Part shown: positions 1-64,000 of the stretch, in pieces
Numbering within the stretch: the stretch's first letter is position 1
Layout: every line of letters begins with the position of its first letter
Assembly: GCA_963790475.1 (NCBI GenBank)
Contig: CAWBOS010000010.1
Span: 1,440,001 to 1,504,000, forward strand
DNA from: an uncultured delta proteobacterium
GTDB lineage: Bacteria; Desulfobacterota; RBG-13-43-22
Direction: 5' to 3'
Length of the DNA: 64,000 nucleotides
Notes under the pieces: model-generated
Databases searched by the model: none
What the model was told of the DNA's origin: nothing
What the model saw: only the letters and a program-made list of their open reading frames with translations
Program-made: the position numbers and the translations under genes

Positions 1-185
1 AACGTGAGAGGGGTTAGAAATCGAAAGGAAGGAAGTACAAACTTTATTCGAATCCCGCGGCTCACACCTTACATCAAATCAGCATCCATCTTTGTTCTGG
101 CCAAAGAAGATCTATCTCTGCCCCTTTTCATTTCAATCTGTGGCCGTATCGAGTTAGATAAAATAATGTATATATCGTTCCCGAT

Positions 186-419
186 CTAAGAGTCAATTAA
201 TTTCTCAATTTCCCCCGAATCGAACCCGACGACGAACTTCTCCCCTTTCTGAATAACCGGTACCCGTTTTTGACGGGTCAGTTTGAGCATTTTTGTAACC
301 GCAGCCTGATCTTTCGAAAGATCGAATTCCTGAAAGACTAACCCTTTTTGACGAAAGAACTCTTTCGTGGCCAGACACTCCGGTCAGGAGGGCAATGAAT
401 AGACTAATATTTCTTCCAT
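186..419 (-). CDS. Selenocysteine-containing glutaredoxin (NrdH/YruB-like), UxxC motif; absent from the ORF track
   Basis: Manual translation: MEEILVYSLPS-U(TGA 384-386)-PECLATKEFFRQKGLVFQEFDLSKDQAAVTKMLKLTRQKRVPVIQKGEKFVVGFDSGEIEKLIDS*. Glutaredoxin VPVI and VGFD motifs present. Hairpin ACGAAAG-AGTT-CTTTCGT starts 15 nt after the TGA. Confidence 0.88.
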
Positions 420-546
420 GACGGTATCCTTTTAACTGCCCAGGGAAATAGGCTGAAGACTATTAGGAAAAAATTTTCCCCCTTCGGCCTTCAGCCTATT
501 TGCCTTCAGTCTTTATTTCTCAGCCTTCAGCCTATGCACCTTCAGC

Positions 547-1524
547 TCATCTACCTTTGTTATAAGCCAAATCACTTTCCACCATTTCCCGGATCAGTTC
601 CTCAAAGAAGGTCGTCGGCTGCCAGCCAAGGGTCCTTTCCGCCTTGGAATAATTTCCCATCAAGACCATGACTTCCGAGGGCCGGTACAGGGTGGGGTCA
701 ATATCCAGGTAGTTCCGGTAATCCATTTCCAATAAGGCGAAGGATTTTTGCAGGAACTCTTCAACGGTGTGACATTTTCCGGTAGCAATGACATAGTCAT
801 CCGGTTTCTCCTGTTGGAGCATCAGCCACATGGCCCGGACAAAATCCCGGGCATGCCCCCAGTCCCGTTTGGCCTGAATGTTTCCCAGTTTGATCCGCTT
901 TTCTTTACCCAATTTAATTAAAGCGGCATGAGAGGTAATTTTACGGGTGACAAATTCGTGCCCCCGGCGGGGAGACTCGTGATTAAATAAAATGCCGCAG
1001 GAGGCATGTAAGTCATAGGCTTCCCGGTAATTACGGGTCAGTTCAAAACCGGCCACTTTGGAAATACCATAAGGAGAACGAGGATGAAACGGCGTATTTT
1101 CATCCTGAGGGGTTTCCCTCACTTTCCCGAAGGTCTCGCTGGAGGCGGCGAAGTAAAACCGGCAACGGGGGGCTTTTCGCTTTATGGAGGACAGCAGATA
1201 ATGAGTCCCATTAATGTTGGTATTGATAGTCGAGAATTCATCTTCGAAGGAATAACTGACGAAACTCTGGGCGGCCAGATGATAGCATTCATCGGGTTCA
1301 ACCCTTTCGACGACATTGAAGATGCTCGGGTAGCTTTCCATGGACCCGGCATGGAGGGTAATTTTATCCAGAATATGGCGAAGCCGCCAGAGACGGTGCA
1401 GAGGATCTTCCAGAGCCATACGGCGGACAATGCCATGGACCTCGTAGCCCTTAGAAAGCAACAGTTCAGTCAAATAACTTCCATCCTGACCGGTTATTCC
1501 GGTAATCAAGGCGCGCTTTTTCAT
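547..1524 (-). CDS. gmd: GDP-mannose 4,6-dehydratase
   Basis: GITGQDGSYL, PRSPYGISK, FNHESPRRG and AKRDWGHA motifs. Confidence 0.95.
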   Translation of the reverse strand: MKKRALITGITGQDGSYLTELLLSKGYEVHGIVRRMALEDPLHRLWRLRHILDKITLHAGSMESYPSIFNVVERVEPDECYHLAAQSFVSYSFEDEFSTINTNINGTHYLLSSIKRKAPRCRFYFAASSETFGKVRETPQDENTPFHPRSPYGISKVAGFELTRNYREAYDLHASCGILFNHESPRRGHEFVTRKITSHAALIKLGKEKRIKLGNIQAKRDWGHARDFVRAMWLMLQQEKPDDYVIATGKCHTVEEFLQKSFALLEMDYRNYLDIDPTLYRPSEVMVLMGNYSKAERTLGWQPTTFFEELIREMVESDLAYNKGR

Positions 1525-1689
1525 TGAATCCTTCCAGTGAGATGAATCATTTAAATTTTCTGGTCCTTGACCATTGTCGACATCTTTGGAGATCCCAACT
1601 TCTGTTTCAATCGTATTGTCTCCGAGCGAAGACTTTTTTCTTTGATCTGCTTTTCCTTCAGCCTTCGGTCTTCGGCCTATTCAGCTAAA

Positions 1690-2856
1690 TCATTTCAATT
1701 TCTCAATAATGGTTCGGATGATCCGTTCTTTAAAAACTTCCCGGTCAAACTGAAGGGCATGGGCCCGGATCCTGGAGGGGTTTAACAGATGGGCGTGCCG
1801 CTCCAGTTCTTCAACGGCTTCTATCAGCGCGCTTTCCGTCTGTTCCTGAAAAAAAACCCCTCCGAAAAAATCATTTCGACCCTCCAGATAATCCTCCAGG
1901 GGAACGACCGTTTCCAGAACCCCTCCGCGGCCGAAGGCCACCACCGGTCTTCCGGAGGCCTGGGCTTCCAATGGAGTAATCCCGGCATCTTCTTCCCCGG
2001 GAAAGATCAACGCCTTGCATTCTCCGTAGAGTTTCTTCAAGCTCTCCTCCGGTTGCCACCCCAACCAGGAAATATTCTTTCCCGATTCTTTTTGTAAGGC
2101 GGCCATCAAAGGCCCGGTGCCGACAACCACCAGGGGTTTTTGATTTCGATTGAAGGCCCGCACAGCCAGATCAAGGCGTTTATAGGGCGCCAAGGCCGAA
2201 ACCATTAAATAATAGTTCTGAGGTTGAAAAGTCAAGTCAAAGCAAGTCGTATCCACCGGAACCGGAATAACCTCGGCCTCCCGCCGATAGTATTTTAGAA
2301 TTCTCCGGCGAACATTTTCGGAATCAGCCAGAAGATAATCTACACCCTGGCTGGTGCGTACGTCCCATTGCCGGAGCCAGGCGGCCACAACGGGCGCCAC
2401 CATCCTGACCAATAATCCGGCCGAGGAATCCGTGCCGAAATAAATGTCATACATATCCCAGACATATCGTATCGGAGTGAAAACATAGGAGATATGGATA
2501 GCGGGAGGCTTCACCCGAACTCCTTTGGCCACACAATGGCTGCTGGACAGGACCAGATCATACCCCTTCAAATCAATACCCCGGATAGCGAACGGGAAAA
2601 AGGGGAGATAGTGACGATACCTTTTTTCAACCCCGGGGAGATGCTGGGCCCAGGTAGTCCGGATCCGGTGACTTTCGATAATTGGCGAAACGGATCCCTT
2701 GACATGAAGCAGTGTAAAAAGATCGGCCTGAGGAAATATATCACAAAAAATTTCCAGACATTTTTCCCCGCCTCTCATGCCGGTTAACCAGTCATGGACC
2801 AGGGCCACCTTCAAAGAAGATAGCTTTCTTTTGTTTACCGAAATCTCGTCAGTCAT
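1690..2856 (-). CDS. GT4 family glycosyltransferase (WbaZ-like mannosyltransferase)
   Basis: VHDWLTGMRGGEK N-terminus; EDAGITPLEAQASG GT-B motif. Confidence 0.9.
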   Translation of the reverse strand: MTDEISVNKRKLSSLKVALVHDWLTGMRGGEKCLEIFCDIFPQADLFTLLHVKGSVSPIIESHRIRTTWAQHLPGVEKRYRHYLPFFPFAIRGIDLKGYDLVLSSSHCVAKGVRVKPPAIHISYVFTPIRYVWDMYDIYFGTDSSAGLLVRMVAPVVAAWLRQWDVRTSQGVDYLLADSENVRRRILKYYRREAEVIPVPVDTTCFDLTFQPQNYYLMVSALAPYKRLDLAVRAFNRNQKPLVVVGTGPLMAALQKESGKNISWLGWQPEESLKKLYGECKALIFPGEEDAGITPLEAQASGRPVVAFGRGGVLETVVPLEDYLEGRNDFFGGVFFQEQTESALIEAVEELERHAHLLNPSRIRAHALQFDREVFKERIIRTIIEKLK

Positions 2857-2904
2857 CGCTTTTCATGAAGCCTATAGGTCAATATTCATTTTTCAACTCA
2901 GGGT

Positions 2905-3990
2905 TCATTGAATTCCGGTCAGGGATTGATAGACGTCCATAACAATCCGGGCCGTTTTTTCCCAGGAGAATTGGCCGGCCCGCTTTATTCCTCGATCCTT
3001 CAATGTGCGACGTAGATCTTGATGAAAAAGAACCTCCCGCATCCCTTCCTTTATAGCACGGATATCATAAGGATCAACCTGGAAACCCGCATCCCCGGCG
3101 ATTTCCGGCAAGGCCCCCTGGTCGCCGATCAGGACCGGACAGCCGCAGGCCATGGCTTCCAGGACAGGAAGTCCGAAGCCTTCGTAAAGCGATGGGGCGG
3201 CTAATAGTTCGGCCCCGGAATAAAACAAACCCAGATCCTGGTCGTTGCACTCCGACAAGATCAAAACCCGATCCTTGAGCTCGGAGGATAGGTTGCAGGG
3301 TGCCACACCAATGGACACCAATTTCCCGGGATATTCATCTTCTTTAATCAATAACTCAAAGGCCGAAAGTACACGGCTTAAATTCTTATGCGGCTTAGGA
3401 TTGCCGACAAAAACAAGATAGCCCTGATCCAACCCATAACGGCGGTTAAATTCACGATCTACCGGTTTTGGGACCCATTCAGGATCCAAACCGTTTGGAG
3501 TAATCACCATTCGTTCTTGACAACCCTGTAGAAAAGTAACAATATCCTTTTTTGACTGTTCTGAAACGGTGAAAACCTTTAGACACTGATGCACGGCCCG
3601 GCGAACGACAAAACGGAAAAAAAGCCGATGGCTGAAGCCAAAATCCTTTGGAAAAATAAGCGGGATCAGGTCATGGATGGTCATGATCCCTTTGGGGGAA
3701 AAAATCAAAGGAATGGTATAAGTCGGAGAATGAAAGAGATCAAAAGTTTCCTTTCGGATCTGAAAGGGGATCAGAAATTGTTCCTGCAGGCTGTAAAGGG
3801 GAACCAAGGTCCGGAGCCAACGGACCGGCACCACCGGTTTGAACCATTCTTGAATTTGAGTTTGGCCGGTCAAGACAAGGTATTCATCGCCCCGGTCCTC
3901 GGCCAGCAACCGCTGAAGAAGATTTAAACAGTAGCGTGAAATCCCATGCATTCGGTTTCCAAGAACCCGGGCATCAAAAATGATTTTCAT
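2905..3990 (-). CDS. GT4 family glycosyltransferase (MtfB-like)
   Basis: TIHDLIP, KPHKN and SLYEGFGLPVLEAMACG motifs. Confidence 0.9.
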   Translation of the reverse strand: MKIIFDARVLGNRMHGISRYCLNLLQRLLAEDRGDEYLVLTGQTQIQEWFKPVVPVRWLRTLVPLYSLQEQFLIPFQIRKETFDLFHSPTYTIPLIFSPKGIMTIHDLIPLIFPKDFGFSHRLFFRFVVRRAVHQCLKVFTVSEQSKKDIVTFLQGCQERMVITPNGLDPEWVPKPVDREFNRRYGLDQGYLVFVGNPKPHKNLSRVLSAFELLIKEDEYPGKLVSIGVAPCNLSSELKDRVLILSECNDQDLGLFYSGAELLAAPSLYEGFGLPVLEAMACGCPVLIGDQGALPEIAGDAGFQVDPYDIRAIKEGMREVLFHQDLRRTLKDRGIKRAGQFSWEKTARIVMDVYQSLTGIQ

Positions 3991-5120
3991 GTTTTCATGA
4001 CCGATCGATAGACGTCGAGGGTTTGACGGGCAGCTTCAATCCAGGAAAACCGGGAGGCCTGTTCCAGCCCCAACTGACTCAGGTGCATTCTTTCAACCGG
4101 GTTTTTCAACAACTCAATAATCCGGTCGGCCAGGTCCCGGATACTGGTCGGGTCAACCAACACAGCGGCCGATCCCACAATTTCCGGTATCGAAGACCGA
4201 TCGGAGGAGATGACCGGCGTTCCACAACTCATGGCCTCCAGGACCGGCAGACCAAATCCCTCATAGAGAGAGGGAAAAACAAAGACCTCGGCACCATTCA
4301 TAAACAAGGGGATCTCTTCCATGGGGACATATCCGGTGAATAAAACCTGATCCCGGGCAGGATAATTTTTAAAAAAACGACTTAAGGAACCGGTCAACCA
4401 CCCCCTTTGCCCGCTCACCACCAATTGATATTCATTGCCCATCTCTCGACAGACCCGGGTGAAGGCCTCCAAAAGAACGATCAAGTTTTTTCGAGGCTCA
4501 ATATTGCCCAGATGATAAATAAATTTTTTAGTGATTCCATATTGCTCTTTTAGATGGGATTGAACCACACTTCTATCCTCGAGGTGAAAGATCGGAGACG
4601 AGGCCTCATGAATAACCACAATCTTTTCCCGAGGCACCTTTAATATTTTGATCAGATCCTCCTTGGTGTGATTGGAGACAGCAATGATCTTGTCGGCCTT
4701 CTTCACCGCCTGCCTCAACAGGTAGCGCATATAGGCCCCGTATTTCAGGGGAATGGTTTCCGGAAAGAGAAATGCCACCAGATCATGGATGGTTACCACT
4801 AAGGCGCAATGATCCTTTCGAAAAGGGATCAGGGAAGCGGGCCCGTGAAAAACATTGATCCCCATCTCCTTCAACCGGAGAGGTAATATGAAATGCTCCC
4901 AAAAATCACTTAGGGGATGGTTCTCGTGTGAAAACAGGGTCAGAAATGGATTCTGTCCCCGGGCCAGATGCCCCAGGAGGGACAGGTTTTTATTTTGGGC
5001 CAGGAAATAATAAATCGGATCCGAGTCTACCTTACTCAAGTTCTGTATGAGATTCAGGACATAGTTCCCCACCCCGGAACGGTTAGGCAGAACGGTTCGT
5101 ACATCAATGGCAATCTTCAT
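3987..5120 (-). CDS. GT4 family glycosyltransferase (MtfB-like)
   Basis: TIHDL, EPRKN and SLYEGFGLPVLEAMSCG motifs. Confidence 0.9.
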   Translation of the reverse strand: MKIAIDVRTVLPNRSGVGNYVLNLIQNLSKVDSDPIYYFLAQNKNLSLLGHLARGQNPFLTLFSHENHPLSDFWEHFILPLRLKEMGINVFHGPASLIPFRKDHCALVVTIHDLVAFLFPETIPLKYGAYMRYLLRQAVKKADKIIAVSNHTKEDLIKILKVPREKIVVIHEASSPIFHLEDRSVVQSHLKEQYGITKKFIYHLGNIEPRKNLIVLLEAFTRVCREMGNEYQLVVSGQRGWLTGSLSRFFKNYPARDQVLFTGYVPMEEIPLFMNGAEVFVFPSLYEGFGLPVLEAMSCGTPVISSDRSSIPEIVGSAAVLVDPTSIRDLADRIIELLKNPVERMHLSQLGLEQASRFSWIEAARQTLDVYRSVMKT

Positions 5121-5174
5121 GATTGAGAACTCGTGATATCCATTTTTATTCTATTATCTTTACTAAAAATTTAA

Positions 5175-6644
5175 TCAGGATTCAACCCCTGGTTTGGCCC
5201 CTGGCTCGGCCAGGGGTTGTGTCAGGATTCTTTTTATAAACGACCAATCTTCCCGGGTAATCAGACGAGAGACGATAAGACCTGCTCCATAAGCCATAAA
5301 AGCCAGAATCCAGACCACCGCCGACGGGATGGACCCCAACCCCCAAAGGAGAAGTCCCATCAATCCCCCGCTCAATCCCAGTTTCAGGATCGGCCTCATC
5401 AAGGGGAGGTGAAAAAAATTGCGCTGCAAAAAACCCAAAAAGCAGATTGACAGCAACAGCTCGGTGGCTACGGTGGTCCAACTGGCCCCCAGGTAGCCGT
5501 ATCTGGGCAATACGATAATATTTGCACCTACATTAAAAAGAATGGCCAATCCGCTTCCCCAGGTAATCATTTTTTCCATATTTAGGGCGATCAGGGTGTT
5601 GATAAAAACATAATTAAGAAATATGAATGGTAAGGCACAAACCAGGATTTTCAAGGAAGGAGACGATTTGGCAAAAGTGGGACCGAAGAAAAAAACCACC
5701 CAGGGATCCGACAGGAAGAAGGTGGTCAGGACCAAAGGGATAGAAACCATAGTGAGATAAGTCAGGGCTTTTTGATACGTCCTTTTTAAGACTTCCCGGT
5801 CTTCGGAAGTCAAAACAGAAAAAATGGGAAATAATCCGGCCATGACCAACAAGGGGAACAAGGAAAACATTTCGATAATTTTGACTGGAACGGCATACCA
5901 TCCTATCTCAGCCGCAGATATCCCGAACAAAGACAACATGACCATATCGATTCGAGCATAAACGGTCATAAAAAGACTGGAAAGCCCGATAGGCCAGGCC
6001 GAACGAAGGAGCTGTTTCCATAAATTCATATCCCGGCGAAGATATAACGGGGTGATCCTTTTCCAGACGATCCATCCCGTAAAAACACAACTGATCCCGT
6101 AAGCCCCTACGAGGGATAATAAAAGCCCCCAAATCCCGTATCCCAGCCAGAGAAAGAAGATCGGAATGGCCACGACCAGAGACTTATACAGTCCCTTGAT
6201 CAAGAGTTCATATTCCATCTTTTCCAGGCTGTTGGTAAGGGCAACAAAAAATTCCAAAAGGTAAATGCCCTGCATATAAACCATACTAAGGAGGATCATC
6301 AAGATAAGATCCCTCGAGTAACCCAGAAGCAATAGGACGCCGGGACTCAGGAGGAGCAAAGCGAGAGAAAAAAGTAGTTTTATGAAAAGTATATTTCCGG
6401 CATAACGGCCCAAGAGACGGTGGTCACGGGAAACATCTCGGATCAGGACCGTATTCAATCCCAAATCTGAAAAAATGGTTAACAGTCCGGCAAAAAAATA
6501 AGCGAGGGAATAGCGACCGTAGTCCAGATCTCCCAAATGACGGGCGGCCACAATGACAAAAAGAAAAGCCAGGGAACGAGTCAGGGCCTCTGAAACGAAT
6601 TTAAGGACGATATTCTTTCGAGCCCTGTGCAGTAGGTTCATCAT
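5175..6644 (-). CDS. Wzx-type polysaccharide flippase (MATE/MOP superfamily)
   Basis: Many TM helices, SDLGL motif, position in a glycosyltransferase cluster. Confidence 0.88.
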   Translation of the reverse strand: MMNLLHRARKNIVLKFVSEALTRSLAFLFVIVAARHLGDLDYGRYSLAYFFAGLLTIFSDLGLNTVLIRDVSRDHRLLGRYAGNILFIKLLFSLALLLLSPGVLLLLGYSRDLILMILLSMVYMQGIYLLEFFVALTNSLEKMEYELLIKGLYKSLVVAIPIFFLWLGYGIWGLLLSLVGAYGISCVFTGWIVWKRITPLYLRRDMNLWKQLLRSAWPIGLSSLFMTVYARIDMVMLSLFGISAAEIGWYAVPVKIIEMFSLFPLLVMAGLFPIFSVLTSEDREVLKRTYQKALTYLTMVSIPLVLTTFFLSDPWVVFFFGPTFAKSSPSLKILVCALPFIFLNYVFINTLIALNMEKMITWGSGLAILFNVGANIIVLPRYGYLGASWTTVATELLLSICFLGFLQRNFFHLPLMRPILKLGLSGGLMGLLLWGLGSIPSAVVWILAFMAYGAGLIVSRLITREDWSFIKRILTQPLAEPGAKPGVES

Positions 6645-6694
6645 TTAAAATGAGCGATATTTTGATTAAAGATGCTGAGAGATGAAGAGGGGAC

Positions 6695-6850
6695 GACACG
6701 GAGACACGGGGAAGCGGGGACGCGGAGGCACCGGGACGCGGGGACGGGGGGATGGAGGGACACGGAGACATATAAACAACCGGTAGTTGGATTTATCTGG
6801 TTTTTCTTTTCACCGCGTCTCCCCTTCACCGTGTCTCCGCCTCGTCCGGT
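6695..6850. repeat. Degenerate octamer tandem arrays in inverted orientation (GACACGGA-like x9; TCACCGCG/TCTCCCCT-like x5)
   Basis: 8-nt periodicity at 6695-6770 and complementary units at about 6810-6850. Confidence 0.75.
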
Positions 6851-6890
6851 ATCTTTCTCCGGATTTAATAGGTCATCGTTATCAGTTTTT

Positions 6891-8483
6891 TTACAACAAA
6901 TCCTGATTAATGGATACCTTGGCTTTTTCCCGCAGGATACGGCTCCATTGTTCAAAGATAGCGTTTCGTTTCTGCTGTTGAAGGGCCTGTAAAAATCGCT
7001 CCTGGTCCTTCTCAAAATCTTCCATGGAGGCCGGGCGAGATTCCTTATAAACCACTATTCCATAATCGGGCCCCAATTTAAGAGGCTTTTCGGCTATGGG
7101 ACTGGAAGGTCCTATGGAGTACAAAACCTCCTGGATTTCAGGAGTCTCCGCCCAGGGTGGACGATTTTTGACCCGGGAAAAAAAACCGGTCTCTTCCACC
7201 GTTCGATTTTTTTCCTGGGCTATCTTATGAATGTCCTTCTTTTGCCTCAGTTCTTTTAAAAAAGCTTCGGCCTCCGATAAGGCTATCTGAGCCGCCTTTT
7301 CTTCTAATAAATCCTCTTTGACCCGAGATTCGGCTTGCGCCAAAGTCATGGGTTGAGATTCCTTTCTATCCGTCACTTGAAGAATCACAAACCCCCACTC
7401 GGAACCCAAATCCAACACCGGAGCCAGTTCCCCTCTTTTTAAGGCAAACGCCTTTTGGTTAAACTCTTTAACGCCTTCAATCCCGGATTTGGTTTCCCCG
7501 AAAATCATCCACTCCGTCTCCTTAATGGGGACTTTGAATTCCCGACTGAAGACTTTCAAATTGCCTTTGGAAAGGACTTGATCGTAGATATCTTCCGCCT
7601 TTTGGCGGGCCAGTTCACGGGCCTTCTCTAATTTCAGGGAATTTTGAATACTATTCTGAACCTGATCCAGGGGCTGGGGTTTGTTGGTTTTCGGATCTGC
7701 GAATTTTTGTTGGTTTTGCTGATAATACTCCTGGACCTCTTTTTCGGTCACCGTCACCTTGGCCTCAAAATCTTTGGGGCTGGTATCCAGATAAGCCATT
7801 CGAACCTGAACCGGGGTTCGATAACGGGCCTGGTTCTGAACAAAATAGGCCTTCAATTGATCCTGATTGATGACCACCCGGCTTTTGTAGTCTTCCCTTT
7901 TAAAACGTATGAAGTAGTCATTAATTTCATTATTCAGGAAGGAATAAAAATTTCGAACCTCCTCCGGTTCGATTTTGATAAAACCATTCAGGAAAGAAAT
8001 AACCCTTTCTTGAAGCAAGGCGGTTTTCTGTTCGGCCTCAAAGGCTTCCGGAGTCAGGCGGTTCATCTGAAGAATCCTTTTATATTTGACAGGATTGAAC
8101 AGGCCGTTCTCCTGGAAATAGGGCATCTGCTGAATGGCCCGGGACAGCTCTGCGGAGGTCACCGAAAACCCCAGAGCCTTTCCCATCTCCAGGACAAGTC
8201 TTTTTTCTATTAAGCTGTCCAGGACTTTCTTCTTGAATTCCGGGGAATACATGGTCTTCTCGTCTAATTGTTGACCATAAACATCTTTGATCCTATCTAA
8301 GGTTTGTCGATAGGTTTGTTGATATTCGCCAACGGAAATAGTTTCTCCGTTAACCTGGGCTACCCGTGAGGCCCTTTCGGAACGAAAACTGCCTACCCCC
8401 CATAAAGCAAAAACGAGAACAATGGCACCAAGAGCCAACTTGATTATCCAAGATTGGGCGTGTTTCCGCATGATACTGAGCAT
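6891..8483 (-). CDS. ppiD: PpiD/SurA-N-domain periplasmic folding chaperone
   Basis: MLSIMRKHAQSWIIK N-terminal anchor, SurA_N-like domain, degenerate rotamase region. Confidence 0.8.
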   Translation of the reverse strand: MLSIMRKHAQSWIIKLALGAIVLVFALWGVGSFRSERASRVAQVNGETISVGEYQQTYRQTLDRIKDVYGQQLDEKTMYSPEFKKKVLDSLIEKRLVLEMGKALGFSVTSAELSRAIQQMPYFQENGLFNPVKYKRILQMNRLTPEAFEAEQKTALLQERVISFLNGFIKIEPEEVRNFYSFLNNEINDYFIRFKREDYKSRVVINQDQLKAYFVQNQARYRTPVQVRMAYLDTSPKDFEAKVTVTEKEVQEYYQQNQQKFADPKTNKPQPLDQVQNSIQNSLKLEKARELARQKAEDIYDQVLSKGNLKVFSREFKVPIKETEWMIFGETKSGIEGVKEFNQKAFALKRGELAPVLDLGSEWGFVILQVTDRKESQPMTLAQAESRVKEDLLEEKAAQIALSEAEAFLKELRQKKDIHKIAQEKNRTVEETGFFSRVKNRPPWAETPEIQEVLYSIGPSSPIAEKPLKLGPDYGIVVYKESRPASMEDFEKDQERFLQALQQQKRNAIFEQWSRILREKAKVSINQDLL

Positions 8484-8576
8484 GGCTTACCTCAAAAATG
8501 TAGTTTAAGTTAAAGTTTTAAAAACTTAGATGGTTAGGGAATCGATAAAAGAGGCTGTGTTCGATAGCCCAAGGGC

Positions 8577-8712
8577 TAGTGTACTGTAACAGTATTCGCT
8601 TTTCAAGGTCGTCATTCCGGACTTGATCCGGAATCCATTCTTTTCAACCTGGATTCCTGCTTTCGCAGGAATGACAGATCAGGACTATCGTGAACCTGTT
8701 ATTGAGACACTA
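8577..8712. mobile_element. MITE-like element containing a REP-like double hairpin
   Basis: Imperfect terminal IRs TAGTGTACTGTAACAG / CTGTTATTGAGACACTA; internal GTCATTCCGGACTTGATCCGGAATCC...GGATTCCTGCTTTCGCAGGAATGAC (8611-8675). Confidence 0.6.
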
Positions 8713-8794
8713 CCTTAGGGGTAAAAAGGTTTTGTTTTTTCTTGCCTATAGCCTGTAGCCTCTTGCCTATAGCCTGATATCTTTGTTTGACTTA

Positions 8795-8836
8795 AATAAA
8801 AAAGGGCCTCACCGACAGAGCAAGACCCTTTTTATT
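8795..8836 (-). terminator. Probable Rho-independent terminator of the hdr-flx operon
   Basis: AATAAAAAAGGG...CCCTTTTTATT inverted repeat 17 nt downstream of the 8853 stop. Confidence 0.55.
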
Positions 8837-8852
8837 CCCTTTGGAAAGGGGA

Positions 8853-10160
8853 TTATTCCTCTTCCTCCATCTCTTCCAGGACTACGCCGTCCCGTTCATA
8901 TTGGGCATCCCGCAAGGCCGTGGCTTTCTCGATCTCCTCTTCGCTCCAGGGCTCGATGATTAAGGATTCAGCCAGGAGCTCCCATAGATACATGGTCTCG
9001 ATCCCCAGTTGATATTCCTTGGTTAAGCTTTTTAATATCTGATCCCGGCAGTTATGGCACGGGGCAACCACCAGCTCCGCTCCGGTATCCCGGATCTGTT
9101 TGGCCTTGAGCCGGCCGTAGTAGATCCGTTCTTTTTCATAGGGCATGGCCCAGGCCCCGCCTCCGGCCCCGCAACAATAATTGTTCATTCCCGAGGGATA
9201 CATGTCGACAAAATTGTCCACCAATTGCTGGGTGATCCAGCGGATTTCATCGGAATAGCTCTTTCCCATGGCCATCTGGCTCTTTCGGGTGTAATTGCAG
9301 GGATCATGGGCCGTGGTCAGTTGCGGGTGTTTGGATTTATCAATGGTCACCCGCCCGCTCTGGATGTACTCGATCATCAGTTCAAAAACATTAACCACCT
9401 TGAATTCTTTAAAAGCTTCAGGAAACCAGTTTTGCAGACCAAGCCTGGTCGCATAATAAGCGTGGCCTCACTCCGGGAGGAGGAGGGTTTTACATTCCAG
9501 CCTCCTGGCATTCTCCAAAACCCGCCCTACTTGTTCTTTCCAGGCCGGATCGTCTCCGGAAAACAGGCCCCAATTAACCCCCTCCCAGTTGGTGGAAGAG
9601 ACCGTCCAGTCCTCCTTGGTGGCGTAAAAGATCTTCCACCAGAACTTCATGTCATCCGGTTCGCCGAAGGGCTCCTTGGAATTGATGGTGGTGATGATGT
9701 TGGCCCCTTTTTTATCCACCGGCACATAAAAGCCCGGGCATTCGTCATTAGCCAGTTCCTGACCGAGGTCGGCCAGGAGCGAGAGGAAATCATCCCGGGG
9801 GATTCCCAGGTTGTTTCCCCGCTGAAGGTTCATCATGGTCCCTTTATGGATCGGTCCGGGGACCTTGTCGCGGGCCCTCAAGGTCCGGGCCTTGCGGAAG
9901 GTCTTCAGCAGATTGACGCCCATCGGGCACTGGGCCTCACATCGTCCACACTGAGTGCAGATCCAGGGCCAGCGGGATTCAATCAGTTCATCATCCAAAC
10001 CCAGGGCGGCCATACGGATGGCCTTCCGAGGATCAAAGCCGTCCACACCGGTCACCGGGCAGCCGCCCGCACAAGTGCCGCAGGTGAAACAGACATCGGC
10101 CATCTTGGCATCTACGGCCAGTTTCCGGTTTTTTTTGTTAACAATCAAAGGTTCGGGCAT
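8853..10160 (-). CDS. Selenocysteine-containing HdrD/GlpC-like Fe-S oxidoreductase (2x[4Fe-4S] plus CCG domain), 435 aa, Sec231
   Basis: ORFs 9468..10160 and 8853..9398 are in frame and joined by LLPE-U(TGA 9468-9470)-GHAYYATRLGLQNWFPEAFKEFK, matching the conserved ECGH motif. CxxCxxCxxxCP twice; HDPCN, CCGAGGG and PCHNC motifs; SECIS-like hairpin. Confidence 0.88.
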
Positions 10161-10353
10161 AAAATCGCTCCTTTTAAATAAATATTTTTAAATTTTATCC
10201 TATTTTGCTCTCTTATGGCAAGACAAATTAAAGGAAATCCACCGTTCTAAATTGTGAGGTATACGGTTTTTGGTTCAGGGTTTCCTTAAACCTCAAACCT
10301 TGGACCTTAAACCTTGAACTTCCAGGCCCCTTGACCCCTCGAACCCTTTTAGC

Positions 10354-11196
10354 TTAATATTCCCTGGGCAGAGTATTGAGCTTGGCCAGAGTGAATACCG
10401 GACCGTCCTTGCAGACGAATTCCGGCCCTACGCTGCACCGGCCGCACATCCCGATGCCGCATTTCATCCGGTTTTCCAGGCTCATGATAATACGCTCAGG
10501 AGGAAATCCCAGTTTTTCCAAAGCCGGCTGAGTGAATTTGATCATGATTGGAGGACCGCAGACCAAGGCATAAGCATTATCGGCACTGGGCGCCTTCTTT
10601 TCGGTGATAGCCGGTACAAAACCGATATTATATTTCCAGTCGGGATCATCGGTGCCGTCCACAGTAATATGGACCTTGATATCGTCCCGGGCCTCCCAGG
10701 CAGCCAGCTCCTCCTTATATAGAAGCATACCGGGCGTACGGGCTCCGTAGATGACGGTAATATCCTTGAATCGGGGACGATTGGCCGGGTCCAGGAGGTA
10801 AACGATCGTTGACCGTAAAGTGGTAAAAGCGAATCCTCCGGCCACGATGACCATATTTTTTCCTTCCATCTGATCCAGGGGATACCAATTTCCCATGGGC
10901 CCCCGGACTCCCATAATATCGCCCTCTTTCATGTTGTGCAAAAAGGTCGTCACTAATCCCGTCTTGTTGACCGTAAATAGGAGAAAACCTTTTTCGGTCG
11001 GAGAGGAGGCAATCCCGATGGGAATTTCCCCTTTCCCGGCGATGGAAAGCTCGGCAAACTGGCCGGAATGGTAGGCGAATTTTTTCTCATCTTCCGGATT
11101 AAGGAATACCAGCTTGAAGGTTTTTATATTACGATCTTCGGTTTCAGTAATAATCTGGTCAATGCGGACCGGATAGGGCAGATACGGATTTTCCAC
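10354..11196 (-). CDS. flxA: FlxA-like FAD/NAD-binding subunit (AsrB/hydrogenase gamma family)
   Basis: RGPMGN, VCGPPIM and MKCGIGMCGRC...CKDGPVF motifs; gene order hdrA-flxDCBA. Confidence 0.8.
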   Translation of the reverse strand: MENPYLPYPVRIDQIITETEDRNIKTFKLVFLNPEDEKKFAYHSGQFAELSIAGKGEIPIGIASSPTEKGFLLFTVNKTGLVTTFLHNMKEGDIMGVRGPMGNWYPLDQMEGKNMVIVAGGFAFTTLRSTIVYLLDPANRPRFKDITVIYGARTPGMLLYKEELAAWEARDDIKVHITVDGTDDPDWKYNIGFVPAITEKKAPSADNAYALVCGPPIMIKFTQPALEKLGFPPERIIMSLENRMKCGIGMCGRCSVGPEFVCKDGPVFTLAKLNTLPREY

Positions 11197-11242
11197 AAAA
11201 ACACCCCCTCTATTAGGCGCTTATTGGTTATATATCGACAAA

Positions 11243-11391
11243 GATTGGTCGATCCCTTTTGGCAAAGGGAACCCCCATTAACCGTCTCCCCGGCGAAAGC
11301 CGGGGTCCAGGAAAAGATTAAATTCCTGGATTCCGGGTCAAGCCCGGAATGACGAAAATGGGCTTTTGCGAATTTTTCAAAGTCAACTATC
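11243..11391. repeat. REP-like double hairpin within a MITE-like unit
   Basis: GTCTCCCCGGCGAAAGCCGGGGTCCAG...CTGGATTCCGGGTCAAGCCCGGAATGAC (11284-11353), same family as 8611 and 36510; weak outer IR. Confidence 0.7.
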
Positions 11392-11440
11392 TTAAGTCTT
11401 AAGTCACAAAGGACCGTTTTATCGTTTCAAATTGCTTTGG

Positions 11441-12481
11441 TCAGGCCTTATAATCATTCATCAGTTGACAGACGCGACGGATGTCGATGTTCACCGGACA
11501 GAATTGCACACATCGTCCGCAACCCACGCAGGCCACGCCGTTGCCATATTTATCGACGTAGTATTTCAGTTTATGCATAAATCGCTGCCGGACCCGCTGA
11601 AGCTTTTCCCCTCTCGGATTATGTCCGGAACCGTGCTGGGTAAACAAGGGAAACATGCAGGAGTCCCAGTTGCGCATTCTGATCCCTTCGGTTCCTTTAA
11701 CCTCATCCTGGATATCAAAACACCAGCAGGTCGGGCATAAATAGGTGCAGGTGCCGCAATTGATGCAGGAGAACTGAACCTCATCCCAGAACGGGGCATT
11801 GAACAAATCCAGCAGCGGTTGATCCCTCAAACGGTCGGTCGGGACCTTGGAGGATATCATTCCCTCGGCCTGGGTCTTGATCTGGGCCGCCTGTTTCTGC
11901 TCCTTTTCGGAGACCGGTTTTCCCGGAGAAGTCTTTAACAACCCCTCCCCCTTCTCGGTCAAGCCCTGGATCAAATAGCTCTCCCCCAGATCGGTCATCA
12001 GGAGATCCAGTCCGGCGGTATCAAAGGGACCTCCTCCCACCGAGGTGCAAAAGCAGGTCGAACAGGGATGGTCACACCCCAGACCCATGAGGACCAGACG
12101 CTCCCGGCCCTGCTTCCAAAAAGGGTCCTCATAATCAGGAGTGACAAAATTAATGCCAACCAGATCATAAGCCCGGGCGTCACAGGGGCGTATACCGGCC
12201 AACAACCGCCTATTTTCTTTTTTCGGTTCTTCTTTCAGGATATGGGCTTCAGGATTCTCAGGGTCCAGACTGAACTGGAACATCCGTTCCGATTGGGGCT
12301 GAACCAGTCCCTTGGGAGAAAGCCGGGTATTCTGAAAAGAAAAATCCGGATCGGTTCCCTCGGTCAAGGCGGCGAAGTTACATTGATCCCCCTGGGCCAC
12401 AGGTCCGTACACTTCAAAGGATTTCTTAAGTTCCTTCAGCCAGTCATTGAATTTGTTTTTGGAGAATACTTTTTCGATCAT
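11441..12481 (-). CDS. flxB: FlxB-like 4Fe-4S subunit (AsrA family)
   Basis: IRPCD, CINCGTCTYLCPTCWCF, RNWDSC and CVGCGRCVQFCP motifs. Confidence 0.8.
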   Translation of the reverse strand: MIEKVFSKNKFNDWLKELKKSFEVYGPVAQGDQCNFAALTEGTDPDFSFQNTRLSPKGLVQPQSERMFQFSLDPENPEAHILKEEPKKENRRLLAGIRPCDARAYDLVGINFVTPDYEDPFWKQGRERLVLMGLGCDHPCSTCFCTSVGGGPFDTAGLDLLMTDLGESYLIQGLTEKGEGLLKTSPGKPVSEKEQKQAAQIKTQAEGMISSKVPTDRLRDQPLLDLFNAPFWDEVQFSCINCGTCTYLCPTCWCFDIQDEVKGTEGIRMRNWDSCMFPLFTQHGSGHNPRGEKLQRVRQRFMHKLKYYVDKYGNGVACVGCGRCVQFCPVNIDIRRVCQLMNDYKA

Positions 12482-12566
12482 TCGTCTGATCCCTTATACT
12501 GTATTTCTGGATAAATTTTTATTTGGGTTGGCCTAAGGCCTCGAGCCTATTGCCTCTGGCCCGTTT

Positions 12567-13517
12567 TTATTTTATAAATGCGTCCGGGTCATCAGGCAGA
12601 AAGACATCCAAGGGAGGTCTTCCTTCTTGGACTATCCCGGCTTCAAAGTGGTAAAGGTCCAGGATATCCTTTTCCAATTTTTTGGTGAATTGCCGGACCT
12701 TGATGCCCACCGGACAAGCCCGTTCACAGGCCCCGCAGTCGGTACAGCGGCCGGCGCAATGGAAGGCCCTCAGGAAATGAAAGGTCCGTACATCCGTGGG
12801 ATCCAGACTCTTGCCCATCCATTGAGGCCGGGACTCATCGACAAAACAGGTTGGACAATAACATAGGGGACAAGCATTTCTACAGGCATAACACCGAATG
12901 CAGGGACGGACTAGCTCTTCAAAATACTTCCAGCGGGCCTCCGGGTCCATGGCCTCCACCGCCCGGACGTCTTCATAACGGTCCACACCCGTCAGCTCAG
13001 TGACCAATTCGTCTACTAATTCATCGTAGATGACCGGATTGCGGTGGATACAGATGGCACAATTATCCTGAAGGAGATCGCCCTTTTTGAAGGTTTCTTG
13101 GAAATTTTTTCCGCTGACAATAATTTCATCCCCCTTTTCTTCGACCAGGGTGGGTTCTTTCCCCCCCAGCTTGGTCCAGACCTTGCGCCGGTCTACCATG
13201 CCCTGACAGGGAATACCGATGATATAGAGCTGTTCCCGCTTGATCTGTCCTTCCTGCAAATGAACGACGATATTACGGGAATCACAGCCTTTGGCCACGA
13301 TGGCCAAGCGTTCCTTCCGTTTCGGTAAATAGTTGGCCAGATTAATCCCGCAGAAAGAATCCCAATATAATTGATCAACCTGGTCCGGATCTTTGACCAC
13401 AATGGGTTCATTCATCATGGGGACGGTGCCTTTTCGATAACCTATAAAGGCATCGACCTTTTTTTCCATTAATAACTTCTTAGCTAAGTCTTGTATTTTC
13501 TTTGTGTATTCCACCAT
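12567..13517 (-). CDS. flxC: FlxC-like 4Fe-4S subunit (FdhB/FrhB-related)
   Basis: KGCD, CIRCYACRNACPLCYC and AGRCTDCGACERACP motifs. Confidence 0.78.
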   Translation of the reverse strand: MVEYTKKIQDLAKKLLMEKKVDAFIGYRKGTVPMMNEPIVVKDPDQVDQLYWDSFCGINLANYLPKRKERLAIVAKGCDSRNIVVHLQEGQIKREQLYIIGIPCQGMVDRRKVWTKLGGKEPTLVEEKGDEIIVSGKNFQETFKKGDLLQDNCAICIHRNPVIYDELVDELVTELTGVDRYEDVRAVEAMDPEARWKYFEELVRPCIRCYACRNACPLCYCPTCFVDESRPQWMGKSLDPTDVRTFHFLRAFHCAGRCTDCGACERACPVGIKVRQFTKKLEKDILDLYHFEAGIVQEGRPPLDVFLPDDPDAFIK

Positions 13518-13952
13518 CTAAGCCACCTCAGGCAAATGCTTTATAAAATGTTGGGCCGGTCCCAGGGCCTTGACCGCCGCGGTTACTTCGGTAACTACTT
13601 GCTGAAATTTGGTGGCTTCGGCCGAGGAAACCCAGGAGAAATGCAGGCGTCCCGGTTCGATCCCCATGTGTTCAAGAAGTCCTTTCAGCACGGCGAATTT
13701 CCGGCGGGCATAATAATTACCGGCGATATAATGGCAATCCCCGGGATGGCAGCCCGAAATCCAAACCCCGTCGGCCCCGCGGCGAAAGGAGGCCAGAATA
13801 AATTTGGGGTCCAGCCTTCCGGAACAGGGGATACGCACCACACGGATGTTAGGAGGATACTGCAATCGACTGACCCCAGCCAGATCGGCCCCCCCATAAC
13901 TGCACCAGTTACATAAAAAAGCTATGATTTTTGGTTCAAAGGGTTCGCTCAT
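13518..13952 (-). CDS. mvhD: MvhD/FlxD [2Fe-2S] subunit (Cys form)
   Basis: FLCNWCSYGGAD, PCSGR and GCHPGDCHY motifs. Confidence 0.92.
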   Translation of the reverse strand: MSEPFEPKIIAFLCNWCSYGGADLAGVSRLQYPPNIRVVRIPCSGRLDPKFILASFRRGADGVWISGCHPGDCHYIAGNYYARRKFAVLKGLLEHMGIEPGRLHFSWVSSAEATKFQQVVTEVTAAVKALGPAQHFIKHLPEVA

Positions 13953-14058
13953 AATTTTTCCTTAGAAAGGTAAAATAAATTCAAGTATACGGTATAAGGT
14001 GTAAGGTAGGAGTATTCTTCATGTTTTAACCTTAAACCTTGTACCTTGCACCGGATTT

Positions 14059-17000
14059 TTAGGCCGCTTCGATCATGGCAAAAAGTTGCCCCTGATCAAA
14101 TCCCTTCAGATTGATGGCCCCGGATCGGCAAGAGGCCACACACAAACCGCATCCTTTGCACAGGGCGGGGTTAATTTCGGCTTTGGTGGTTCTTTCATTC
14201 CAGCCCGGTGCCGAATAGGGACAAATAGCGACGCAAATCCCGCATTGACTGCAAGCACTGGGATTGGTCTGGGCCACGGCGCCGCTCACCTGAATCTTCA
14301 GCCCGGCCAACAGGGTGATGGCCCGGGCCGCGGCTGCCTGAGCCTGAGCAATGGATTCGTCGATGGGTTTGGGATAATGGGCCAACCCGCATAAAAACAC
14401 CCCGTCGGTAGCGAAATCGACCGGTCTCAGTTTAGCATGGGCCTCGACGAAGAACCCGTCTTCATTTAAAGGCACTTTAAAGGCCTGGGCCAGTTCATGG
14501 TCTTTAGTCGATATGATAGCCCCGGCCAGGGTCAGCAAATCGGCCTGGATACGGATATCCTGATCCAGGATATGATCCTTGATTGTGACGAACAGCCCAT
14601 TTTCTTTGACCTCCACCACCGGCTTTTCATCAAGTGTATAGCGGATAAAAAGAATACCGGCCTGACGGGCTTCCTTATAGAGGTCCTCCCGCTCCCCGAA
14701 GGTCCTGAGGTCCCGATAGAGAATATAAATATCCCGATCGGGATTTTCTTCCTTTAACTTAAGGGCTGAATGGACCGAATGAGTGCAGCAGACTTTACTG
14801 CAATAGGGCCTTTGCGGTTCACGGGAGCCGACACACTGGATGAAAACAATGGCCTTGGCCTTCTCTACCAGGGGGTCCTTTCCGGCCATTTTCTGATCGA
14901 GGTCCAGGTGAGTCAACACCCTGGGGTCTTTGGCATACAGATATTCCTCTGGTTTTAATTCCTCGGCCCCGGTGGCGATGATCACCACGCCGTGTTCCAG
15001 GTCGGTTGTGACCGAGGGATCGTCCATTCCCGCTAAACGGGTCTTGAATTTACCCACAAAACCATCGACCTGGGTGACCTGGTGTCCGAGATAGGCTTTT
15101 ATTCGGGGGTGTTCATCCACCGAACGGACCAGATCTTTCAAATAACCCTGGATATCTTCACCTCGCCAGGTGGTATTTAATTTTAAGGCCTGCCCCCCTA
15201 ACCTGGAAGATTTTTCCACCAGGTAGACCTGATATCCTTGTTCGGCCAATTCCAGGGCGGCGGTCATACCGGCCACACCCCCTCCAACCACCAGCCCGGA
15301 TTGGGTCACCTCCACCTCGGTCTCCTGCAACGGTTCCAGCAGGGCCGCTTTGGAGACGGCCATCCGTACCAGGTCTTTGGCCTTGACCGTGGCGGCATCC
15401 GGGTCATTGGCATGGACCCAGGAATCTTGGTTGCGGATATTGGCCATTTCAAAAAGGTATTTATTGAGGCCGCTCTCGACCAAGGTCTCTTGAAACAGGG
15501 GTTCGTGAGTCCGGGGTGTACAAGCCGCCACCACCATCCGGTTCAAGCGGTGTTCCCGGACCACTTCCTTCATCTTGTCCTGGGTATCCTGGGAACAGGT
15601 AAACAGGTTTTCTTCCACATATTCAACATAAGGCAGCATCTTGGCGTAGGCCGCCACTTCCGGGACTCGAACCACGCTGGCGATATTAATGCCGCAATCA
15701 CAAATAAAGACCCCGATCCGGGGACGTTCGCCGGCCACGATACGGGGTTTGGGGACGATCTTTTCCAGGGTGAGGGTGTTTCTGACCGAGGAGAGGTTGC
15801 GGGCTGCCGCACAGGCCGCCGCACTGGCTTCGACCACCGATTGGGGAATATCCTTGGGCCCGGAGACAACACCGCAGCCGTAAATGCCGGGAACGGAGGT
15901 GGCCACTGGGGTAAAACTGCTGCTTTGCAGAAAATTATAATGATCCAGGGCCAGGTTTAACTTTTGACTTTGGGCTATGGTCTCCTGAGAAATCTCCAAC
16001 CCCACGGAAAGGACGACCATATCGAATTCTTCGTTGACGACCTCTCCTTTCTCGGTAATATAGGTGATCCTCAGGTCATCGGATCCCGAAACCGGATCGA
16101 CAGAATGGATGCGGGAGCGGATGAACCGAATGCCCTGATCTTTGGCCTTATTGTAATAGCGTTCGAAATCCTTCCCATGAGAACGGATATCCATAAAAAA
16201 GACCGTCCCATCGAATTCCTCTTTACTGTGTTCTTTGGCAATAATGGATTCCTTGATGGCATACATGCAACAAACCGCCGAACAATAACCATGATCGCAG
16301 TGATTCACATCCCGGGACCCCACACATTGGAGCCAGGCAATTTTTTTTGGTTCTTTATTGTCGGAAGGGCGGACCAGGTGGCCCATGAAAGGACCCGAAG
16401 CCGAGAGCAGCCTCTCAAACTCCATGGCCGTGACGACATTTGGTAATTTGGAATAGGAATAGGCGTCATATTGTGTAGGATCGTAACATTTAAATCCGGC
16501 GGCAAATATGACCGACCCGACCTGCAAGGTCAGGTCTTTGGGTTTTTCCTCAAAATTGACGGCCTTGCTGGGACAAAATTTTTCGCAGGCCCGGCATTTT
16601 CCCTTTTGAAAGAAAATACAATTTTCTTCATCAATGACGTATTTTAAAGGAACGGCCTGGGCATATTTGACATAGGCGGCCTTGCGGATTCCCATGCCCT
16701 CATTATAGGCATCATTGACCTTCTTAGGGCATTTCTCGGCGCATAAACCACAGGCAATACACTTATCCATATCGATGTATCGTGGTTTTTGATGCACCTG
16801 GATTTCGAAATTTCCCTCCTCACCGCTGATGGAGGTAACTTCACTCATGGTCAGTAATTCGATGTTGATGTGTCGGCCGACCTCGACCAATTTGGGCGAG
16901 ATAATTCACATGGCGCAATCATTGGTCGGGAAGGTCTTATCCAACTGGGACATCCCACCTCCGATGGAAGGGGATTTCTCAATGAGATAGACATAATAGC

Positions 17001-17106
17001 CTGAGTTGGCCAGGTCGAGGGCCGCCTGCATCCCGGCAATCCCTCCTCCAACCACCATCACCGCACCGATTTTTTGACCCTTGGATCTTTTTCTCTCTGA
17101 AGCCAT
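14059..17106 (-). CDS. hdrA: Large selenocysteine-containing heterodisulfide reductase subunit A (two FAD modules), 1015 aa, Sec67
   Basis: ORFs 16906..17106 and 14059..16890 are in frame: [13 protein letters not shown](TGA 16906-16908)[12 protein letters not shown], matching the HdrA DCxxC motif. Two GGGxAG FAD motifs, two QCVGSR motifs, SECIS-like hairpin. Confidence 0.93.
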
Positions 17107-17233
17107 AGGAACTCCTGTATAACTGATTTTTAAGAATTAAAACTTCCAAACTCTAAATTAAATACTACGAATTTTGAAAGACCTCATGAATTAATTGAAG
17201 GAGGATTTACCTGTTTTCTTGATTCCCTGCAAA

Positions 17234-17800
17234 TCAATTTTTTACTTCGGTCTCCTTTTCAATAACCACCTGATCATTTTTTCCCATCTCCTTAAAATAG
17301 ACGTTGATCCGTTCTCCGGGTTTGGTTTCCAGGCGGATCCCGGAATAGTCAGCGCTTATGGGTAATTCCCGTCCCCCGCGGTCAACCAGAACTGCCAGAG
17401 AAATCCGACGGGGTCTTCCGAAATCGATCAAGGCATCCATGGCTGCCCGTACAGTGCGTCCCGTGTAAAGGACGTCATCCACCAGGATAATCGTCCTATC
17501 ATCCAGACAAACCGGAACCTCCGTCTTTCCGACAATGGGCTTGTGATTGATCCGGGTCCAATCGTCCCGGTAGAGGGTTATATCCAGGGCCCCCGTGGGA
17601 ACGGTCAGCCCTTTCTTGGCCTTAAGAAGCTCTTGGATTCTATGAGCCAGAAAAGCCCCTCCGGTGCGGATTCCGATCAGTACTAATCGCTCCGTTTCCG
17701 GATAGTCGGTTACCATTTGGGTCACCATTTGGTCCAAGGCCTCATGGATCCCTTCGGCGGTCAGGGCGGTCTTTTTCTTGATCCCTTTCATTATCTTCAC
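17234..17800 (-). CDS. pyrR: Bifunctional pyrimidine regulator / uracil phosphoribosyltransferase
   Basis: LDITLYRDD, LVDDVLYTGRTVRAA and VDRGGRELPI motifs. Confidence 0.93.
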   Translation of the reverse strand: MKIMKGIKKKTALTAEGIHEALDQMVTQMVTDYPETERLVLIGIRTGGAFLAHRIQELLKAKKGLTVPTGALDITLYRDDWTRINHKPIVGKTEVPVCLDDRTIILVDDVLYTGRTVRAAMDALIDFGRPRRISLAVLVDRGGRELPISADYSGIRLETKPGERINVYFKEMGKNDQVVIEKETEVKN

Positions 17801-17886
17801 CCAATTAATAAAAAGTAATTTTTATCACAAGCCTTTAAATAAGGTCAAGCAAAATATAGACGTTTTTTTTCATTTTGTTAAATCCC

Positions 17887-17915
17887 TTGACGATCCTCAA
17901 ATAAAAATTTAAAAT
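17887..17915 (+). promoter_or_regulatory. Sigma70-type promoter upstream of the lon leader
   Basis: TTGACG-N17-TAAAAT. Confidence 0.5.
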
Positions 17916-18038
17916 AAACTAATCAGTTCGAGGTTCAAGGTTTCGTCAGATAGATAGAACTTGGCCGTTGTTCACTTGAACCTATGGTTCCTTTACTCCT
18001 TGAATCCTCTAAATTCCAGCATAATCTTTTCAGACTTT

Positions 18039-18208
18039 TAGATATGATGTTCCTGTTAAGGTCATCCAGAGCCGTCACCTCAAGCTAAAAGCAAGGCCTG
18101 TGTCCCTCCTGGATTTCATATCAGGAAGGGGACGCGGGATCGGAATGATTGACAGGAGCTGATGCCGAAATTTTTAGAATCCCTCAGGTGCTCTCATAAC
18201 CAAATCTA
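18039..18208. ncRNA. Candidate structured RNA (long imperfect rod with internal loops), family unassigned
   Basis: Nested complementarity: TAGAT/ATCTA, ATGA/TCAT, CCTG/CAGG, CATC/GATG, GTCA/TGAC, inner stem CCTGTGTCCCTCCTG/CAGGAAGGGGACGCGGG; no ORF. Confidence 0.35.
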
Positions 18209-18237
18209 TAATATATATTGTAAGTTAGAAACAAACT

Positions 18238-20652
18238 ATGGCCTATCAAGATATCGATTTTGAAACGGAAAAAATTGTCGGGGAACCTTTTAAGGACCTG
18301 ACCATCCCTTCAGTCCTATCCCTTATTCCCGTCAGGGACGTGGTCGTTTTTACTAACATGATCATGCCCTTACTGGTAAGCAGAGAGAGTTCCATCCTGG
18401 CCGTTGAAAAGGCCGTCGCCCATGATCGCCTGGTCCTTTTAACCGCCCAAAAAAATTCTCTGGTCGAAGATCCAAAACCCGAAGACCTCTATTCCGTAGG
18501 GACCGCGGCCATCGTTCTGAGAACTCTGAAACTTATGGATGGGAGCATTAAAATCCTGGTCCAGGGAGTAGCCAGGGTCAGGATCCTGGAATATCTGGAA
18601 ATCCAGCCATTTATCCGGGTCCGCCTCCACCCCCTGTCTGAGCAGTTCGTGTCCGGAAATCAGGTGGAGACCGAAGCCCTGATGCGTAACGTTCGGGAAC
18701 AGAGCGAAAAAATTCTTTCTCTAAAAGATATGCTTTCAGCCGATGTGGTCACCATTTTGAACAGTATCGATGAGCCGGGGCAGTTGGCCGACCTGGTCGC
18801 TTCCAATTTAAGATTGAAGATTGAAGCCTCTCAGGAAATCCTGGAGTTGTCCGACCCCCTGGCCCGGCTGCAACGGATCAACGAACATCTGGCCAAAGAA
18901 CTGGAGGTTTCTACGGTACAGGCTCGTATCCAGTCGGAAGCCAAGGAGGAGATGGGCAGGGGCCAGAGGGAGTATTACCTTCGGGAACAACTCCGGGCTA
19001 TCCGTCGGGAATTGGGGGAATATGAAGAAAAAACGGCGGAGTTAAAAGAATATAGAACCAAGCTTGATGGAATGCGGATGCCTAAAGAGGCCAAGGAAGA
19101 AGCCTTAAAACAGGTTTCCCGCCTGGAGCAGATGCATCCCGATTCGGCCGAAACCTCCATTATCAGGACCTATGTAGACTGGATTGTATCCCTGCCCTGG
19201 GATAAAAAGACCCGGGACAAAATTAAGGTCAAAGAGGCCCAGAAGATCCTGGACGAGGACCACTATGACTTAAAAAAAGTAAAAGAGCGAATATTGGAAT
19301 TTTTAAGTGTCCGAAAATTGAATCCCGGGATGAAAGGTCCAATTCTATGCTTCGTCGGGCCACCGGGGGTTGGAAAAACCTCTCTGGGAAGGTCTATTGC
19401 CCGGGCTATGGGCCGGAAATTCATTCGCATCTCGCTGGGCGGGGTCCGGGATGAGGCCGAGATTCGAGGGCATCGCCGAACCTACATCGGGGCCTTGCCG
19501 GGAAGGATCTTGCAGGGGCTCAAACAGGTGGGCACCAATAACCCGGTGTTTATGATGGACGAGGTGGACAAAATCGGTTCGGATTTCCGGGGAAACCCGG
19601 CAGCCGCCTTGTTAGAGGTTCTGGACCCCGAACAAAACTTTTCCTTCAGTGATCATTATCTGAATATCCCCTTTGATCTTTCTTCGGTCATGTTCATCAC
19701 CACGGCTAATTCCATAGACCCTATTCCCTCGGCCCTCAAAGACCGTATGGAAGTGATCGAACTGTCCGGTTACACCGATGACGAAAAATTAAAAATCGCC
19801 CTCTCTCATCTGCTGCCCAGACAACTTAAAGAAAACGGCCTCAAGCCCGGACAATTGAAAATCAGTCGGGAAACCATTCTGAAAATCATCAACGAATATA
19901 CCGATGAAGCCGGCCTTCGCAATTTGGAAAAAGAATTGGCCGCCATCTGCCGCAAGACCGCCCGGCGCATCGCCGAGGGAGAAAAAGGACCTTTCACCGT
20001 TTTCAAAGGAAACCTGCACCGATTTCTGGGCTCGCCCCCCTATCTGCCCGATGAGGTGCGGAACCTGCATGAGGTGGGGGTGGCCACGGGACTGGCCTGG
20101 ACCCAGAGCGGCGGCGAATTACTCTATGTGGAAACGATGATCCTGAAGGGGAAAGGGAACTTCACCTTGACCGGTCAACTGGGCGACGTGATGAAAGAAT
20201 CGGCCCAGGCGGCCTTAAGTTATGCCCGATCAAGGTCGGAACGGTTGCATCTGAAAGATAATTTTTATGAACATTTGGACATCCATATCCATGTCCCGGC
20301 CGGAGCCATTCCCAAGGACGGCCCCTCGGCCGGGGTCACCCTGGTGACTTCCTTGATTTCCGCCTTAACCAGGATCCCGGTCAACAAGGACGTTGCTATG
20401 ACCGGTGAAATCACGCTCCGGGGCAGGGTCTTACCAATAGGCGGGCTCAAGGAAAAAACCCTGGCGGCTATCCGGGCCAAGATAAAAACCTTGATCATTC
20501 CGGAACAAAATAAAAGGGATTTGATGGAAATTCCCAGAGCAGTACGCCGCCGGATCGAGTTTGTTTTAGTAAAAGATATCGATGAGGTGGTTGACCTGGC
20601 CTTGCTGGCCCCAAAACCCAAGGCCAAAAAACTGTTACGTAAGATAATTTAG
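18238..20652 (+). CDS. lon: ATP-dependent Lon protease
   Basis: GPPGVGKTS, HRRTYIGALPG, PKDGPSAG and GGLKEK motifs. Confidence 0.97.
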   Translation: MAYQDIDFETEKIVGEPFKDLTIPSVLSLIPVRDVVVFTNMIMPLLVSRESSILAVEKAVAHDRLVLLTAQKNSLVEDPKPEDLYSVGTAAIVLRTLKLMDGSIKILVQGVARVRILEYLEIQPFIRVRLHPLSEQFVSGNQVETEALMRNVREQSEKILSLKDMLSADVVTILNSIDEPGQLADLVASNLRLKIEASQEILELSDPLARLQRINEHLAKELEVSTVQARIQSEAKEEMGRGQREYYLREQLRAIRRELGEYEEKTAELKEYRTKLDGMRMPKEAKEEALKQVSRLEQMHPDSAETSIIRTYVDWIVSLPWDKKTRDKIKVKEAQKILDEDHYDLKKVKERILEFLSVRKLNPGMKGPILCFVGPPGVGKTSLGRSIARAMGRKFIRISLGGVRDEAEIRGHRRTYIGALPGRILQGLKQVGTNNPVFMMDEVDKIGSDFRGNPAAALLEVLDPEQNFSFSDHYLNIPFDLSSVMFITTANSIDPIPSALKDRMEVIELSGYTDDEKLKIALSHLLPRQLKENGLKPGQLKISRETILKIINEYTDEAGLRNLEKELAAICRKTARRIAEGEKGPFTVFKGNLHRFLGSPPYLPDEVRNLHEVGVATGLAWTQSGGELLYVETMILKGKGNFTLTGQLGDVMKESAQAALSYARSRSERLHLKDNFYEHLDIHIHVPAGAIPKDGPSAGVTLVTSLISALTRIPVNKDVAMTGEITLRGRVLPIGGLKEKTLAAIRAKIKTLIIPEQNKRDLMEIPRAVRRRIEFVLVKDIDEVVDLALLAPKPKAKKLLRKII

Positions 20653-20676
20653 AATCTTACAAAAAATTCAACTTAT

Positions 20677-20800
20677 ACGGGTTGATCAAAAACGTTCAGA
20701 TGCAAGGCGCCCGAAATTCCGAGGAATGAAGGCGTACAGGGAACGGGATGAGGGCAATCCCGCTAAGGGCGGGACAGATGGATGTTTTTCATCAACCCGT
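20677..20800. mobile_element. MITE (124 bp)
   Basis: Terminal IRs ACGGGTTGATCAAAAACGTTCA / TGGATGTTTTTCATCAACCCGT; no coding capacity. Confidence 0.65.
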
Positions 20801-20811
20801 CAAGGGTATCT

Positions 20812-22005
20812 ATGAACATTGCTTACTTCGACTGCTTCTCCGGTATCAGCGGAGACATGATCCTGGGGGCTTTTTTGGATCTCGGGTTCCCTCAAAAACT
20901 TTTGCGGCAAACCTTGAGCCAAATCCCCCTCCCTGAACTCCGTTTACTGGTAAAACGGGAGGGACGTTCCCACATCACCGGATATTCCCTGCAAGTTCAT
21001 GGAAAAAAAGGGAAACCCATTGCCCGAACCTATAAATCCATCAAACAGCTTATTGAAACAAGCAAGGTTACTCTTCCGGTCAAAGAAAACAGTCTGGCTA
21101 TTCTCAAGCGATTGGCCCAGGTGGAAGCCAAAATTCATGGCCTCGAATTGGAGGAAGTGCATTTCCATGAAATCGGGGCCTTGGATACCATCGTGGATAT
21201 CGTTGGGGCAGCGCTGGCTTTTGAATATTTTCAAATTCAGGAAGTGATTTCCTCTCCCCTGCCTGTCGGCCGGGGATGGGTCCAAAGCGGTCATGGCCCC
21301 CTGCCCCTTCCGGCCCCGGCCACCCTGGCCTTGCTCCGGGGGGCAGCGGTAATTCCATCCAATGGGGAAAAGGAATTGGTCACCCCCACCGGGGCGGCCA
21401 TCCTCACCCACTATGCCCGGTCTTACGGACCTCCGCCGGCCTTGTTTTTAAAAGGAGTGGGCTATGGTCTGGGGCAGATCCACCTTCAGGATCGTCCCAA
21501 TGCCCTCAGGATCTGGCTGGGTGAAAAAACTTCCGGCCTAATCAACGAAAAACTGATCGTCCTGGAAACCAATATCGACGATATGAATCCCCAGTGGTAC
21601 GATAACCTGCTGGAGCGTCTGTTTGAGGCCGGGGCTTTGGATTGTCTCTTGATTCCCTGCCAGATGAAAAAAAATAGACCCGCGGTCCTGCTCCAGGTTT
21701 TATCCAAACCGGAAACTATGGCTCCATTGCAAACTATTCTCTTGAATGAGACTACTACCCTTGGCGTCAGGTCTTATGAAGTGGACCGCCTTTCCCTGCC
21801 CCGGTCCATCCAATCCATCAAAACCCCCTGGGGCCGTATACGAATCAAAAGAATAACGCGGCCCGGTCATACCCATAAGTCCGCGGATGATTTTTCTATT
21901 GAGTATGATGACCTCAAAGAACTGGCCCGATCTCAGAAAGGGACCCTGAAGGAACTGGATGCCAAAATTCGTCATTGGGTTTTGAAAGAAAAAATCTTAA
22001 CTTGA
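20812..22005 (+). CDS. larC: Nickel-pincer cofactor biosynthesis protein LarC
   Basis: YFDCFSGISGDM, VHFHEIGA, ELVTPTGAA, LETNIDD, MKKNRP and TTTLGVR motifs; start moved to ATG 20812. Confidence 0.92.
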   Translation: MNIAYFDCFSGISGDMILGAFLDLGFPQKLLRQTLSQIPLPELRLLVKREGRSHITGYSLQVHGKKGKPIARTYKSIKQLIETSKVTLPVKENSLAILKRLAQVEAKIHGLELEEVHFHEIGALDTIVDIVGAALAFEYFQIQEVISSPLPVGRGWVQSGHGPLPLPAPATLALLRGAAVIPSNGEKELVTPTGAAILTHYARSYGPPPALFLKGVGYGLGQIHLQDRPNALRIWLGEKTSGLINEKLIVLETNIDDMNPQWYDNLLERLFEAGALDCLLIPCQMKKNRPAVLLQVLSKPETMAPLQTILLNETTTLGVRSYEVDRLSLPRSIQSIKTPWGRIRIKRITRPGHTHKSADDFSIEYDDLKELARSQKGTLKELDAKIRHWVLKEKILT

Positions 22006-22204
22006 CCCTATCTTTTCCTTACCCATCACCCGAGGCATCAAGGACCGAAGGATGAAATTGATGCCGAAAAAAATTTTTGGGAAAATCCATTTAGCAATCA
22101 GTTCCACTTGAACTAAAAATCATTCTCGTAACTCTTGAACCGTTCGCCAGAGAAATAAAATTGATCTATAAACTGCTTAGAATTTTGCTGGGAGGGGCAA
22201 TCTC

Positions 22205-23389
22205 ATGAACTTTATCCGTCGATACTTGCTGGTAACCTTTGTCATATCAATTTTTATCTTTCTCTTTGGGGTCGCCCAAGCCCAAACAAATCTCAATGCC
22301 CGACTTACCCCCTATCTGTCCCAATACAACCTGCCGGCTCTTGCCGCCGCGGTCGTCAAAGGGGGAAGGATTATCGCCGCCGGTGCTGTCGGCACCCGTA
22401 AGGCGGGATCGAATATTCCGGTTACCCTGAATGACCGGTTCCATCTGGGCTCAGATACCAAGGCCATGACCGCCTTATTGGCCGCCATGCTGGTGGAAGA
22501 AGGAAAGCTGCGTTGGAACACAACCATCGGGGAGGTCTTTCCCGAGCTGGCCGAGAAGATGGACCCCGCCTTGCGAGGCGTCACCCTGGAACAATTGCTA
22601 TCGCATACCAGTGGTATTCCGACCGATAATGAAGACGTCTTCAAACTGTATTCAGAAGCCATGTCCCAGGAAGGAAACCTCGATGAGATGCGCTACTGGC
22701 TCGTTCAGCAATGGAGCAAGCGGCCTCTGGGTTCCCCTCCGGGAACGAAATTCGCTTATTCGAATACGGGATATATATTCGTGGGGGCCATGATCGAACG
22801 AATTGGGGGAAAGACCTGGGACGAGATGATTACCGACCGAATCTTCGGCCCTTTGAAGCTTCGAACCGCCGGTCTCGGGCCACAGGCCTCGCTCGGCAAA
22901 ATCGATGCGCCTCTCGGGCATGCCTTAATCAATGGAAAGGTGAAGGCCTTTCTCGCCGGTCCCAATGGTGACGGCCCGCCCATTGTTGGCCCGGCCGGGA
23001 TCGCCCACATGTCGATCCTTGATTTTGCGCGCTGGGCCGGGTGGAATGCCGGCGAGGGAAAGCGTATGCCGGCCCTGGTCAGGCCGGATACCCTGCGCAA
23101 ACTGCACACCCCGGTCATTTCCATGCCGGAAAGAAAGGATGCCGCACCCGGCACTCCACCGGGCGGAAAATATGCCCTGGGGTGGGGAGAACTGACTGTT
23201 GACTGGGCTCCTTATCCCCTCCTCTATCATGGTGGTTCAAACAGCATGAATCTGGCCCACATCTGGCTTGATACCAAATCGGATACAGCATTGGTCATGA
23301 CCACCAACATCAGTAGTCCGGAGGCCAATCAGGCCTTTTCCAAGCTGGCAAAGGAACTTTATACAAACTTCATTCCAAAAAAGAAATAA
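22205..23389 (+). CDS. Exported serine hydrolase, beta-lactamase (AmpC-like) family
   Basis: Signal peptide; SDTK (SxxK), LLSHTSG, YSN and HGG motifs. Confidence 0.88.
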   Translation: MNFIRRYLLVTFVISIFIFLFGVAQAQTNLNARLTPYLSQYNLPALAAAVVKGGRIIAAGAVGTRKAGSNIPVTLNDRFHLGSDTKAMTALLAAMLVEEGKLRWNTTIGEVFPELAEKMDPALRGVTLEQLLSHTSGIPTDNEDVFKLYSEAMSQEGNLDEMRYWLVQQWSKRPLGSPPGTKFAYSNTGYIFVGAMIERIGGKTWDEMITDRIFGPLKLRTAGLGPQASLGKIDAPLGHALINGKVKAFLAGPNGDGPPIVGPAGIAHMSILDFARWAGWNAGEGKRMPALVRPDTLRKLHTPVISMPERKDAAPGTPPGGKYALGWGELTVDWAPYPLLYHGGSNSMNLAHIWLDTKSDTALVMTTNISSPEANQAFSKLAKELYTNFIPKKK

Positions 23390-23426
23390 AAGAAAAGGTG
23401 TAACACGTTAGCCTTATGAAAATAAA

Positions 23427-23600
23427 TTATCTGACAGGATTAACAGGATTGACATGTTTTTTGCTCAGGCCCTGTTAGGCCCTGAGCAACTTCGATCCGC
23501 TTTCAGCGGAAATTAAGGCTATCCATAAGACAATTTGGTTTGTGCCTTTCATCCGGAAAGGCACAATAATCGAAGTAATCCTGTAAATCCTGTCTAATAA
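23427..23600. mobile_element. MITE-like element with 9-mer-repeat termini and three internal hairpins
   Basis: GACAGGATTAACAGGATT / AATCCTGTAAATCCTGTC ends; hairpins TTGCTCAGG/CCTGAGCAA, TCCGCT/AGCGGA, TTGTGCCTTTC/GAAAGGCACAA. Confidence 0.65.
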
Positions 23601-23645
23601 AGACTTTGAATTTCAAAAACTAAAAAGATACGAAAAAGGAAAGAA

Positions 23646-23969
23646 ATGATTGAAATCCGTCGCGAGCAGTCCGGCGACTCCGTTGCAGTCCATAATATCA
23701 ATGAACTGGCCTTTGGTCAGCCCACCGAGGCCATTCTGGTGGACACCCTTCGGACCGCCTGCCCGGATGCCTTGTCTTTAGTAGCCACAATGGATGATCA
23801 GGTTGTCGGGCACATTCTATTCACGCCGGTCACCGTAGTCGTCCCCCAAGGAGAAATTAAGGGCCTGGGGCTGGCACCTATGTCTGTGACACCCGAATTC
23901 CAGCGTCGGGGGACCGGCTCCCAGCTTGTCAGGGTCATTTTCCCCTATCGCCCCATATCCCGGACTTAA
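23646..23969 (+). pseudogene. C-terminally truncated YhbS-like GNAT acetyltransferase
   Basis: VVGHILFTPV, LGLAPMSV and FQRRGTGSQLV motifs, then an unrelated tail; the expected VLGHPxYYxRFGF segment is absent. Confidence 0.65.
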
Positions 23970-23975
23970 TATTGA

Positions 23976-24611
23976 ATGGTATCGAAAAAAATTAAACCGC
24001 TCACCCAACCGGTCTTTTACCAGGCCCTAAACATCCTAAAAAATCGGGACAGCGATATAGCTAAGGTCTTGTCCACTTTGGGCCCACCACCATTTTGGAA
24101 ACGCGATCCCGGTTTTTCGACGCTGGTACAGATTATTCTCGAACAGCAGGTTTCTCTATCCTCGGCCAGAGCGGCTTTTAATCGTCTGCTGCAGGCCATC
24201 CCTGTCTTGACCCCGGAAGAATTCCTGAAGCTGGACCTCAAAACGCTTAAACAAATAGGGTTCAGCCGTCAGAAGGCTTATTACTGCCGTCATCTGGCCG
24301 AATCCGTTATCTCGGGTTCCCTTAACCTGGAGGGCCTCAAGAAGATGGAGGATGACCAGGCTCGTGCCGAATTAATCCGGATTAAGGGAATCGGCCGCTG
24401 GACGGCGGATATCTATCTTTTGATCGCCCTTCGACGTCCGAATATCTGGCCTATCGGAGATCTGGCCCTGAGCGCTGCCGTTCAACGGGTTAAAGGAATC
24501 AAGGCCCAACCTTCCCTGCAGCAACTGGAGACTCTGAGTCTGGCCTGGGAGCCATGGAGGGGGGTTGCCGCCCGGATCTTCTGGCACTATTATCTTAATA
24601 CTCAAAAATAA
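23976..24611 (+). CDS. DNA-3-methyladenine glycosylase II (AlkA/HhH-GPD family)
   Basis: ILEQQVS, IKGIGRWTADIYL, GDLAL and WEPWR motifs. Confidence 0.88.
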   Translation: MVSKKIKPLTQPVFYQALNILKNRDSDIAKVLSTLGPPPFWKRDPGFSTLVQIILEQQVSLSSARAAFNRLLQAIPVLTPEEFLKLDLKTLKQIGFSRQKAYYCRHLAESVISGSLNLEGLKKMEDDQARAELIRIKGIGRWTADIYLLIALRRPNIWPIGDLALSAAVQRVKGIKAQPSLQQLETLSLAWEPWRGVAARIFWHYYLNTQK

Positions 24612-24796
24612 TCAAAATGGAAAACATTCCATTGGAGCGGCCATCATTTGAGCTCCGTGGCGGATATTTTTTTCAAGAACAAAATAATGGTAACCTGCAA
24701 TTATTTGTTTATCTGGGGTTGATATTCATGCCCAATATATATATATATTCAGTGAACATGACCGAAGGATTTTATCAACCACAGTGAAGGATTCAG

Positions 24797-25471
24797 GTGG
24801 ATATTACCCTTAACGACACTATACATATTCTTAATCTGATCGGCACGGCTGTCTTTGCCATCACTGGAGCCCTCGCCGCCGGCAGGAAAAGGATGGATAT
24901 CTTTGGCGTAGTAGTGCTGGGCTGCGTGACCGCTTTGGGGGGCGGCACTCTAAGGGACATGATCCTCGGGGCCTATCCAATCTTCTGGATTTCAAACACG
25001 GTATATCTTGGGGCAGCCACGATTGCGGCGATCGGCACATTTATAACGGCGCGGTACTGGAAACTGCCCGCTACCCTCCTGATGTATGGGGACGCGGTCG
25101 GCCTGGCGGTTTTCACGGTCATTGGATTTCAGAAGGGCCTGCAGGCAACCCATGAATTCAGCATCGGGATCGTCATGGGTGTCACTACCGGCGTGGTCGG
25201 CGGCATCGTTCGCGATGTCCTTTCAGGGGAGATCCCCCTGATCCTTCGCCGGGAGATCTACGCCTCGGCGAGCCTTTGCGGCGCCCTTCTGCTGGCGATT
25301 CTGTCTTATCTTGGTTTGCCAAGCCCGTTGATTATTCTTCTTTCGGCTTTAGCCATATTGATCTTGCGGGTGGCCGCTCTGCACTGGAATTTGGCTTTAC
25401 CTCTCCTCTGGCTTCGGGAAGATCAAGAGTCCGCAACCAGAGTCGATCGAAGGTCCGGAGATAAGGATTGA
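24797..25471 (+). CDS. Trimeric intracellular cation channel (YadS/UPF0126) family protein
   Basis: GGGTLRD and GGIVRD repeats, EIYA motif, TM helices. Confidence 0.88.
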   Translation: MDITLNDTIHILNLIGTAVFAITGALAAGRKRMDIFGVVVLGCVTALGGGTLRDMILGAYPIFWISNTVYLGAATIAAIGTFITARYWKLPATLLMYGDAVGLAVFTVIGFQKGLQATHEFSIGIVMGVTTGVVGGIVRDVLSGEIPLILRREIYASASLCGALLLAILSYLGLPSPLIILLSALAILILRVAALHWNLALPLLWLREDQESATRVDRRSGDKD

Positions 25472-25562
25472 CCGCTCTCTTCAGCCTTTCGTCATCCCTG
25501 AGGTTATGGGTATGATTAAACAGGGGCCCCCCTTAATCACCGGGAAGAAAGATGGGTTGAAC

Positions 25563-25985
25563 ATGGCCATCAGACCATTTGACCCTTCCGATGAAGAGTC
25601 CGTTATCAAGCTTTGGACAGACTGCGGACTTGTCGTTCCCTGGAATAATCCCCATCTGGACATCCGGCGAAAGCTCAAGGTGCAGGCCGACGGGTTTCTG
25701 GTCGCCTTGACAGACCGGCGGATCATTGCGACCGTCATGGCCGGATATGACGGCCACAGAGGATGGATAAACTATCTCGCGGTCAACCCCCGATACCGGA
25801 ATAGGGGGATCGGCAGATATATGATGGAGACCGCGGAGGACTATCTTCGGGCATTGGGTTGTCCCAAAATCAACTTACAAGTACGCAGCTCGAATACCGG
25901 AGTAATTGAATTCTACAACAGGATCGGCTTTAAGCCGGACAATGCTGTGAGCCTGGGCAAACGTCTGGAAACCGATGAGGTATGA
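25563..25985 (+). CDS. GNAT acetyltransferase (YpeA-like)
   Basis: MAGYDGHRGWINYLAV and GCPKINLQVR motifs. Confidence 0.88.
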   Translation: MAIRPFDPSDEESVIKLWTDCGLVVPWNNPHLDIRRKLKVQADGFLVALTDRRIIATVMAGYDGHRGWINYLAVNPRYRNRGIGRYMMETAEDYLRALGCPKINLQVRSSNTGVIEFYNRIGFKPDNAVSLGKRLETDEV

Positions 25986-26030
25986 ATGACGTAGCTGATA
26001 GAATCATTAAGGCATTAAAAGGAAGATCCT

Positions 26031-27071
26031 ATGATAACCTCGAGAAAAAATATTGCAGCGGTTTTGATGGTATTTTTATTTCTGCTCGCGGCCCATTGGG
26101 CAACGGCCAAAGAAGAGGCCCCTCCAGCACCAGGGAAGGTATCTTCCGGCACTCATACTGTCCAGATTGCCTCGGGCGGGTTAGATCGACGCTATGTCAT
26201 TCATATTCCATCGGGATACAATACTGACAAAAAGTGGCCGGTGGTGATCATGTTTCATGGTGGTGGAGGTACGGCTAAAGGCGCCATGTGGGAAACCGGC
26301 TGGACAGAGAAGGGCGACCAGGAAGGCTTCCTGTCCGTGTTCCCCGAAGGTACACCCCCGGACCCCTCCCGTCCGAGCCGGTTCCGTGACAATCCGCAGA
26401 CCTGGAATGACGGTTCCAAGAGACCCGGCATCGGCGCAGTAGATCGAGAGGTAGCCGATGTGGAGTTCGTATCCGCCTTACTCTCCGACCTGGATATGCG
26501 ATTCAAGGTGGACAAAAGCCGGATCTATGTCACTGGCTTTTCCAACGGGGCCTCGATGTCTTTTCGTCTGGCCCGGGAACTATCCTCCTTCATTGCCGCT
26601 GCCGCCCCTGTCGCCGGCGCAGACTGGCTGGATCAAGAAAACCCGGGGCGCCTTGTTCCCCTTCTGTACATCACCGGAACAGCTGATCCTCTGAATCCCT
26701 TCGCCGGGGGTGAAATCCGGATAGGACAAAAAACCTACGGAAACAAACCGTCAACCCAGGAGATGATCGGGAAATGGATAGCGATGCTTGACTGTAAACA
26801 AAAGCCGCTTGTGGTGTATGACCAGGATGGGGCCAAAGGAACAGCCTATGGCTGTCCAGGCAAAGACCACGATGTCGTTCTCTACATCATCGAGGGGCAC
26901 GGTCACCACTGGCCCGGCGGCCGATCCGCCCTACCGGAGTTCCTGGCGGGAAAAAACAAGGCCAAACTTAAAGCGACAGATGTCATCTGGGAGTTTTTTA
27001 AAAAGTATTCCCTAGTTGATTCGACACCCGTTCAAGAATCTTCGGAGAAGGGGAACGAGCCCCGGCGATGA
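26031..27071 (+). CDS. Exported PHB-depolymerase/LpqC-like esterase
   Basis: Signal peptide; FHGGGG, GFSNGA nucleophile elbow and GHHWPG motifs. Confidence 0.85.
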   Translation: MITSRKNIAAVLMVFLFLLAAHWATAKEEAPPAPGKVSSGTHTVQIASGGLDRRYVIHIPSGYNTDKKWPVVIMFHGGGGTAKGAMWETGWTEKGDQEGFLSVFPEGTPPDPSRPSRFRDNPQTWNDGSKRPGIGAVDREVADVEFVSALLSDLDMRFKVDKSRIYVTGFSNGASMSFRLARELSSFIAAAAPVAGADWLDQENPGRLVPLLYITGTADPLNPFAGGEIRIGQKTYGNKPSTQEMIGKWIAMLDCKQKPLVVYDQDGAKGTAYGCPGKDHDVVLYIIEGHGHHWPGGRSALPEFLAGKNKAKLKATDVIWEFFKKYSLVDSTPVQESSEKGNEPRR

Positions 27072-27126
27072 TCGACCGCATTAAAGAACATCAAGATATT
27101 CTTCAAATGGAGCTGGAGATTTACCC

Positions 27127-27864
27127 ATGCGATTACAATTCATCGGAAGCGGTGACGCCTTTGGCAGCGGCGGGAGACTAAACACCTGCTTCCACGTCAC
27201 CGGCCAACAGGTGAATTTCCTGATTGACTGCGGGGCCTCTTCTTTAATCGGATTGAAAAAGGAAGATATCCGGTTAAATGGAATTCAGGCCATCTTCGTG
27301 ACGCATTTTCATGCAGACCACTTCGGCGGTATTCCCTTTTTCATGCTTGATGCCCAGTTCTCATCCAAGAGGAATCAACCGCTGATCATCGTCGGCCCGC
27401 CCGGGTTGGTACATTGCTATGAACAGGTCATGGAAACTTCATTTCCCGGGTCGTCAAAAACAAAACCTAAGTTCGGCCTGTCTTTCATCGAACTCAGGCC
27501 CAAGGAACCGGCCGAAGTTGCCGGAGTTAAAGTCAGACCCTTCCAGGCCCTTCACGGAGATTCAGATGGCCCCTTCTTTTCCTACCGATTTGAAGCTGAA
27601 AACCGCGCCCTGGCCTACAGTGGGGACACGGAATGGACCGACGAACTAATAGAAGCGGCATCTCAATCCGATCTCTTCATCTCCGAGGCTTACTTCCTCG
27701 AAAAGAAGGTCAAGTTTCATCTCGACTTGGCGAACATAACCAGGCACCTGCCTCTTATTCAAACAAAACGGTTGATTCTCACCCATATGAGCAGTGACCT
27801 TTTGGATCGCCTGGACAACCTGGCCTTTGAGACGGCCTATGACGGAAAACTGGTCTATTTTTAG
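27127..27864 (+). CDS. MBL-fold metallo-hydrolase (RNase Z-like)
   Basis: GSGDAFGSGG, THFHADH, YSGDT and LTHM motifs. Confidence 0.88.
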   Translation: MRLQFIGSGDAFGSGGRLNTCFHVTGQQVNFLIDCGASSLIGLKKEDIRLNGIQAIFVTHFHADHFGGIPFFMLDAQFSSKRNQPLIIVGPPGLVHCYEQVMETSFPGSSKTKPKFGLSFIELRPKEPAEVAGVKVRPFQALHGDSDGPFFSYRFEAENRALAYSGDTEWTDELIEAASQSDLFISEAYFLEKKVKFHLDLANITRHLPLIQTKRLILTHMSSDLLDRLDNLAFETAYDGKLVYF

Positions 27865-27972
27865 ATACTCCAGCAGAATTCAGACCGATTGGGTAGATTG
27901 ATTTTATTTTGACAGGTAATTGGCCAGGGGATATTATTTCCTATAAGTCCAAGACAGAAGGAGTCTTCAAAA

Positions 27973-28446
27973 ATGCCGGATATCCCCTGGATAGACATTA
28001 TCGGACTTTTTATTTTCCTGGCCGGATTTATCATCGGCCTGGGAGCCGTCACCGTTATCGACCTGCATGGTTTTCTAGGCCGGAAATCACCTTACTGGAC
28101 CGAGGCGACCACGCGAACCCATAAAGTGACCAAGCCCCTCATCTGGATCGGTCTCTTGCTGACCATTATCGGCGGTCTGATAACCTATCGGAAGAACGGT
28201 TTGACCGGCATTCCCTGTTATCAAGCGATCATCGGCATTTTATTAGTTTTAAACGGCCTCTTTTTAAGCTTTCGCGTCAGCCCATTCTTATTAAAACGGG
28301 AAAAGGAAGGCAGAGCTTCTGAATTGCTTCCTACTTCCTGGCAGGTTAAAATTACCGTGGGTTTTATCATTTCTTTTTTGGGCTGGTGGAGTGCCCTTTT
28401 CCTGCTGGTGTGGTTTCTCCTGGTCACTCGTTGCCCATTTACTTAA
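27973..28446 (+). CDS. Hypothetical 4-TM membrane protein
   Basis: Four hydrophobic segments; RBS AAGGAG upstream. Confidence 0.7.
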   Translation: MPDIPWIDIIGLFIFLAGFIIGLGAVTVIDLHGFLGRKSPYWTEATTRTHKVTKPLIWIGLLLTIIGGLITYRKNGLTGIPCYQAIIGILLVLNGLFLSFRVSPFLLKREKEGRASELLPTSWQVKITVGFIISFLGWWSALFLLVWFLLVTRCPFT

Positions 28447-28534
28447 AAAATAACTTTTTGTTTTTATTGGTATCGGGATGAATCAAACCGAAAGGACTTA
28501 AAGATTTTAAAACCTGTGGAAAGGATAATAGATC

Positions 28535-29692
28535 ATGATCGATTTCAGCTTAAGTGAGAATCAAAAACGTTTACTGGAACAGGCCAGGACCTTTGCCGCC
28601 CAGGAGATAAAACCGGTGGCCATTGAATATGACCGGGAGGGTACCTATCCGGAAGCCATTCTGAAAAAAGCCCATGACCTGGGGTTCTTGTACACCAATA
28701 TTCCGGAGCAATACGGCGGATCGGGAATGAGTTATATGGAGCATTATCTGGTAACCGAAGCCCTGAATTACGAGTGCTGCGCCATCGGCCAGATGATCGG
28801 CATAGCCCATCTGGCCACAGGGGCGATCCTTCTCGGGGGAACCGAGGAACAAAAGAAAAAATTTATCGGGACTATGACCGAGAGCTACAGAAGCGCCTGT
28901 TTTTGCCTTACCGAGCCCGAGGCCGGATCGGATGCCGGGGTCATGCGAACGACCGCGGAGAAAAAGGGGGATCGCTATATTATTAATGGTTCCAAATGTT
29001 ACATCACCAATGGCCAGTATGCTGATTTACTCTGTTTATTTGCCACAATGGACAGGAGTCAGGGCACTAAAGGAATCTGCTGCTTTGCCGTTCCTCGTAA
29101 CACACCGGGTATTCGAGTCGGGCGAATAGAAGATAAGATGGGCCACCGGGCTCTAAATGTGGCTGAACTGTTTTTTGAAAATCTCGAATTAAGCCCGGAT
29201 CATCTGATCGGTCAGGAAGGCCAGGGTTTTAAACTGGCCATGATGGCCTTGGATCGGGGAAGGGTGAACATTGCCTCGATCTGCACCGGGATTGGACAAA
29301 AGGCCCTTGATGAATCGATTGGGTGGGCCAAGACCCGCGTTCAATTCGGCCAGCCCATAGGAAACCACCAGGGGGTCCAGTTTATGCTGGCTGACATGAA
29401 TGCCCTGATCATGGCCTCCCGGGCCATGTATCTTCAGGTGGGCTGGATGCTGGATCAGGGAATGCGCTGCACCACCGAAGGGGCTCTGGCCAAATTTTTT
29501 GCCACCGATGCCGTCATGAAAATCACCACCGATGCCGTCCAGATATTGGGGGGCTCAGGGTACATGAGAGGTACAGTGGTTGAGAAACTGATGCGGGACG
29601 CCAAGTTGACCCAGATCTTCGAGGGCACTAACCAGATCAATCGTATGGTGGCCGGCCGGGGGATTTTGTCCGGGTCCAGCAAATTGTTTTAA
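28535..29692 (+). CDS. Acyl-CoA dehydrogenase
   Basis: FCLTEPEAGSD, RVQFGQPI, QILGGSGY and IFEGTNQI motifs. Confidence 0.93.
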   Translation: MIDFSLSENQKRLLEQARTFAAQEIKPVAIEYDREGTYPEAILKKAHDLGFLYTNIPEQYGGSGMSYMEHYLVTEALNYECCAIGQMIGIAHLATGAILLGGTEEQKKKFIGTMTESYRSACFCLTEPEAGSDAGVMRTTAEKKGDRYIINGSKCYITNGQYADLLCLFATMDRSQGTKGICCFAVPRNTPGIRVGRIEDKMGHRALNVAELFFENLELSPDHLIGQEGQGFKLAMMALDRGRVNIASICTGIGQKALDESIGWAKTRVQFGQPIGNHQGVQFMLADMNALIMASRAMYLQVGWMLDQGMRCTTEGALAKFFATDAVMKITTDAVQILGGSGYMRGTVVEKLMRDAKLTQIFEGTNQINRMVAGRGILSGSSKLF

Positions 29693-29742
29693 TTGGTGTT
29701 CTGGAGGTTTCAACGATTGAGACCCGCTAAAAACGAAGAACG

Positions 29743-30360
29743 ATGATAACCTTTTGGATGATCGGTACCTTGCTCGGGCTTTCCGCGGGTCTTGCGCCAG
29801 GGCCTCTGCTGACACTGCTCGTTTCCGAAACCCTTCGGCATGATTCCAGGGCCGGGATCAAGGTGGCGATCAGCCCAATGATCACCGACTTGCCGATAAT
29901 TCTTTTGACGGTATTTATCCTGGGCCAATTGTCCGGATTTCATTCCCTGTTGGGGGTTATTTCCTTGATTGGAGGATTGGTTCTTCTTTCCATGGGATAT
30001 CAAAGCTTTCGTTTAAGAGGCCTGGAAACGAAGCAAGGAGTGGAAAATCCGAAATCCTTTACCAAGGGGATTGTTGTCAACCTCTTAAACCCCCACCCTT
30101 ATCTTTTTTGGTTCACTATCGGCGCAGCAACTATCACCAAATCGATGAAGCAAGGGATTTGGGCGTCTGGGGCTTTTATCCTGAGTTTTTATCTTTTTCT
30201 GATCGGATCAAAAGTGTTGCTGGCCCTCTTAATCGGCAAGTCAAAATCCTTTTTAACCGGAAATTGGTACCGGTACACTTTGCGTTTTCTGGCTTTTCTC
30301 CTGTGTATTTTCGCTGCGGTGCTTATTCGGGAAGGTTTGACCCTATTGAAAATCATTTAA
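29743..30360 (+). CDS. LysE family exporter
   Basis: GLAPGP and VNLLNPHP motifs, TM helices. Confidence 0.88.
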   Translation: MITFWMIGTLLGLSAGLAPGPLLTLLVSETLRHDSRAGIKVAISPMITDLPIILLTVFILGQLSGFHSLLGVISLIGGLVLLSMGYQSFRLRGLETKQGVENPKSFTKGIVVNLLNPHPYLFWFTIGAATITKSMKQGIWASGAFILSFYLFLIGSKVLLALLIGKSKSFLTGNWYRYTLRFLAFLLCIFAAVLIREGLTLLKII

Positions 30361-30434
30361 TATTTTTAAAGAGGCCTGCTCCATTTCCTAAAACCAGGCC
30401 TTGACAAAAAAAGGTGATTGATAGAAAGAACCCC

Positions 30435-30977
30435 ATGAAATGGCAGACTAAACAATCCAGATATTTAGTGAATGACCAGTGGTTGAAGCTTCGGGCCGAT
30501 CAATGTCAATTGCCCAGCGGGAAAATCATAGAACCTTACTATGTTCTCGAATACCCGGACTGGATTAATGTTTTCGGAATTACCACACGGAATGAAGTCG
30601 TCCTTGTTCGGCAATACCGACATGGAATCGGAAGGGTGGTTGTGGAGTTACCCAGCGGAGGAATTGAGTCTTTCGATAAAAATCCTTTGGAGGCGGCCAA
30701 GCGTGAATTGCTGGAGGAGACCGGCTACACTGGCAATCATTTCATACAGACGGGGATAGTTTCTCCAAACCCGGCCAGCCATTCCAACCTTACCCATTGT
30801 TTTTTGGCCAAAGACCTTGAAAAGGTAAATGATCCGAAGATGGACGATACCGAAGAAGTTGAAACCGTCCTGGTCCTCTTAGAGAAGGCCGTTGACATGC
30901 TCCACCAGGGGGATTTTCTTCAAGCCTTGCACGTCAGTTCCATTTATTTCGCTTTAAAAGCAATGAAGCATACCTAG
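30435..30977 (+). CDS. NUDIX hydrolase (ADP-ribose pyrophosphatase-like)
   Basis: VRQYRHG motif and Nudix box ELPSGG...AKRELLEETG. Confidence 0.9.
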   Translation: MKWQTKQSRYLVNDQWLKLRADQCQLPSGKIIEPYYVLEYPDWINVFGITTRNEVVLVRQYRHGIGRVVVELPSGGIESFDKNPLEAAKRELLEETGYTGNHFIQTGIVSPNPASHSNLTHCFLAKDLEKVNDPKMDDTEEVETVLVLLEKAVDMLHQGDFLQALHVSSIYFALKAMKHT

Positions 30978-31046
30978 GCCAGGAAGTGGCCGGAGTTGAT
31001 GATTGCCGAAAAAGGTTGGGGCTTAAATAAATTTGATGGCGGAACG

Positions 31047-31409
31047 ATGGACTTTCAGCTGGGAAAAAACTATAATGAATTGAAGATCGGGGACAAGGCC
31101 TCTTTTACCAAAACCATTACGGAAACCGATTTCTATCTTTTTGCCGGCATCAGCGGGGAATTTAATCCTCTCCATGTGAATGACGAGTTTGCCAAACTGA
31201 CGCCCTTCAAAACCCGGATCGGTCATGGGGCCTTACCGCAAAGTCTGATCGCTCCGGTCTTTGGAACTCAGCTTCCGGCCTGGGAACCATAGCGGTTAAG
31301 ATCACCACACGCTTTAAGAAACCGACCTAAGGGGGAGGCCACGGTCATCCCTCCGCCAAGGATGGAAGATCTGATACCCAAAGAGAATCACACGGAATCC
31401 ATCACCTAA
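31047..31409 (+). pseudogene. MaoC-family dehydratase pseudogene
   Basis: FAGISGEFNPLH and RIGHG motifs; 1-nt frameshift near 31277 (GTQLP[G]LGTIAVKITTRFKKPT*); stop at 31328-31330; C-terminal GEATVIPP remnant follows directly, implying an internal deletion. Confidence 0.75.
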
Positions 31410-31446
31410 TTGAAATGTGCTCATTAAGCACGGACGAAGAATCGAC

Positions 31447-32586
31447 ATGCCCTTTCAAGAATATTTTGGTGAAACACACAACCTGGTCCGCCAGACCGTC
31501 AAGAAATTTGTTGAAAAAGAAATCAAACCTTTTATTAATGAATGGGAAGAGCAGGGATCCTTCCCCCGTGAACTTTATCAAAAGGCCGGATCAGCCGGCA
31601 TATTGGGGATCGGTTATCCCGAGGTCTATGGAGGGACCGAGGGCGATATATTTCTTAAAGTCGCAGCCACTGAAGAAATAATGCGTAGTGGTTCCGGTGG
31701 GCTGGCGGCCGGCTTGGGTTCTCTGGATATCGGACTACCCCCTATCCTGCGCCTGGGTCAGGAAACTCTCAAAAAAAGGCTGATCCCACCCATTTTACGG
31801 GGAGAGAAAATATGCGCCCTGGCCATCACCGAACCGAATGCCGGATCGGATGTGGGGGGCATCCAAACCAAAGCCATTCGGGAAGGGAGCTTCTTCCGGG
31901 TCAATGGCCGAAAGACCTTTATCACCAGCGGGGGCCGGGCCGATGTCTTAACCTGTGCGGTCCGCACCGGGGATCCGGGACCTCACGGGATCAGCTTATT
32001 AGTCATCGAGTCCACAACACCGGGCTACAGTGTTACCAATGTCCTGAAAAAAATGGGCTGGTGGGCGTCCGATACGGCCGAGCTGCTTTTTGAAGAATGT
32101 CTGGTCCCGGCTGAAAACCTCTTAGGCGAAGAAAATCAGGGTTTTTACGGCATCATGGGCAATTTTCAAAACGAACGTTTGCAGTTGGCCCTTATGGCCA
32201 ACACTACCGCCCAATTGGCCTATGAAGAATCGATCAAATATGTCAAACAACGTCAGGCCTTCGGCCGACCTCTGGAAGGATTTCAGGTCATTCGCCACAA
32301 GTTGGCTGATATGGCTACCCAGATCGAGGCCAGCCGCGAGTTTACCTATCGAATAGCGGCCAAGATTGAGGCCGGTCTGAACCCGATCAAAGAAATCTCC
32401 ATGGCCAAAAATTTTGCCTGCCAAGTCAGTGACCTGGTGACTCATGAGGCGGTCCAGATCCATGGTGGATACGGGTTTATACGGGAATACCTGGTAGAAA
32501 GGCTTTATCGGGACAACCGCATCCTGTCCATCGGCGGCGGCACACAGGAGATCATGAAAGAGATTATCAGTAAAATGATTTTATAA
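31447..32586 (+). CDS. Acyl-CoA dehydrogenase
   Basis: LAITEPNAGSD, KMGWWASDT, QIHGGYG and IGGGTQEI motifs. Confidence 0.93.
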   Translation: MPFQEYFGETHNLVRQTVKKFVEKEIKPFINEWEEQGSFPRELYQKAGSAGILGIGYPEVYGGTEGDIFLKVAATEEIMRSGSGGLAAGLGSLDIGLPPILRLGQETLKKRLIPPILRGEKICALAITEPNAGSDVGGIQTKAIREGSFFRVNGRKTFITSGGRADVLTCAVRTGDPGPHGISLLVIESTTPGYSVTNVLKKMGWWASDTAELLFEECLVPAENLLGEENQGFYGIMGNFQNERLQLALMANTTAQLAYEESIKYVKQRQAFGRPLEGFQVIRHKLADMATQIEASREFTYRIAAKIEAGLNPIKEISMAKNFACQVSDLVTHEAVQIHGGYGFIREYLVERLYRDNRILSIGGGTQEIMKEIISKMIL

Positions 32587-32776
32587 ATTGGCCAACGATG
32601 CGCCTCCTAAATTTCATTTATTTCTTAATTTGATAAAATTTGGCTGTACGCAAGAGGCAGGAGGGGATAGGAAAAGCAAAATCAGGAAACAGTTGACCTA
32701 TTGCCCATGGCCCATGGCCTCTATCCTCCCCGATAACATAAACCCCCTAACGAAAACCATGAAAAAGGAGGCCCCC

Positions 32777-34288
32777 ATGAAAATCAACATCGGAGAATTA
32801 TTAACCAAGCGGTCTTTTCTAACCCCGGACCGGGAAGGATTGGTTTGCGAGAAGGTCCGACGGACCTACCGGGAACTTAATGAACGGGCCAACCGCCTGG
32901 CCAACGCCCTGAAAGCCCTGGGTGTGGGCCATGGAGACCGAGTGGGCATATTGGCCCTGAATGAACCGGAGTATTACGACCTGTACTTCGGATTGGGAAA
33001 AATCGGGGCCATTCTGGTGCCGGTCAATTACCGCCTGGCCGGACCGGAGATACAGTTTATTTTATCGGACTGCGAGGCCAAGGTATTCATTTTCGGCAAG
33101 GAATACCAGGAAGTAGTGGATTCCATCCGTAAAGATATTCCGGCCCAACACCTGATCGCCATCAGCCCTGAGCCGATTGAATGGGCCAAGTCCTATGATG
33201 GTTTAATCAATGCCGCCTCCGATCAAGAACCGGAAATCAGCGGTTGGGATGACGACACCCTGACTATTCTCTACACCTCGGGGACAACCGGAAGGCCTAA
33301 GGGAGCGGAACTAACCCACACCTATTATTACTGGAACTCAGTCAATCTCATGTGCACCTTAGGTCAGGAAATCGGTAATACCACATTGATTGCTCTACCC
33401 CTTTTTCATATCGGTGCCCTGTCCGCCCCTCCCTGGCTCACCCATTACGGCGGGAAAGCGATTTTGCTTCGAAGTCTGGACCCCCAGCGTTTTCTGGAAC
33501 TCCTGCAGGAAGAAAAGGTTACCGGATTCGGTTCGGTGCCGGCCCTTCTGGATATCCTGAAGTGGGTCCCGAATTTCGAAAAATATGACTGGAGTTCAGT
33601 CCGGACCATTCTGGTCTATGCCGCCCCGGTGCCCGTAACCCTGATCAAGGAATATGCCGCGGCCGGGATTCAGGTCCGTCAATTATACGGTCTGACCGAG
33701 GGTAATACCGCCACCGTGCTTGATCCTGAAAACGCCTTAACTAAAGTCGGCTCTTGCGGTAAACCCTTCTTCCACACTGAAGTTCGGGTGGTTGATGAAG
33801 AAGGAAAAGATATAGGGCCGGAGGTCAATGGAGAGATATTATTACGCATGCCCAATATTATGAAAGGATATTGGAACCGACCCAAGGATACAGCCGCAAC
33901 CATCAAGGACGGCTGGCTTTACACCGGAGACATCGGAAAACTGGACCAGGACGGATTTCTGTATATTTTAGACCGCAAGAAAGACATGATCATCTCGGGC
34001 GGAGAGAATATTTATCCGGCCGAGGTCGAGGACGCTCTCTTACAGCACCCCAAAATAGCGGATGTGGGCGTCATCGGTTACGCCCATGAAAAATGGGGCG
34101 AAGCAGTCAAGGCCATTGTGGTCCTCAAGCCGGGGGAAACTTTGACTGAAGCAGAACTGATCGAATGGAGTCAGGGCAAAATCGGCCGATTCAAGATTCC
34201 CAAATCCGTGGTCTTTACCGAGGCCATCCCCAGAACGCCGACGGGGAAGATATTGAAACGAGTGCTTAGGGAGCAGTACAATCAGTAG
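32777..34288 (+). CDS. Long-chain fatty acid/acyl-CoA ligase (AMP-binding)
   Basis: YTSGTTGRPKG, YGLTE, TGD, DRKKDMIISGGENIYP and PTGKI motifs; AAGGAGG before ATG 32777. Confidence 0.93.
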   Translation: MKINIGELLTKRSFLTPDREGLVCEKVRRTYRELNERANRLANALKALGVGHGDRVGILALNEPEYYDLYFGLGKIGAILVPVNYRLAGPEIQFILSDCEAKVFIFGKEYQEVVDSIRKDIPAQHLIAISPEPIEWAKSYDGLINAASDQEPEISGWDDDTLTILYTSGTTGRPKGAELTHTYYYWNSVNLMCTLGQEIGNTTLIALPLFHIGALSAPPWLTHYGGKAILLRSLDPQRFLELLQEEKVTGFGSVPALLDILKWVPNFEKYDWSSVRTILVYAAPVPVTLIKEYAAAGIQVRQLYGLTEGNTATVLDPENALTKVGSCGKPFFHTEVRVVDEEGKDIGPEVNGEILLRMPNIMKGYWNRPKDTAATIKDGWLYTGDIGKLDQDGFLYILDRKKDMIISGGENIYPAEVEDALLQHPKIADVGVIGYAHEKWGEAVKAIVVLKPGETLTEAELIEWSQGKIGRFKIPKSVVFTEAIPRTPTGKILKRVLREQYNQ

Positions 34289-34412
34289 GGTTGATTATTA
34301 AGGTGGATAGGCTGAAGACTGAAGGAAAGGCAAGGCTTTCATTATCGTCTCGTTGTTTCTATTCCTTCGACTTTCAGCCTTCAGTCTATTCCCCTAAAGA
34401 TACCAATAATCC

Positions 34413-35270
34413 ATGCAACCAACCATAATCATTTCCGGATTGGTTAAAAATTATGGAAGAGTAAAAGCCCTGCAAGGGCTTGATCTGACCATCGAGGCCG
34501 GACAGATTTATGGCTTATTGGGCCCCAATGGTTCAGGGAAATCAACCCTGATCAAAACCCTGGTAGGTGCGGTCAAACCGACTGCCGGAAAAGTTCTGGT
34601 CTTGGGACAGGCCATGCCGCAGAAAGCCCGATCGGTTAGGGGCCGTTTGGGTTATATGCCTCAGAATCCGGCCTTATACGGCGATATATCCGTTCGGGCC
34701 AATGTAAAATTCTTCGCCCAGGCCCACAATCTCGACCGCTTGGAAGAACGGATCGATCAGGTATTGGCTTTTGTCGGCCTGGCCGATCTGGCCGGCCGCA
34801 AAACGGAAACCCTATCCGGAGGACTAAAACAACGCTGTTCGCTGGCCTGCGCCCTGGTGCATGAACCGGAACTTTTACTTCTGGATGAACCCACCGCCGG
34901 GGTGGACCCGGTCCTCAAAGAAGGATTCTGGAAGTACTTTCATGAATTGAAGAATCAAGGCAAAACCATCATCATCACCACCCATCTCATGGACGAACCC
35001 CTGCTGTGCGACCGCCTTGGTATTCTGCGGGAGGGCCAATTGCTCATAGACGATACGCCGGAGCACATCCTGGCCAAAGGGAAAACCCGGGTGACCCTGG
35101 AAATAGAAGGCCAGCAAATCATGGCAGAGGCCGGCGATTACTCCCGTGAACTTCCCGGATTGTTGCGTCGCTACGGTCTTAAGCCGGACATCACCCATAT
35201 ATCCATCCAGCAGGAAAGCCTGGAGGATATTTTCTTGAAGCTTCTGAAAGAAGGAGAAGAAAATGGTTAG
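34413..35270 (+). CDS. ABC-2 exporter ATP-binding protein
   Basis: GPNGSGKS, LSGG and LLLDEPT motifs. Confidence 0.92.
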   Translation: MQPTIIISGLVKNYGRVKALQGLDLTIEAGQIYGLLGPNGSGKSTLIKTLVGAVKPTAGKVLVLGQAMPQKARSVRGRLGYMPQNPALYGDISVRANVKFFAQAHNLDRLEERIDQVLAFVGLADLAGRKTETLSGGLKQRCSLACALVHEPELLLLDEPTAGVDPVLKEGFWKYFHELKNQGKTIIITTHLMDEPLLCDRLGILREGQLLIDDTPEHILAKGKTRVTLEIEGQQIMAEAGDYSRELPGLLRRYGLKPDITHISIQQESLEDIFLKLLKEGEENG

Positions 35271-36009
35271 AAATATTCTGGCCATTGCCGCCCGCATTGA
35301 TAACCAGCTTATCGGAGACCGGCGTTTTCTGGCTCTGGCCATTTTTCTGCCGTTGATCATATTTTATCTTTTCAAGGTCTTTATCCGGACCTTGCCGGTT
35401 GCCCTCCTCACCAATCCTCAGGAACTTTATATCATGATCACGGCCTTTATCATTCACTTCACCTCTTATGTGCTCTGTCTGATCGTCATCGTTAGGGAGC
35501 GACGGGATGAAACACTCATCCGGATGTTTGTCAACAACTTCAGCCGCGCCGAGGTCGTCATCGGCTATCTCCTGGGCTATGCCTCCCTGGCCACCCTTCA
35601 GGCCCTGCTCATCATGCTGGAGGTGAATCTACTATTCCATTTGTCTTACGGCTTAAGCCTGATGCTTTCCCTGTTCGTCGTCATGTGGACCCTGTCCATG
35701 ATCTCCATTGCCCTGGGGATCATGGTCTCCAACCTGGCCAGGACCGAAGCCCAGATCTTTCCTTTCATCCCCTTATTTATCCTGACCACGATTTTCATCT
35801 CCGGGTTGATCCTGCCCCTGTCGAGCATCCCCTGGAGTGTGCGCTGGTTGTCCTATCTGATCCCTTTCACCTATGCCCAGATATTGATTAGAGCCATGAT
35901 CGCCGAAGCGGGTGGGCTCTTTTCCCATCTCAGCCGGTTCGGCGTCCTGATTCTTTACGGCTTGGTTCTGTTGTTTTTGTCGAGTATGACTTTGAAGCAA
36001 AGGGAGTGA
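35263..36009 (+). CDS. ABC-2 type permease
   Basis: IVRER motif, 6 TM helices, overlaps the ATPase gene. Confidence 0.88.
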   Translation: MVRNILAIAARIDNQLIGDRRFLALAIFLPLIIFYLFKVFIRTLPVALLTNPQELYIMITAFIIHFTSYVLCLIVIVRERRDETLIRMFVNNFSRAEVVIGYLLGYASLATLQALLIMLEVNLLFHLSYGLSLMLSLFVVMWTLSMISIALGIMVSNLARTEAQIFPFIPLFILTTIFISGLILPLSSIPWSVRWLSYLIPFTYAQILIRAMIAEAGGLFSHLSRFGVLILYGLVLLFLSSMTLKQRE

Positions 36010-36026
36010 GGATCTTGAAGGAAATA

Positions 36027-36428
36027 ATGAATATCAAACTTAAAGAAATTGTAAAAGTTTGGCCTGATATCGCGCCTATATTTTCTGTGCCGCATAATGA
36101 AAAAGACAACAACAAATTGATTAGTCTCCTTGACAGCCTTATTGACGAAGTCGGGAATAATGAGAACCATTCCTTATCTTCGCTGATGGAGACGATTGGG
36201 AGCCTGATTGAAACCTACGAATCCCAATATATTAAGGAGATAGAGGGTCATCCGATAGATGCTCTGAATGCCTTGATGGAAGAACATGGTCTGAAACAGT
36301 CGGATCTATCTGAAATCGGCAGCCAGGGAGTTGTATCATAAATTTTATCCGGTAAACGTCAACTTAATGTCCGTCAAATAAAAATGTTAAGTAATCGGTT
36401 CCATGTTTCTCCAGCGGTCTTTATTTAA
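36027..36428 (+). pseudogene. HigA-like HTH antitoxin with a nonsense mutation
   Basis: HGLKQSDLSEIGSQGVVS-TAA(36339-36341)-ILSGKRQLNVRQIKMLSNRFHVSPAVFI*; TAA replaces the expected Glu (GAA) in the HTH. Confidence 0.82.
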
Positions 36429-36509
36429 AACAAAACAATAAAAACCTTCCTCAAAAGAAGACTTGCTTTTCATTATAGAAGGAATGACGAGAATATTTTC
36501 CCCTTATCG

Positions 36510-36577
36510 GTCACCCCGGCGAAAGCCGGGGTCCAGAAGATATCGAAATGACTGGATTCCGGCTTAGGAGAAATGAC
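36510..36577. repeat. REP-like double hairpin (third copy, degenerate second arm)
   Basis: GTCACCCCGGCGAAAGCCGGGGTCCAG...CTGGATTCCGGC...AATGAC. Confidence 0.7.
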
Positions 36578-36787
36578 GTCATTGGACTTTTCTAAAAGGC
36601 TCATTTATAATTATTTAAAGAGGATAGGTTGTATTCAGGGTTTGAACCGGCTAACCAAAAATAAATTGTTATGGCTTAGAGATCTAACTTAACCCTTCGT
36701 GTTGTGAAACTATGATCCATATAGGGTAAAGGTTGATGGGCGATGAATTGAGGAGAGGATCAGAAGCTTATTAAAGGAGAATATATT

Positions 36788-36985
36788 ATGGTGAGAATAA
36801 CCGTGGAAATAGAAGACTCAAAGGCAGAATTGTTGCAGAAGAAGGCGGAAAAGTTTGGGCTTTTGCCTGCCCAATTTGTAACCGCCTCTATTGAAGACCT
36901 GATTGGTCAAACGGAACCGGAATTTGAGGCGGCGATGCGCAAGGTCTTGTCTAAAAACAAGGAACTTTACAAGCGGTTAGCCTGA
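36788..36985 (+). CDS. Small putative antitoxin (Phd-like partner of Doc)
   Basis: 65 aa, KNKELYKRLA C-terminus, TGATG overlap with the doc gene, strong RBS. Confidence 0.7.
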   Translation: MVRITVEIEDSKAELLQKKAEKFGLLPAQFVTASIEDLIGQTEPEFEAAMRKVLSKNKELYKRLA

Positions 36986-37203
36986 TGCGCTACCTTTCTA
37001 TCCGCGAAGTTTTTGAACTGCACGAGCGTATCATAGAAACCTCCGGCGGTGCTCGTGGGATTCGAGATATTGGAGCCCTTGAATCTTCACTCAATCAACC
37101 CCGTCTCACCTTCGATCAGGCTGATCTCTACCCCGATGTTGTGACGAAAGCCGCTGCCCTTTGCTTTTTCTTAGTATTGAATCACCCCTTTATTGACGGT
37201 TAA
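36985..37203 (+). pseudogene. Truncated Doc/Fic-family toxin
   Basis: GIRDIGALES and KAAAL motifs; ends at NHPFIDG* inside the HPFxDGNKR motif. Confidence 0.8.
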
Positions 37204-37371
37204 GACCTTCACCGCCTCGTTTCGGTCAGAAAACACTTTTCCTACCTTGTCTTCGCGCCCTGGTTTTCTTCTTGACCGTGTCATCTCTTTTCCTTATACT
37301 CTTTTCATCAAAATTGAATCGCTATTCATAATATGTTTTTTTGTTACTAGCCGGCACCTAATAGACCTTAT

Positions 37372-38493
37372 ATGGGAGAAATAATTATAAAAGAAGTACT
37401 TACACGGAAAGAGCTTCGTGAATTCATTTTTCTGCCTGAGAAAATCCATAAAACAGAGCCCGATTGGCTTCCTCCTATTTATAGGGATGAACGTTTGCTG
37501 TTTAATAAGAAGAAAAACAAATCGTATAAGTATGCTGATGCACTTTTACTCCTGGCGTCGAAGGATAATAAACCTGTCGGAAGAATTATGGGTATTATCA
37601 ACAAAAGATATAACGCTATCAACAATGAGAATCACGGACGATTCTGTTTTATGGAATGTTATTACGACCAGGAAGTTTTTCATGCCCTGATAGTCAGGGT
37701 TGAGAATTGGACAAGAGAAAACGGAATGAGCAGCCTTGTTGGTCCACTTGGATTTTCAGACAAAGATCCCCAGGGATTTCAGATTGAAGGCTTTGAATAT
37801 CTCCCGTTTATGACCAGCGCAAACAATTCTCCATATATGGCAAACCTTATTGAAGCAGAAGGGTATGAAAAGAAGATTGACCTGGTAAATTACCTCGCCA
37901 AAATGCCTGAGCAGCTTCCTTCGGTCTATGAGAAGGTACTTTCAAGGCTTGAGAAAACTCAGGGATATAAAATTATTGAGTTTAATAAGAAAAAAGAGCT
38001 GAAACCATATATTTTACCTGTTCTCGAACTTATGAATGAGACATTCAACGAGATCTATGGTTTTGTTCCACTGAATGATAAAGAGAAAACTGAATTTGCC
38101 GGAAGATATCTTCCTATCCTCAACCCTGAATTTATAAAGGTGGTGGAAGCCGACGGAGGTTTGATCGGATTTGCAATAGGGATGCCCGATGTTAGCTCCG
38201 GAATTAAAGCTTGCCGAGGCAGATTACTCCCCTTCGGGATATTTAAAGTCCTGAAGGAATCAAAGAGTTCAAAGAAACTGCTGATGATGCTTGGCGGCGT
38301 TAAGAAACCTTACCGGGGTAAAGGAATTGAAGTTCTTATGGGCGTGAAAATTCTGCAGTCAGGCATAAAGCACAAGATGGATGTTATCGACAGCCACCTT
38401 ATTCTGGAAGATAATACCAGGATGAGGTCTGAATATGAGAGAATCGGAGGTCAGGTAGTAAAAAAATTCAGGATCTACCAGAAAGCTTTATAA
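37372..38493 (+). CDS. Tandem GNAT-fold protein
   Basis: WLPP, PVGRI, GPLGFS, YRGKG and ILEDN motifs; AT-rich relative to neighbours. Confidence 0.7.
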   Translation: MGEIIIKEVLTRKELREFIFLPEKIHKTEPDWLPPIYRDERLLFNKKKNKSYKYADALLLLASKDNKPVGRIMGIINKRYNAINNENHGRFCFMECYYDQEVFHALIVRVENWTRENGMSSLVGPLGFSDKDPQGFQIEGFEYLPFMTSANNSPYMANLIEAEGYEKKIDLVNYLAKMPEQLPSVYEKVLSRLEKTQGYKIIEFNKKKELKPYILPVLELMNETFNEIYGFVPLNDKEKTEFAGRYLPILNPEFIKVVEADGGLIGFAIGMPDVSSGIKACRGRLLPFGIFKVLKESKSSKKLLMMLGGVKKPYRGKGIEVLMGVKILQSGIKHKMDVIDSHLILEDNTRMRSEYERIGGQVVKKFRIYQKAL

Positions 38494-38743
38494 ATATACT
38501 TCCGGGAATAAGGAATATCTCCTTCCTATCCAGTTAAATTATTTGATATTTGATTTTAAGATCTGAAAATGAAAAAAAATCCAAGAAACTCCTTAAACTG
38601 GAACCTTGCTATTCTCTTTTGTTTGCTATCCGCTCCCATTACCGGATTTTTGCCTTTATCGAAGACAGCAGTTCTTGTATCATCATCGAAGATCAGATGA
38701 GTATTGAACCTCACATCAGTAAACCAGTTATTAAGATTAGCTG

Positions 38744-39013
38744 TTAATATCCTTTCATGACCATCTTCTCAAAAAGAACCTTGCGCTCCCTTGGGTTTCT
38801 TGACGTCGATAGCCACGAAATACTTATTCTGGTTGATATAGTATCAGAGCGGATTGGAGTGTTTCCAGAATTTTCCCCAGTAAGTCCCTCCCCGCCAGTA
38901 ATCCCCCTGAAAGGGCACTTCCACCTGATCACTTCCGCCCCGTACTGCCCCAGAAATTTGGCGGCCGTAGGGCCGAAAATTCTGTGGGACAAATCGAGGA
39001 CCCGGATACCGGT
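38744..39013 (-). pseudogene. CaiB/BaiF family III CoA-transferase fragment
   Basis: GIRVLDLSHRIFGP...YGAEVI, frameshift to VEVPLQGDYWR...INQNK, internal stops. Confidence 0.7.
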
Positions 39014-39216
39014 CTATCCCTCTAAATTAGTTTCAGCATTTTTCGGAAATGGCTTGAAGGCCATCCATTGCCTTAGCGGTGGTGTCTAAAAACCTGTTCC
39101 CCTGATCAGGTCTGGCACAGGCTTGGCTCATCGCTTTACGCTCCGGCTCCCAAAGCGATAAGGGCAGCGGGAGTCGGGTAGTGTCCTAATTTGAACGGGT
39201 AAAATTTAAAAAACAT

Positions 39217-40290
39217 TCATTCGGTGGGAATTTCATATTCAGAAGGAGATGGCGAAGGATATTCTACGAATTCCATAACCCTGTCAATCATTTGTTTAAC
39301 GGCCTCATTAGCATTTATTGGGATTATTTCTATGTGTGGGTGTTGTTTTGCAAATACCCGAAAAACTTCATCCGCAAAAGCTTGACCTATAGATTCAACG
39401 TCCCTAAAATCGAATAATACAGTTTTGAAGCGTTCTATTCTTATTAATAGCCGTTTCGCTTGGGATCTGGATATTAATTGTTCATTACCATATTGTGCCA
39501 ACCGAACAGGCACGATAGTTTTTGTAAACCCATATTCATTATCCGAAAATCTATTAAATACTTCTTTGGTTGTTCGTGCCGTATTATTTTTTAATTTCAT
39601 TGTTATATAAGTTCCATTTTGATATTCTGAATTTTGTAATATCCAATCTCCCTCCTTGTCATATGTATGCGAAAGAAAAACTTCACCCGATAAAATACTG
39701 TATTCATCGAACATGCGTGAAGTAAAAAAAATACCCTCTCCAGTATGACGAGCTGGATCAGTTGTCAATTTTCCTTTAGTCAATTCGATTATTGCGTGAC
39801 GCTCATCAAGAAGCCCCAACATGTTTTTAATTTTCGTAAAAATGCCTATTCCATCATCAAGTATATTCATTTTCGTAGAATGTGCGGTTTTAGAAATGAT
39901 AATTACAACACATGTCCCCCCAGAATGATCAATAACATTGTTAAACATTTCCGAAAAACCATAATGCCAAATATCGAGTGTATTCTCTGGCAACTGACCC
40001 AATCGTTGAACTATCTCATTTCTCCATATGACATCTTCTGCACGGTTGTCTTCAAGAGAAAACTTTGCTCTCCAAATTGATTGTGGGTGTAAAGTATAAC
40101 GAACTCCTTGCCCTTTTCCTTTTCGGTCTAAAACTTCTTGTTTTATAAGTTGTTGAATATGTTTATTTACTGCCTGTCGAGAAATATTAAATTCATTAGT
40201 AGTAAGATTAACTATATCTTTTGGATTTGCCTCGACATTTTCAAGAACAAATTCTCTTATTTTTTCACCACGTTTCCTTAATTTTGTCAT
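39217..40290 (-). CDS. Passenger: HTH + HATPase-like + STAS-like (DUF4325-type) protein
   Basis: N-terminal HTH (ISRQAVNKHI), EMFNNVIDHS, DDGIGIF, HTGEGIFFTSR, SRSQAKR and IGQAFADEVFRVF motifs. Confidence 0.8.
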   Translation of the reverse strand: MTKLRKRGEKIREFVLENVEANPKDIVNLTTNEFNISRQAVNKHIQQLIKQEVLDRKGKGQGVRYTLHPQSIWRAKFSLEDNRAEDVIWRNEIVQRLGQLPENTLDIWHYGFSEMFNNVIDHSGGTCVVIIISKTAHSTKMNILDDGIGIFTKIKNMLGLLDERHAIIELTKGKLTTDPARHTGEGIFFTSRMFDEYSILSGEVFLSHTYDKEGDWILQNSEYQNGTYITMKLKNNTARTTKEVFNRFSDNEYGFTKTIVPVRLAQYGNEQLISRSQAKRLLIRIERFKTVLFDFRDVESIGQAFADEVFRVFAKQHPHIEIIPINANEAVKQMIDRVMEFVEYPSPSPSEYEIPTE

Positions 40291-40313
40291 TTTAAAATCC
40301 TTAGAATCTATAA

Positions 40314-40367
40314 TTGACAACCTTTTTTGGAATAATTGTAAACCTTATGGTCTTATTTGTCAACCTT
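40314..40367 (-). promoter_or_regulatory. Promoter with three phased direct repeats (putative operator)
   Basis: Minus-strand TTGACA-N17-TACAAT (40363-40335); repeats TTGACAACCTT, TTGTAAACCTT and TTGTCAACCTT at 40314, 40336 and 40357. Confidence 0.65.
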
Positions 40368-40439
40368 TTGGTTTAAATTAATAGAAGAGCCGGGGAAGGG
40401 ATTGATAAACTATAGAATGGTTTTATGAGGTTATATATT

Positions 40440-40772
40440 TTAGAAAATTTTGTTTTTTTTGACTGATTTACTTTTTGCGTCCTGAACAATTGCCGCCCGT
40501 ACCGCTTTTTCTGGCGAATCTATTTTCCCCTGATGGAGTACCGCATAATATTTTCTCTTTTTTGATCCTTCAATCTCATGGGACCACGCGTAAGCTCGAT
40601 TTGCTGTAGGATGGTTTTGAAGGTCAAAAACCGCGACAATCCCTTCCCAAGCTGTATCGAGGCCAAATTTTTCCACCACTATTACATCCTCGATATAAGA
40701 AGCGCGGCAATTGTGTAATCGTTCAATGGCCCTTTGAAGGTCTTTATTGTTCTGTTGGATCTTCTTTTTCAT
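40440..40772 (-). CDS. Passenger: small hypothetical protein
   Basis: WEGIVAVFDL...RAYAWS...YAVLH...AVRAAI looks like a globular protein; overlaps the upstream passenger gene; start uncertain. Confidence 0.65.
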   Translation of the reverse strand: MKKKIQQNNKDLQRAIERLHNCRASYIEDVIVVEKFGLDTAWEGIVAVFDLQNHPTANRAYAWSHEIEGSKKRKYYAVLHQGKIDSPEKAVRAAIVQDAKSKSVKKNKIF

Positions 40773-41532
40773 CTTCAATGCTTTCTGGTAAATCCTCCTC
40801 ATTTTCCTGCAAAAATTTTATCAATTTCTTTATTGACTTAATAGTTGTCGGTTGTTCTCCAGAAATTATGATGCGTGCCTTTAACCCTCGCCCAATAGTA
40901 TAAGTTGCAATTTCCCTTTCATCGGGGGGCGCGGTTGTTGGCGCGAGTGTCGTTGTAGTTGGTGTTGTCGATATTGATGTGTTTGTACCTTGCATTGGTT
41001 TCTCCAGTGAAGGGACAGTTTCTACCGTCAAAGTATCCGAGTTCTTCAAGTTAGCAAAATCAATTGTTTTTTTAAAGTCAAGAAGAAAGCCATCCACCTT
41101 ATCAGCGTTAAATCCATAATCCTTTATCAGCCTTACTTTTAGGTTTTGATCTGACGGTAACTGTCCCTTACATTCATTAAATAATTTATCATAAAGTGTT
41201 GGATTTAAAGCTAATTTTTTTATTGTCTTAATATATATCTCGTCAGATGGCTCATGCAACGCTAAATATATCGCTTCATCTGTTAGTATGATATCCTTTT
41301 GTTTCTCATAAATCAAGCCAAATTGTTTCAAGGCAGAAAGCACCCTCCCACCGTAACCACCTATGGTTTTATAACCGAGATGTTCATAGACGACTTTTAA
41401 AGGCATGGGATTGTTAGTATCTTTATTCCACAGAATTTTTGCCTTTTGAATGGCTTCTTCAAGACTAATCATGGGATATCCGGGACTTCGTTTTCCCGCC
41501 TTGCGTTCCTTCTTTTCTTGATCGCTATTCAT
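40744..41532 (-). CDS. Passenger: hypothetical protein, probable winged-helix N-domain
   Basis: RSPGYPMISLEEAI and LSALKQFGLI segments; RBS GAGG before ATG 41532; Thr/Pro-rich linker. Confidence 0.7.
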   Translation of the reverse strand: MNSDQEKKERKAGKRSPGYPMISLEEAIQKAKILWNKDTNNPMPLKVVYEHLGYKTIGGYGGRVLSALKQFGLIYEKQKDIILTDEAIYLALHEPSDEIYIKTIKKLALNPTLYDKLFNECKGQLPSDQNLKVRLIKDYGFNADKVDGFLLDFKKTIDFANLKNSDTLTVETVPSLEKPMQGTNTSISTTPTTTTLAPTTAPPDEREIATYTIGRGLKARIIISGEQPTTIKSIKKLIKFLQENEEDLPESIEDEKEDPTEQ

Positions 41533-41566
41533 TTCCGCACCTCTCTTTTCTATTGTGTTGGTTGTA

Positions 41567-41595
41567 GTTATAGTCTGCCTGTTCCCGAAAGTCAA
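41567..41595 (-). promoter_or_regulatory. Sigma70 promoter for the passenger genes
   Basis: Minus-strand TTGACT-N17-TATAAC. Confidence 0.6.
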
Positions 41596-41642
41596 GAACA
41601 ATTTTTTACGAACAATAGGATTAAAATATATTAATTTTGTTC

Positions 41643-41669
41643 TTGACAAATGAATTAGAGTGGTATAAT
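41643..41669 (+). promoter_or_regulatory. Promoter for the structured leader and transposase
   Basis: TTGACA-N15-TATAAT with a perfect extended -10 (TGgTATAAT). Confidence 0.6.
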
Positions 41670-41829
41670 TTAGGATTAAAAGATTGAAATTTACTTGGGA
41701 GGGAATGAAATGAGAAGAAAATTAGCCCTTACTGGTCAATCAATCGCCGCCAGTAGGGGCCATAACGAGAAGACCCCAGGTCCGATCATCCTTGGCGGGA
41801 ATAGACTTGGGGTCATGGCGATTCTTAAT

Positions 41830-41898
41830 GGGGCGCGGACTGGTTCCCCTGGAGGCCCTTACAACCAACCAGGCGGGGTTCGACACTCCGGCGCTCCA
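41830..41898 (+). ncRNA. tRNA-like RNA module (acceptor stem with G3:U70, T-arm, no D-stem or anticodon arm)
   Basis: GGGGCGC/GCGCTCC plus discriminator A; T-arm CGGGG-TTCGACA-CTCCG directly adjacent; single central stem. Confidence 0.6.
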
Positions 41899-41967
41899 CT
41901 TAAAAAGTGTTTCAATAACATAACAGACTATTGAGGTTTTGTCAATAGGAGACTTTGAGACTTTGAG

Positions 41968-42783
41968 ATGAACAATTTAAAGACTGAAAAGCAGGAAATG
42001 ATTGTCCGAGGTCTGGTCGAGGGTGCTTCAATACGTAGCTTAGAACGGCTTACAGAGGTCCATAGAGATACTATTATGCGCCTTCTTGTTCGGGTTGGGG
42101 ATTCTTGCGAAAAAATCATGGATTCAACCATGAAAGGGTTAACCTGCAAAAACATAGAGGTTGACGAGATATGGTCTTTTGTCGGCAAGAAGCAACGGCA
42201 CGTTGGCTTAGATGATGATCCTTCTAAGGTAGGTGATTTTTATACCTTCGTGGCCCTTGATTCAGATACTAAACTGATCCCCGCTTATAGGGTTGGGAAA
42301 CGTGATCTTTTCAATGCCCAGGCTTTTATAGATGATTTGGCCTCTCGTCTTAAAAACCGAGTTCAATTAAGTTCAGATAAATTACCCGCCTATGTTGAAG
42401 CGATTGAATCAACCTTTGGGGCCGATATTGATTATGGGCAAATTGTAAAGTCCTACGAGGCCGAACCACTTGGACCAGGTAGATACAGTCCTCCAAGGGT
42501 CGTTTCCGTCCTAAAAGAGTATATTTCCGGTAGTCCTGATTGGAATAAGATATGTACTTCTTATATTGAAAGGTCAAACTTAACAATGAGGATGCAAATA
42601 CGCCGGTTTACCCGTTTAACCAATGCTTTTAGTAAGAAACTGGAAAATCTCAAGGCGGCGGTTGCCCTTCATTTCGCCCATTATAATTTTGTGAGGGTTC
42701 ACGGAACAATCAAGGTTACTCCTGCAATGGAGGCAGGAATCACGGACCATATCTGGTCAATCCGTGATCTCATTTCAAATTAG
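41968..42783 (+). CDS. IS1-family DDE transposase (single ORF)
   Basis: HTH (EGASIRSLERLT), EVDEIWSFV, SSD, TSYIERSNLTMR and TPAMEAG motifs; stop codon lies within the right TIR. Confidence 0.88.
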   Translation: MNNLKTEKQEMIVRGLVEGASIRSLERLTEVHRDTIMRLLVRVGDSCEKIMDSTMKGLTCKNIEVDEIWSFVGKKQRHVGLDDDPSKVGDFYTFVALDSDTKLIPAYRVGKRDLFNAQAFIDDLASRLKNRVQLSSDKLPAYVEAIESTFGADIDYGQIVKSYEAEPLGPGRYSPPRVVSVLKEYISGSPDWNKICTSYIERSNLTMRMQIRRFTRLTNAFSKKLENLKAAVALHFAHYNFVRVHGTIKVTPAMEAGITDHIWSIRDLISN

Positions 42784-42919
42784 GACACTACCGGGAGTCG
42801 GGGAGGCTTGACTCCAAATCGGTGAAGGCTTATACTTAAAAACAATGCACAACGCAATTTGCGCCCTGGACAGGATGGCGGTTTTCCCGTCTTAAGAAAC
42901 AAAGGTACGAGGTTAGACA

Positions 42920-43801
42920 ATGAATCGGAGGAATTTTCTCAAACTTTCGGGGTTCTTCATCTTCATGAACGGATTGTTGCCAAGAATTCTCTGGGCCAAG
43001 GAGCCAGCGGTTGTCGCGGTCGCCGAGGGCCAGGACTACGGATTGATTACCAGAAATGCCATCAAGGCCCTGGGAGGAATGAGCCGGTTTGTGAAGGCCG
43101 GCGATACGGTGGCCGTCAAGCCGAATATGGGCTGGGATAGGAAACCGGAACAAGCGGCCACCACCCACCCGGCCGTGGTCAGGGCCATCGTCGAGGAGTG
43201 CCTCAAGGCCGGGGCCAAGAAGGTCAAGGTCTTTGACAATCCCTGCAACGACATGAGAAGGAGCTACGAGAACAGCGGCATCCCCGCCGCATTGAAAGAT
43301 CTCAAGAACGTGGACGTCCGATATGTGGAAGAGGAACGTTATAAAAAGGTGAACCTCAAGGGGACATTCCTGAAAGAATGGGAGCTTTACGGTGAGGCCC
43401 TGAACGCGAACGTTCTCATAAATGTCCCCATTGCCAAACACCATTCCCTTACCGGCCTGACCTTGGGACTCAAGAACATGATGGGCATCATGGGGGGAGA
43501 TCGGGGGTTTATCCACCGGCAGATCGAAGATGCCCTGGCCGATGTGAACAGTGTGGTAAAGAGCCATCTGGTGGTGATCGATGCCACCCGCATTCTCACA
43601 GCCCATGGTCCTACGGGGGGCAGTCTAAGGGACGTGAAAATCGTCAACAAGGTGATCGCCTCGACCGATATCGTGGCGGCTGACGCTTATGCAACGGGTC
43701 TTTTCGGGCTCAAGCCTCAGGACATACCGATCACGGTTACCGCCTATAAAAGGGGGCTGGGTGAGATGAATCTGGATAAGGTGAAGATAATAAAGGCCTA
43801 A
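42920..43801 (+). CDS. Tat-exported DUF362 Fe-S protein
   Basis: NRRNFLK signal; VKPN, TTHP, INVPIAKHH, LGLKN and DIVAAD motifs. Confidence 0.85.
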   Translation: MNRRNFLKLSGFFIFMNGLLPRILWAKEPAVVAVAEGQDYGLITRNAIKALGGMSRFVKAGDTVAVKPNMGWDRKPEQAATTHPAVVRAIVEECLKAGAKKVKVFDNPCNDMRRSYENSGIPAALKDLKNVDVRYVEEERYKKVNLKGTFLKEWELYGEALNANVLINVPIAKHHSLTGLTLGLKNMMGIMGGDRGFIHRQIEDALADVNSVVKSHLVVIDATRILTAHGPTGGSLRDVKIVNKVIASTDIVAADAYATGLFGLKPQDIPITVTAYKRGLGEMNLDKVKIIKA

Positions 43802-43898
43802 CCAAACCTATTTGAAATTTTACTGTTACTCGTTACTCGTTGTTCTTTTTTCCAGTATCAATCCAACCCTACTTGCTTGATAGAGAGACCTTTGAAAA

Positions 43899-45398
43899 AT
43901 GAAGACCAGCTTGTCCCGCTATTTTCAGCTAGGCTTCCTGGCCATTTTTCTCTTCCTCTTTGTAACCACCGACTACCGGGGTAAGGACGAGATCTCTGTA
44001 GCCCTTAACGCCTTCTTCCGGGCCGATGCCCTGGTCGCGGTGAGCTATTTTTTGTCGGCCAAAACATTTACGCTCCTTCTCTTACCCGGCCTTTTGGTTC
44101 TCCTGTTCTCTCTCCTCCTGGGCCGGTTTTTTTGCGGATGGATCTGCCCCCTGGGTACGGTCATAGACCTGGTCACTGATCGGATAAAAAAGGGACGCCC
44201 ACTCGCCTTTCTTAAGGGCAAGCTAAAATATTATTTGCTCTTCACCCTCCTCTTTGCCGCCCTTTTCAACATGAACCTTTCCGGTCTCTTTGATCCCATG
44301 GCCATCCTCGTCCGCTTCCTGACCTTCTCATTTTATCCGCTCTTTGGTTTTCTGGCCAGAGAAGGATGGGTAGGGCTATATCGGATTCTCGGGGATTCGA
44401 GGGATTACCTGGATCCGGGCTATAACTTCCTTAAAAGCTACCTGCTCCCTTTTCGGGAGACCTTCTACCCCCTGGCCTTCATCTCGCTCATCTTCCTGGC
44501 CATCGTTCTGGTATTGGAAAGGTTCGAGCGGAGAAACTGGTGCCGGAACCTCTGTCCTCTGGGCACGCTCCTGGGGCTTCTGGGCCGCTTCTCCATGTTC
44601 CGAAGGCTTCCGGCCAGGCTCTGCGCCGACTGCGGCGACTGCCGGACCCATTGTCCCACCGCTTTCGATGAGGAGATATTACAGAAACCCGACTGTATCC
44701 TCTGCCTTGACTGTCAGAGGAAATGTGCCTATCAGCGCGTGAGCTTCCGCCTTTCCCTGAAGACCGGGAAAGAGCCCCTTTTCTCCCCCGGCCGAAGGGT
44801 TTTTTTGACCGGGATTGTTTCGGGGCTTTTTGCCTCACAGATCTTTACGGTCGTTTCGGCTGAGAGGCAGACACGCCTATTGCGTCCTCCGGGCGTCGGG
44901 AATGAGGAGGACTTTTTGAAAAGGTGTGCAAGGTGCGGTGAGTGTATGAAGGTCTGCCTGAAGAGCGCCCTTTATCCCGCCTCCTTCCAGGCAGGTCCGT
45001 ATGGTTTTTACTCGCCGGTCCTCCAACCCCGCCTCGGCTACTGCGAATACAACTGCAGCCTCTGCGGCCAGGTGTGTCCCACGGGGGCCATACCGAAGCT
45101 GCCTCTGGCGATCAAAAAAAAGGCGGTCATCGGATTGGCCGTTTTCGATAAGAATCACTGCCTGCCTTATGCCAAGAAGATGAACTGCATGGTCTGCGAG
45201 GAACACTGTCCCATTCCCGACAAGGCGATCCGGTTCGAGTCTGTTGAAGAAGCCGACTATAACGGAAAACGGATCACCCTTAAGAAACCCTACGTGGTCG
45301 ACGAGTTGTGCATCGGGTGTGGTATTTGTGAATACGTCTGCCCACTGGAAGAAAAGGCCGGGGTAGAGGTTTTTAAGATGGCCAAGAAAAAACGGTAG
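43899..45398 (+). CDS. Membrane polyferredoxin (NapH/MauN-like fused to NapG/MauM-like)
   Basis: GRFFCGWICPLG, WCRNLCPLG and LRPPG motifs; multiple CxxCxxCxxxCP. Confidence 0.85.
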   Translation: MKTSLSRYFQLGFLAIFLFLFVTTDYRGKDEISVALNAFFRADALVAVSYFLSAKTFTLLLLPGLLVLLFSLLLGRFFCGWICPLGTVIDLVTDRIKKGRPLAFLKGKLKYYLLFTLLFAALFNMNLSGLFDPMAILVRFLTFSFYPLFGFLAREGWVGLYRILGDSRDYLDPGYNFLKSYLLPFRETFYPLAFISLIFLAIVLVLERFERRNWCRNLCPLGTLLGLLGRFSMFRRLPARLCADCGDCRTHCPTAFDEEILQKPDCILCLDCQRKCAYQRVSFRLSLKTGKEPLFSPGRRVFLTGIVSGLFASQIFTVVSAERQTRLLRPPGVGNEEDFLKRCARCGECMKVCLKSALYPASFQAGPYGFYSPVLQPRLGYCEYNCSLCGQVCPTGAIPKLPLAIKKKAVIGLAVFDKNHCLPYAKKMNCMVCEEHCPIPDKAIRFESVEEADYNGKRITLKKPYVVDELCIGCGICEYVCPLEEKAGVEVFKMAKKKR

Positions 45399-45502
45399 GA
45401 CAAAAGGACCAATGGCTGATCATCCCCTTGACAGCTATGAAAAGAAGGCTGACATTCCGGAGTGTAGTGTTAGATAAAACGAATAACGATTTTGGAGGTA
45501 CT

Positions 45503-46648
45503 ATGAAAAAGACGGATGAGGAACGTTCAGTAAACCGGAGAGATTTACTGAAGATCGGGGTGGCCGGGGCGGCGACCCTGGGTCTTACGGGCGTAGGAAA
45601 TCTCTTCGGGGCCGAACCGGCCGCTACGCTTGCCTTTCGCACGCTGGGCCGAACCGGGCTAAAGGTCACCAGCCTCAGCTTCGGGGCCATGCTCACGCCG
45701 GAGTCCGAGGTGATAAGAGCCGGTCTCGATATGGGCATCAACTATGTGGATACGGCCCGGCGGTATCTGAACGGAAGAAGCGAAGAGGTTGTCTCCAGGG
45801 CCCTGAAGGGAATACGCGACAAAGTAGTCGTGGCCACGAAAACCCAGCCGGGCTCAAACACCAGGGAGGCCATCATGAAGGACGTGGAGACCAGCCTGGT
45901 GCATCTCCAGACCGACCATATCGACGTGATCCAACTCCACAGTCTTCAAAGTCCCCAACGGGCCTTCATCCCCGAGGTACGAGAGGCTTACGTCAGACTC
46001 AGAGAACAGGGGAAAGTCCGTTTCTTCGGCGTTACCACCCATACCAACCAGGCCGAGGTCATCGACGGGGTGGTGAACGACCCGGAGAAGTTTTTCGATA
46101 CCGTCCTGGTGGACTATAATTTCAAGTCGGACCCATCCGTAAAAGCGGCCATCGCCAGGGCCAAGGCGGCGGGAATCGGCGTGATCGCCATGAAAGTTCA
46201 AACAGGCCATTATAAGACGGACGTACCCGGAGACGCGGCCATCCACCAGGCGGCTTTGAAGTGGGTGCTTGACGACACCAACGTCGCTACGGCCATCGCC
46301 GGGATGAAAACCCTGGAGCACATCAAGGAACTGATGCCGGTTATGGGGACGAAGGTTACCGGCGCCGATGAGCGCATCCTGGCCAGATACGGAAAGGCCA
46401 TCGATTCTTACTACTGCCGGCGTTGCGGGCAGTGCCAGAACACCTGCCCCCAAGGGGTAGATATAAGCTCGGTGAACCGGGCACTCATGTATGCCGAGGG
46501 CTATAAGGAATTCGAACTTGCCAAGGCCACCTTCGATGAGGTATCCGGGGCCGCTCTATGTTCGACCTGCCCTGAATGTGTTGCCCGGTGCGTGAACGGT
46601 TTGAACATCGCCGAAAAGATGCGTCAGGCCGGGAGCCTATTGGCATGA
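45503..46648 (+). CDS. Tat-exported aldo/keto reductase with C-terminal 4Fe-4S domain
   Basis: NRRDLLK signal; RTLGRTG, DTARRY, VATK and CRRCGQCQNTCP motifs. Confidence 0.87.
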   Translation: MKKTDEERSVNRRDLLKIGVAGAATLGLTGVGNLFGAEPAATLAFRTLGRTGLKVTSLSFGAMLTPESEVIRAGLDMGINYVDTARRYLNGRSEEVVSRALKGIRDKVVVATKTQPGSNTREAIMKDVETSLVHLQTDHIDVIQLHSLQSPQRAFIPEVREAYVRLREQGKVRFFGVTTHTNQAEVIDGVVNDPEKFFDTVLVDYNFKSDPSVKAAIARAKAAGIGVIAMKVQTGHYKTDVPGDAAIHQAALKWVLDDTNVATAIAGMKTLEHIKELMPVMGTKVTGADERILARYGKAIDSYYCRRCGQCQNTCPQGVDISSVNRALMYAEGYKEFELAKATFDEVSGAALCSTCPECVARCVNGLNIAEKMRQAGSLLA

Positions 46649-47571
46649 CCCGTTATGTTCTAGTCTCCATTCTTTGCACGGCGGTCGCGCTGTCTGCCTT
46701 CTCTCCGCCGTCAGCGGCTGCCCAGAAGCTCGAGGGTTTCCTCCCGGCGAGTTGTGTTCCCGGTTGGGCTATGGAGGGCCAGGTGGCGGCTTATACCCCG
46801 GAGAACCTTTACCGGTATATCGATGGGGAAGCCGAGATCTATTTGCCCTACGGCTTCAAGAAGGCAGTGACCGTGAGATACGTAAAAACCGATACTCCCA
46901 CAGCCGGCCCCCAAGATAAGGGGATGGTAGTCAATATCTTCGAGATGGGGTCGCTGCTGGACGCCTTTGGCATCTATGCGAACTACCGTAGTTCAACGCT
47001 GCCGCAATTGAAGGTGGGCGCGGAAGGTTTTCTCGATGAAACAGAACTGATGTTCTATCGGGACCGTTACTTCGTTCAGGTCGAGTCCTCGGGGTCGCTC
47101 ACCCAGGAAGCGGGTCTGTTTCAATCCTGCGCCGAAACCGTCTCCGGAAACCTTCCCCAAGGGGGGGAAAAGCCCCGGGAAATCGGGCTTCTCAACGTGT
47201 CCGGCGCCGTTGCCCTCACCGAAAAATATTATCCCCGGGGGCTGCTCGGCCACGGCTTCTTCGGAAGGGGTCTCACCGTGGAGGTGACGATCAAGGGGGA
47301 GCCGGCCAAGGCCCTGGTCATACTGGCCGGGTCAGAGGAGGCGGCCGGGCGGATCTTTGACGAATACAGGAAATATCTCGAGGAGGCCAAGGTTATACCC
47401 CAAATCTCCGGCGATAAAAAAGGGACCTCTCTCCGGGTGATCGATCCCCTTTACAAGGGTACGGTTTTGCACCAGTCGGGTTCGTTTGTGGTGGGCGTCG
47501 TGGGCCTCAGGGAACCCCATGAAGGGGATGGCATCGTCTCTCAACTCTTGGAGCGGCTGCCCGGCAGGTAG
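46645..47571 (+). CDS. Exported conserved protein (DUF6599-like)
   Basis: Signal peptide; LYRYIDGEAE and DAFGIY motifs; ATGA overlap with the AKR gene. Confidence 0.7.
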   Translation: MTRYVLVSILCTAVALSAFSPPSAAAQKLEGFLPASCVPGWAMEGQVAAYTPENLYRYIDGEAEIYLPYGFKKAVTVRYVKTDTPTAGPQDKGMVVNIFEMGSLLDAFGIYANYRSSTLPQLKVGAEGFLDETELMFYRDRYFVQVESSGSLTQEAGLFQSCAETVSGNLPQGGEKPREIGLLNVSGAVALTEKYYPRGLLGHGFFGRGLTVEVTIKGEPAKALVILAGSEEAAGRIFDEYRKYLEEAKVIPQISGDKKGTSLRVIDPLYKGTVLHQSGSFVVGVVGLREPHEGDGIVSQLLERLPGR

Positions 47572-47582
47572 GCCTGGCCGAA

Positions 47583-48653
47583 TTATGATCCGCAACGGGA
47601 CCAGGAAACACGAATAACGGTCCCTTTCCCAATTCCGGATTCAAGATCAAAAGAGCCCGAAGAAAGTTGGGCTCTTTCTTTCATGGTGGAAAGACCCAAG
47701 CCTCTTCTGACCCTATCCTGTTCAAACCCTTGCCCGTTATCCTCAATCGTCAATTCTATTCTACCATTTCTTTCTTGAAGAGACAGGCCTACCAGATTGG
47801 CCTGGCTATGTTTGGCGATATTATTCAGGGCTTCCTGACAGACCCTATAGATCGCCGTTTTTAGGAAATCGGTTAACTCCCTTTCCGACAAGTCAATCTG
47901 TTTTTCCAAACGGATGTGCGAATAGGTTCTTTGGTACTCGCGGCAGAACCAGTTGATGGCCGGCACGATTCCCAGGTCATCCAAAAGAGAAGGGCGTAAA
48001 TCAGACATGATCCTGCGGGTTTCTTCGATGACGGATCGAACTCGGTCCAGGAGGTCTTTTAATCCCGCCTGGGTGTTTTCGTCCTGCTCCGTCCGGCCCA
48101 GGATTTTCTCAATACTGAATACGATGGCCCCCAAAGATCCGGCAACGCTGTCGTGAAGCTCCCCGGCAATTCTTTTTCTTTCCTTCTCCTGGGCGTTCAA
48201 AAGTTCTGATGAGAGATATCTGAGTTGTCTTTCTGATTCCTTCAACTGCTCTTCGGCCTGCTGATGCTCCTCCTTTTCTCTTAATTCCTGCAAAGCCCGG
48301 TTCATGGCCGGCACCAGTTTGGAAAGATTATCCTTGAGGATATAGTCGGTTGCTCCATTCTTAAGGGTTTCGATCGCCAGACCTTCCCCCATTTTTCCTG
48401 TAATAAAAATAAAGGGTAGTTCCGGGAATTTTTCCTGTGCAATTTTGAGGGCGGAGATGCCGTCGAAAGCGGGGAGAGAATAGTCGGCAAAGATCAGTTC
48501 AAAATCTTTCTGCGCAAGGGCATCGAGGAAAGCCGCCTGCGTATCAACCCGGACGATGTCGCAGGCCACCCCTTCCGAGATCAGCATTTCCCTTATCAGT
48601 TCCGCGTCTCTCAAATCATCTTCGAGATGGAGTATTCGCAATGATCCTTTCAT
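47583..48653 (-). CDS. Hybrid REC + HisKA_3 histidine kinase
   Basis: LHLEDD, DYSLP, RIAGELHD, LRPSLLDDLG, EALNNIAKH and DNGQGF motifs. Confidence 0.9.
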   Translation of the reverse strand: MKGSLRILHLEDDLRDAELIREMLISEGVACDIVRVDTQAAFLDALAQKDFELIFADYSLPAFDGISALKIAQEKFPELPFIFITGKMGEGLAIETLKNGATDYILKDNLSKLVPAMNRALQELREKEEHQQAEEQLKESERQLRYLSSELLNAQEKERKRIAGELHDSVAGSLGAIVFSIEKILGRTEQDENTQAGLKDLLDRVRSVIEETRRIMSDLRPSLLDDLGIVPAINWFCREYQRTYSHIRLEKQIDLSERELTDFLKTAIYRVCQEALNNIAKHSQANLVGLSLQERNGRIELTIEDNGQGFEQDRVRRGLGLSTMKERAQLSSGSFDLESGIGKGTVIRVSWSRCGS

Positions 48654-48751
48654 GGAATTACCTTTCTTGAGTATCGGAAGTGTCCAGTATTCTCCCGGGT
48701 GACCGGGAATTCAGGTCTCACAGAACAGGGCCTGGGAAATTACCCCGGCAC

Positions 48752-49213
48752 TTACGCCCTGCCCTTTCCCACGCTCCCCGGCGGCGGTTCATTGATCATT
48801 CCCCAGAATATACCGAGTCCTTTAACGGCGTTAATGAATTCATGGAAATCAACGGGTTTCACCACATAGGCATTAACCCCCAACTCATAGCATCTTCCCA
48901 AGTCTTCTTCCTGACGGGAGGAGGTCAGGACGATCACCGGAATTGTCTTTAATTCTTCATCCGCCTTTATCCGGGCCAGCACTTCCAACCCGCTGACCTT
49001 GGGAAGTTTCAGATCGAGCAAAATGGCCGCCGGATTGCCATCAATAAATGTTTCGAAGTTGCCGCTGCGGGATAGATAGGCCAGGGCTTCTTCACCGTCT
49101 CGGGCCACAACCACTTCGTTGACCAGATGGTATTCAGAGAGCGCTTCAAGAGTGAGTTCCACATCTTTAGGATCGTCTTCAACGAGTAAAATGCGTTTCA
49201 TTTCTTTCATCAT
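48752..49213 (-). CDS. Single-domain response regulator (Rcp1-like)
   Basis: LLVEDD, LLDLKLPKVSG, LTSS and YVVKP motifs. Confidence 0.9.
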   Translation of the reverse strand: MMKEMKRILLVEDDPKDVELTLEALSEYHLVNEVVVARDGEEALAYLSRSGNFETFIDGNPAAILLDLKLPKVSGLEVLARIKADEELKTIPVIVLTSSRQEEDLGRCYELGVNAYVVKPVDFHEFINAVKGLGIFWGMINEPPPGSVGKGRA

Positions 49214-49229
49214 TTTAAACTTAAACTCC

Positions 49230-50192
49230 TTATTTTGGAAGTGAAAATGAAAAAGTGGCCCCATGGTCTATTTTACCCTCAGCCCAGGTTTGGCCTCCAT
49301 GGCGATGAATGAGGCGCTGGACATTGGCCAGTCCGATGCCCGTTCCTTCAAAGTCCTCCTGACGGTGAAGGCGCTGGAACACGCCAAAAAGTTTGTCTTG
49401 ATATTTCGGATCGAACCCGACCCCGTTGTCCCGAACAAAAAATATAAATTCGTCCTTCTCGGGGATACACCCAATTTCGATTTCGGCTTCCGGCCTCGGC
49501 CGGGTAAACTTCACGGCATTGGAAATAAGATTGACGAACACCAGACGAAGCATTGAGCTGTCACAATAGACTTCCGGCAACTCCCCGACCTTCCAGGCAA
49601 TGTCTCTCTCTTCCGTTTCTTCTTGTAATTCCTTAAGAACTCCCTTTACCAGATCTCCTAAAGGGACCCTGTTCTTCTTCACTTCAGATCGGCCGATACG
49701 TGAAAAAGCTAAAAGGTCATCGATCAAAACCCCCATCTGCTTCGCCGATTCGGAAATGGTATCCAGATAATGGAGAGTAGTCTGATCAAGAACGGAGGAG
49801 GCCTTTTTTTGTAACATCATAGCAAATCCGGTGATATGCCGAAGCGGCGCGCGAAGATCATGAGATATAGAGTATGAAAAACCCTCCAGCTCTTTATTCG
49901 CGGCCTCAAGTTGCGCCGTCCGTTCCAGGAGCTCACGGTTGGCAACTTCCGCTTTGGATCGCTCCACATCAAAGTCTTCCAGGAGGTTCAACATGGCCCG
50001 CTGCGTCTCCTCAAACTGGGTCTTTTCCCCGGCAAAGTCTTCCAGGATGTTCACGGTGGCCCGCTGCATCTCCTCCAGACGGGCCTTCTCTTCCGCGAAG
50101 TCTTCCAGGATGTTGTGCATCGCCTTGGTGTAGTCTTTGATGTCCATGATCGCCGAGGCTACCGGCAATAGCTGAAGGGATTGAGCGATCAT
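49230..50192 (-). CDS. Cytoplasmic HisKA histidine kinase (BphP-like transmitter) with 3x NILEDF N-terminal repeats and no sensor domain
   Basis: FSYSISHDLRAPL, NLISNAVKF, DNGVGFD, FQRLH and GTGIGLA motifs; 63-bp repeats. Confidence 0.9.
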   Translation of the reverse strand: MIAQSLQLLPVASAIMDIKDYTKAMHNILEDFAEEKARLEEMQRATVNILEDFAGEKTQFEETQRAMLNLLEDFDVERSKAEVANRELLERTAQLEAANKELEGFSYSISHDLRAPLRHITGFAMMLQKKASSVLDQTTLHYLDTISESAKQMGVLIDDLLAFSRIGRSEVKKNRVPLGDLVKGVLKELQEETEERDIAWKVGELPEVYCDSSMLRLVFVNLISNAVKFTRPRPEAEIEIGCIPEKDEFIFFVRDNGVGFDPKYQDKLFGVFQRLHRQEDFEGTGIGLANVQRLIHRHGGQTWAEGKIDHGATFSFSLPK

Positions 50193-52639
50193 GGTTCGGC
50201 CCTCTCCATCGGCGTCCTCCTCTGCAGCGAATCATTTTCCTTCCGCAGCTCCTCAATCTCCTTCTTCAGGTCGATCATCTTGAGCTCCCGTCCGACCGTC
50301 AGCCTTTGAAACCTCTCCAGTTCCGCCAGCCGCTCCAGCTCACGCGTTCTCTGCTCTTCCCGGGCCCTCTGCTCAGCGAGCTTGGTCTCGGCCTCCTTCT
50401 GGGCCGTAACGTCACGAGCGGCGGCAAAGACGCCGAGAACATTGCCTTGCATGTCCCGGTACACCGAGGCGTTGTAAAGCACATTCGTGAGTCGTCCCTC
50501 CTTATGCCGGATGGTCAGGGGATAGTCGGTAACGAACCCCTTGGAAAAAACCTGCTCGTATCCCCGGCGCGCATTCTCGGGTTCCGTGAAGTAATCTGAA
50601 AAATCCGTCCCGATAAGCCGGTCTCGAGGAATACCGGTTGCTTTCACGGTCGCTTCATTGACGTCGGTGATCTTCCCTTCCGGGCTGATGGTGACCAGGG
50701 GATCAAGGCTCGCCTCAACCAGGGTTCTGGCATACTGGGAGGCTTGACGGATCTGTTCTTCGGCCTGTTTCTTTTCCGAAATGTCATTGCTCATCAGGAG
50801 ATATCCGATGGGGCGGCCCGAACCATCGATACGGCGGGTGACCACAACGCTGGCTATAAAACGGGAGCCGTCTTTCCGGACGCGCTCGAACTCGCCTTCC
50901 GACAGACCCTTTTCATAGGCAACCTTCAGCATTTTTTCCACGACCCCGGACTGAATATCTTCCGGCGTGTGAAGGATGCTCGACTCTTTGCCGATAATCT
51001 CTTCGGCCGCATAGCCGTAATTCCGCCGGGCCCCCTCGTTCCAGGAAAGGATGCGGTAGTTCAGATCTTTTCCGATGATAGAGTACTTGGTTGAGCTCTC
51101 CAGAATATTATCCAGAAAGTTTTTCGTCTCTGAGAACTCGCGCATGACGCGTTTCGATTCCGTTACGTCCCTGGCGGCGGCAAACACCCCCAGAACGTTA
51201 CCGCGCACGTCCTTATAGACCGAGGCGTTATAGAGGACGTCAACCAGAATCCCATCCCGGTGCCGGATGGTCAGAGGGTAATCGGTGACAAAACCCTTCT
51301 CGAAGACCTGCCGGTATCCTTCCCGGGCCTTCTCCGGCTCGGTAAAGTAGTCCGAGAAGTCCGTCCCGACCAGCCGGTCGCGTGGGACACCCGTCACTTT
51401 CACGGTCGCCTCATTGACGTCGGTGATCTTCCCTTCCGGGCTGATGGTCACCAGGGGGTCCAGGCTGGCCTCGATCAGGCTCCTGGCATATTCCGCAGCC
51501 TGCCGCTGGGCGGTGACGTCACGGGCCGCCGCAAAAACCCCCAGGACGTTGCCGGTGACGTCCTTGTAAACCGAGGCGTTATAGAGGACCTCGACCAATT
51601 TCCCATCCCGGTGCCGGATGGTCAGAGGGTAATCGGTGACAAAACCCTTCTCGAAGACCTGCTGGTATCCTTCCCGGGCCTTCTCCGGCTCGGTAAAGTA
51701 GTCCGAGAAGTCCATTCCCACCAGCCTGTCGCGCGGAATACCCGTCACTTTCACGGTCGCCTCATTGACGTCGGTGATCTTTCCTTCCGGACTGATGGTC
51801 ACCAGGGGGTCCAGGCTGGCCTCAACCAGACTCCTGGCATACTCCGCTGCCTGCCGCTGGGCCATAATGTCCCGGGCGGCGGCAAAGACGCCGAGGACAT
51901 GGCCTTGCATGTCCCGGTACACCGAGGCGTTATAGAGGACGTCCGTGAGTCGTCCGTCCTTGTGCCGGATGGTCAGCGGATAGTCGGTGACAAATCCTCT
52001 GGAGAAAACCTGCCGGTAGCCGTCACGCGCACTCTCCGGGTCGGTGAAGTAGTCCGAGAAGTCCGTTCCGATGAGCTTGTCGCGGGGAATACCCGTCACT
52101 TTCACGGTCGCCTCATTGACGTCGGTGATCTTTCCTTCCGGACTGATCGTGACCAGGGGGTCCAGGCTGGCCTCGATCAGGCTCCTGGCGTATTTCGAGG
52201 TCGCCTGCAACTTCTCATCGATGCGTTTACGTTCTGAAATATCCCGGGCGATGGACGAAGCGCCGATGAGCCTCCCTGAGGTATCGTGGATAGGCGAGAC
52301 GGTCAGGGAAACATGGATCAGCGTGCCGTCCTTACGTTTGCGAAGCGTCTCGTAGTGATCAACCCGCTCGCCCTGGCGGATTTTGGCCAGGATTTCTTCC
52401 ATTTCCATCGGTCGGTCCGGGGCGAGAAGGATAGTGACCGGCTGGCCGATAATTTCCTTCGCGGTATACCCGTACATTATTTCCGCAGCGCGGTTCCAAC
52501 TGGTAATAATCCCTTCCAGGGTTTTGCCGAAGACGGCATCATCGGAGGAATCCACGATGGAGGCCAGGAGTGCCGTCCGTCCCTCCTCTAACGGTGACAT
52601 GGCTCTGTCTTTTTTCTTCTTCTTACCGTTAACTTCCAT
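50189..52639 (-). CDS. Multi-PAS sensor protein (about 6 PAS domains) without an output domain
   Basis: Four near-identical EASLDPLVTISPEGKITDVN PAS units plus two other PAS domains; C-terminal GRELKMIDLKKEI coiled coil; RBS before ATG 52639. Confidence 0.85.
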   Translation of the reverse strand: MEVNGKKKKKDRAMSPLEEGRTALLASIVDSSDDAVFGKTLEGIITSWNRAAEIMYGYTAKEIIGQPVTILLAPDRPMEMEEILAKIRQGERVDHYETLRKRKDGTLIHVSLTVSPIHDTSGRLIGASSIARDISERKRIDEKLQATSKYARSLIEASLDPLVTISPEGKITDVNEATVKVTGIPRDKLIGTDFSDYFTDPESARDGYRQVFSRGFVTDYPLTIRHKDGRLTDVLYNASVYRDMQGHVLGVFAAARDIMAQRQAAEYARSLVEASLDPLVTISPEGKITDVNEATVKVTGIPRDRLVGMDFSDYFTEPEKAREGYQQVFEKGFVTDYPLTIRHRDGKLVEVLYNASVYKDVTGNVLGVFAAARDVTAQRQAAEYARSLIEASLDPLVTISPEGKITDVNEATVKVTGVPRDRLVGTDFSDYFTEPEKAREGYRQVFEKGFVTDYPLTIRHRDGILVDVLYNASVYKDVRGNVLGVFAAARDVTESKRVMREFSETKNFLDNILESSTKYSIIGKDLNYRILSWNEGARRNYGYAAEEIIGKESSILHTPEDIQSGVVEKMLKVAYEKGLSEGEFERVRKDGSRFIASVVVTRRIDGSGRPIGYLLMSNDISEKKQAEEQIRQASQYARTLVEASLDPLVTISPEGKITDVNEATVKATGIPRDRLIGTDFSDYFTEPENARRGYEQVFSKGFVTDYPLTIRHKEGRLTNVLYNASVYRDMQGNVLGVFAAARDVTAQKEAETKLAEQRAREEQRTRELERLAELERFQRLTVGRELKMIDLKKEIEELRKENDSLQRRTPMERAEP
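51130..52200 (-). repeat. Three tandem 351-bp intragenic PAS repeats (fourth copy at about 50400-50745)
   Basis: ACCAGGGGGTCCAGGCTGGCCTC at 51450, 51801 and 52152; boundaries approximate. Confidence 0.85.
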
Positions 52640-52682
52640 CGTATTTCCCTCCCTTGTCAGGATTTTTTCCGCCCAGAAATTC

Positions 52683-54752
52683 TCAGTCCTTTTTTTGACT
52701 TTGGATAGATCCGCTCCATATTGAAAGGCCGCCCCACTCCGCCCGAATAATCGTCCCCTTTCCCTCGGCCGATTCAAGGTCGAAAAATCCGCCCGATAGC
52801 TGAGCCCGTTCTCTCATGGTTGAAAGCCCCAGTCCCTTCCTGACCGTCTTGGGGTCAAACCCTTCCCCGTTATCCTTTATGATCAAGGTTATTTTTTCGG
52901 CCTTCTTTTGAAGAGAAATATTCACTAGGGAGGCCTGGCTGTATTTGGAGATATTATTCATGGCCTCCTGGGAAATTCGAAAAATCGGCGTTCTCAGAGG
53001 ATCGGGCACTTCCGATTCTAAAATTCCGATATGACTTTCCACGGAAATATGAGGATAAGTCTTTTGGTATTCCCGGCAGAACCAGCTCATAGCGGCCACG
53101 ATCCCCAGGTCATCCAGGACGGCCGGCCGCAGGTCGACCATGATCCGGCGAACTTCAGTAATGATCTCGGAAACTTTAGAGGCGAGGTCCTGCAGGGATT
53201 CAGTACTGCTCTCCCCTCGTTTCGTCTCCGCCGTTATTTTCTCAATTCCGATTTTCATCGCCGCCATGGAGGCTAAGGTGCTGTCATGCAGTTCCCCGGC
53301 AATCCTTTTCCTCTCTTCCTCCTGAATGGTCAGGGATTGGGAGGCAAAATATCGAACCTGGTCATGCGCCTTTTTTAAGTTTTCCTCGGCCTTCTTCCGC
53401 TCGGTGATATCAATATCCATCTCCAGGATCAGGGGCGATCCATCGGCATCGATAAAGGGAAAATCATAGGCATCAAGGATACTGCCGTCCGGAGTGGTGA
53501 CCTCCCAATGATGGGGTCTACCGGTTTCCAGAACTTGGTATGATTCACAGAAATCGCAGGGTCGGCTAAGTCCGAAACGATATTCATAGCAGCGCCGGCC
53601 GTCTGATTCTGCGAATTTCTCCCGAGAAGACCGGTTGGCAAAAGCTACGCCATAGTCGGGGGTCAACAGGCAGATCATAGCCGGCAGCGTTTCCAGAACG
53701 TCATAAAGGCGCCGGCGTTCGGCCTCGACTGCTTCGACCACCTGCCGGCGTGCCTCGCTCTGGCGCAATAACTCTTCGGTTCGCCGGCGCTCGGTGATGT
53801 CGCGGAAGACGAGCACAAGGCCGGTAATATTTCCCTCCCGGTCTTTTATGGGCGCGCCGCTGTCGTCAATCGGGACTTCTGTTCCGTCTTTCCTCACCAG
53901 GAGCGCGTTGTAGTCCGGACCGGCGATTATCCCTTCCCGGAGCACCTTGCAAACGGGGCCCTCGGCCCGGCAGCGGGTTTCCTGGTTGATGATGTTAAAG
54001 ACCTCCTCCACCGGCTTTTCCGCCGCTTGGCCAAGAGTCCAACCGGTAAGCCTTTCGGCCACGGCATTCATAAAGGTAACCCGGCCCTCAACATCGGTGG
54101 CGATGACCGCATCGCCGACACTGGACAAGATGGTGGCCCAGCGCTGTTCACTTTCCCGGAGGGCCGCTTCCGCCTGCAGACGCACGGCGATCTCTTCTTC
54201 GAGGCTTTTGTTGGAGACCTGCAGCTCGGCGGTGCGCTCCTTTACCAAATCCTCCAGGTGGACCTGGTAGGTGCGGAGCTGCCTTTCCTTGGATATCCTG
54301 TCCAGGGTGGTTCCGGCGATCCCGGTCAGGGCTAAGTAAAGGTTAAGTAACTCAGGTCGAACGGGAGTGGAAGACTTGTGGCCGATGAGGAGCACCGTCG
54401 TCGTCCGATTCGACTCGGGTAAGGGCAAAAAGAGGACCCCATAGGATTCGGAACCCAAGACCGTTTCGGTGGCCAGGAATCCGGTCTCCAGCACGTCATG
54501 GATGATCCCTTTGACCTTCTCCGACAAGATCCCCCCGGGCAGGTCTTCACCGCCCATGACCCGATTCTCAAGGGAGATCTTCCCCCCAGAGTCCAGCCGG
54601 GCAAAGGCGACCCACTCCGCCTTGAAATAACTGACGATGAGACGCCCAAACTCCTCGAGGATGTTTTGTTGAGCGGTGAGCCGGACGATATATTGCGCGG
54701 CCTTTATAAAACTTTCTACATATGGTCCTTGATAGGAAGGCTCTTCCGACAT
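52683..54752 (-). CDS. GAF-like/PAS/PAS HisKA_3 histidine kinase
   Basis: PAS (DAVIATD...FMNAVAERLTG), RIAGELHD, LRPAVLDDLG and DNGEGF motifs. Confidence 0.88.
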   Translation of the reverse strand: MSEEPSYQGPYVESFIKAAQYIVRLTAQQNILEEFGRLIVSYFKAEWVAFARLDSGGKISLENRVMGGEDLPGGILSEKVKGIIHDVLETGFLATETVLGSESYGVLFLPLPESNRTTTVLLIGHKSSTPVRPELLNLYLALTGIAGTTLDRISKERQLRTYQVHLEDLVKERTAELQVSNKSLEEEIAVRLQAEAALRESEQRWATILSSVGDAVIATDVEGRVTFMNAVAERLTGWTLGQAAEKPVEEVFNIINQETRCRAEGPVCKVLREGIIAGPDYNALLVRKDGTEVPIDDSGAPIKDREGNITGLVLVFRDITERRRTEELLRQSEARRQVVEAVEAERRRLYDVLETLPAMICLLTPDYGVAFANRSSREKFAESDGRRCYEYRFGLSRPCDFCESYQVLETGRPHHWEVTTPDGSILDAYDFPFIDADGSPLILEMDIDITERKKAEENLKKAHDQVRYFASQSLTIQEEERKRIAGELHDSTLASMAAMKIGIEKITAETKRGESSTESLQDLASKVSEIITEVRRIMVDLRPAVLDDLGIVAAMSWFCREYQKTYPHISVESHIGILESEVPDPLRTPIFRISQEAMNNISKYSQASLVNISLQKKAEKITLIIKDNGEGFDPKTVRKGLGLSTMRERAQLSGGFFDLESAEGKGTIIRAEWGGLSIWSGSIQSQKKD

Positions 54753-54755
54753 CGC

Positions 54756-56360
54756 TTAATTCCCGGCCATGGGTTGAAGAAAAAGACTCTCCAGGAATAG
54801 ATCCTCAAATTCGGGAACCTGAGAAAGATTGATGATTTTCGATTTCTCTCTTAAGCGCTGAAGACCATCGCCCTTTCCGTTTGACAAAAGGAGAAACTCA
54901 CATCCTCTCAGGGCGGCGTTACCACAGAGTTCAACACGTTCAGGGGAGATGAAAGGAAGCAAGCCGATTTCCTGGGCATTCCGGATATTCAAGTAATTGC
55001 CAAAACTGCCGCAAATAGAAATGCGTTGCAGTGACTCGGCACTCATCCGGGCGGATTTTAGCAAGAACCGCACTCCGGCGCCGATGGCGGCCTTGGCTCG
55101 TTGAAACAGGTCTATATCCCCGCCATCCAAAAAGAGACCCGGATTGTCCACCGACAAGACGAATCTCCTTTCCGGCAGTTCAGCAGTGATTCGTCCTTTT
55201 TTATCAACTTTTCCTGTTTTTGTCAAATAGGCGATGAGATCGACCAGACCGGAGCCGCAAAAGCCCTGGGCATTTTCATCGCCGATGACCTGGGCAGCCA
55301 GTCCCATCCCTTCGTTTTGTTCGATCTTATAAATCGCACCAGGTCCGGCCGGCATCCCGCATTTCATTCCGCTTCCCTCAAAAGCCGGTCCTCCGGCGGC
55401 CGAGGTGACCCACAAGCAGGTTCCATCCCATAGAGCGATCTCGGAATTGGTGCCGAAGTCAATCAAGAGACCGGCCGCGGTTTCGGTCAGACGGGTACTG
55501 AGCACACCGGCCAGAAGATCAGAACCAATAAAACCGGCCAGGGGTTGATGAAGATTGACCGAGACTTCAGCCCTTAAATTTACTGTCTCAAACCAGTTTT
55601 TTGTACTTTCGGGACGACAATCGATGGACCTCGTCCAGTATCGGGGTTGAGAAAGCAGGTCCAGGCCCTTTTCAGCCAGCAAAGCCGTCATGGCGGTATT
55701 GCCGACGATCGCTATGGTCCTTATCTTCCAGGGATCGTACCCTTCGCTTGAACACACCTCCAGAAGTCCTTCAGCCAGGCAGTCTTTTACGGTTTGGCTT
55801 ATTTCCCGGGCGGATTCCTTTGACTGGCTGGCCGCCTGCAGCCGGGTCATGACGTCGGAGCCATAACGCGACTGCCAATTAAGCCCCGAGACTGCCGACA
55901 GACGCTGGTTTCTGGAAATGTCCCACAAGGACAGGCTTACGGTCGTGGTTCCCAGGTCGATGGCCAGGCCATAAGCGGGATCATCGGGTTCCGCAGCCTT
56001 TTCCAATGATCGGTGGAGAGAAGTCCAATCCGGAATTTCACCCGGGTTCAGTTTTCGCCAGTTGGGCCGGGGGGCCGGTCTCAAGATCCTGATCCGGAGG
56101 TCATCGGCGCCGATCACCTGGCAGGCCAATCGAACTCCGTCCTGAAGCTCCTTTTCGGAAAGAAGAAGGGTCTCGTTTTTGGTAGGCCCTGGCACCCTGC
56201 CGGCCAAAACTTGAATGCGGCACAAACCGCATGCCCCTGATCCCCGGCAACCGGTTCGAACCCGCAGGTCAGTGGTGTCGAGCACTTCCCGCAATGACTT
56301 CCCTGGTGTAAAAGCGATCAAACGGTCTTTGGGGTTACTTAAAACCCAAAGAAGGGGCAT
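54756..56360 (-). CDS. RACo/RamA-like reductive activator of corrinoid proteins (2Fe-2S + ASKHA, DUF4445)
   Basis: CRGSGACGLC...RLACQ, IDLGTTT, GNTAM, IDFGTNSE, AAGGPAFEG, CGSG and GNAAL motifs. Confidence 0.9.
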   Translation of the reverse strand: MPLLWVLSNPKDRLIAFTPGKSLREVLDTTDLRVRTGCRGSGACGLCRIQVLAGRVPGPTKNETLLLSEKELQDGVRLACQVIGADDLRIRILRPAPRPNWRKLNPGEIPDWTSLHRSLEKAAEPDDPAYGLAIDLGTTTVSLSLWDISRNQRLSAVSGLNWQSRYGSDVMTRLQAASQSKESAREISQTVKDCLAEGLLEVCSSEGYDPWKIRTIAIVGNTAMTALLAEKGLDLLSQPRYWTRSIDCRPESTKNWFETVNLRAEVSVNLHQPLAGFIGSDLLAGVLSTRLTETAAGLLIDFGTNSEIALWDGTCLWVTSAAGGPAFEGSGMKCGMPAGPGAIYKIEQNEGMGLAAQVIGDENAQGFCGSGLVDLIAYLTKTGKVDKKGRITAELPERRFVLSVDNPGLFLDGGDIDLFQRAKAAIGAGVRFLLKSARMSAESLQRISICGSFGNYLNIRNAQEIGLLPFISPERVELCGNAALRGCEFLLLSNGKGDGLQRLREKSKIINLSQVPEFEDLFLESLFLQPMAGN

Positions 56361-56365
56361 CGGAG

Positions 56366-57379
56366 CTAACCTTGCTCGACCGAGGCCTGAACCAGGGCTT
56401 GGATATTTTCTTCTTTTGACTCCGGCGGGATCTCACAACCCGAAGAAAGGATAAAACCCCGGCGTCCGGCAAAGGACTGCATTAAGAGGGAGGCCTCGGC
56501 CTTGATTTCTTCGGGGTCTTCCTCAACAAAAGAAAGGGACTTGATGTTTCCATCAAGGCAGGTATGCGGGAGAAGGCTTTGGGCTTTTGTCGCTGTGATG
56601 TCATAATCAAAATTAGCAATATCAACATCGGCCTGAGGGTAGAATCCTAAGATCGACTGGACCGGACCGGCGATGTGCAGCCAGTTAGCCAGGGCGCCGG
56701 CCTTTTTGAAAGTCCCGAAAATCTTCTTCAGTCGGGGCAGTTCAAGCTCGCGAAAGATTTGGTAGGGCACCACGGCCGGGGAAGCGAAAGGATCAAAAAC
56801 GATCGGTAGATGAGCCCCGGCTTCGATCTGAGCCAGGCCGAAGCGGATAATCACGTCGGCGGCCAAGTCCACCAGGGTCCCTAACCGTTCGAGATCATCA
56901 ATGGCTAAGTAAAGGGTTTCTTCCGGGCCTAACAATTGGGCGGCCAGGGTGAGCGGGCCGGCGACACAGCCGACAATCAGAACTTCTTCACCAAGTTCTT
57001 GACTCATTATTTTTAAAGCTTTCAGCATCTCAGGCATGCGGCCCGTGCGTTCCGGGTCGGGTAAGGGGCATCCGTCCCAGGCACTGTTTTTATCAAACAC
57101 CGGCTGCTCGATCACCGGATATAAATTCTTCCGGTAGCGGATCCTGGCCCCTAATGCCTCATTTTCCACGTTCATATCCATAACCGAAAAGACCGCATCA
57201 TAGCCATATCGTTCCAGGGCTTTTATCTGGCAGCGGGCCAGCAATTCACCGTCTTGGACATAGTCCCCGAGAGCGACCCCGGCCATAACCCCGGCATGTC
57301 CGAAAACCTGAGCGATGACCGGCACTCGGTCGGATTCTTCAAATGCGGCCGCAGACCCAATCCGTTGGAGGCTGTTCAT
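56366..57379 (-). CDS. MtaA/CmuA-like (UroD-superfamily) methylcobalamin methyltransferase
   Basis: VENEALGA, GPLTLA, LHIAG, LDGNI and FILSSGCEIP motifs. Confidence 0.85.
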   Translation of the reverse strand: MNSLQRIGSAAAFEESDRVPVIAQVFGHAGVMAGVALGDYVQDGELLARCQIKALERYGYDAVFSVMDMNVENEALGARIRYRKNLYPVIEQPVFDKNSAWDGCPLPDPERTGRMPEMLKALKIMSQELGEEVLIVGCVAGPLTLAAQLLGPEETLYLAIDDLERLGTLVDLAADVIIRFGLAQIEAGAHLPIVFDPFASPAVVPYQIFRELELPRLKKIFGTFKKAGALANWLHIAGPVQSILGFYPQADVDIANFDYDITATKAQSLLPHTCLDGNIKSLSFVEEDPEEIKAEASLLMQSFAGRRGFILSSGCEIPPESKEENIQALVQASVEQG

Positions 57380-57627
57380 TGGCTTCTCCTTCGAGCAATA
57401 CCGGCGATGAAATCAGCCCCATCGAAAGCGGATTCAGCCACATAATCGACGTTCAACCACTCGGGCGAAAGCTGCTTCAGGGCCGCGCCCCCAGCGATAA
57501 TTTTCACCTGTTCGAGCTTTCGTTCTTTGAGGAGGGGTCTAACCTGTCTGACCAAGGAAGCAACGAGACTGATCAAGCCGCTGATGCCGACAGCAACCGG
57601 CTTTTCCCGTTCGACCGTGTCCACCAC
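57376..57627 (-). pseudogene. C-terminal remnant of a cobalamin-binding (corrinoid) protein
   Basis: KPVAVGISG, KIIAGGAA and DYVAESAFDG motifs; no DxHxxG motif or cap domain; in-frame stops just upstream. Confidence 0.72.
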
Positions 57628-57959
57628 GGAAAATCTATCCGGGAGTGATCAATAAGCTCTCCCATGGTATCATAAAAGGATAGTTCCATTCGTTTTCCAG
57701 CTCACCTGCCCAATCGTAGGTATCCCGGGAAATAATCATTAATTGTCTATAATGGGACAAATTTTGCATTATTATAGCCATTAAGACTTGTTTTCCCCGG
57801 TTAATCTTAACCTTCCAGGATTTCCTTTTTATCCGTAACCTGTTAAATTAATAGTAATTTAACCGTTAAATATACTGATGGCCTAATTGTTGCAACTGGG
57901 ACAATAGAAAGTAACTGGGAAAATGAGATTTTCCCTCTTTACCAGAAACAGGAGTAGCT

Positions 57960-58298
57960 ATGAGATATTTTAAGGATGACGTTCTTAGAGCGGATGAAGT
58001 ATCGAGATGGCTGAGAATTCCCAAATCGACCACTTATAAGCTTTGCCTGGAAGGTCAGATCACTGGGACAAAAATAGACAGACATTGGCGGTTTGACCAA
58101 AAAGATATTGAAGTTTGGTTCAAGAAAATAATTAATAATGAAATCAGGAGATTGGCTGATGACAACGAGTCGTTCATACGGGGTTTCTCCGACGGATTCA
58201 TATCCTATGTCGAAAACCCTGTTTATAATTCGAAACAAAGAAGAAATCGACATTACCGTTCAAGAAGTAAAACAAAAACAAAATCATCCAATGTCTGA
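57960..58298 (+). CDS. Excisionase-like HTH (HTH_17) protein; C-terminus possibly degenerate
   Basis: LRADEVSRWLRIPKSTTYKL...GTKIDRHWRF. Confidence 0.65.
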   Translation: MRYFKDDVLRADEVSRWLRIPKSTTYKLCLEGQITGTKIDRHWRFDQKDIEVWFKKIINNEIRRLADDNESFIRGFSDGFISYVENPVYNSKQRRNRHYRSRSKTKTKSSNV

Positions 58299-60189
58299 AA
58301 AACCTCTCTACAACAGTAGAATACTGAATACCTACATTGAATTTACTAAAATAAATTATCCCTATGTCAATATTCAGGATTTATTAAAATATGCCCAAGT
58401 GGAATCCTATCAGATAAGTGATGAAGGGCACTGGTTTACTCAAGAGCAACATGACCGATTTCATGAGAAACTGGTAGAGTTAACCGGAAATAAGGACATT
58501 GCCCGGGAAGTAGGGCGATACGCCGCCTCTTCCAAAGGAGCGGGATTACTTAAACAATATGCCCTTACCTGGATCGGCCCCTTAATGGCCTATTCCATGT
58601 TAGGTCATGTCACTTCCAAGTTTACAAGATCCTTCGTTTATCAGTCCAGAAAAGTTTCCCCCAATACCGTAGAGATCACCGTAACTCCTCAAGAAGGTGT
58701 TCAAGAAAAACTTTATCAGTGCGAAAACAGGTTGGGGATGTTCCAGGCCATCGTTGATATTTTTGATTATAAAATATCCCGGACAGATCATACTGAATGT
58801 ATTTTTAAGGGGGGAAAGGTCTGCCGCTATATTATTTCCTGGGAGGCCTCCCCTTCTTCCTTTTGGAAAAGAGTTAGAAATATCAGCGTGGTTCTTTCAT
58901 TACTGGCCGGAGGTGTTTTGATTCCTCTTTTCCCTTGGGATACCATCGTTATTCTTTCAATTCTTCTTGTTTTCATATCGTTAAGTTATGTTATTAATTT
59001 ATCGGAAAAGAAAGAGTTAAAAACCACCATAAATAATTTTAGGGTATTGGCAGAACAACAAATTGATCAAATTGATATCAACTATAAAAATGCTTTGATG
59101 ATCAATGAGATTGGACAGGCCATCAGTAAAAAGTTAAATATTAACGATATCCTGGAAAATATTATGCGCGCCCTGGAGATACGGCTGGATTATGACCGGG
59201 GAATGATCCTCCTGGCCAATCCGGAAAAAACTCGATTGATTTATTCTGCCGGTTATGGAGTAAACGAGGAACAACTGAAGGTCATTAGAACTACTTTTTT
59301 CCATTTGGATAACCCCGAATCCAAAGGGGTCTTTGTCCTTTGCTTTCATTCACAGAAACCTTTCCTGATTAACGATGTTGATCAACTACAAGGAAACATT
59401 TCAGAAAAAAGTTTCGAATTCCTTAGAGGGACCGGGAGCAAATCCTTTGTTTGTTGTCCTATCATTTACGAGAAAGACTCATTAGGGGTCCTGGTAGTCG
59501 ATAATATTGTAAAAAAGCGAGATTTGACTCAAACGGATATAAGCATAATGTTAGGAATCGCCCCTCAAATTGGGATCAGCATCAACAATGCCCTGTTGAT
59601 AGAGCAACAAAAAGCACAATTTAATTCAATTTTAAGAGTTCTGGCGGCCTCCATTGATGCCCGGGATCCGTTAACGGCCGGTCATTCCGAAAAGGTGACC
59701 GAATATTCGATTGGCATAGCCAAGGAATTGGGGTTTGGGGAAGATTATTGTGAGGTCATAGGAATAGCAGGGCTGCTCCACGATTATGGTAAGTTGGGCG
59801 TAAGGGATGATATTCTAAAAAAAGCCGGAAAGCTCACGACTGAAGAGTATTTAGAAATACAGTCTCATGCTTTAAAAACAAAATTGATTTTGGATCAGAT
59901 GAATTTCAGCGGTAATTATTCTGACATCCCCTTATTGGCAGGTTCCCATCATGAAAAGATGGACGGCAGCGGGTACCCCAATGGTTTGAAGGGAGATGAG
60001 ATTCCCTTGGGTGCCAGGATTATTGCTGTGGCCGATGTCTTTGAAGCCTTAACCGCTAAGCGACACTATCGAGATCCGATGAATATTGATGAAGCGATCA
60101 GGCATTTGAGAGAAGGGATCAACACTGCCTTCGACCAAAAAATTGTCGAAGCCTTCTTAAAATATTATCAAAAAGCTTATAACATATAA
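58291..60189 (+). CDS. Membrane-bound HD-GYP phosphodiesterase with V4R/HNOB-like N-domain and GAF
   Basis: CENR...HTEC...CRY, 2 TM helices, GAF; DARDPLTAGHS, LLHDYGK, HHEKMDGSGYP and VADVFEAL motifs. Confidence 0.88.
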   Translation: MSEKPLYNSRILNTYIEFTKINYPYVNIQDLLKYAQVESYQISDEGHWFTQEQHDRFHEKLVELTGNKDIAREVGRYAASSKGAGLLKQYALTWIGPLMAYSMLGHVTSKFTRSFVYQSRKVSPNTVEITVTPQEGVQEKLYQCENRLGMFQAIVDIFDYKISRTDHTECIFKGGKVCRYIISWEASPSSFWKRVRNISVVLSLLAGGVLIPLFPWDTIVILSILLVFISLSYVINLSEKKELKTTINNFRVLAEQQIDQIDINYKNALMINEIGQAISKKLNINDILENIMRALEIRLDYDRGMILLANPEKTRLIYSAGYGVNEEQLKVIRTTFFHLDNPESKGVFVLCFHSQKPFLINDVDQLQGNISEKSFEFLRGTGSKSFVCCPIIYEKDSLGVLVVDNIVKKRDLTQTDISIMLGIAPQIGISINNALLIEQQKAQFNSILRVLAASIDARDPLTAGHSEKVTEYSIGIAKELGFGEDYCEVIGIAGLLHDYGKLGVRDDILKKAGKLTTEEYLEIQSHALKTKLILDQMNFSGNYSDIPLLAGSHHEKMDGSGYPNGLKGDEIPLGARIIAVADVFEALTAKRHYRDPMNIDEAIRHLREGINTAFDQKIVEAFLKYYQKAYNI

Positions 60190-60228
60190 TCAATGAAAGA
60201 TCTCGCTGAATTTCCTGGGCCGTAGTCC

Positions 60229-60324
60229 CTGGATGAGATAGAAAAAAACAAGGGTATCCTCTATAATCCCGAGGTCGTGGATGCAGGTCTAAGGCTTTTC
60301 AGGGAGAAGGAGTATACGTTTTAG
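60229..60324 (+). pseudogene. C-terminal remnant of a second HD-GYP gene
   Basis: LDEIEKNKGILYNPEVVDAGLRLFREKEYTF* resembles the HD-GYP C-terminal helix; no start codon. Confidence 0.6.
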
Positions 60325-60397
60325 TTATAGATGCTTAGTCTAATAAAAGGGTATTCCGGAAATACCCCATGCCTACTGGAAATTGGAGAAATAAAAG

Positions 60398-61747
60398 ATG
60401 AAATCTGAGATTCAGACTGAAGAACAACTGATCCGGGAATTGGAAGATCTTCGTTGTAGGACTGCTGAACTCGAAAAATCAGAAGCCGATCGCAAACAGG
60501 CAGAGGAAGCACTGCGGGAATCGGAGGAGAAATATCGTTCCCTGGCATCAACTGAAGACTCCCTGTATTCCGTAGACAGGGAAGGCCGGTATCGGTTAAT
60601 GAACAAGGCCCACTTGTTGAGGCTTGGCCTGTCATTGGATAAGGTTATAGGCAGAATCTATGGGGAGTTCCATTCGCCAGAAGATACAAAACAGTTCTCT
60701 GATAAAGTTGAAGCGGTGTTCGCCACAGGCAATTCTTTCCAAACCGAACATAGAAGCGAAAGAGATAATAAATATTTCCTCCGGACATTTAGTCCGATTA
60801 AAGACTTACAGGGAAACATTACTGACATCACAGTTGTTTCCAAAGACATCACTGAGCGCAAGCAGGCGGAAGATGCCTTGTGGAAAAGCGAGGAGCGCTA
60901 TCGCGACATCCTGGATAGCATCGAAGAAGGATACTATGAGGTGGATATTGCCGGGAACCTCACCTTCTTCAATGATTCCTTGTGTGACTTGCTTGGGTAT
61001 TCCAGGGATGAGTTGATGGGCCTGAACAGCCGTCAGTACACAGACGAGGAGAACGCTGCTAAGCTCTACAAGGCCTTTAATGAAGTGTATCGAACAGGAA
61101 TCCCGGCAAAGAGTTTTGATTGGCAAGTGATCAGGAAAGATGGGACAACCGGATTTGGAGAGGTTTCCGTTTCGCTTATTCGGGATGGGAGGGGTAATAT
61201 CACAGGCTTTCGGGGGATCGCCAGGGACATCACCGATCGAAAAAAATTAGAAGAGGCCCTCAAAACCCTGTCTCTCAAAGATGACCTGACCGGCTTATAT
61301 AACCGCCGGGGATTCTTTGCTTTGGCCGAGCAGGGATTGAAGGCAGCCCAACGAAATGGAACAGAGGTTTTGCTCATTTATGGAGACTTGGATAATTTAA
61401 AAGGAATTAATGATACCCTCGGACATCAAGAAGGAGATCAGGTTTTAATTGATATATCCAACATTCTTAAAGAAACCTTTCGTGAGTCAGATGTCGTCGC
61501 CCGTATGGGGGGAGATGAATTTGTCATGCTGGCCATGAATTGTAATGAGGTTTCGGCGGAAAAGCTGATTATTCGCTTTGAGAAAGCCTTGAATGAGCAT
61601 GAGTCCCAAAGAAAACGCCCTTACCCACTTTCCATGAGCCTGGGTACTGCATGTTTTGACCCTCAGAAATCCTGTTCCATAGAGGACCTGCTTACCCAGG
61701 CGGACAAGATCATGTATGAGAATAAACAAAAAAGAAAAAGGAAGTGA
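60398..61747 (+). CDS. PAS-PAS diguanylate cyclase
   Basis: DDLTGLYNRR, INDTLGH, RESD I-site and GGDEF motifs. Confidence 0.92.
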   Translation: MKSEIQTEEQLIRELEDLRCRTAELEKSEADRKQAEEALRESEEKYRSLASTEDSLYSVDREGRYRLMNKAHLLRLGLSLDKVIGRIYGEFHSPEDTKQFSDKVEAVFATGNSFQTEHRSERDNKYFLRTFSPIKDLQGNITDITVVSKDITERKQAEDALWKSEERYRDILDSIEEGYYEVDIAGNLTFFNDSLCDLLGYSRDELMGLNSRQYTDEENAAKLYKAFNEVYRTGIPAKSFDWQVIRKDGTTGFGEVSVSLIRDGRGNITGFRGIARDITDRKKLEEALKTLSLKDDLTGLYNRRGFFALAEQGLKAAQRNGTEVLLIYGDLDNLKGINDTLGHQEGDQVLIDISNILKETFRESDVVARMGGDEFVMLAMNCNEVSAEKLIIRFEKALNEHESQRKRPYPLSMSLGTACFDPQKSCSIEDLLTQADKIMYENKQKRKRK

Positions 61748-62063
61748 GAAGGGGATGAAGAAAATCATGAAAACCCAATAAAAATCGAATTGAGGGGAAA
61801 CTTGAAAAGCAAAATTACTGAGATCCCAATTTCATACCCTACGCGGTCTAAGAATAGCTTGAGTAAAGGATCCGTACCCGTCGCTTTTGGCTCTTTGGCT
61901 GAAATTCCCGCTGTATCCTCCGGACACTTCAACGACGGGGATTCATCCTTATGAAAGTAATGAAAAAAGGCAAAAAGGGCAAAGACAAAATTATTTGTAA
62001 GCTTGTTGTAACAAGGGAAAACCTTTTGGGGATAATAAATTCTATAAAAAGTCCTTATAAAGA

Positions 62064-63818
62064 TTGATAGTTGAGAGAGAAAAAGTGGAAATTTATCCGT
62101 TGGCCCCCAAACTCATAGAAAATGCCCTAACCCGATTACAATCCCGAATTAAGGCCTTGGAGCAAGCAGAAGCCCGGCTTAATCAAGAATTAGAGGTATC
62201 TCAAAAGAAAGCAGCCCAATACTGGGCTTTCATAGAGAAGGCTAATGATATAATTTATGAAACAGATGCCAATGGGTATTTAACTTATGCCAATCCTGCT
62301 TCAGAAAGGATTGCCGGATACTCTAAAGAAGAACTCGCCGGTCACCAATATTTGGAATTGATACGGCCCGATTATCTGGAGAAAGCGGCTCGGACCTATG
62401 GTAAACAGTTTGTTTCAAAGATTCCAGATACCTATTTTGAATTACCCCTGATTGCTAAGGATGGACGGGAGGTTTGGGTTGGCCAGCATGTTCAGTTGCA
62501 GACGAAGGAAGACCAAGTTATAGGATTTCAAGCCATAGCTCGGGATATCACCGAGCGTAAGCAGGCGGAGGATGCATTTAAATATTCATTATCTTTACTC
62601 AGTGCCTCCCTGGAGTCCACTGCCGATGGTATCCTAATCGTAGGCAGGAACGCAAAGATTACACGTTGGAACCAGAAATTCGCCGAGATGTGGGAAATAC
62701 CAGCGGAAGTGCTCTCCAGCCAGGAGGATGAAAAGGCCTTAAGCCATGTCCTGAAGCAACTAACCGATCCGGAGCAGTTTGTTACCAAAGTCAGGGAATT
62801 GTATGCACAGCCTGAGAAATCCAGTTTCGATCAGATCGAGTTTGTGGATGGTAGGGTTTTTGAACGGTATTCCCAACCTCAAAGAATCGAAGATACTATT
62901 GTAGGCCGGGTATGGTCATTCCGTGACATCACCGAGCACCAGCGGGCTGAAGAGGCGCTTCGAGAAAGTGAAGAACGCTATCGGACTGCCATTGAACAAT
63001 CTAATGATGGCATTGCCTTGGTTAGAGGGGACCTACATATCTTTTCAAATAAAAAGATGGTTGAGATTTTTGGCTATGACAGTCCTGAAGAAATCATAGG
63101 GCAACCGGTTGCTCTGCTGATTCATCCTGATGACCGGGAGCGGGTAATCGATATTAACCGTCGAAGACAAATGGGGGAACCAGTACCCCAAAAATATGAA
63201 TTTAAAGGTCAACGGAAAGACGGGGAGCCCATTCATATTGAAGTCTCTGCCGCCAAGACGACTTATCAAGGAGAAGCTGTTTCCTTGGCCTATCTGAGGG
63301 ATATCACCGACCGTAAACTGGCCGAGGAGGCTCTCAAGACCTTATCCCTTAAAGATGAGCTGACCGGTCTCTATAACCGACGGGGTTTCTTTGCCCTGGC
63401 GGAACAGGGATTAAAGAATGCCCAACGGACGAAAACAGAAATGCTGCTCATTTTCGGAGATTTGGATAATTTGAAAGGAATTAATGATACCTTCGGCCAT
63501 AAAGAAGGTGATCAAGCCTTGGTGGATACTTCACAAATACTTAAAGAAACATTTCGGGAATCGGATATCATTGCTCGCATAGGGGGTGATGAATTTGTCA
63601 TTTTGGCCATGAACAGCTTTGAGACCTCGGCGGAAAAACTGATCCAACGCTTCAAGAAGGTCCTGAAAAACGATTATCGCCAAACAAAGCTCTCGTATAC
63701 CCTCTCCCTGAGCCTGGGCGTTGCTTTTTTTGATCCTCGAAACCCTTGTTCTATAGATGCCTTGCTGGCCCAGGCAGACAAATTGATGTATGAGAACAAA
63801 CCCCAAAACGGTAGATAG
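62064..63818 (+). CDS. PAS x3 diguanylate cyclase
   Basis: DELTGLYNRR, INDTFGH, RESD and GGDEF motifs; start uncertain. Confidence 0.9.
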   Translation: MIVEREKVEIYPLAPKLIENALTRLQSRIKALEQAEARLNQELEVSQKKAAQYWAFIEKANDIIYETDANGYLTYANPASERIAGYSKEELAGHQYLELIRPDYLEKAARTYGKQFVSKIPDTYFELPLIAKDGREVWVGQHVQLQTKEDQVIGFQAIARDITERKQAEDAFKYSLSLLSASLESTADGILIVGRNAKITRWNQKFAEMWEIPAEVLSSQEDEKALSHVLKQLTDPEQFVTKVRELYAQPEKSSFDQIEFVDGRVFERYSQPQRIEDTIVGRVWSFRDITEHQRAEEALRESEERYRTAIEQSNDGIALVRGDLHIFSNKKMVEIFGYDSPEEIIGQPVALLIHPDDRERVIDINRRRQMGEPVPQKYEFKGQRKDGEPIHIEVSAAKTTYQGEAVSLAYLRDITDRKLAEEALKTLSLKDELTGLYNRRGFFALAEQGLKNAQRTKTEMLLIFGDLDNLKGINDTFGHKEGDQALVDTSQILKETFRESDIIARIGGDEFVILAMNSFETSAEKLIQRFKKVLKNDYRQTKLSYTLSLSLGVAFFDPRNPCSIDALLAQADKLMYENKPQNGR

Positions 63819-64000
63819 GCTAAAGATTTTTGGCCACTGCTTTCTTTAAGCACATTTCGAAACGGTATTCGTTAATTTTCGAAGAGATCGCTTTAAAACA
63901 GTTGAAGTCGCCAAGGGGAAGGGTCTGCCTTTTCTTTCCCCTTTGTTTCCTTATAGCTGTAAAGTCCAGACCTGCTAAGGCCCGTTTTTCTCCTTGACCT

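What the first reader, a model, noticed from the sequence alone, without database searches (positions are those of the whole stretch)
41830..41898. tRNA-mimic RNA with alanine identity encoded inside an insertion sequence
Seen: a 69-nt module with a 7-bp acceptor stem GGGGCGC/GCGCTCC containing G3:U70, discriminator A (followed by C; full CCA not encoded), and a canonical 5-bp T-stem with a 7-nt TTCGACA loop stacked directly on the acceptor. The D-arm and anticodon arm are replaced by one stem-loop (CTGGTT/AACCAG or CCTGG/CCAGG). It is a GC-rich island in an AT-rich element, about 70 nt upstream of the transposase. Known: G3:U70 plus A73 is the AlaRS identity set, and acceptor plus T-arm is what RNase P, the CCA-adding enzyme and EF-Tu recognise, as in the tmRNA tRNA-like domain. 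Inference: an IS-encoded tRNA mimic that is excised by host tRNA-processing enzymes and acts as an antisense regulator, mRNA-processing signal or decoy. I know of no such RNA described for IS1-family elements. This is the best candidate for a new system in the window.
Basis: partly seen in the sequence, partly recalled or inferred. Interest (0 to 1): 0.85.

Follow-up and report, generated by a model that had tools for sequence, protein, structure and literature searches.

The report
Mini tRNA-like RNA in IS1 transposons
A 69-base RNA shaped like a shrunken alanine tRNA sits just upstream of the transposase gene in a widespread group of IS1-type transposons; it is conserved across bacterial phyla and matches no curated RNA family, which points to an undescribed link between jumping genes and the cell's tRNA machinery.

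Summary
Window 41830-41898 (+) folds as a compact four-arm tRNA-like RNA: a 7-bp acceptor with G3:U70, a 3-bp D-like hairpin, a long anticodon-like arm, a canonical T arm, then A73 and C.

It lies inside a 3.6-kb IS1-family transposon (perfect 19-nt inverted repeats at 39177 and 42792, 8-bp target duplication), 69 nt upstream of the transposase.

A covariance model finds the module upstream of the transposase in 35 of 80 related loci from many phyla. It was never found alone. Helices covary. G1-G4/C69-C72 with G3:U70 is invariant in 34 of 34 distinct copies, U(-1) occurs in 30 of 36, and CCA is often partly encoded. No Rfam family, ARAGORN call or retrieved paper covers it.

New here:
- a consensus promoter drives the RNA together with the transposase;
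- a conserved convergent antisense promoter and a minus-strand terminator bracket the module;
- a subclass, including the window, adds a pseudoknotted 5' domain with a start codon.

Best reading: a tRNA mimic excised by tRNA-processing enzymes that, with its antisense partner, gates transposase expression. Processing, alanylation and function are inferred, not shown. I rate it a new variant of a known kind, of high interest.

The parts
39169..39176 (.). Left copy of the 8-bp target-site duplication GGGAGTCG
   Evidence: Direct repeat flanking the inverted repeats. The six other complete elements also have 8-bp (one 9-bp, imperfect) duplications.
39177..39195 (+). Left terminal inverted repeat GGTAGTGTCCTAATTTGAA
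   Evidence: Perfectly complementary to 42774-42792. There are two matches in the window against 0 expected from shuffles. The same repeat bounds elements in 5 other genomes.
39217..40320 (-). Cargo ORF (367 aa) with DUF4325 and a histidine-kinase-like ATPase region
   Evidence: Pfam PF14213 at E 2e-17; PF13581 at 25.2 bits, below its 27.4-bit cut-off. A homolog was seen in only one other locus.
40440..40802 (-). Small conserved cargo protein ('LHxC', 120 aa), the commonest accessory gene of this transposon family
   Evidence: tblastn hits in 40 sequences searched, with and without the module. No Pfam or NCBIfam family. AlphaFold2 pLDDT 88, with no PDB fold match at E <= 0.001.
40744..41649 (-). 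Cargo ORF (301 aa as listed; an internal ATG lies near 41535), no known family
   Evidence: ORF list. No Pfam or NCBIfam hit. Homologs found in 13 other loci, 11 with a strong module, L081 and L032 with weak variant copies.
41643..41669 (+). Sigma-70-type promoter of the RNA and transposase transcript: TTGACA, 15-nt spacer, TGg-TATAAT
   Evidence: Read from the sequence and found by my scan allowing a 15-nt spacer. The tool's scan (16-18 nt spacers only) does not list it. Relatives carry TTGACA-17-TATAAT-type promoters 51-82 nt (short leaders) or 152-164 nt (long leaders) upstream of the module.
41697..41718 (+). Shine-Dalgarno-like GGGAGGG plus ATGAGAAGA start motif at the 5' end of the leader
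   Evidence: Conserved in 14 of 14 aligned class-A leaders, with one GTG and one ATGAGACTA variant. The reading frame downstream is not conserved.
41723..41762 (+). Hairpin A of the 5' domain (41723-41735 pairs with 41750-41762)
   Evidence: RNAalifold and pair counts on a MAFFT alignment: 10 of 13 pairs show compensatory change and 94% of cells are paired. Many G-U pairs, so the plus strand is the folded one.
41742..41823 (+). Pseudoknot: loop of hairpin A (AATCGCC, 41742-41748) pairs with GGCGATT (41817-41823)
   Evidence: 96% of cells are paired and 3 of 7 pairs show compensatory change (for example GTCACC/GGTGAC in L019 and L020).
41772..41814 (+). Hairpin B (41772-41784 pairs with 41802-41814). 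Read on the minus strand it is followed by a U-rich tail, so it is terminator-like for the antisense RNA.
   Evidence: 11 of 13 pairs show compensatory change. A minus-strand hairpin with a U-rich tail occurs in 33 of 36 loci, against 4 of 36 on the plus strand.
41830..41898 (+). Compact tRNA-like module: acceptor 41830-36/41891-97 (G3:U70), D-like hairpin 41837-47, anticodon-like arm 41848-73 (loop CCCTTACAA), T arm 41874-90, A73 at 41898
   Evidence: Sequence and MFE fold. Covariance models score it 38.8 bits (R1) and 65.6 bits (R2).
41917..41945 (-). Antisense promoter: TTGACA (41945-41940), 17 nt, TG-extended TATGTT (41922-41917), firing towards the module
   Evidence: Listed by the tool scan with 10 of 12 matches and TG. 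Minus-strand promoter-like sites in the spacer score on average 9.3, against 7.2 on the plus strand and 6.9 in shuffles, across 36 loci. The -10 box ends 7-10 nt from the module's 3' end in 21 of 36.
41968..42783 (+). IS1-family DDE transposase, 271 aa, intact
   Evidence: Pfam PF03400 at E 3.8e-8, above its cut-off. NCBIfam IS1 at E 3e-18 but below its cut-off. 222 relatives were found. Plasmid homologs are annotated 'IS1 family transposase'.
42774..42792 (-). Right terminal inverted repeat, overlapping the transposase stop codon
   Evidence: The motif AAATTAGGACACTACC recurs at or downstream of the transposase stop in about 75 of 81 related loci.
42793..42800 (.). Right copy of the 8-bp target-site duplication GGGAGTCG

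Best explanation
The module is a genuine, selected RNA gene. It is a compact cloverleaf tRNA mimic carrying the alanine identity set, and it is a fixed part of the transposase leader in one branch of cargo-carrying IS1-family transposons.

Proposed mechanism:
1. A near-consensus promoter transcribes leader, module and transposase as one unit.
2. The module folds into an L-shaped tRNA-like body.
3. RNase P cuts at its 5' end, and tRNA 3'-end enzymes plus the CCA-adding enzyme finish its 3' end.
4. This releases a roughly 70-nt RNA that AlaRS should be able to charge. The same cuts sever the transposase reading frame from its strong promoter-proximal leader.
5. A convergent antisense promoter starts at the module's 3' end and runs to a terminator just past its 5' end. 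Together with the processing, it keeps transposase output low or conditional.

Shown here: the fold, its conservation and covariation, the invariant alanine set, strict linkage to the transposase, location inside the transposon, and the promoter-like and terminator-like signals on both strands.

Inferred: transcription itself, cleavage, CCA addition, alanylation and the regulatory effect.
For: 1. Real structure. 92% of cells pair against 72% in shuffles and 41-61% in slid controls, and 20 of 23 pairs show compensatory change. Acceptor and T stems pair in 99% of cells.
2. Alanine set. G1:C72, G2:C71 and G3:U70 occur in 34 of 34 distinct copies and G4:C69 in 32 of 34, while pairs 5-7 change freely among four Watson-Crick types. 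A73 occurs in 36 of 38. That this is the AlaRS recognition set is recalled knowledge.
3. Strand. Outside 3:70, the acceptor and T stems hold 6 G-U cells and 0 A-C cells. Hairpin A of the leader has many G-U pairs.
4. Processing signals. U(-1) occurs in 30 of 36. After A73 come CCA in 9, CC in 6 and C in 13 of 38. The 7+5 bp stack, the TTCRA T loop and a GG in the D-like loop are present.
5. Linkage. 36 of 81 sources carry the module, always on the transposase strand and 23-69 nt upstream of its ATG. All 6 modules in 5 other whole genomes sit 34-58 nt upstream of a transposase copy. None stands alone in the own genome or in 100 relatives. Module-bearing transposases cluster on the tree: 31 of 33 in one group against 5 of 46 in the other.
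6. Inside the mobile unit. IR pairs and 8-bp duplications bound all 7 complete elements examined.
7. The spacer is only 33-37 nt in many copies and holds no good plus-strand promoter (mean score 7.2 against 6.9 in shuffles). Consensus promoters lie upstream of the module. The transposase must therefore be read through the module.
8. A regulatory role fits the position. Relatives without the module carry a divergent HTH gene at the same place: 18 loci, never together with the module (0 of 35).
9. The antisense unit.
Against: - There is no expression or processing data. No RNA run holds the locus.
- Simple RNase P processing does not require G3:U70, so a pure processing-signal role does not explain the invariant alanine set. 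Something more, such as charging or AlaRS binding, is implied but unidentified.
- Promoter and terminator calls are consensus matches. Individual shuffles reach similar scores (maxima 9-11.5), so the argument rests on consistency of position across loci.
- Leaders start with a start codon (SD-ATG, or ATG at the predicted transcript start), and the resulting ORFs often run through the module. Ribosomes could therefore unfold the module, which complicates the model.
- Over all helices, G-U (30) and A-C (31) cells are balanced once 3:70 is excluded. Strand assignment thus rests on the acceptor and T arms, 3:70 itself, and tRNA-specific loops.
- The loci are related, so the counts are not independent.
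Confidence: 0.45

Rival explanations
1. The released mini-tRNA is the real product and acts in trans on translation or on tRNA-targeting systems. It could be an alanine-charged missense or nonsense suppressor, a ribosome or AlaRS/EF-Tu decoy, or a toxic RNA. In that case the convergent antisense RNA serves as its antidote, giving an RNA-RNA addiction module that stabilises the transposon.
For: - A consensus-strength promoter is dedicated to the RNA.
- The AlaRS set is invariant.
- The core is compact: no linker, a 5-nt D loop, a 7-bp anticodon stem and a 3-nt variable region in class B. This recalls tRNA-Pyl and mitochondrial tRNA-Ser(UCN), which do decode (recalled).
- The loop keeps an invariant ACA. 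Read as U33-NAC-R37 it gives only valine anticodons: UAC in most, GAC in L044, AAC in L028.
- The sense/antisense layout resembles type I toxin-antitoxin loci (recalled).
- Irregular tRNAs near toxin-antitoxin genes and transposon-related genes were reported by Mukai et al., where some were charged but not used in translation and two killed E. coli (PMC5389517, section 16 read).
Against: - Neither loop register is canonical. The 7-nt register gives UUA or CUA with C37, and C33 in class A. The NAC register needs a 9-nt loop, and 4 copies then have C33.
- The module is never found away from the transposase, which a free-standing trans-acting cargo gene would not require.
- Transposase and cargo ORFs need no suppression: the ORFs are intact.
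Confidence: 0.2
2. The functional unit is the sense/antisense pair. The minus-strand small RNA (promoter in the spacer, terminator just beyond the module) pairs with the transposase leader and, with convergent transcription, limits transposase expression, as in IS10 copy-number control. The tRNA shape mainly supplies stable arms and kissing loops, or is a relic of the captured sequence.
For: - Minus-strand promoter-like sites have a conserved position. The -35 box overlaps the transposase SD/ATG, and the -10 box ends 7-10 nt from the module end in 21 of 36 loci. The tool lists the window's site.
- A minus-strand terminator-like hairpin with a U-rich tail occurs in 33 of 36 loci, against 4 of 36 on the plus strand.
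- The loop motif YUUA fits the YUNR U-turn motif of antisense recognition loops (recalled).
Against: - It does not explain the invariant G1-G4/C69-C72 with G3:U70, which is an A-C mismatch on the antisense RNA.
- It does not explain U(-1), A73-C(CA), the TTCRA T loop or the GG in the D-like loop.
- The acceptor and T arms show G-U but no A-C cells.
- The antisense RNA does not overlap the transposase ribosome-binding site.
- This reading is compatible with, and partly included in, the best explanation.
Confidence: 0.2
3. The module is a decayed fragment of a host tRNA-Ala or tmRNA gene, or an attachment-site remnant next to which the element inserted.
For: - Sub-threshold resemblance to tmRNA ends (27.3, 25.7 and 17.6 bits; gathering score 47) and to tRNA (25 bits; gathering score 29) in other elements.
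- Real tRNA genes lie just outside the right end in L022, L043 and L068.
Against: - The module lies inside the IR-bounded, duplication-flanked unit in 7 of 7 complete elements.
- It is conserved with compensatory changes across phyla.
- The host tmRNA is intact elsewhere and has different acceptor pairs.
- Host tRNAs score at most 31 bits against 65.6 bits for the module.
Confidence: 0.02
4. The region is protein-coding. The 79-codon ORF 41695-41934, which begins at the conserved SD-ATG, encodes a small protein, and the apparent RNA fold is incidental.
For: - SD plus ATGAGAAGA is conserved in class A, and ATG lies 6-7 nt after the -10 box in 8 short-leader copies.
- ORFs often stay open through the module, and 5 of 10 end in the ATGA overlap with the transposase start.
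Against: - ORF length varies from 3 to 89 codons.
- The frame relative to the module differs between copies, and a 1-nt indel shifts the frame within class A.
- Substitutions are compensatory in helices rather than synonymous.
- Most frames are open in this GC-rich stretch anyway.
- No Pfam hit.
Confidence: 0.03

Closest known systems
tRNA-like domain of tmRNA (SsrA)
   Same: GGGG...CUCC acceptor with G3:U70, A73 and CCA; a G-rich T arm; a reduced D region; a 5' end made by RNase P; and alanine charging of tmRNA (recalled). Modules in other elements give sub-threshold tmRNA hits of 27.3, 25.7 and 17.6 bits.
   Different: The two acceptor strands are 55 nt apart, not about 300. There is no tag reading frame between them. 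A closed anticodon-like arm takes the place of helix 2. All scores fall below the gathering score of 47. The host has its own tmRNA. The module is encoded in a transposon, upstream of a transposase.
Bacterial tRNA-Ala
   Same: A 7/5 acceptor/T stack, G1-G4 with G3:U70, A73, a TTCRA loop and a GG in the D loop. Host tRNA-Ala(CGC) is the best cross-hit of the model in the own genome, at 31.3 bits.
   Different: Length is 66-70 nt. There are no residues 8-9, the D loop has 5 nt, the D stem has 3-4 bp, the anticodon-like stem is 7 bp or interrupted, and the loop is non-canonical (no UGC/GGC/CGC anticodon; C37 or an expanded loop). ARAGORN does not call it, and it is below the Rfam tRNA threshold.
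C4 antisense RNA of phages P1/P7 (recalled; Rfam family not matched)
   Same: A small RNA with a tRNA-like acceptor end. It is cut by RNase P out of the leader of the operon it controls, in a mobile element.
   Different: There is no Rfam hit to that family here. I found no conserved complementarity between the module's loops and the transposase leader. Here a separate convergent antisense transcript exists.
IS10 RNA-IN/RNA-OUT control (recalled)
   Same: Convergent promoters at the 5' end of a transposase gene, with a short structured antisense RNA opposite the transposase leader.
   Different: The overlap does not include the transposase ribosome-binding site. The sense leader is a tRNA mimic with an aminoacylation identity set. 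The transposase family also differs (IS1 rather than IS4).
Irregular 'allo-tRNAs' near toxin-antitoxin and transposon-related genes (Mukai et al. 2017, PMC5389517; passages and section 16 read)
   Same: Non-canonical tRNA-shaped genes from soil and sediment bacteria, associated with mobile or addiction genes. Some are charged yet not used in translation, and a regulatory role was proposed.
   Different: Allo-tRNAs have 8/4 or 9/3 acceptor/T stacks and long variable arms with serine identity. The present RNA is 7/5, has no variable arm, carries alanine identity and is fixed directly upstream of an IS1-family transposase. The supplements of that paper could not be read.
mascRNA / MEN-beta tRNA-like RNAs (RF01684)
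   Same: The best Rfam shape match: E 1.1 in the window, and 30.4 and 29.6 bits in two relatives. These are tRNA-like bodies cut from a longer transcript by RNase P and RNase Z (recalled).
   Different: That family is eukaryotic. Scores are below the gathering score of 42.5. mascRNA has no alanine identity set.

Membership tests
tRNA (RF00005 / ARAGORN) | Recognised by standard tRNA detectors at their thresholds | tested here: not met
   ARAGORN finds 0 genes in the window. There is no Rfam tRNA match at the site at E <= 10. The best relative scores 25 bits against a gathering score of 29.
tRNA (RF00005 / ARAGORN) | Cloverleaf with a 7-bp acceptor, 5-bp T stem, TTCRA T loop and GG in the D loop | tested here: met
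   Structure-fitted alignment of 36 strong copies, with acceptor and T stems paired in 99% of cells.
tRNA (RF00005 / ARAGORN) | Canonical 7-nt anticodon loop with U33 and a purine at position 37 | tested here: not met
   The 7-nt register gives N-Y-U-U-A-C-A with C37. The alternative NAC register needs a 9-nt loop.
tmRNA (RF00023) | tRNA-like domain formed by the distant 5' and 3' ends, enclosing a tag reading frame and pseudoknots | tested here: not met
   The acceptor strands are 55 nt apart with no reading frame between them. The site is not among the tmRNA hits in the own genome, and the genuine tmRNA lies on another contig. Relatives score 17.6-27.3 bits against a gathering score of 47.
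Alanine-identity RNAs (AlaRS substrates) | G3:U70 in a regular acceptor helix with G2:C71, G4:C69 and A73 (definition recalled) | tested here: met
   G1:C72, G2:C71 and G3:U70 occur in 34 of 34 copies, G4:C69 in 32 of 34 and A73 in 36 of 38.
Alanine-identity RNAs (AlaRS substrates) | Actual charging with alanine | not testable with these tools
   Needs an in vitro AlaRS assay or acid-gel northern blots.
RNase P substrates | 12-bp acceptor/T stack, T-loop/D-loop elbow, U at -1 preferred, 3' RCCA (definition recalled) | tested here: met
   The stack and loops are present. U(-1) occurs in 30 of 36. After A73, at least a C follows in 28 of 38. Cleavage itself was not tested.
IS1 family (the element) | DDE transposase matching IS1 profiles | tested here: inconclusive
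   Pfam DDE_Tnp_IS1 scores 34.2 bits, above its 24.1-bit cut-off, but over a 36-residue stretch. NCBIfam transpos_IS1 scores 66.5 bits, below its 100-bit cut-off. Homologs at under 50% identity are annotated 'IS1 family transposase'.
IS1 family (the element) | Terminal inverted repeats beginning GGnnnTG and 8-9 bp target duplications (definition recalled from ISfinder) | tested here: met
   The IR is GGTAGTG..., 19 of 19 nt complementary, with an 8-bp duplication. The same holds in 6 other complete elements.
C4 antisense RNA (P1/P7) | Match to the curated family model | tested here: not met
   No such match in the window region at E <= 10 or in five related elements at E <= 1.

The most novel reading that the evidence does not exclude
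The transposon encodes a working, alanine-charged compact tRNA. Its charging state or its action on the ribosome is the signal.

One version is a sensor. When uncharged, its free 3' end pairs with the 5' end of the convergent antisense RNA. That couples transposition to amino-acid supply.

The other version is a trans-acting mistranslating or ribosome-poisoning RNA, held in check by its antisense partner. This would be an RNA-only addiction module.

Either version would be a new class of transposon-borne regulator that exploits aminoacylation.
Probability: 0.12. Interest if true: 0.9.

Novelty: new variant of a known kind. Interest (0 to 1): 0.75.

Why it matters
Transposons are known to restrain their transposases with antisense RNAs, frameshifting and repressors. 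I found no report of a transposon-borne tRNA mimic with a conserved aminoacylation identity set built into the transposase leader, and it is not in Rfam 15.

If the RNA is processed and charged as its sequence predicts, it links transposition control, or transposon maintenance, directly to the host's tRNA maturation and charging machinery.

It also adds a natural, 66-70-nt compact four-arm tRNA architecture, kept across at least eight bacterial phyla. That is of interest for tRNA structure, AlaRS and RNase P recognition, and tRNA engineering.

The family is ready to test. It has clear boundaries, a covariance model, about 36 sequences, and defined promoters on both strands.

Tried and rejected
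- **Host-derived fragment or att remnant: rejected.** The host tmRNA lies elsewhere with a different acceptor, and the module lies inside the IR/duplication-bounded unit.
- **The IS inserts next to a pre-existing tRNA-like gene.** This was my lead, because L024 and L033 share sequence only from about 60 nt upstream of the ATG. Rejected once the IR pairs showed that the module is internal.
- **RNA-guided targeting.** I saw no match between variable parts of the module and the 8-bp target duplications of 7 elements. This was an inspection output, not a formal test.
- **C4-like pairing of module loops with the transposase leader.** Only short, non-conserved matches turned up, by inspection.
- **Suppression of in-frame stops.** The transposase and cargo ORFs are intact.
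- **Conserved small protein from the leader ORF: rejected**.
- **Relation of p301 to geneX.** BLASTP shows none.
- **Expression.** No RNA holder was listed for the locus.
- **Literature.** Six searches found no description of this RNA. 'ISMhu11' and 'tRNA-like + IS1 family + transposase' each returned 0 papers. Only two papers were opened: PMC4131195 (passages) and PMC5389517 (passages and section 16). Supplements are closed, and those of PMC5389517 (figures S5-S7 of irregular tRNAs) could bear on novelty.
- **Tree.** The tree is the quick one; the careful search did not finish.
Full report
**1. The observation**

The minimum-free-energy fold is a four-arm cloverleaf with a 3-bp D-like hairpin. 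Its z-score against shuffles is only -0.78. ARAGORN finds no tRNA or tmRNA in the window. An Rfam scan at E <= 10 gives only mascRNA at E 1.1.

**2. The mobile element**

The transposase (41968-42783, 271 aa) matches Pfam DDE_Tnp_IS1 above its cut-off and NCBIfam IS1 below its cut-off. Perfect 19-nt inverted repeats GGTAGTGTCCTAATTTGAA lie at 39177-39195 and 42774-42792, against 0 expected by chance. They are flanked by the direct repeat GGGAGTCG.

The unit is therefore a 3,616-bp transposon. It carries three minus-strand cargo ORFs, the RNA region and the transposase. It sits in a low-GC island spanning about 36000-42850. Both the RNA region and the transposase are single-copy in the 6.3-Mb genome.

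**3. Relatives**

- A protein-seeded scan of one genome per species found 222 relatives; 80 loci were kept.
- The right-end repeat recurs in about 75 of 81 loci (the 80 plus L091), either at the transposase stop or up to 1.3 kb downstream.
- In five other genomes the same repeats delimit six elements of 2.9-5.7 kb. Each has an 8-bp target duplication (one is 9 bp and imperfect).

**4. The module is a family**

I seeded a covariance model with four gapless copies and rebuilt it from 33 matches. It finds the module at 45 bits or more in the window and in 35 of 80 loci. Every copy is on the transposase strand, 23-69 nt upstream of the ATG. Four further loci have weak or variant copies: L081, L087, and L032 and L042 in reverse orientation.

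The hosts are labelled Thermodesulfobacteriota, Myxococcota, Nitrospirota, Nitrospinota, Aminicenantota, Bacteroidota, Pseudomonadota (gamma) and others.

The module does not occur apart from the transposase:
- In the own genome the site is the only hit above 32 bits; the next hits are real tRNAs.
- Among 100 relatives, only one same-genus genome has it.
- In five other whole genomes all six modules lie 34-58 nt upstream of a transposase copy, while two more distant transposase paralogs (49-51% identity) have none.
- On a quick maximum-likelihood tree, module-bearing transposases cluster: 31 of 33 in one group against 5 of 46 in the other.

**5. Structure and identity**

On the model-fitted alignment, 92% of cells pair, against 72% in shuffles and 41-61% when partners are slid. 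Compensatory changes occur in 20 of 23 pairs. The alignment is fitted to the model, so it leans towards the structure, but the slid controls keep the relatedness of the sequences.

The D-like hairpin covaries: GTGT/ACAC, GCAT/ATGC, GACT/AGTC, GAGT/ACTC, GGGT/ACCC, GGAA/TTCC.

Among 34 distinct strong copies:
- G1:C72, G2:C71 and G3:U70 are invariant;
- G4:C69 holds in 32;
- pairs 5-7 vary among four Watson-Crick types.

Flanking positions also look tRNA-like. A73 occurs in 36 of 38. It is followed by CCA in 9, CC in 6 and C in 13. U(-1) occurs in 30 of 36.

These are the determinants I recall for AlaRS, RNase P and the CCA-adding enzyme.

The fold belongs to the plus strand. Besides 3:70, the acceptor and T stems have 6 G-U cells and no A-C cells. 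Over all helices the two are balanced (30 against 31), because the D and anticodon-like arms of the window's subclass fit the model poorly.

The anticodon-like loop keeps an invariant ACA within YUUACA. Neither possible register is canonical.

**6. Transcription signals**

*Plus strand.* Near-consensus promoters lie upstream. In short-leader copies they are TTGACA-17-TATAAT-type, 51-82 nt upstream of the module. In the window the promoter is TTGACA-15-TGgTATAAT at 41643-41669. The tool's scan misses it because it allows only 16-18-nt spacers.

The spacer between the module and the ATG is often only 33-37 nt and holds no good plus-strand promoter. The transposase must therefore be transcribed through the module.

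*Minus strand.* The same spacer carries a promoter-like site.
- Its -35 box overlaps the transposase SD/ATG.
- Its -10 box ends 7-10 nt from the module's 3' end in 21 of 36 loci.
- Mean scores are 9.3 on the minus strand, 7.2 on the plus strand and 6.9 in shuffles.
- The window's site (41945-41917) is listed by the tool.

Just beyond the module's 5' end, a GC-rich hairpin is followed on the minus strand by a U-rich tail in 33 of 36 loci. On the plus strand this occurs in 4 of 36.

Together these outline a convergent antisense RNA of roughly 115-150 nt that covers the module.

**7. The 5' domain**

The window belongs to a subclass (14 aligned members) whose leader has four parts:
- an SD-like box plus ATGAGAAGA;
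- hairpin A;
- hairpin B;
- a pseudoknot between the loop of A and the linker before the module.

On a MAFFT alignment that is not structure-fitted, 94.8% of cells pair, against 42-48% when slid, and 27 of 48 pairs show compensatory change.

Short-leader copies instead start with ATG 6-7 nt after the -10 box in 8 loci. The resulting ORFs vary from 3 to 89 codons and differ in frame, so I do not read them as genes. Ribosome loading at the 5' end of the leader does, however, look conserved.

**8. Context**

Relatives without the module carry a divergent small HTH gene at the same position. This holds for 18 of 80 loci and never coincides with the module. That pattern suggests the site is the transposase control region, solved in different ways in different lineages.

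**9. Interpretation**

I read the module as a selected, compact tRNA mimic with alanine identity, built into the transposase leader. It is most likely excised by tRNA-processing enzymes and opposed by a convergent antisense RNA, and together they gate transposase expression.

The invariant alanine set implies that AlaRS, or charging, matters in a way not yet identified. Two rivals remain open and are partly compatible with this reading: a trans-acting charged RNA, and a sense/antisense control in which the tRNA shape is secondary.

Expression, cleavage and charging are untested. No RNA run holds the locus.

**10. Comparison and novelty**

The closest known things are:
- RNase P-processed regulatory RNAs such as phage C4 (recalled; no Rfam match);
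- IS10 antisense control (recalled);
- the irregular allo-tRNAs near toxin-antitoxin and transposon-related genes (PMC5389517; passages and section 16 read).

The module is not a member of any of these families: the defining features I could test were not met. Six literature searches found no description of it.

Noticed in passing
window 40440-40802 (-): A small protein of about 100-120 aa with a conserved LHxC...VWEG...YAWS...AVL...VRAAIV pattern is the commonest cargo of this transposon family. It occurs in 40 sequences searched, with and without the RNA module. It has no Pfam or NCBIfam family. The AlphaFold2 model is confident (pLDDT 88; helix, four-strand sheet, helix), but Foldseek finds no PDB match at E <= 0.001.
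   Followed up: partly
window 40744-41649 (-); L097:1758-2546 (+): Two unrelated proteins of unknown family (p301 and 'geneX') lie directly upstream of the RNA region. Within the 1.5-kb flanks they were seen only in elements that carry the module, strongly or as a weak variant copy. They could be functional partners of the RNA.
   Followed up: partly
L066:1204-1431 (-) and 17 other loci: Relatives without the module carry a divergent small HTH (Xre/Cro-like, weak Pfam hits) gene and a palindromic promoter region directly upstream of the transposase. This gene is never found together with the module (0 of 35).
   Followed up: partly
window 41951-41966: An 8-nt tandem duplication (GACTTTGA twice) in the transposase leader moves the AGGAG box to about 17 nt from the ATG. 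The closest relative (L011) has a single copy. This may weaken transposase translation in this copy.
   Followed up: no
L012, L018, L022, L023, L026, L027, L037, L049 leaders: An ATG sits 6-7 nt after the -10 hexamer, so the mRNA start looks leaderless. The ORF from it runs through the hairpin and the module. In L022, L023, L027, L037 and L049 it ends in the ATGA overlap with the transposase start codon.
   Followed up: partly
L022:2925-2997, L043:2384-2456, L068:2401-2472: Genuine-looking tRNA genes lie 50-90 nt outside the right inverted repeat of three elements. This may indicate an insertion preference near tRNA genes, or it may be coincidence.
   Followed up: no
window 36000-39170: The low-GC island continues to the left of the transposon with small toxin-antitoxin-like ORFs (36006-36341, about 36790-36985, and a truncated Doc/Fic-like stretch after 36985). 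The transposon therefore inserted into an older island. This is judged by eye from the translations and was not searched.
   Followed up: no
L032:1288-1380 (-), L042:2336-2388 (-), L087:1347-1436 (+): These are variant or decayed copies of the module. Two are in reverse orientation or lie downstream of the transposase. L032 and L087 carry insertions and have A-U instead of G-U at 3:70. They may mark loss or remodelling of the RNA in some lineages.
   Followed up: no
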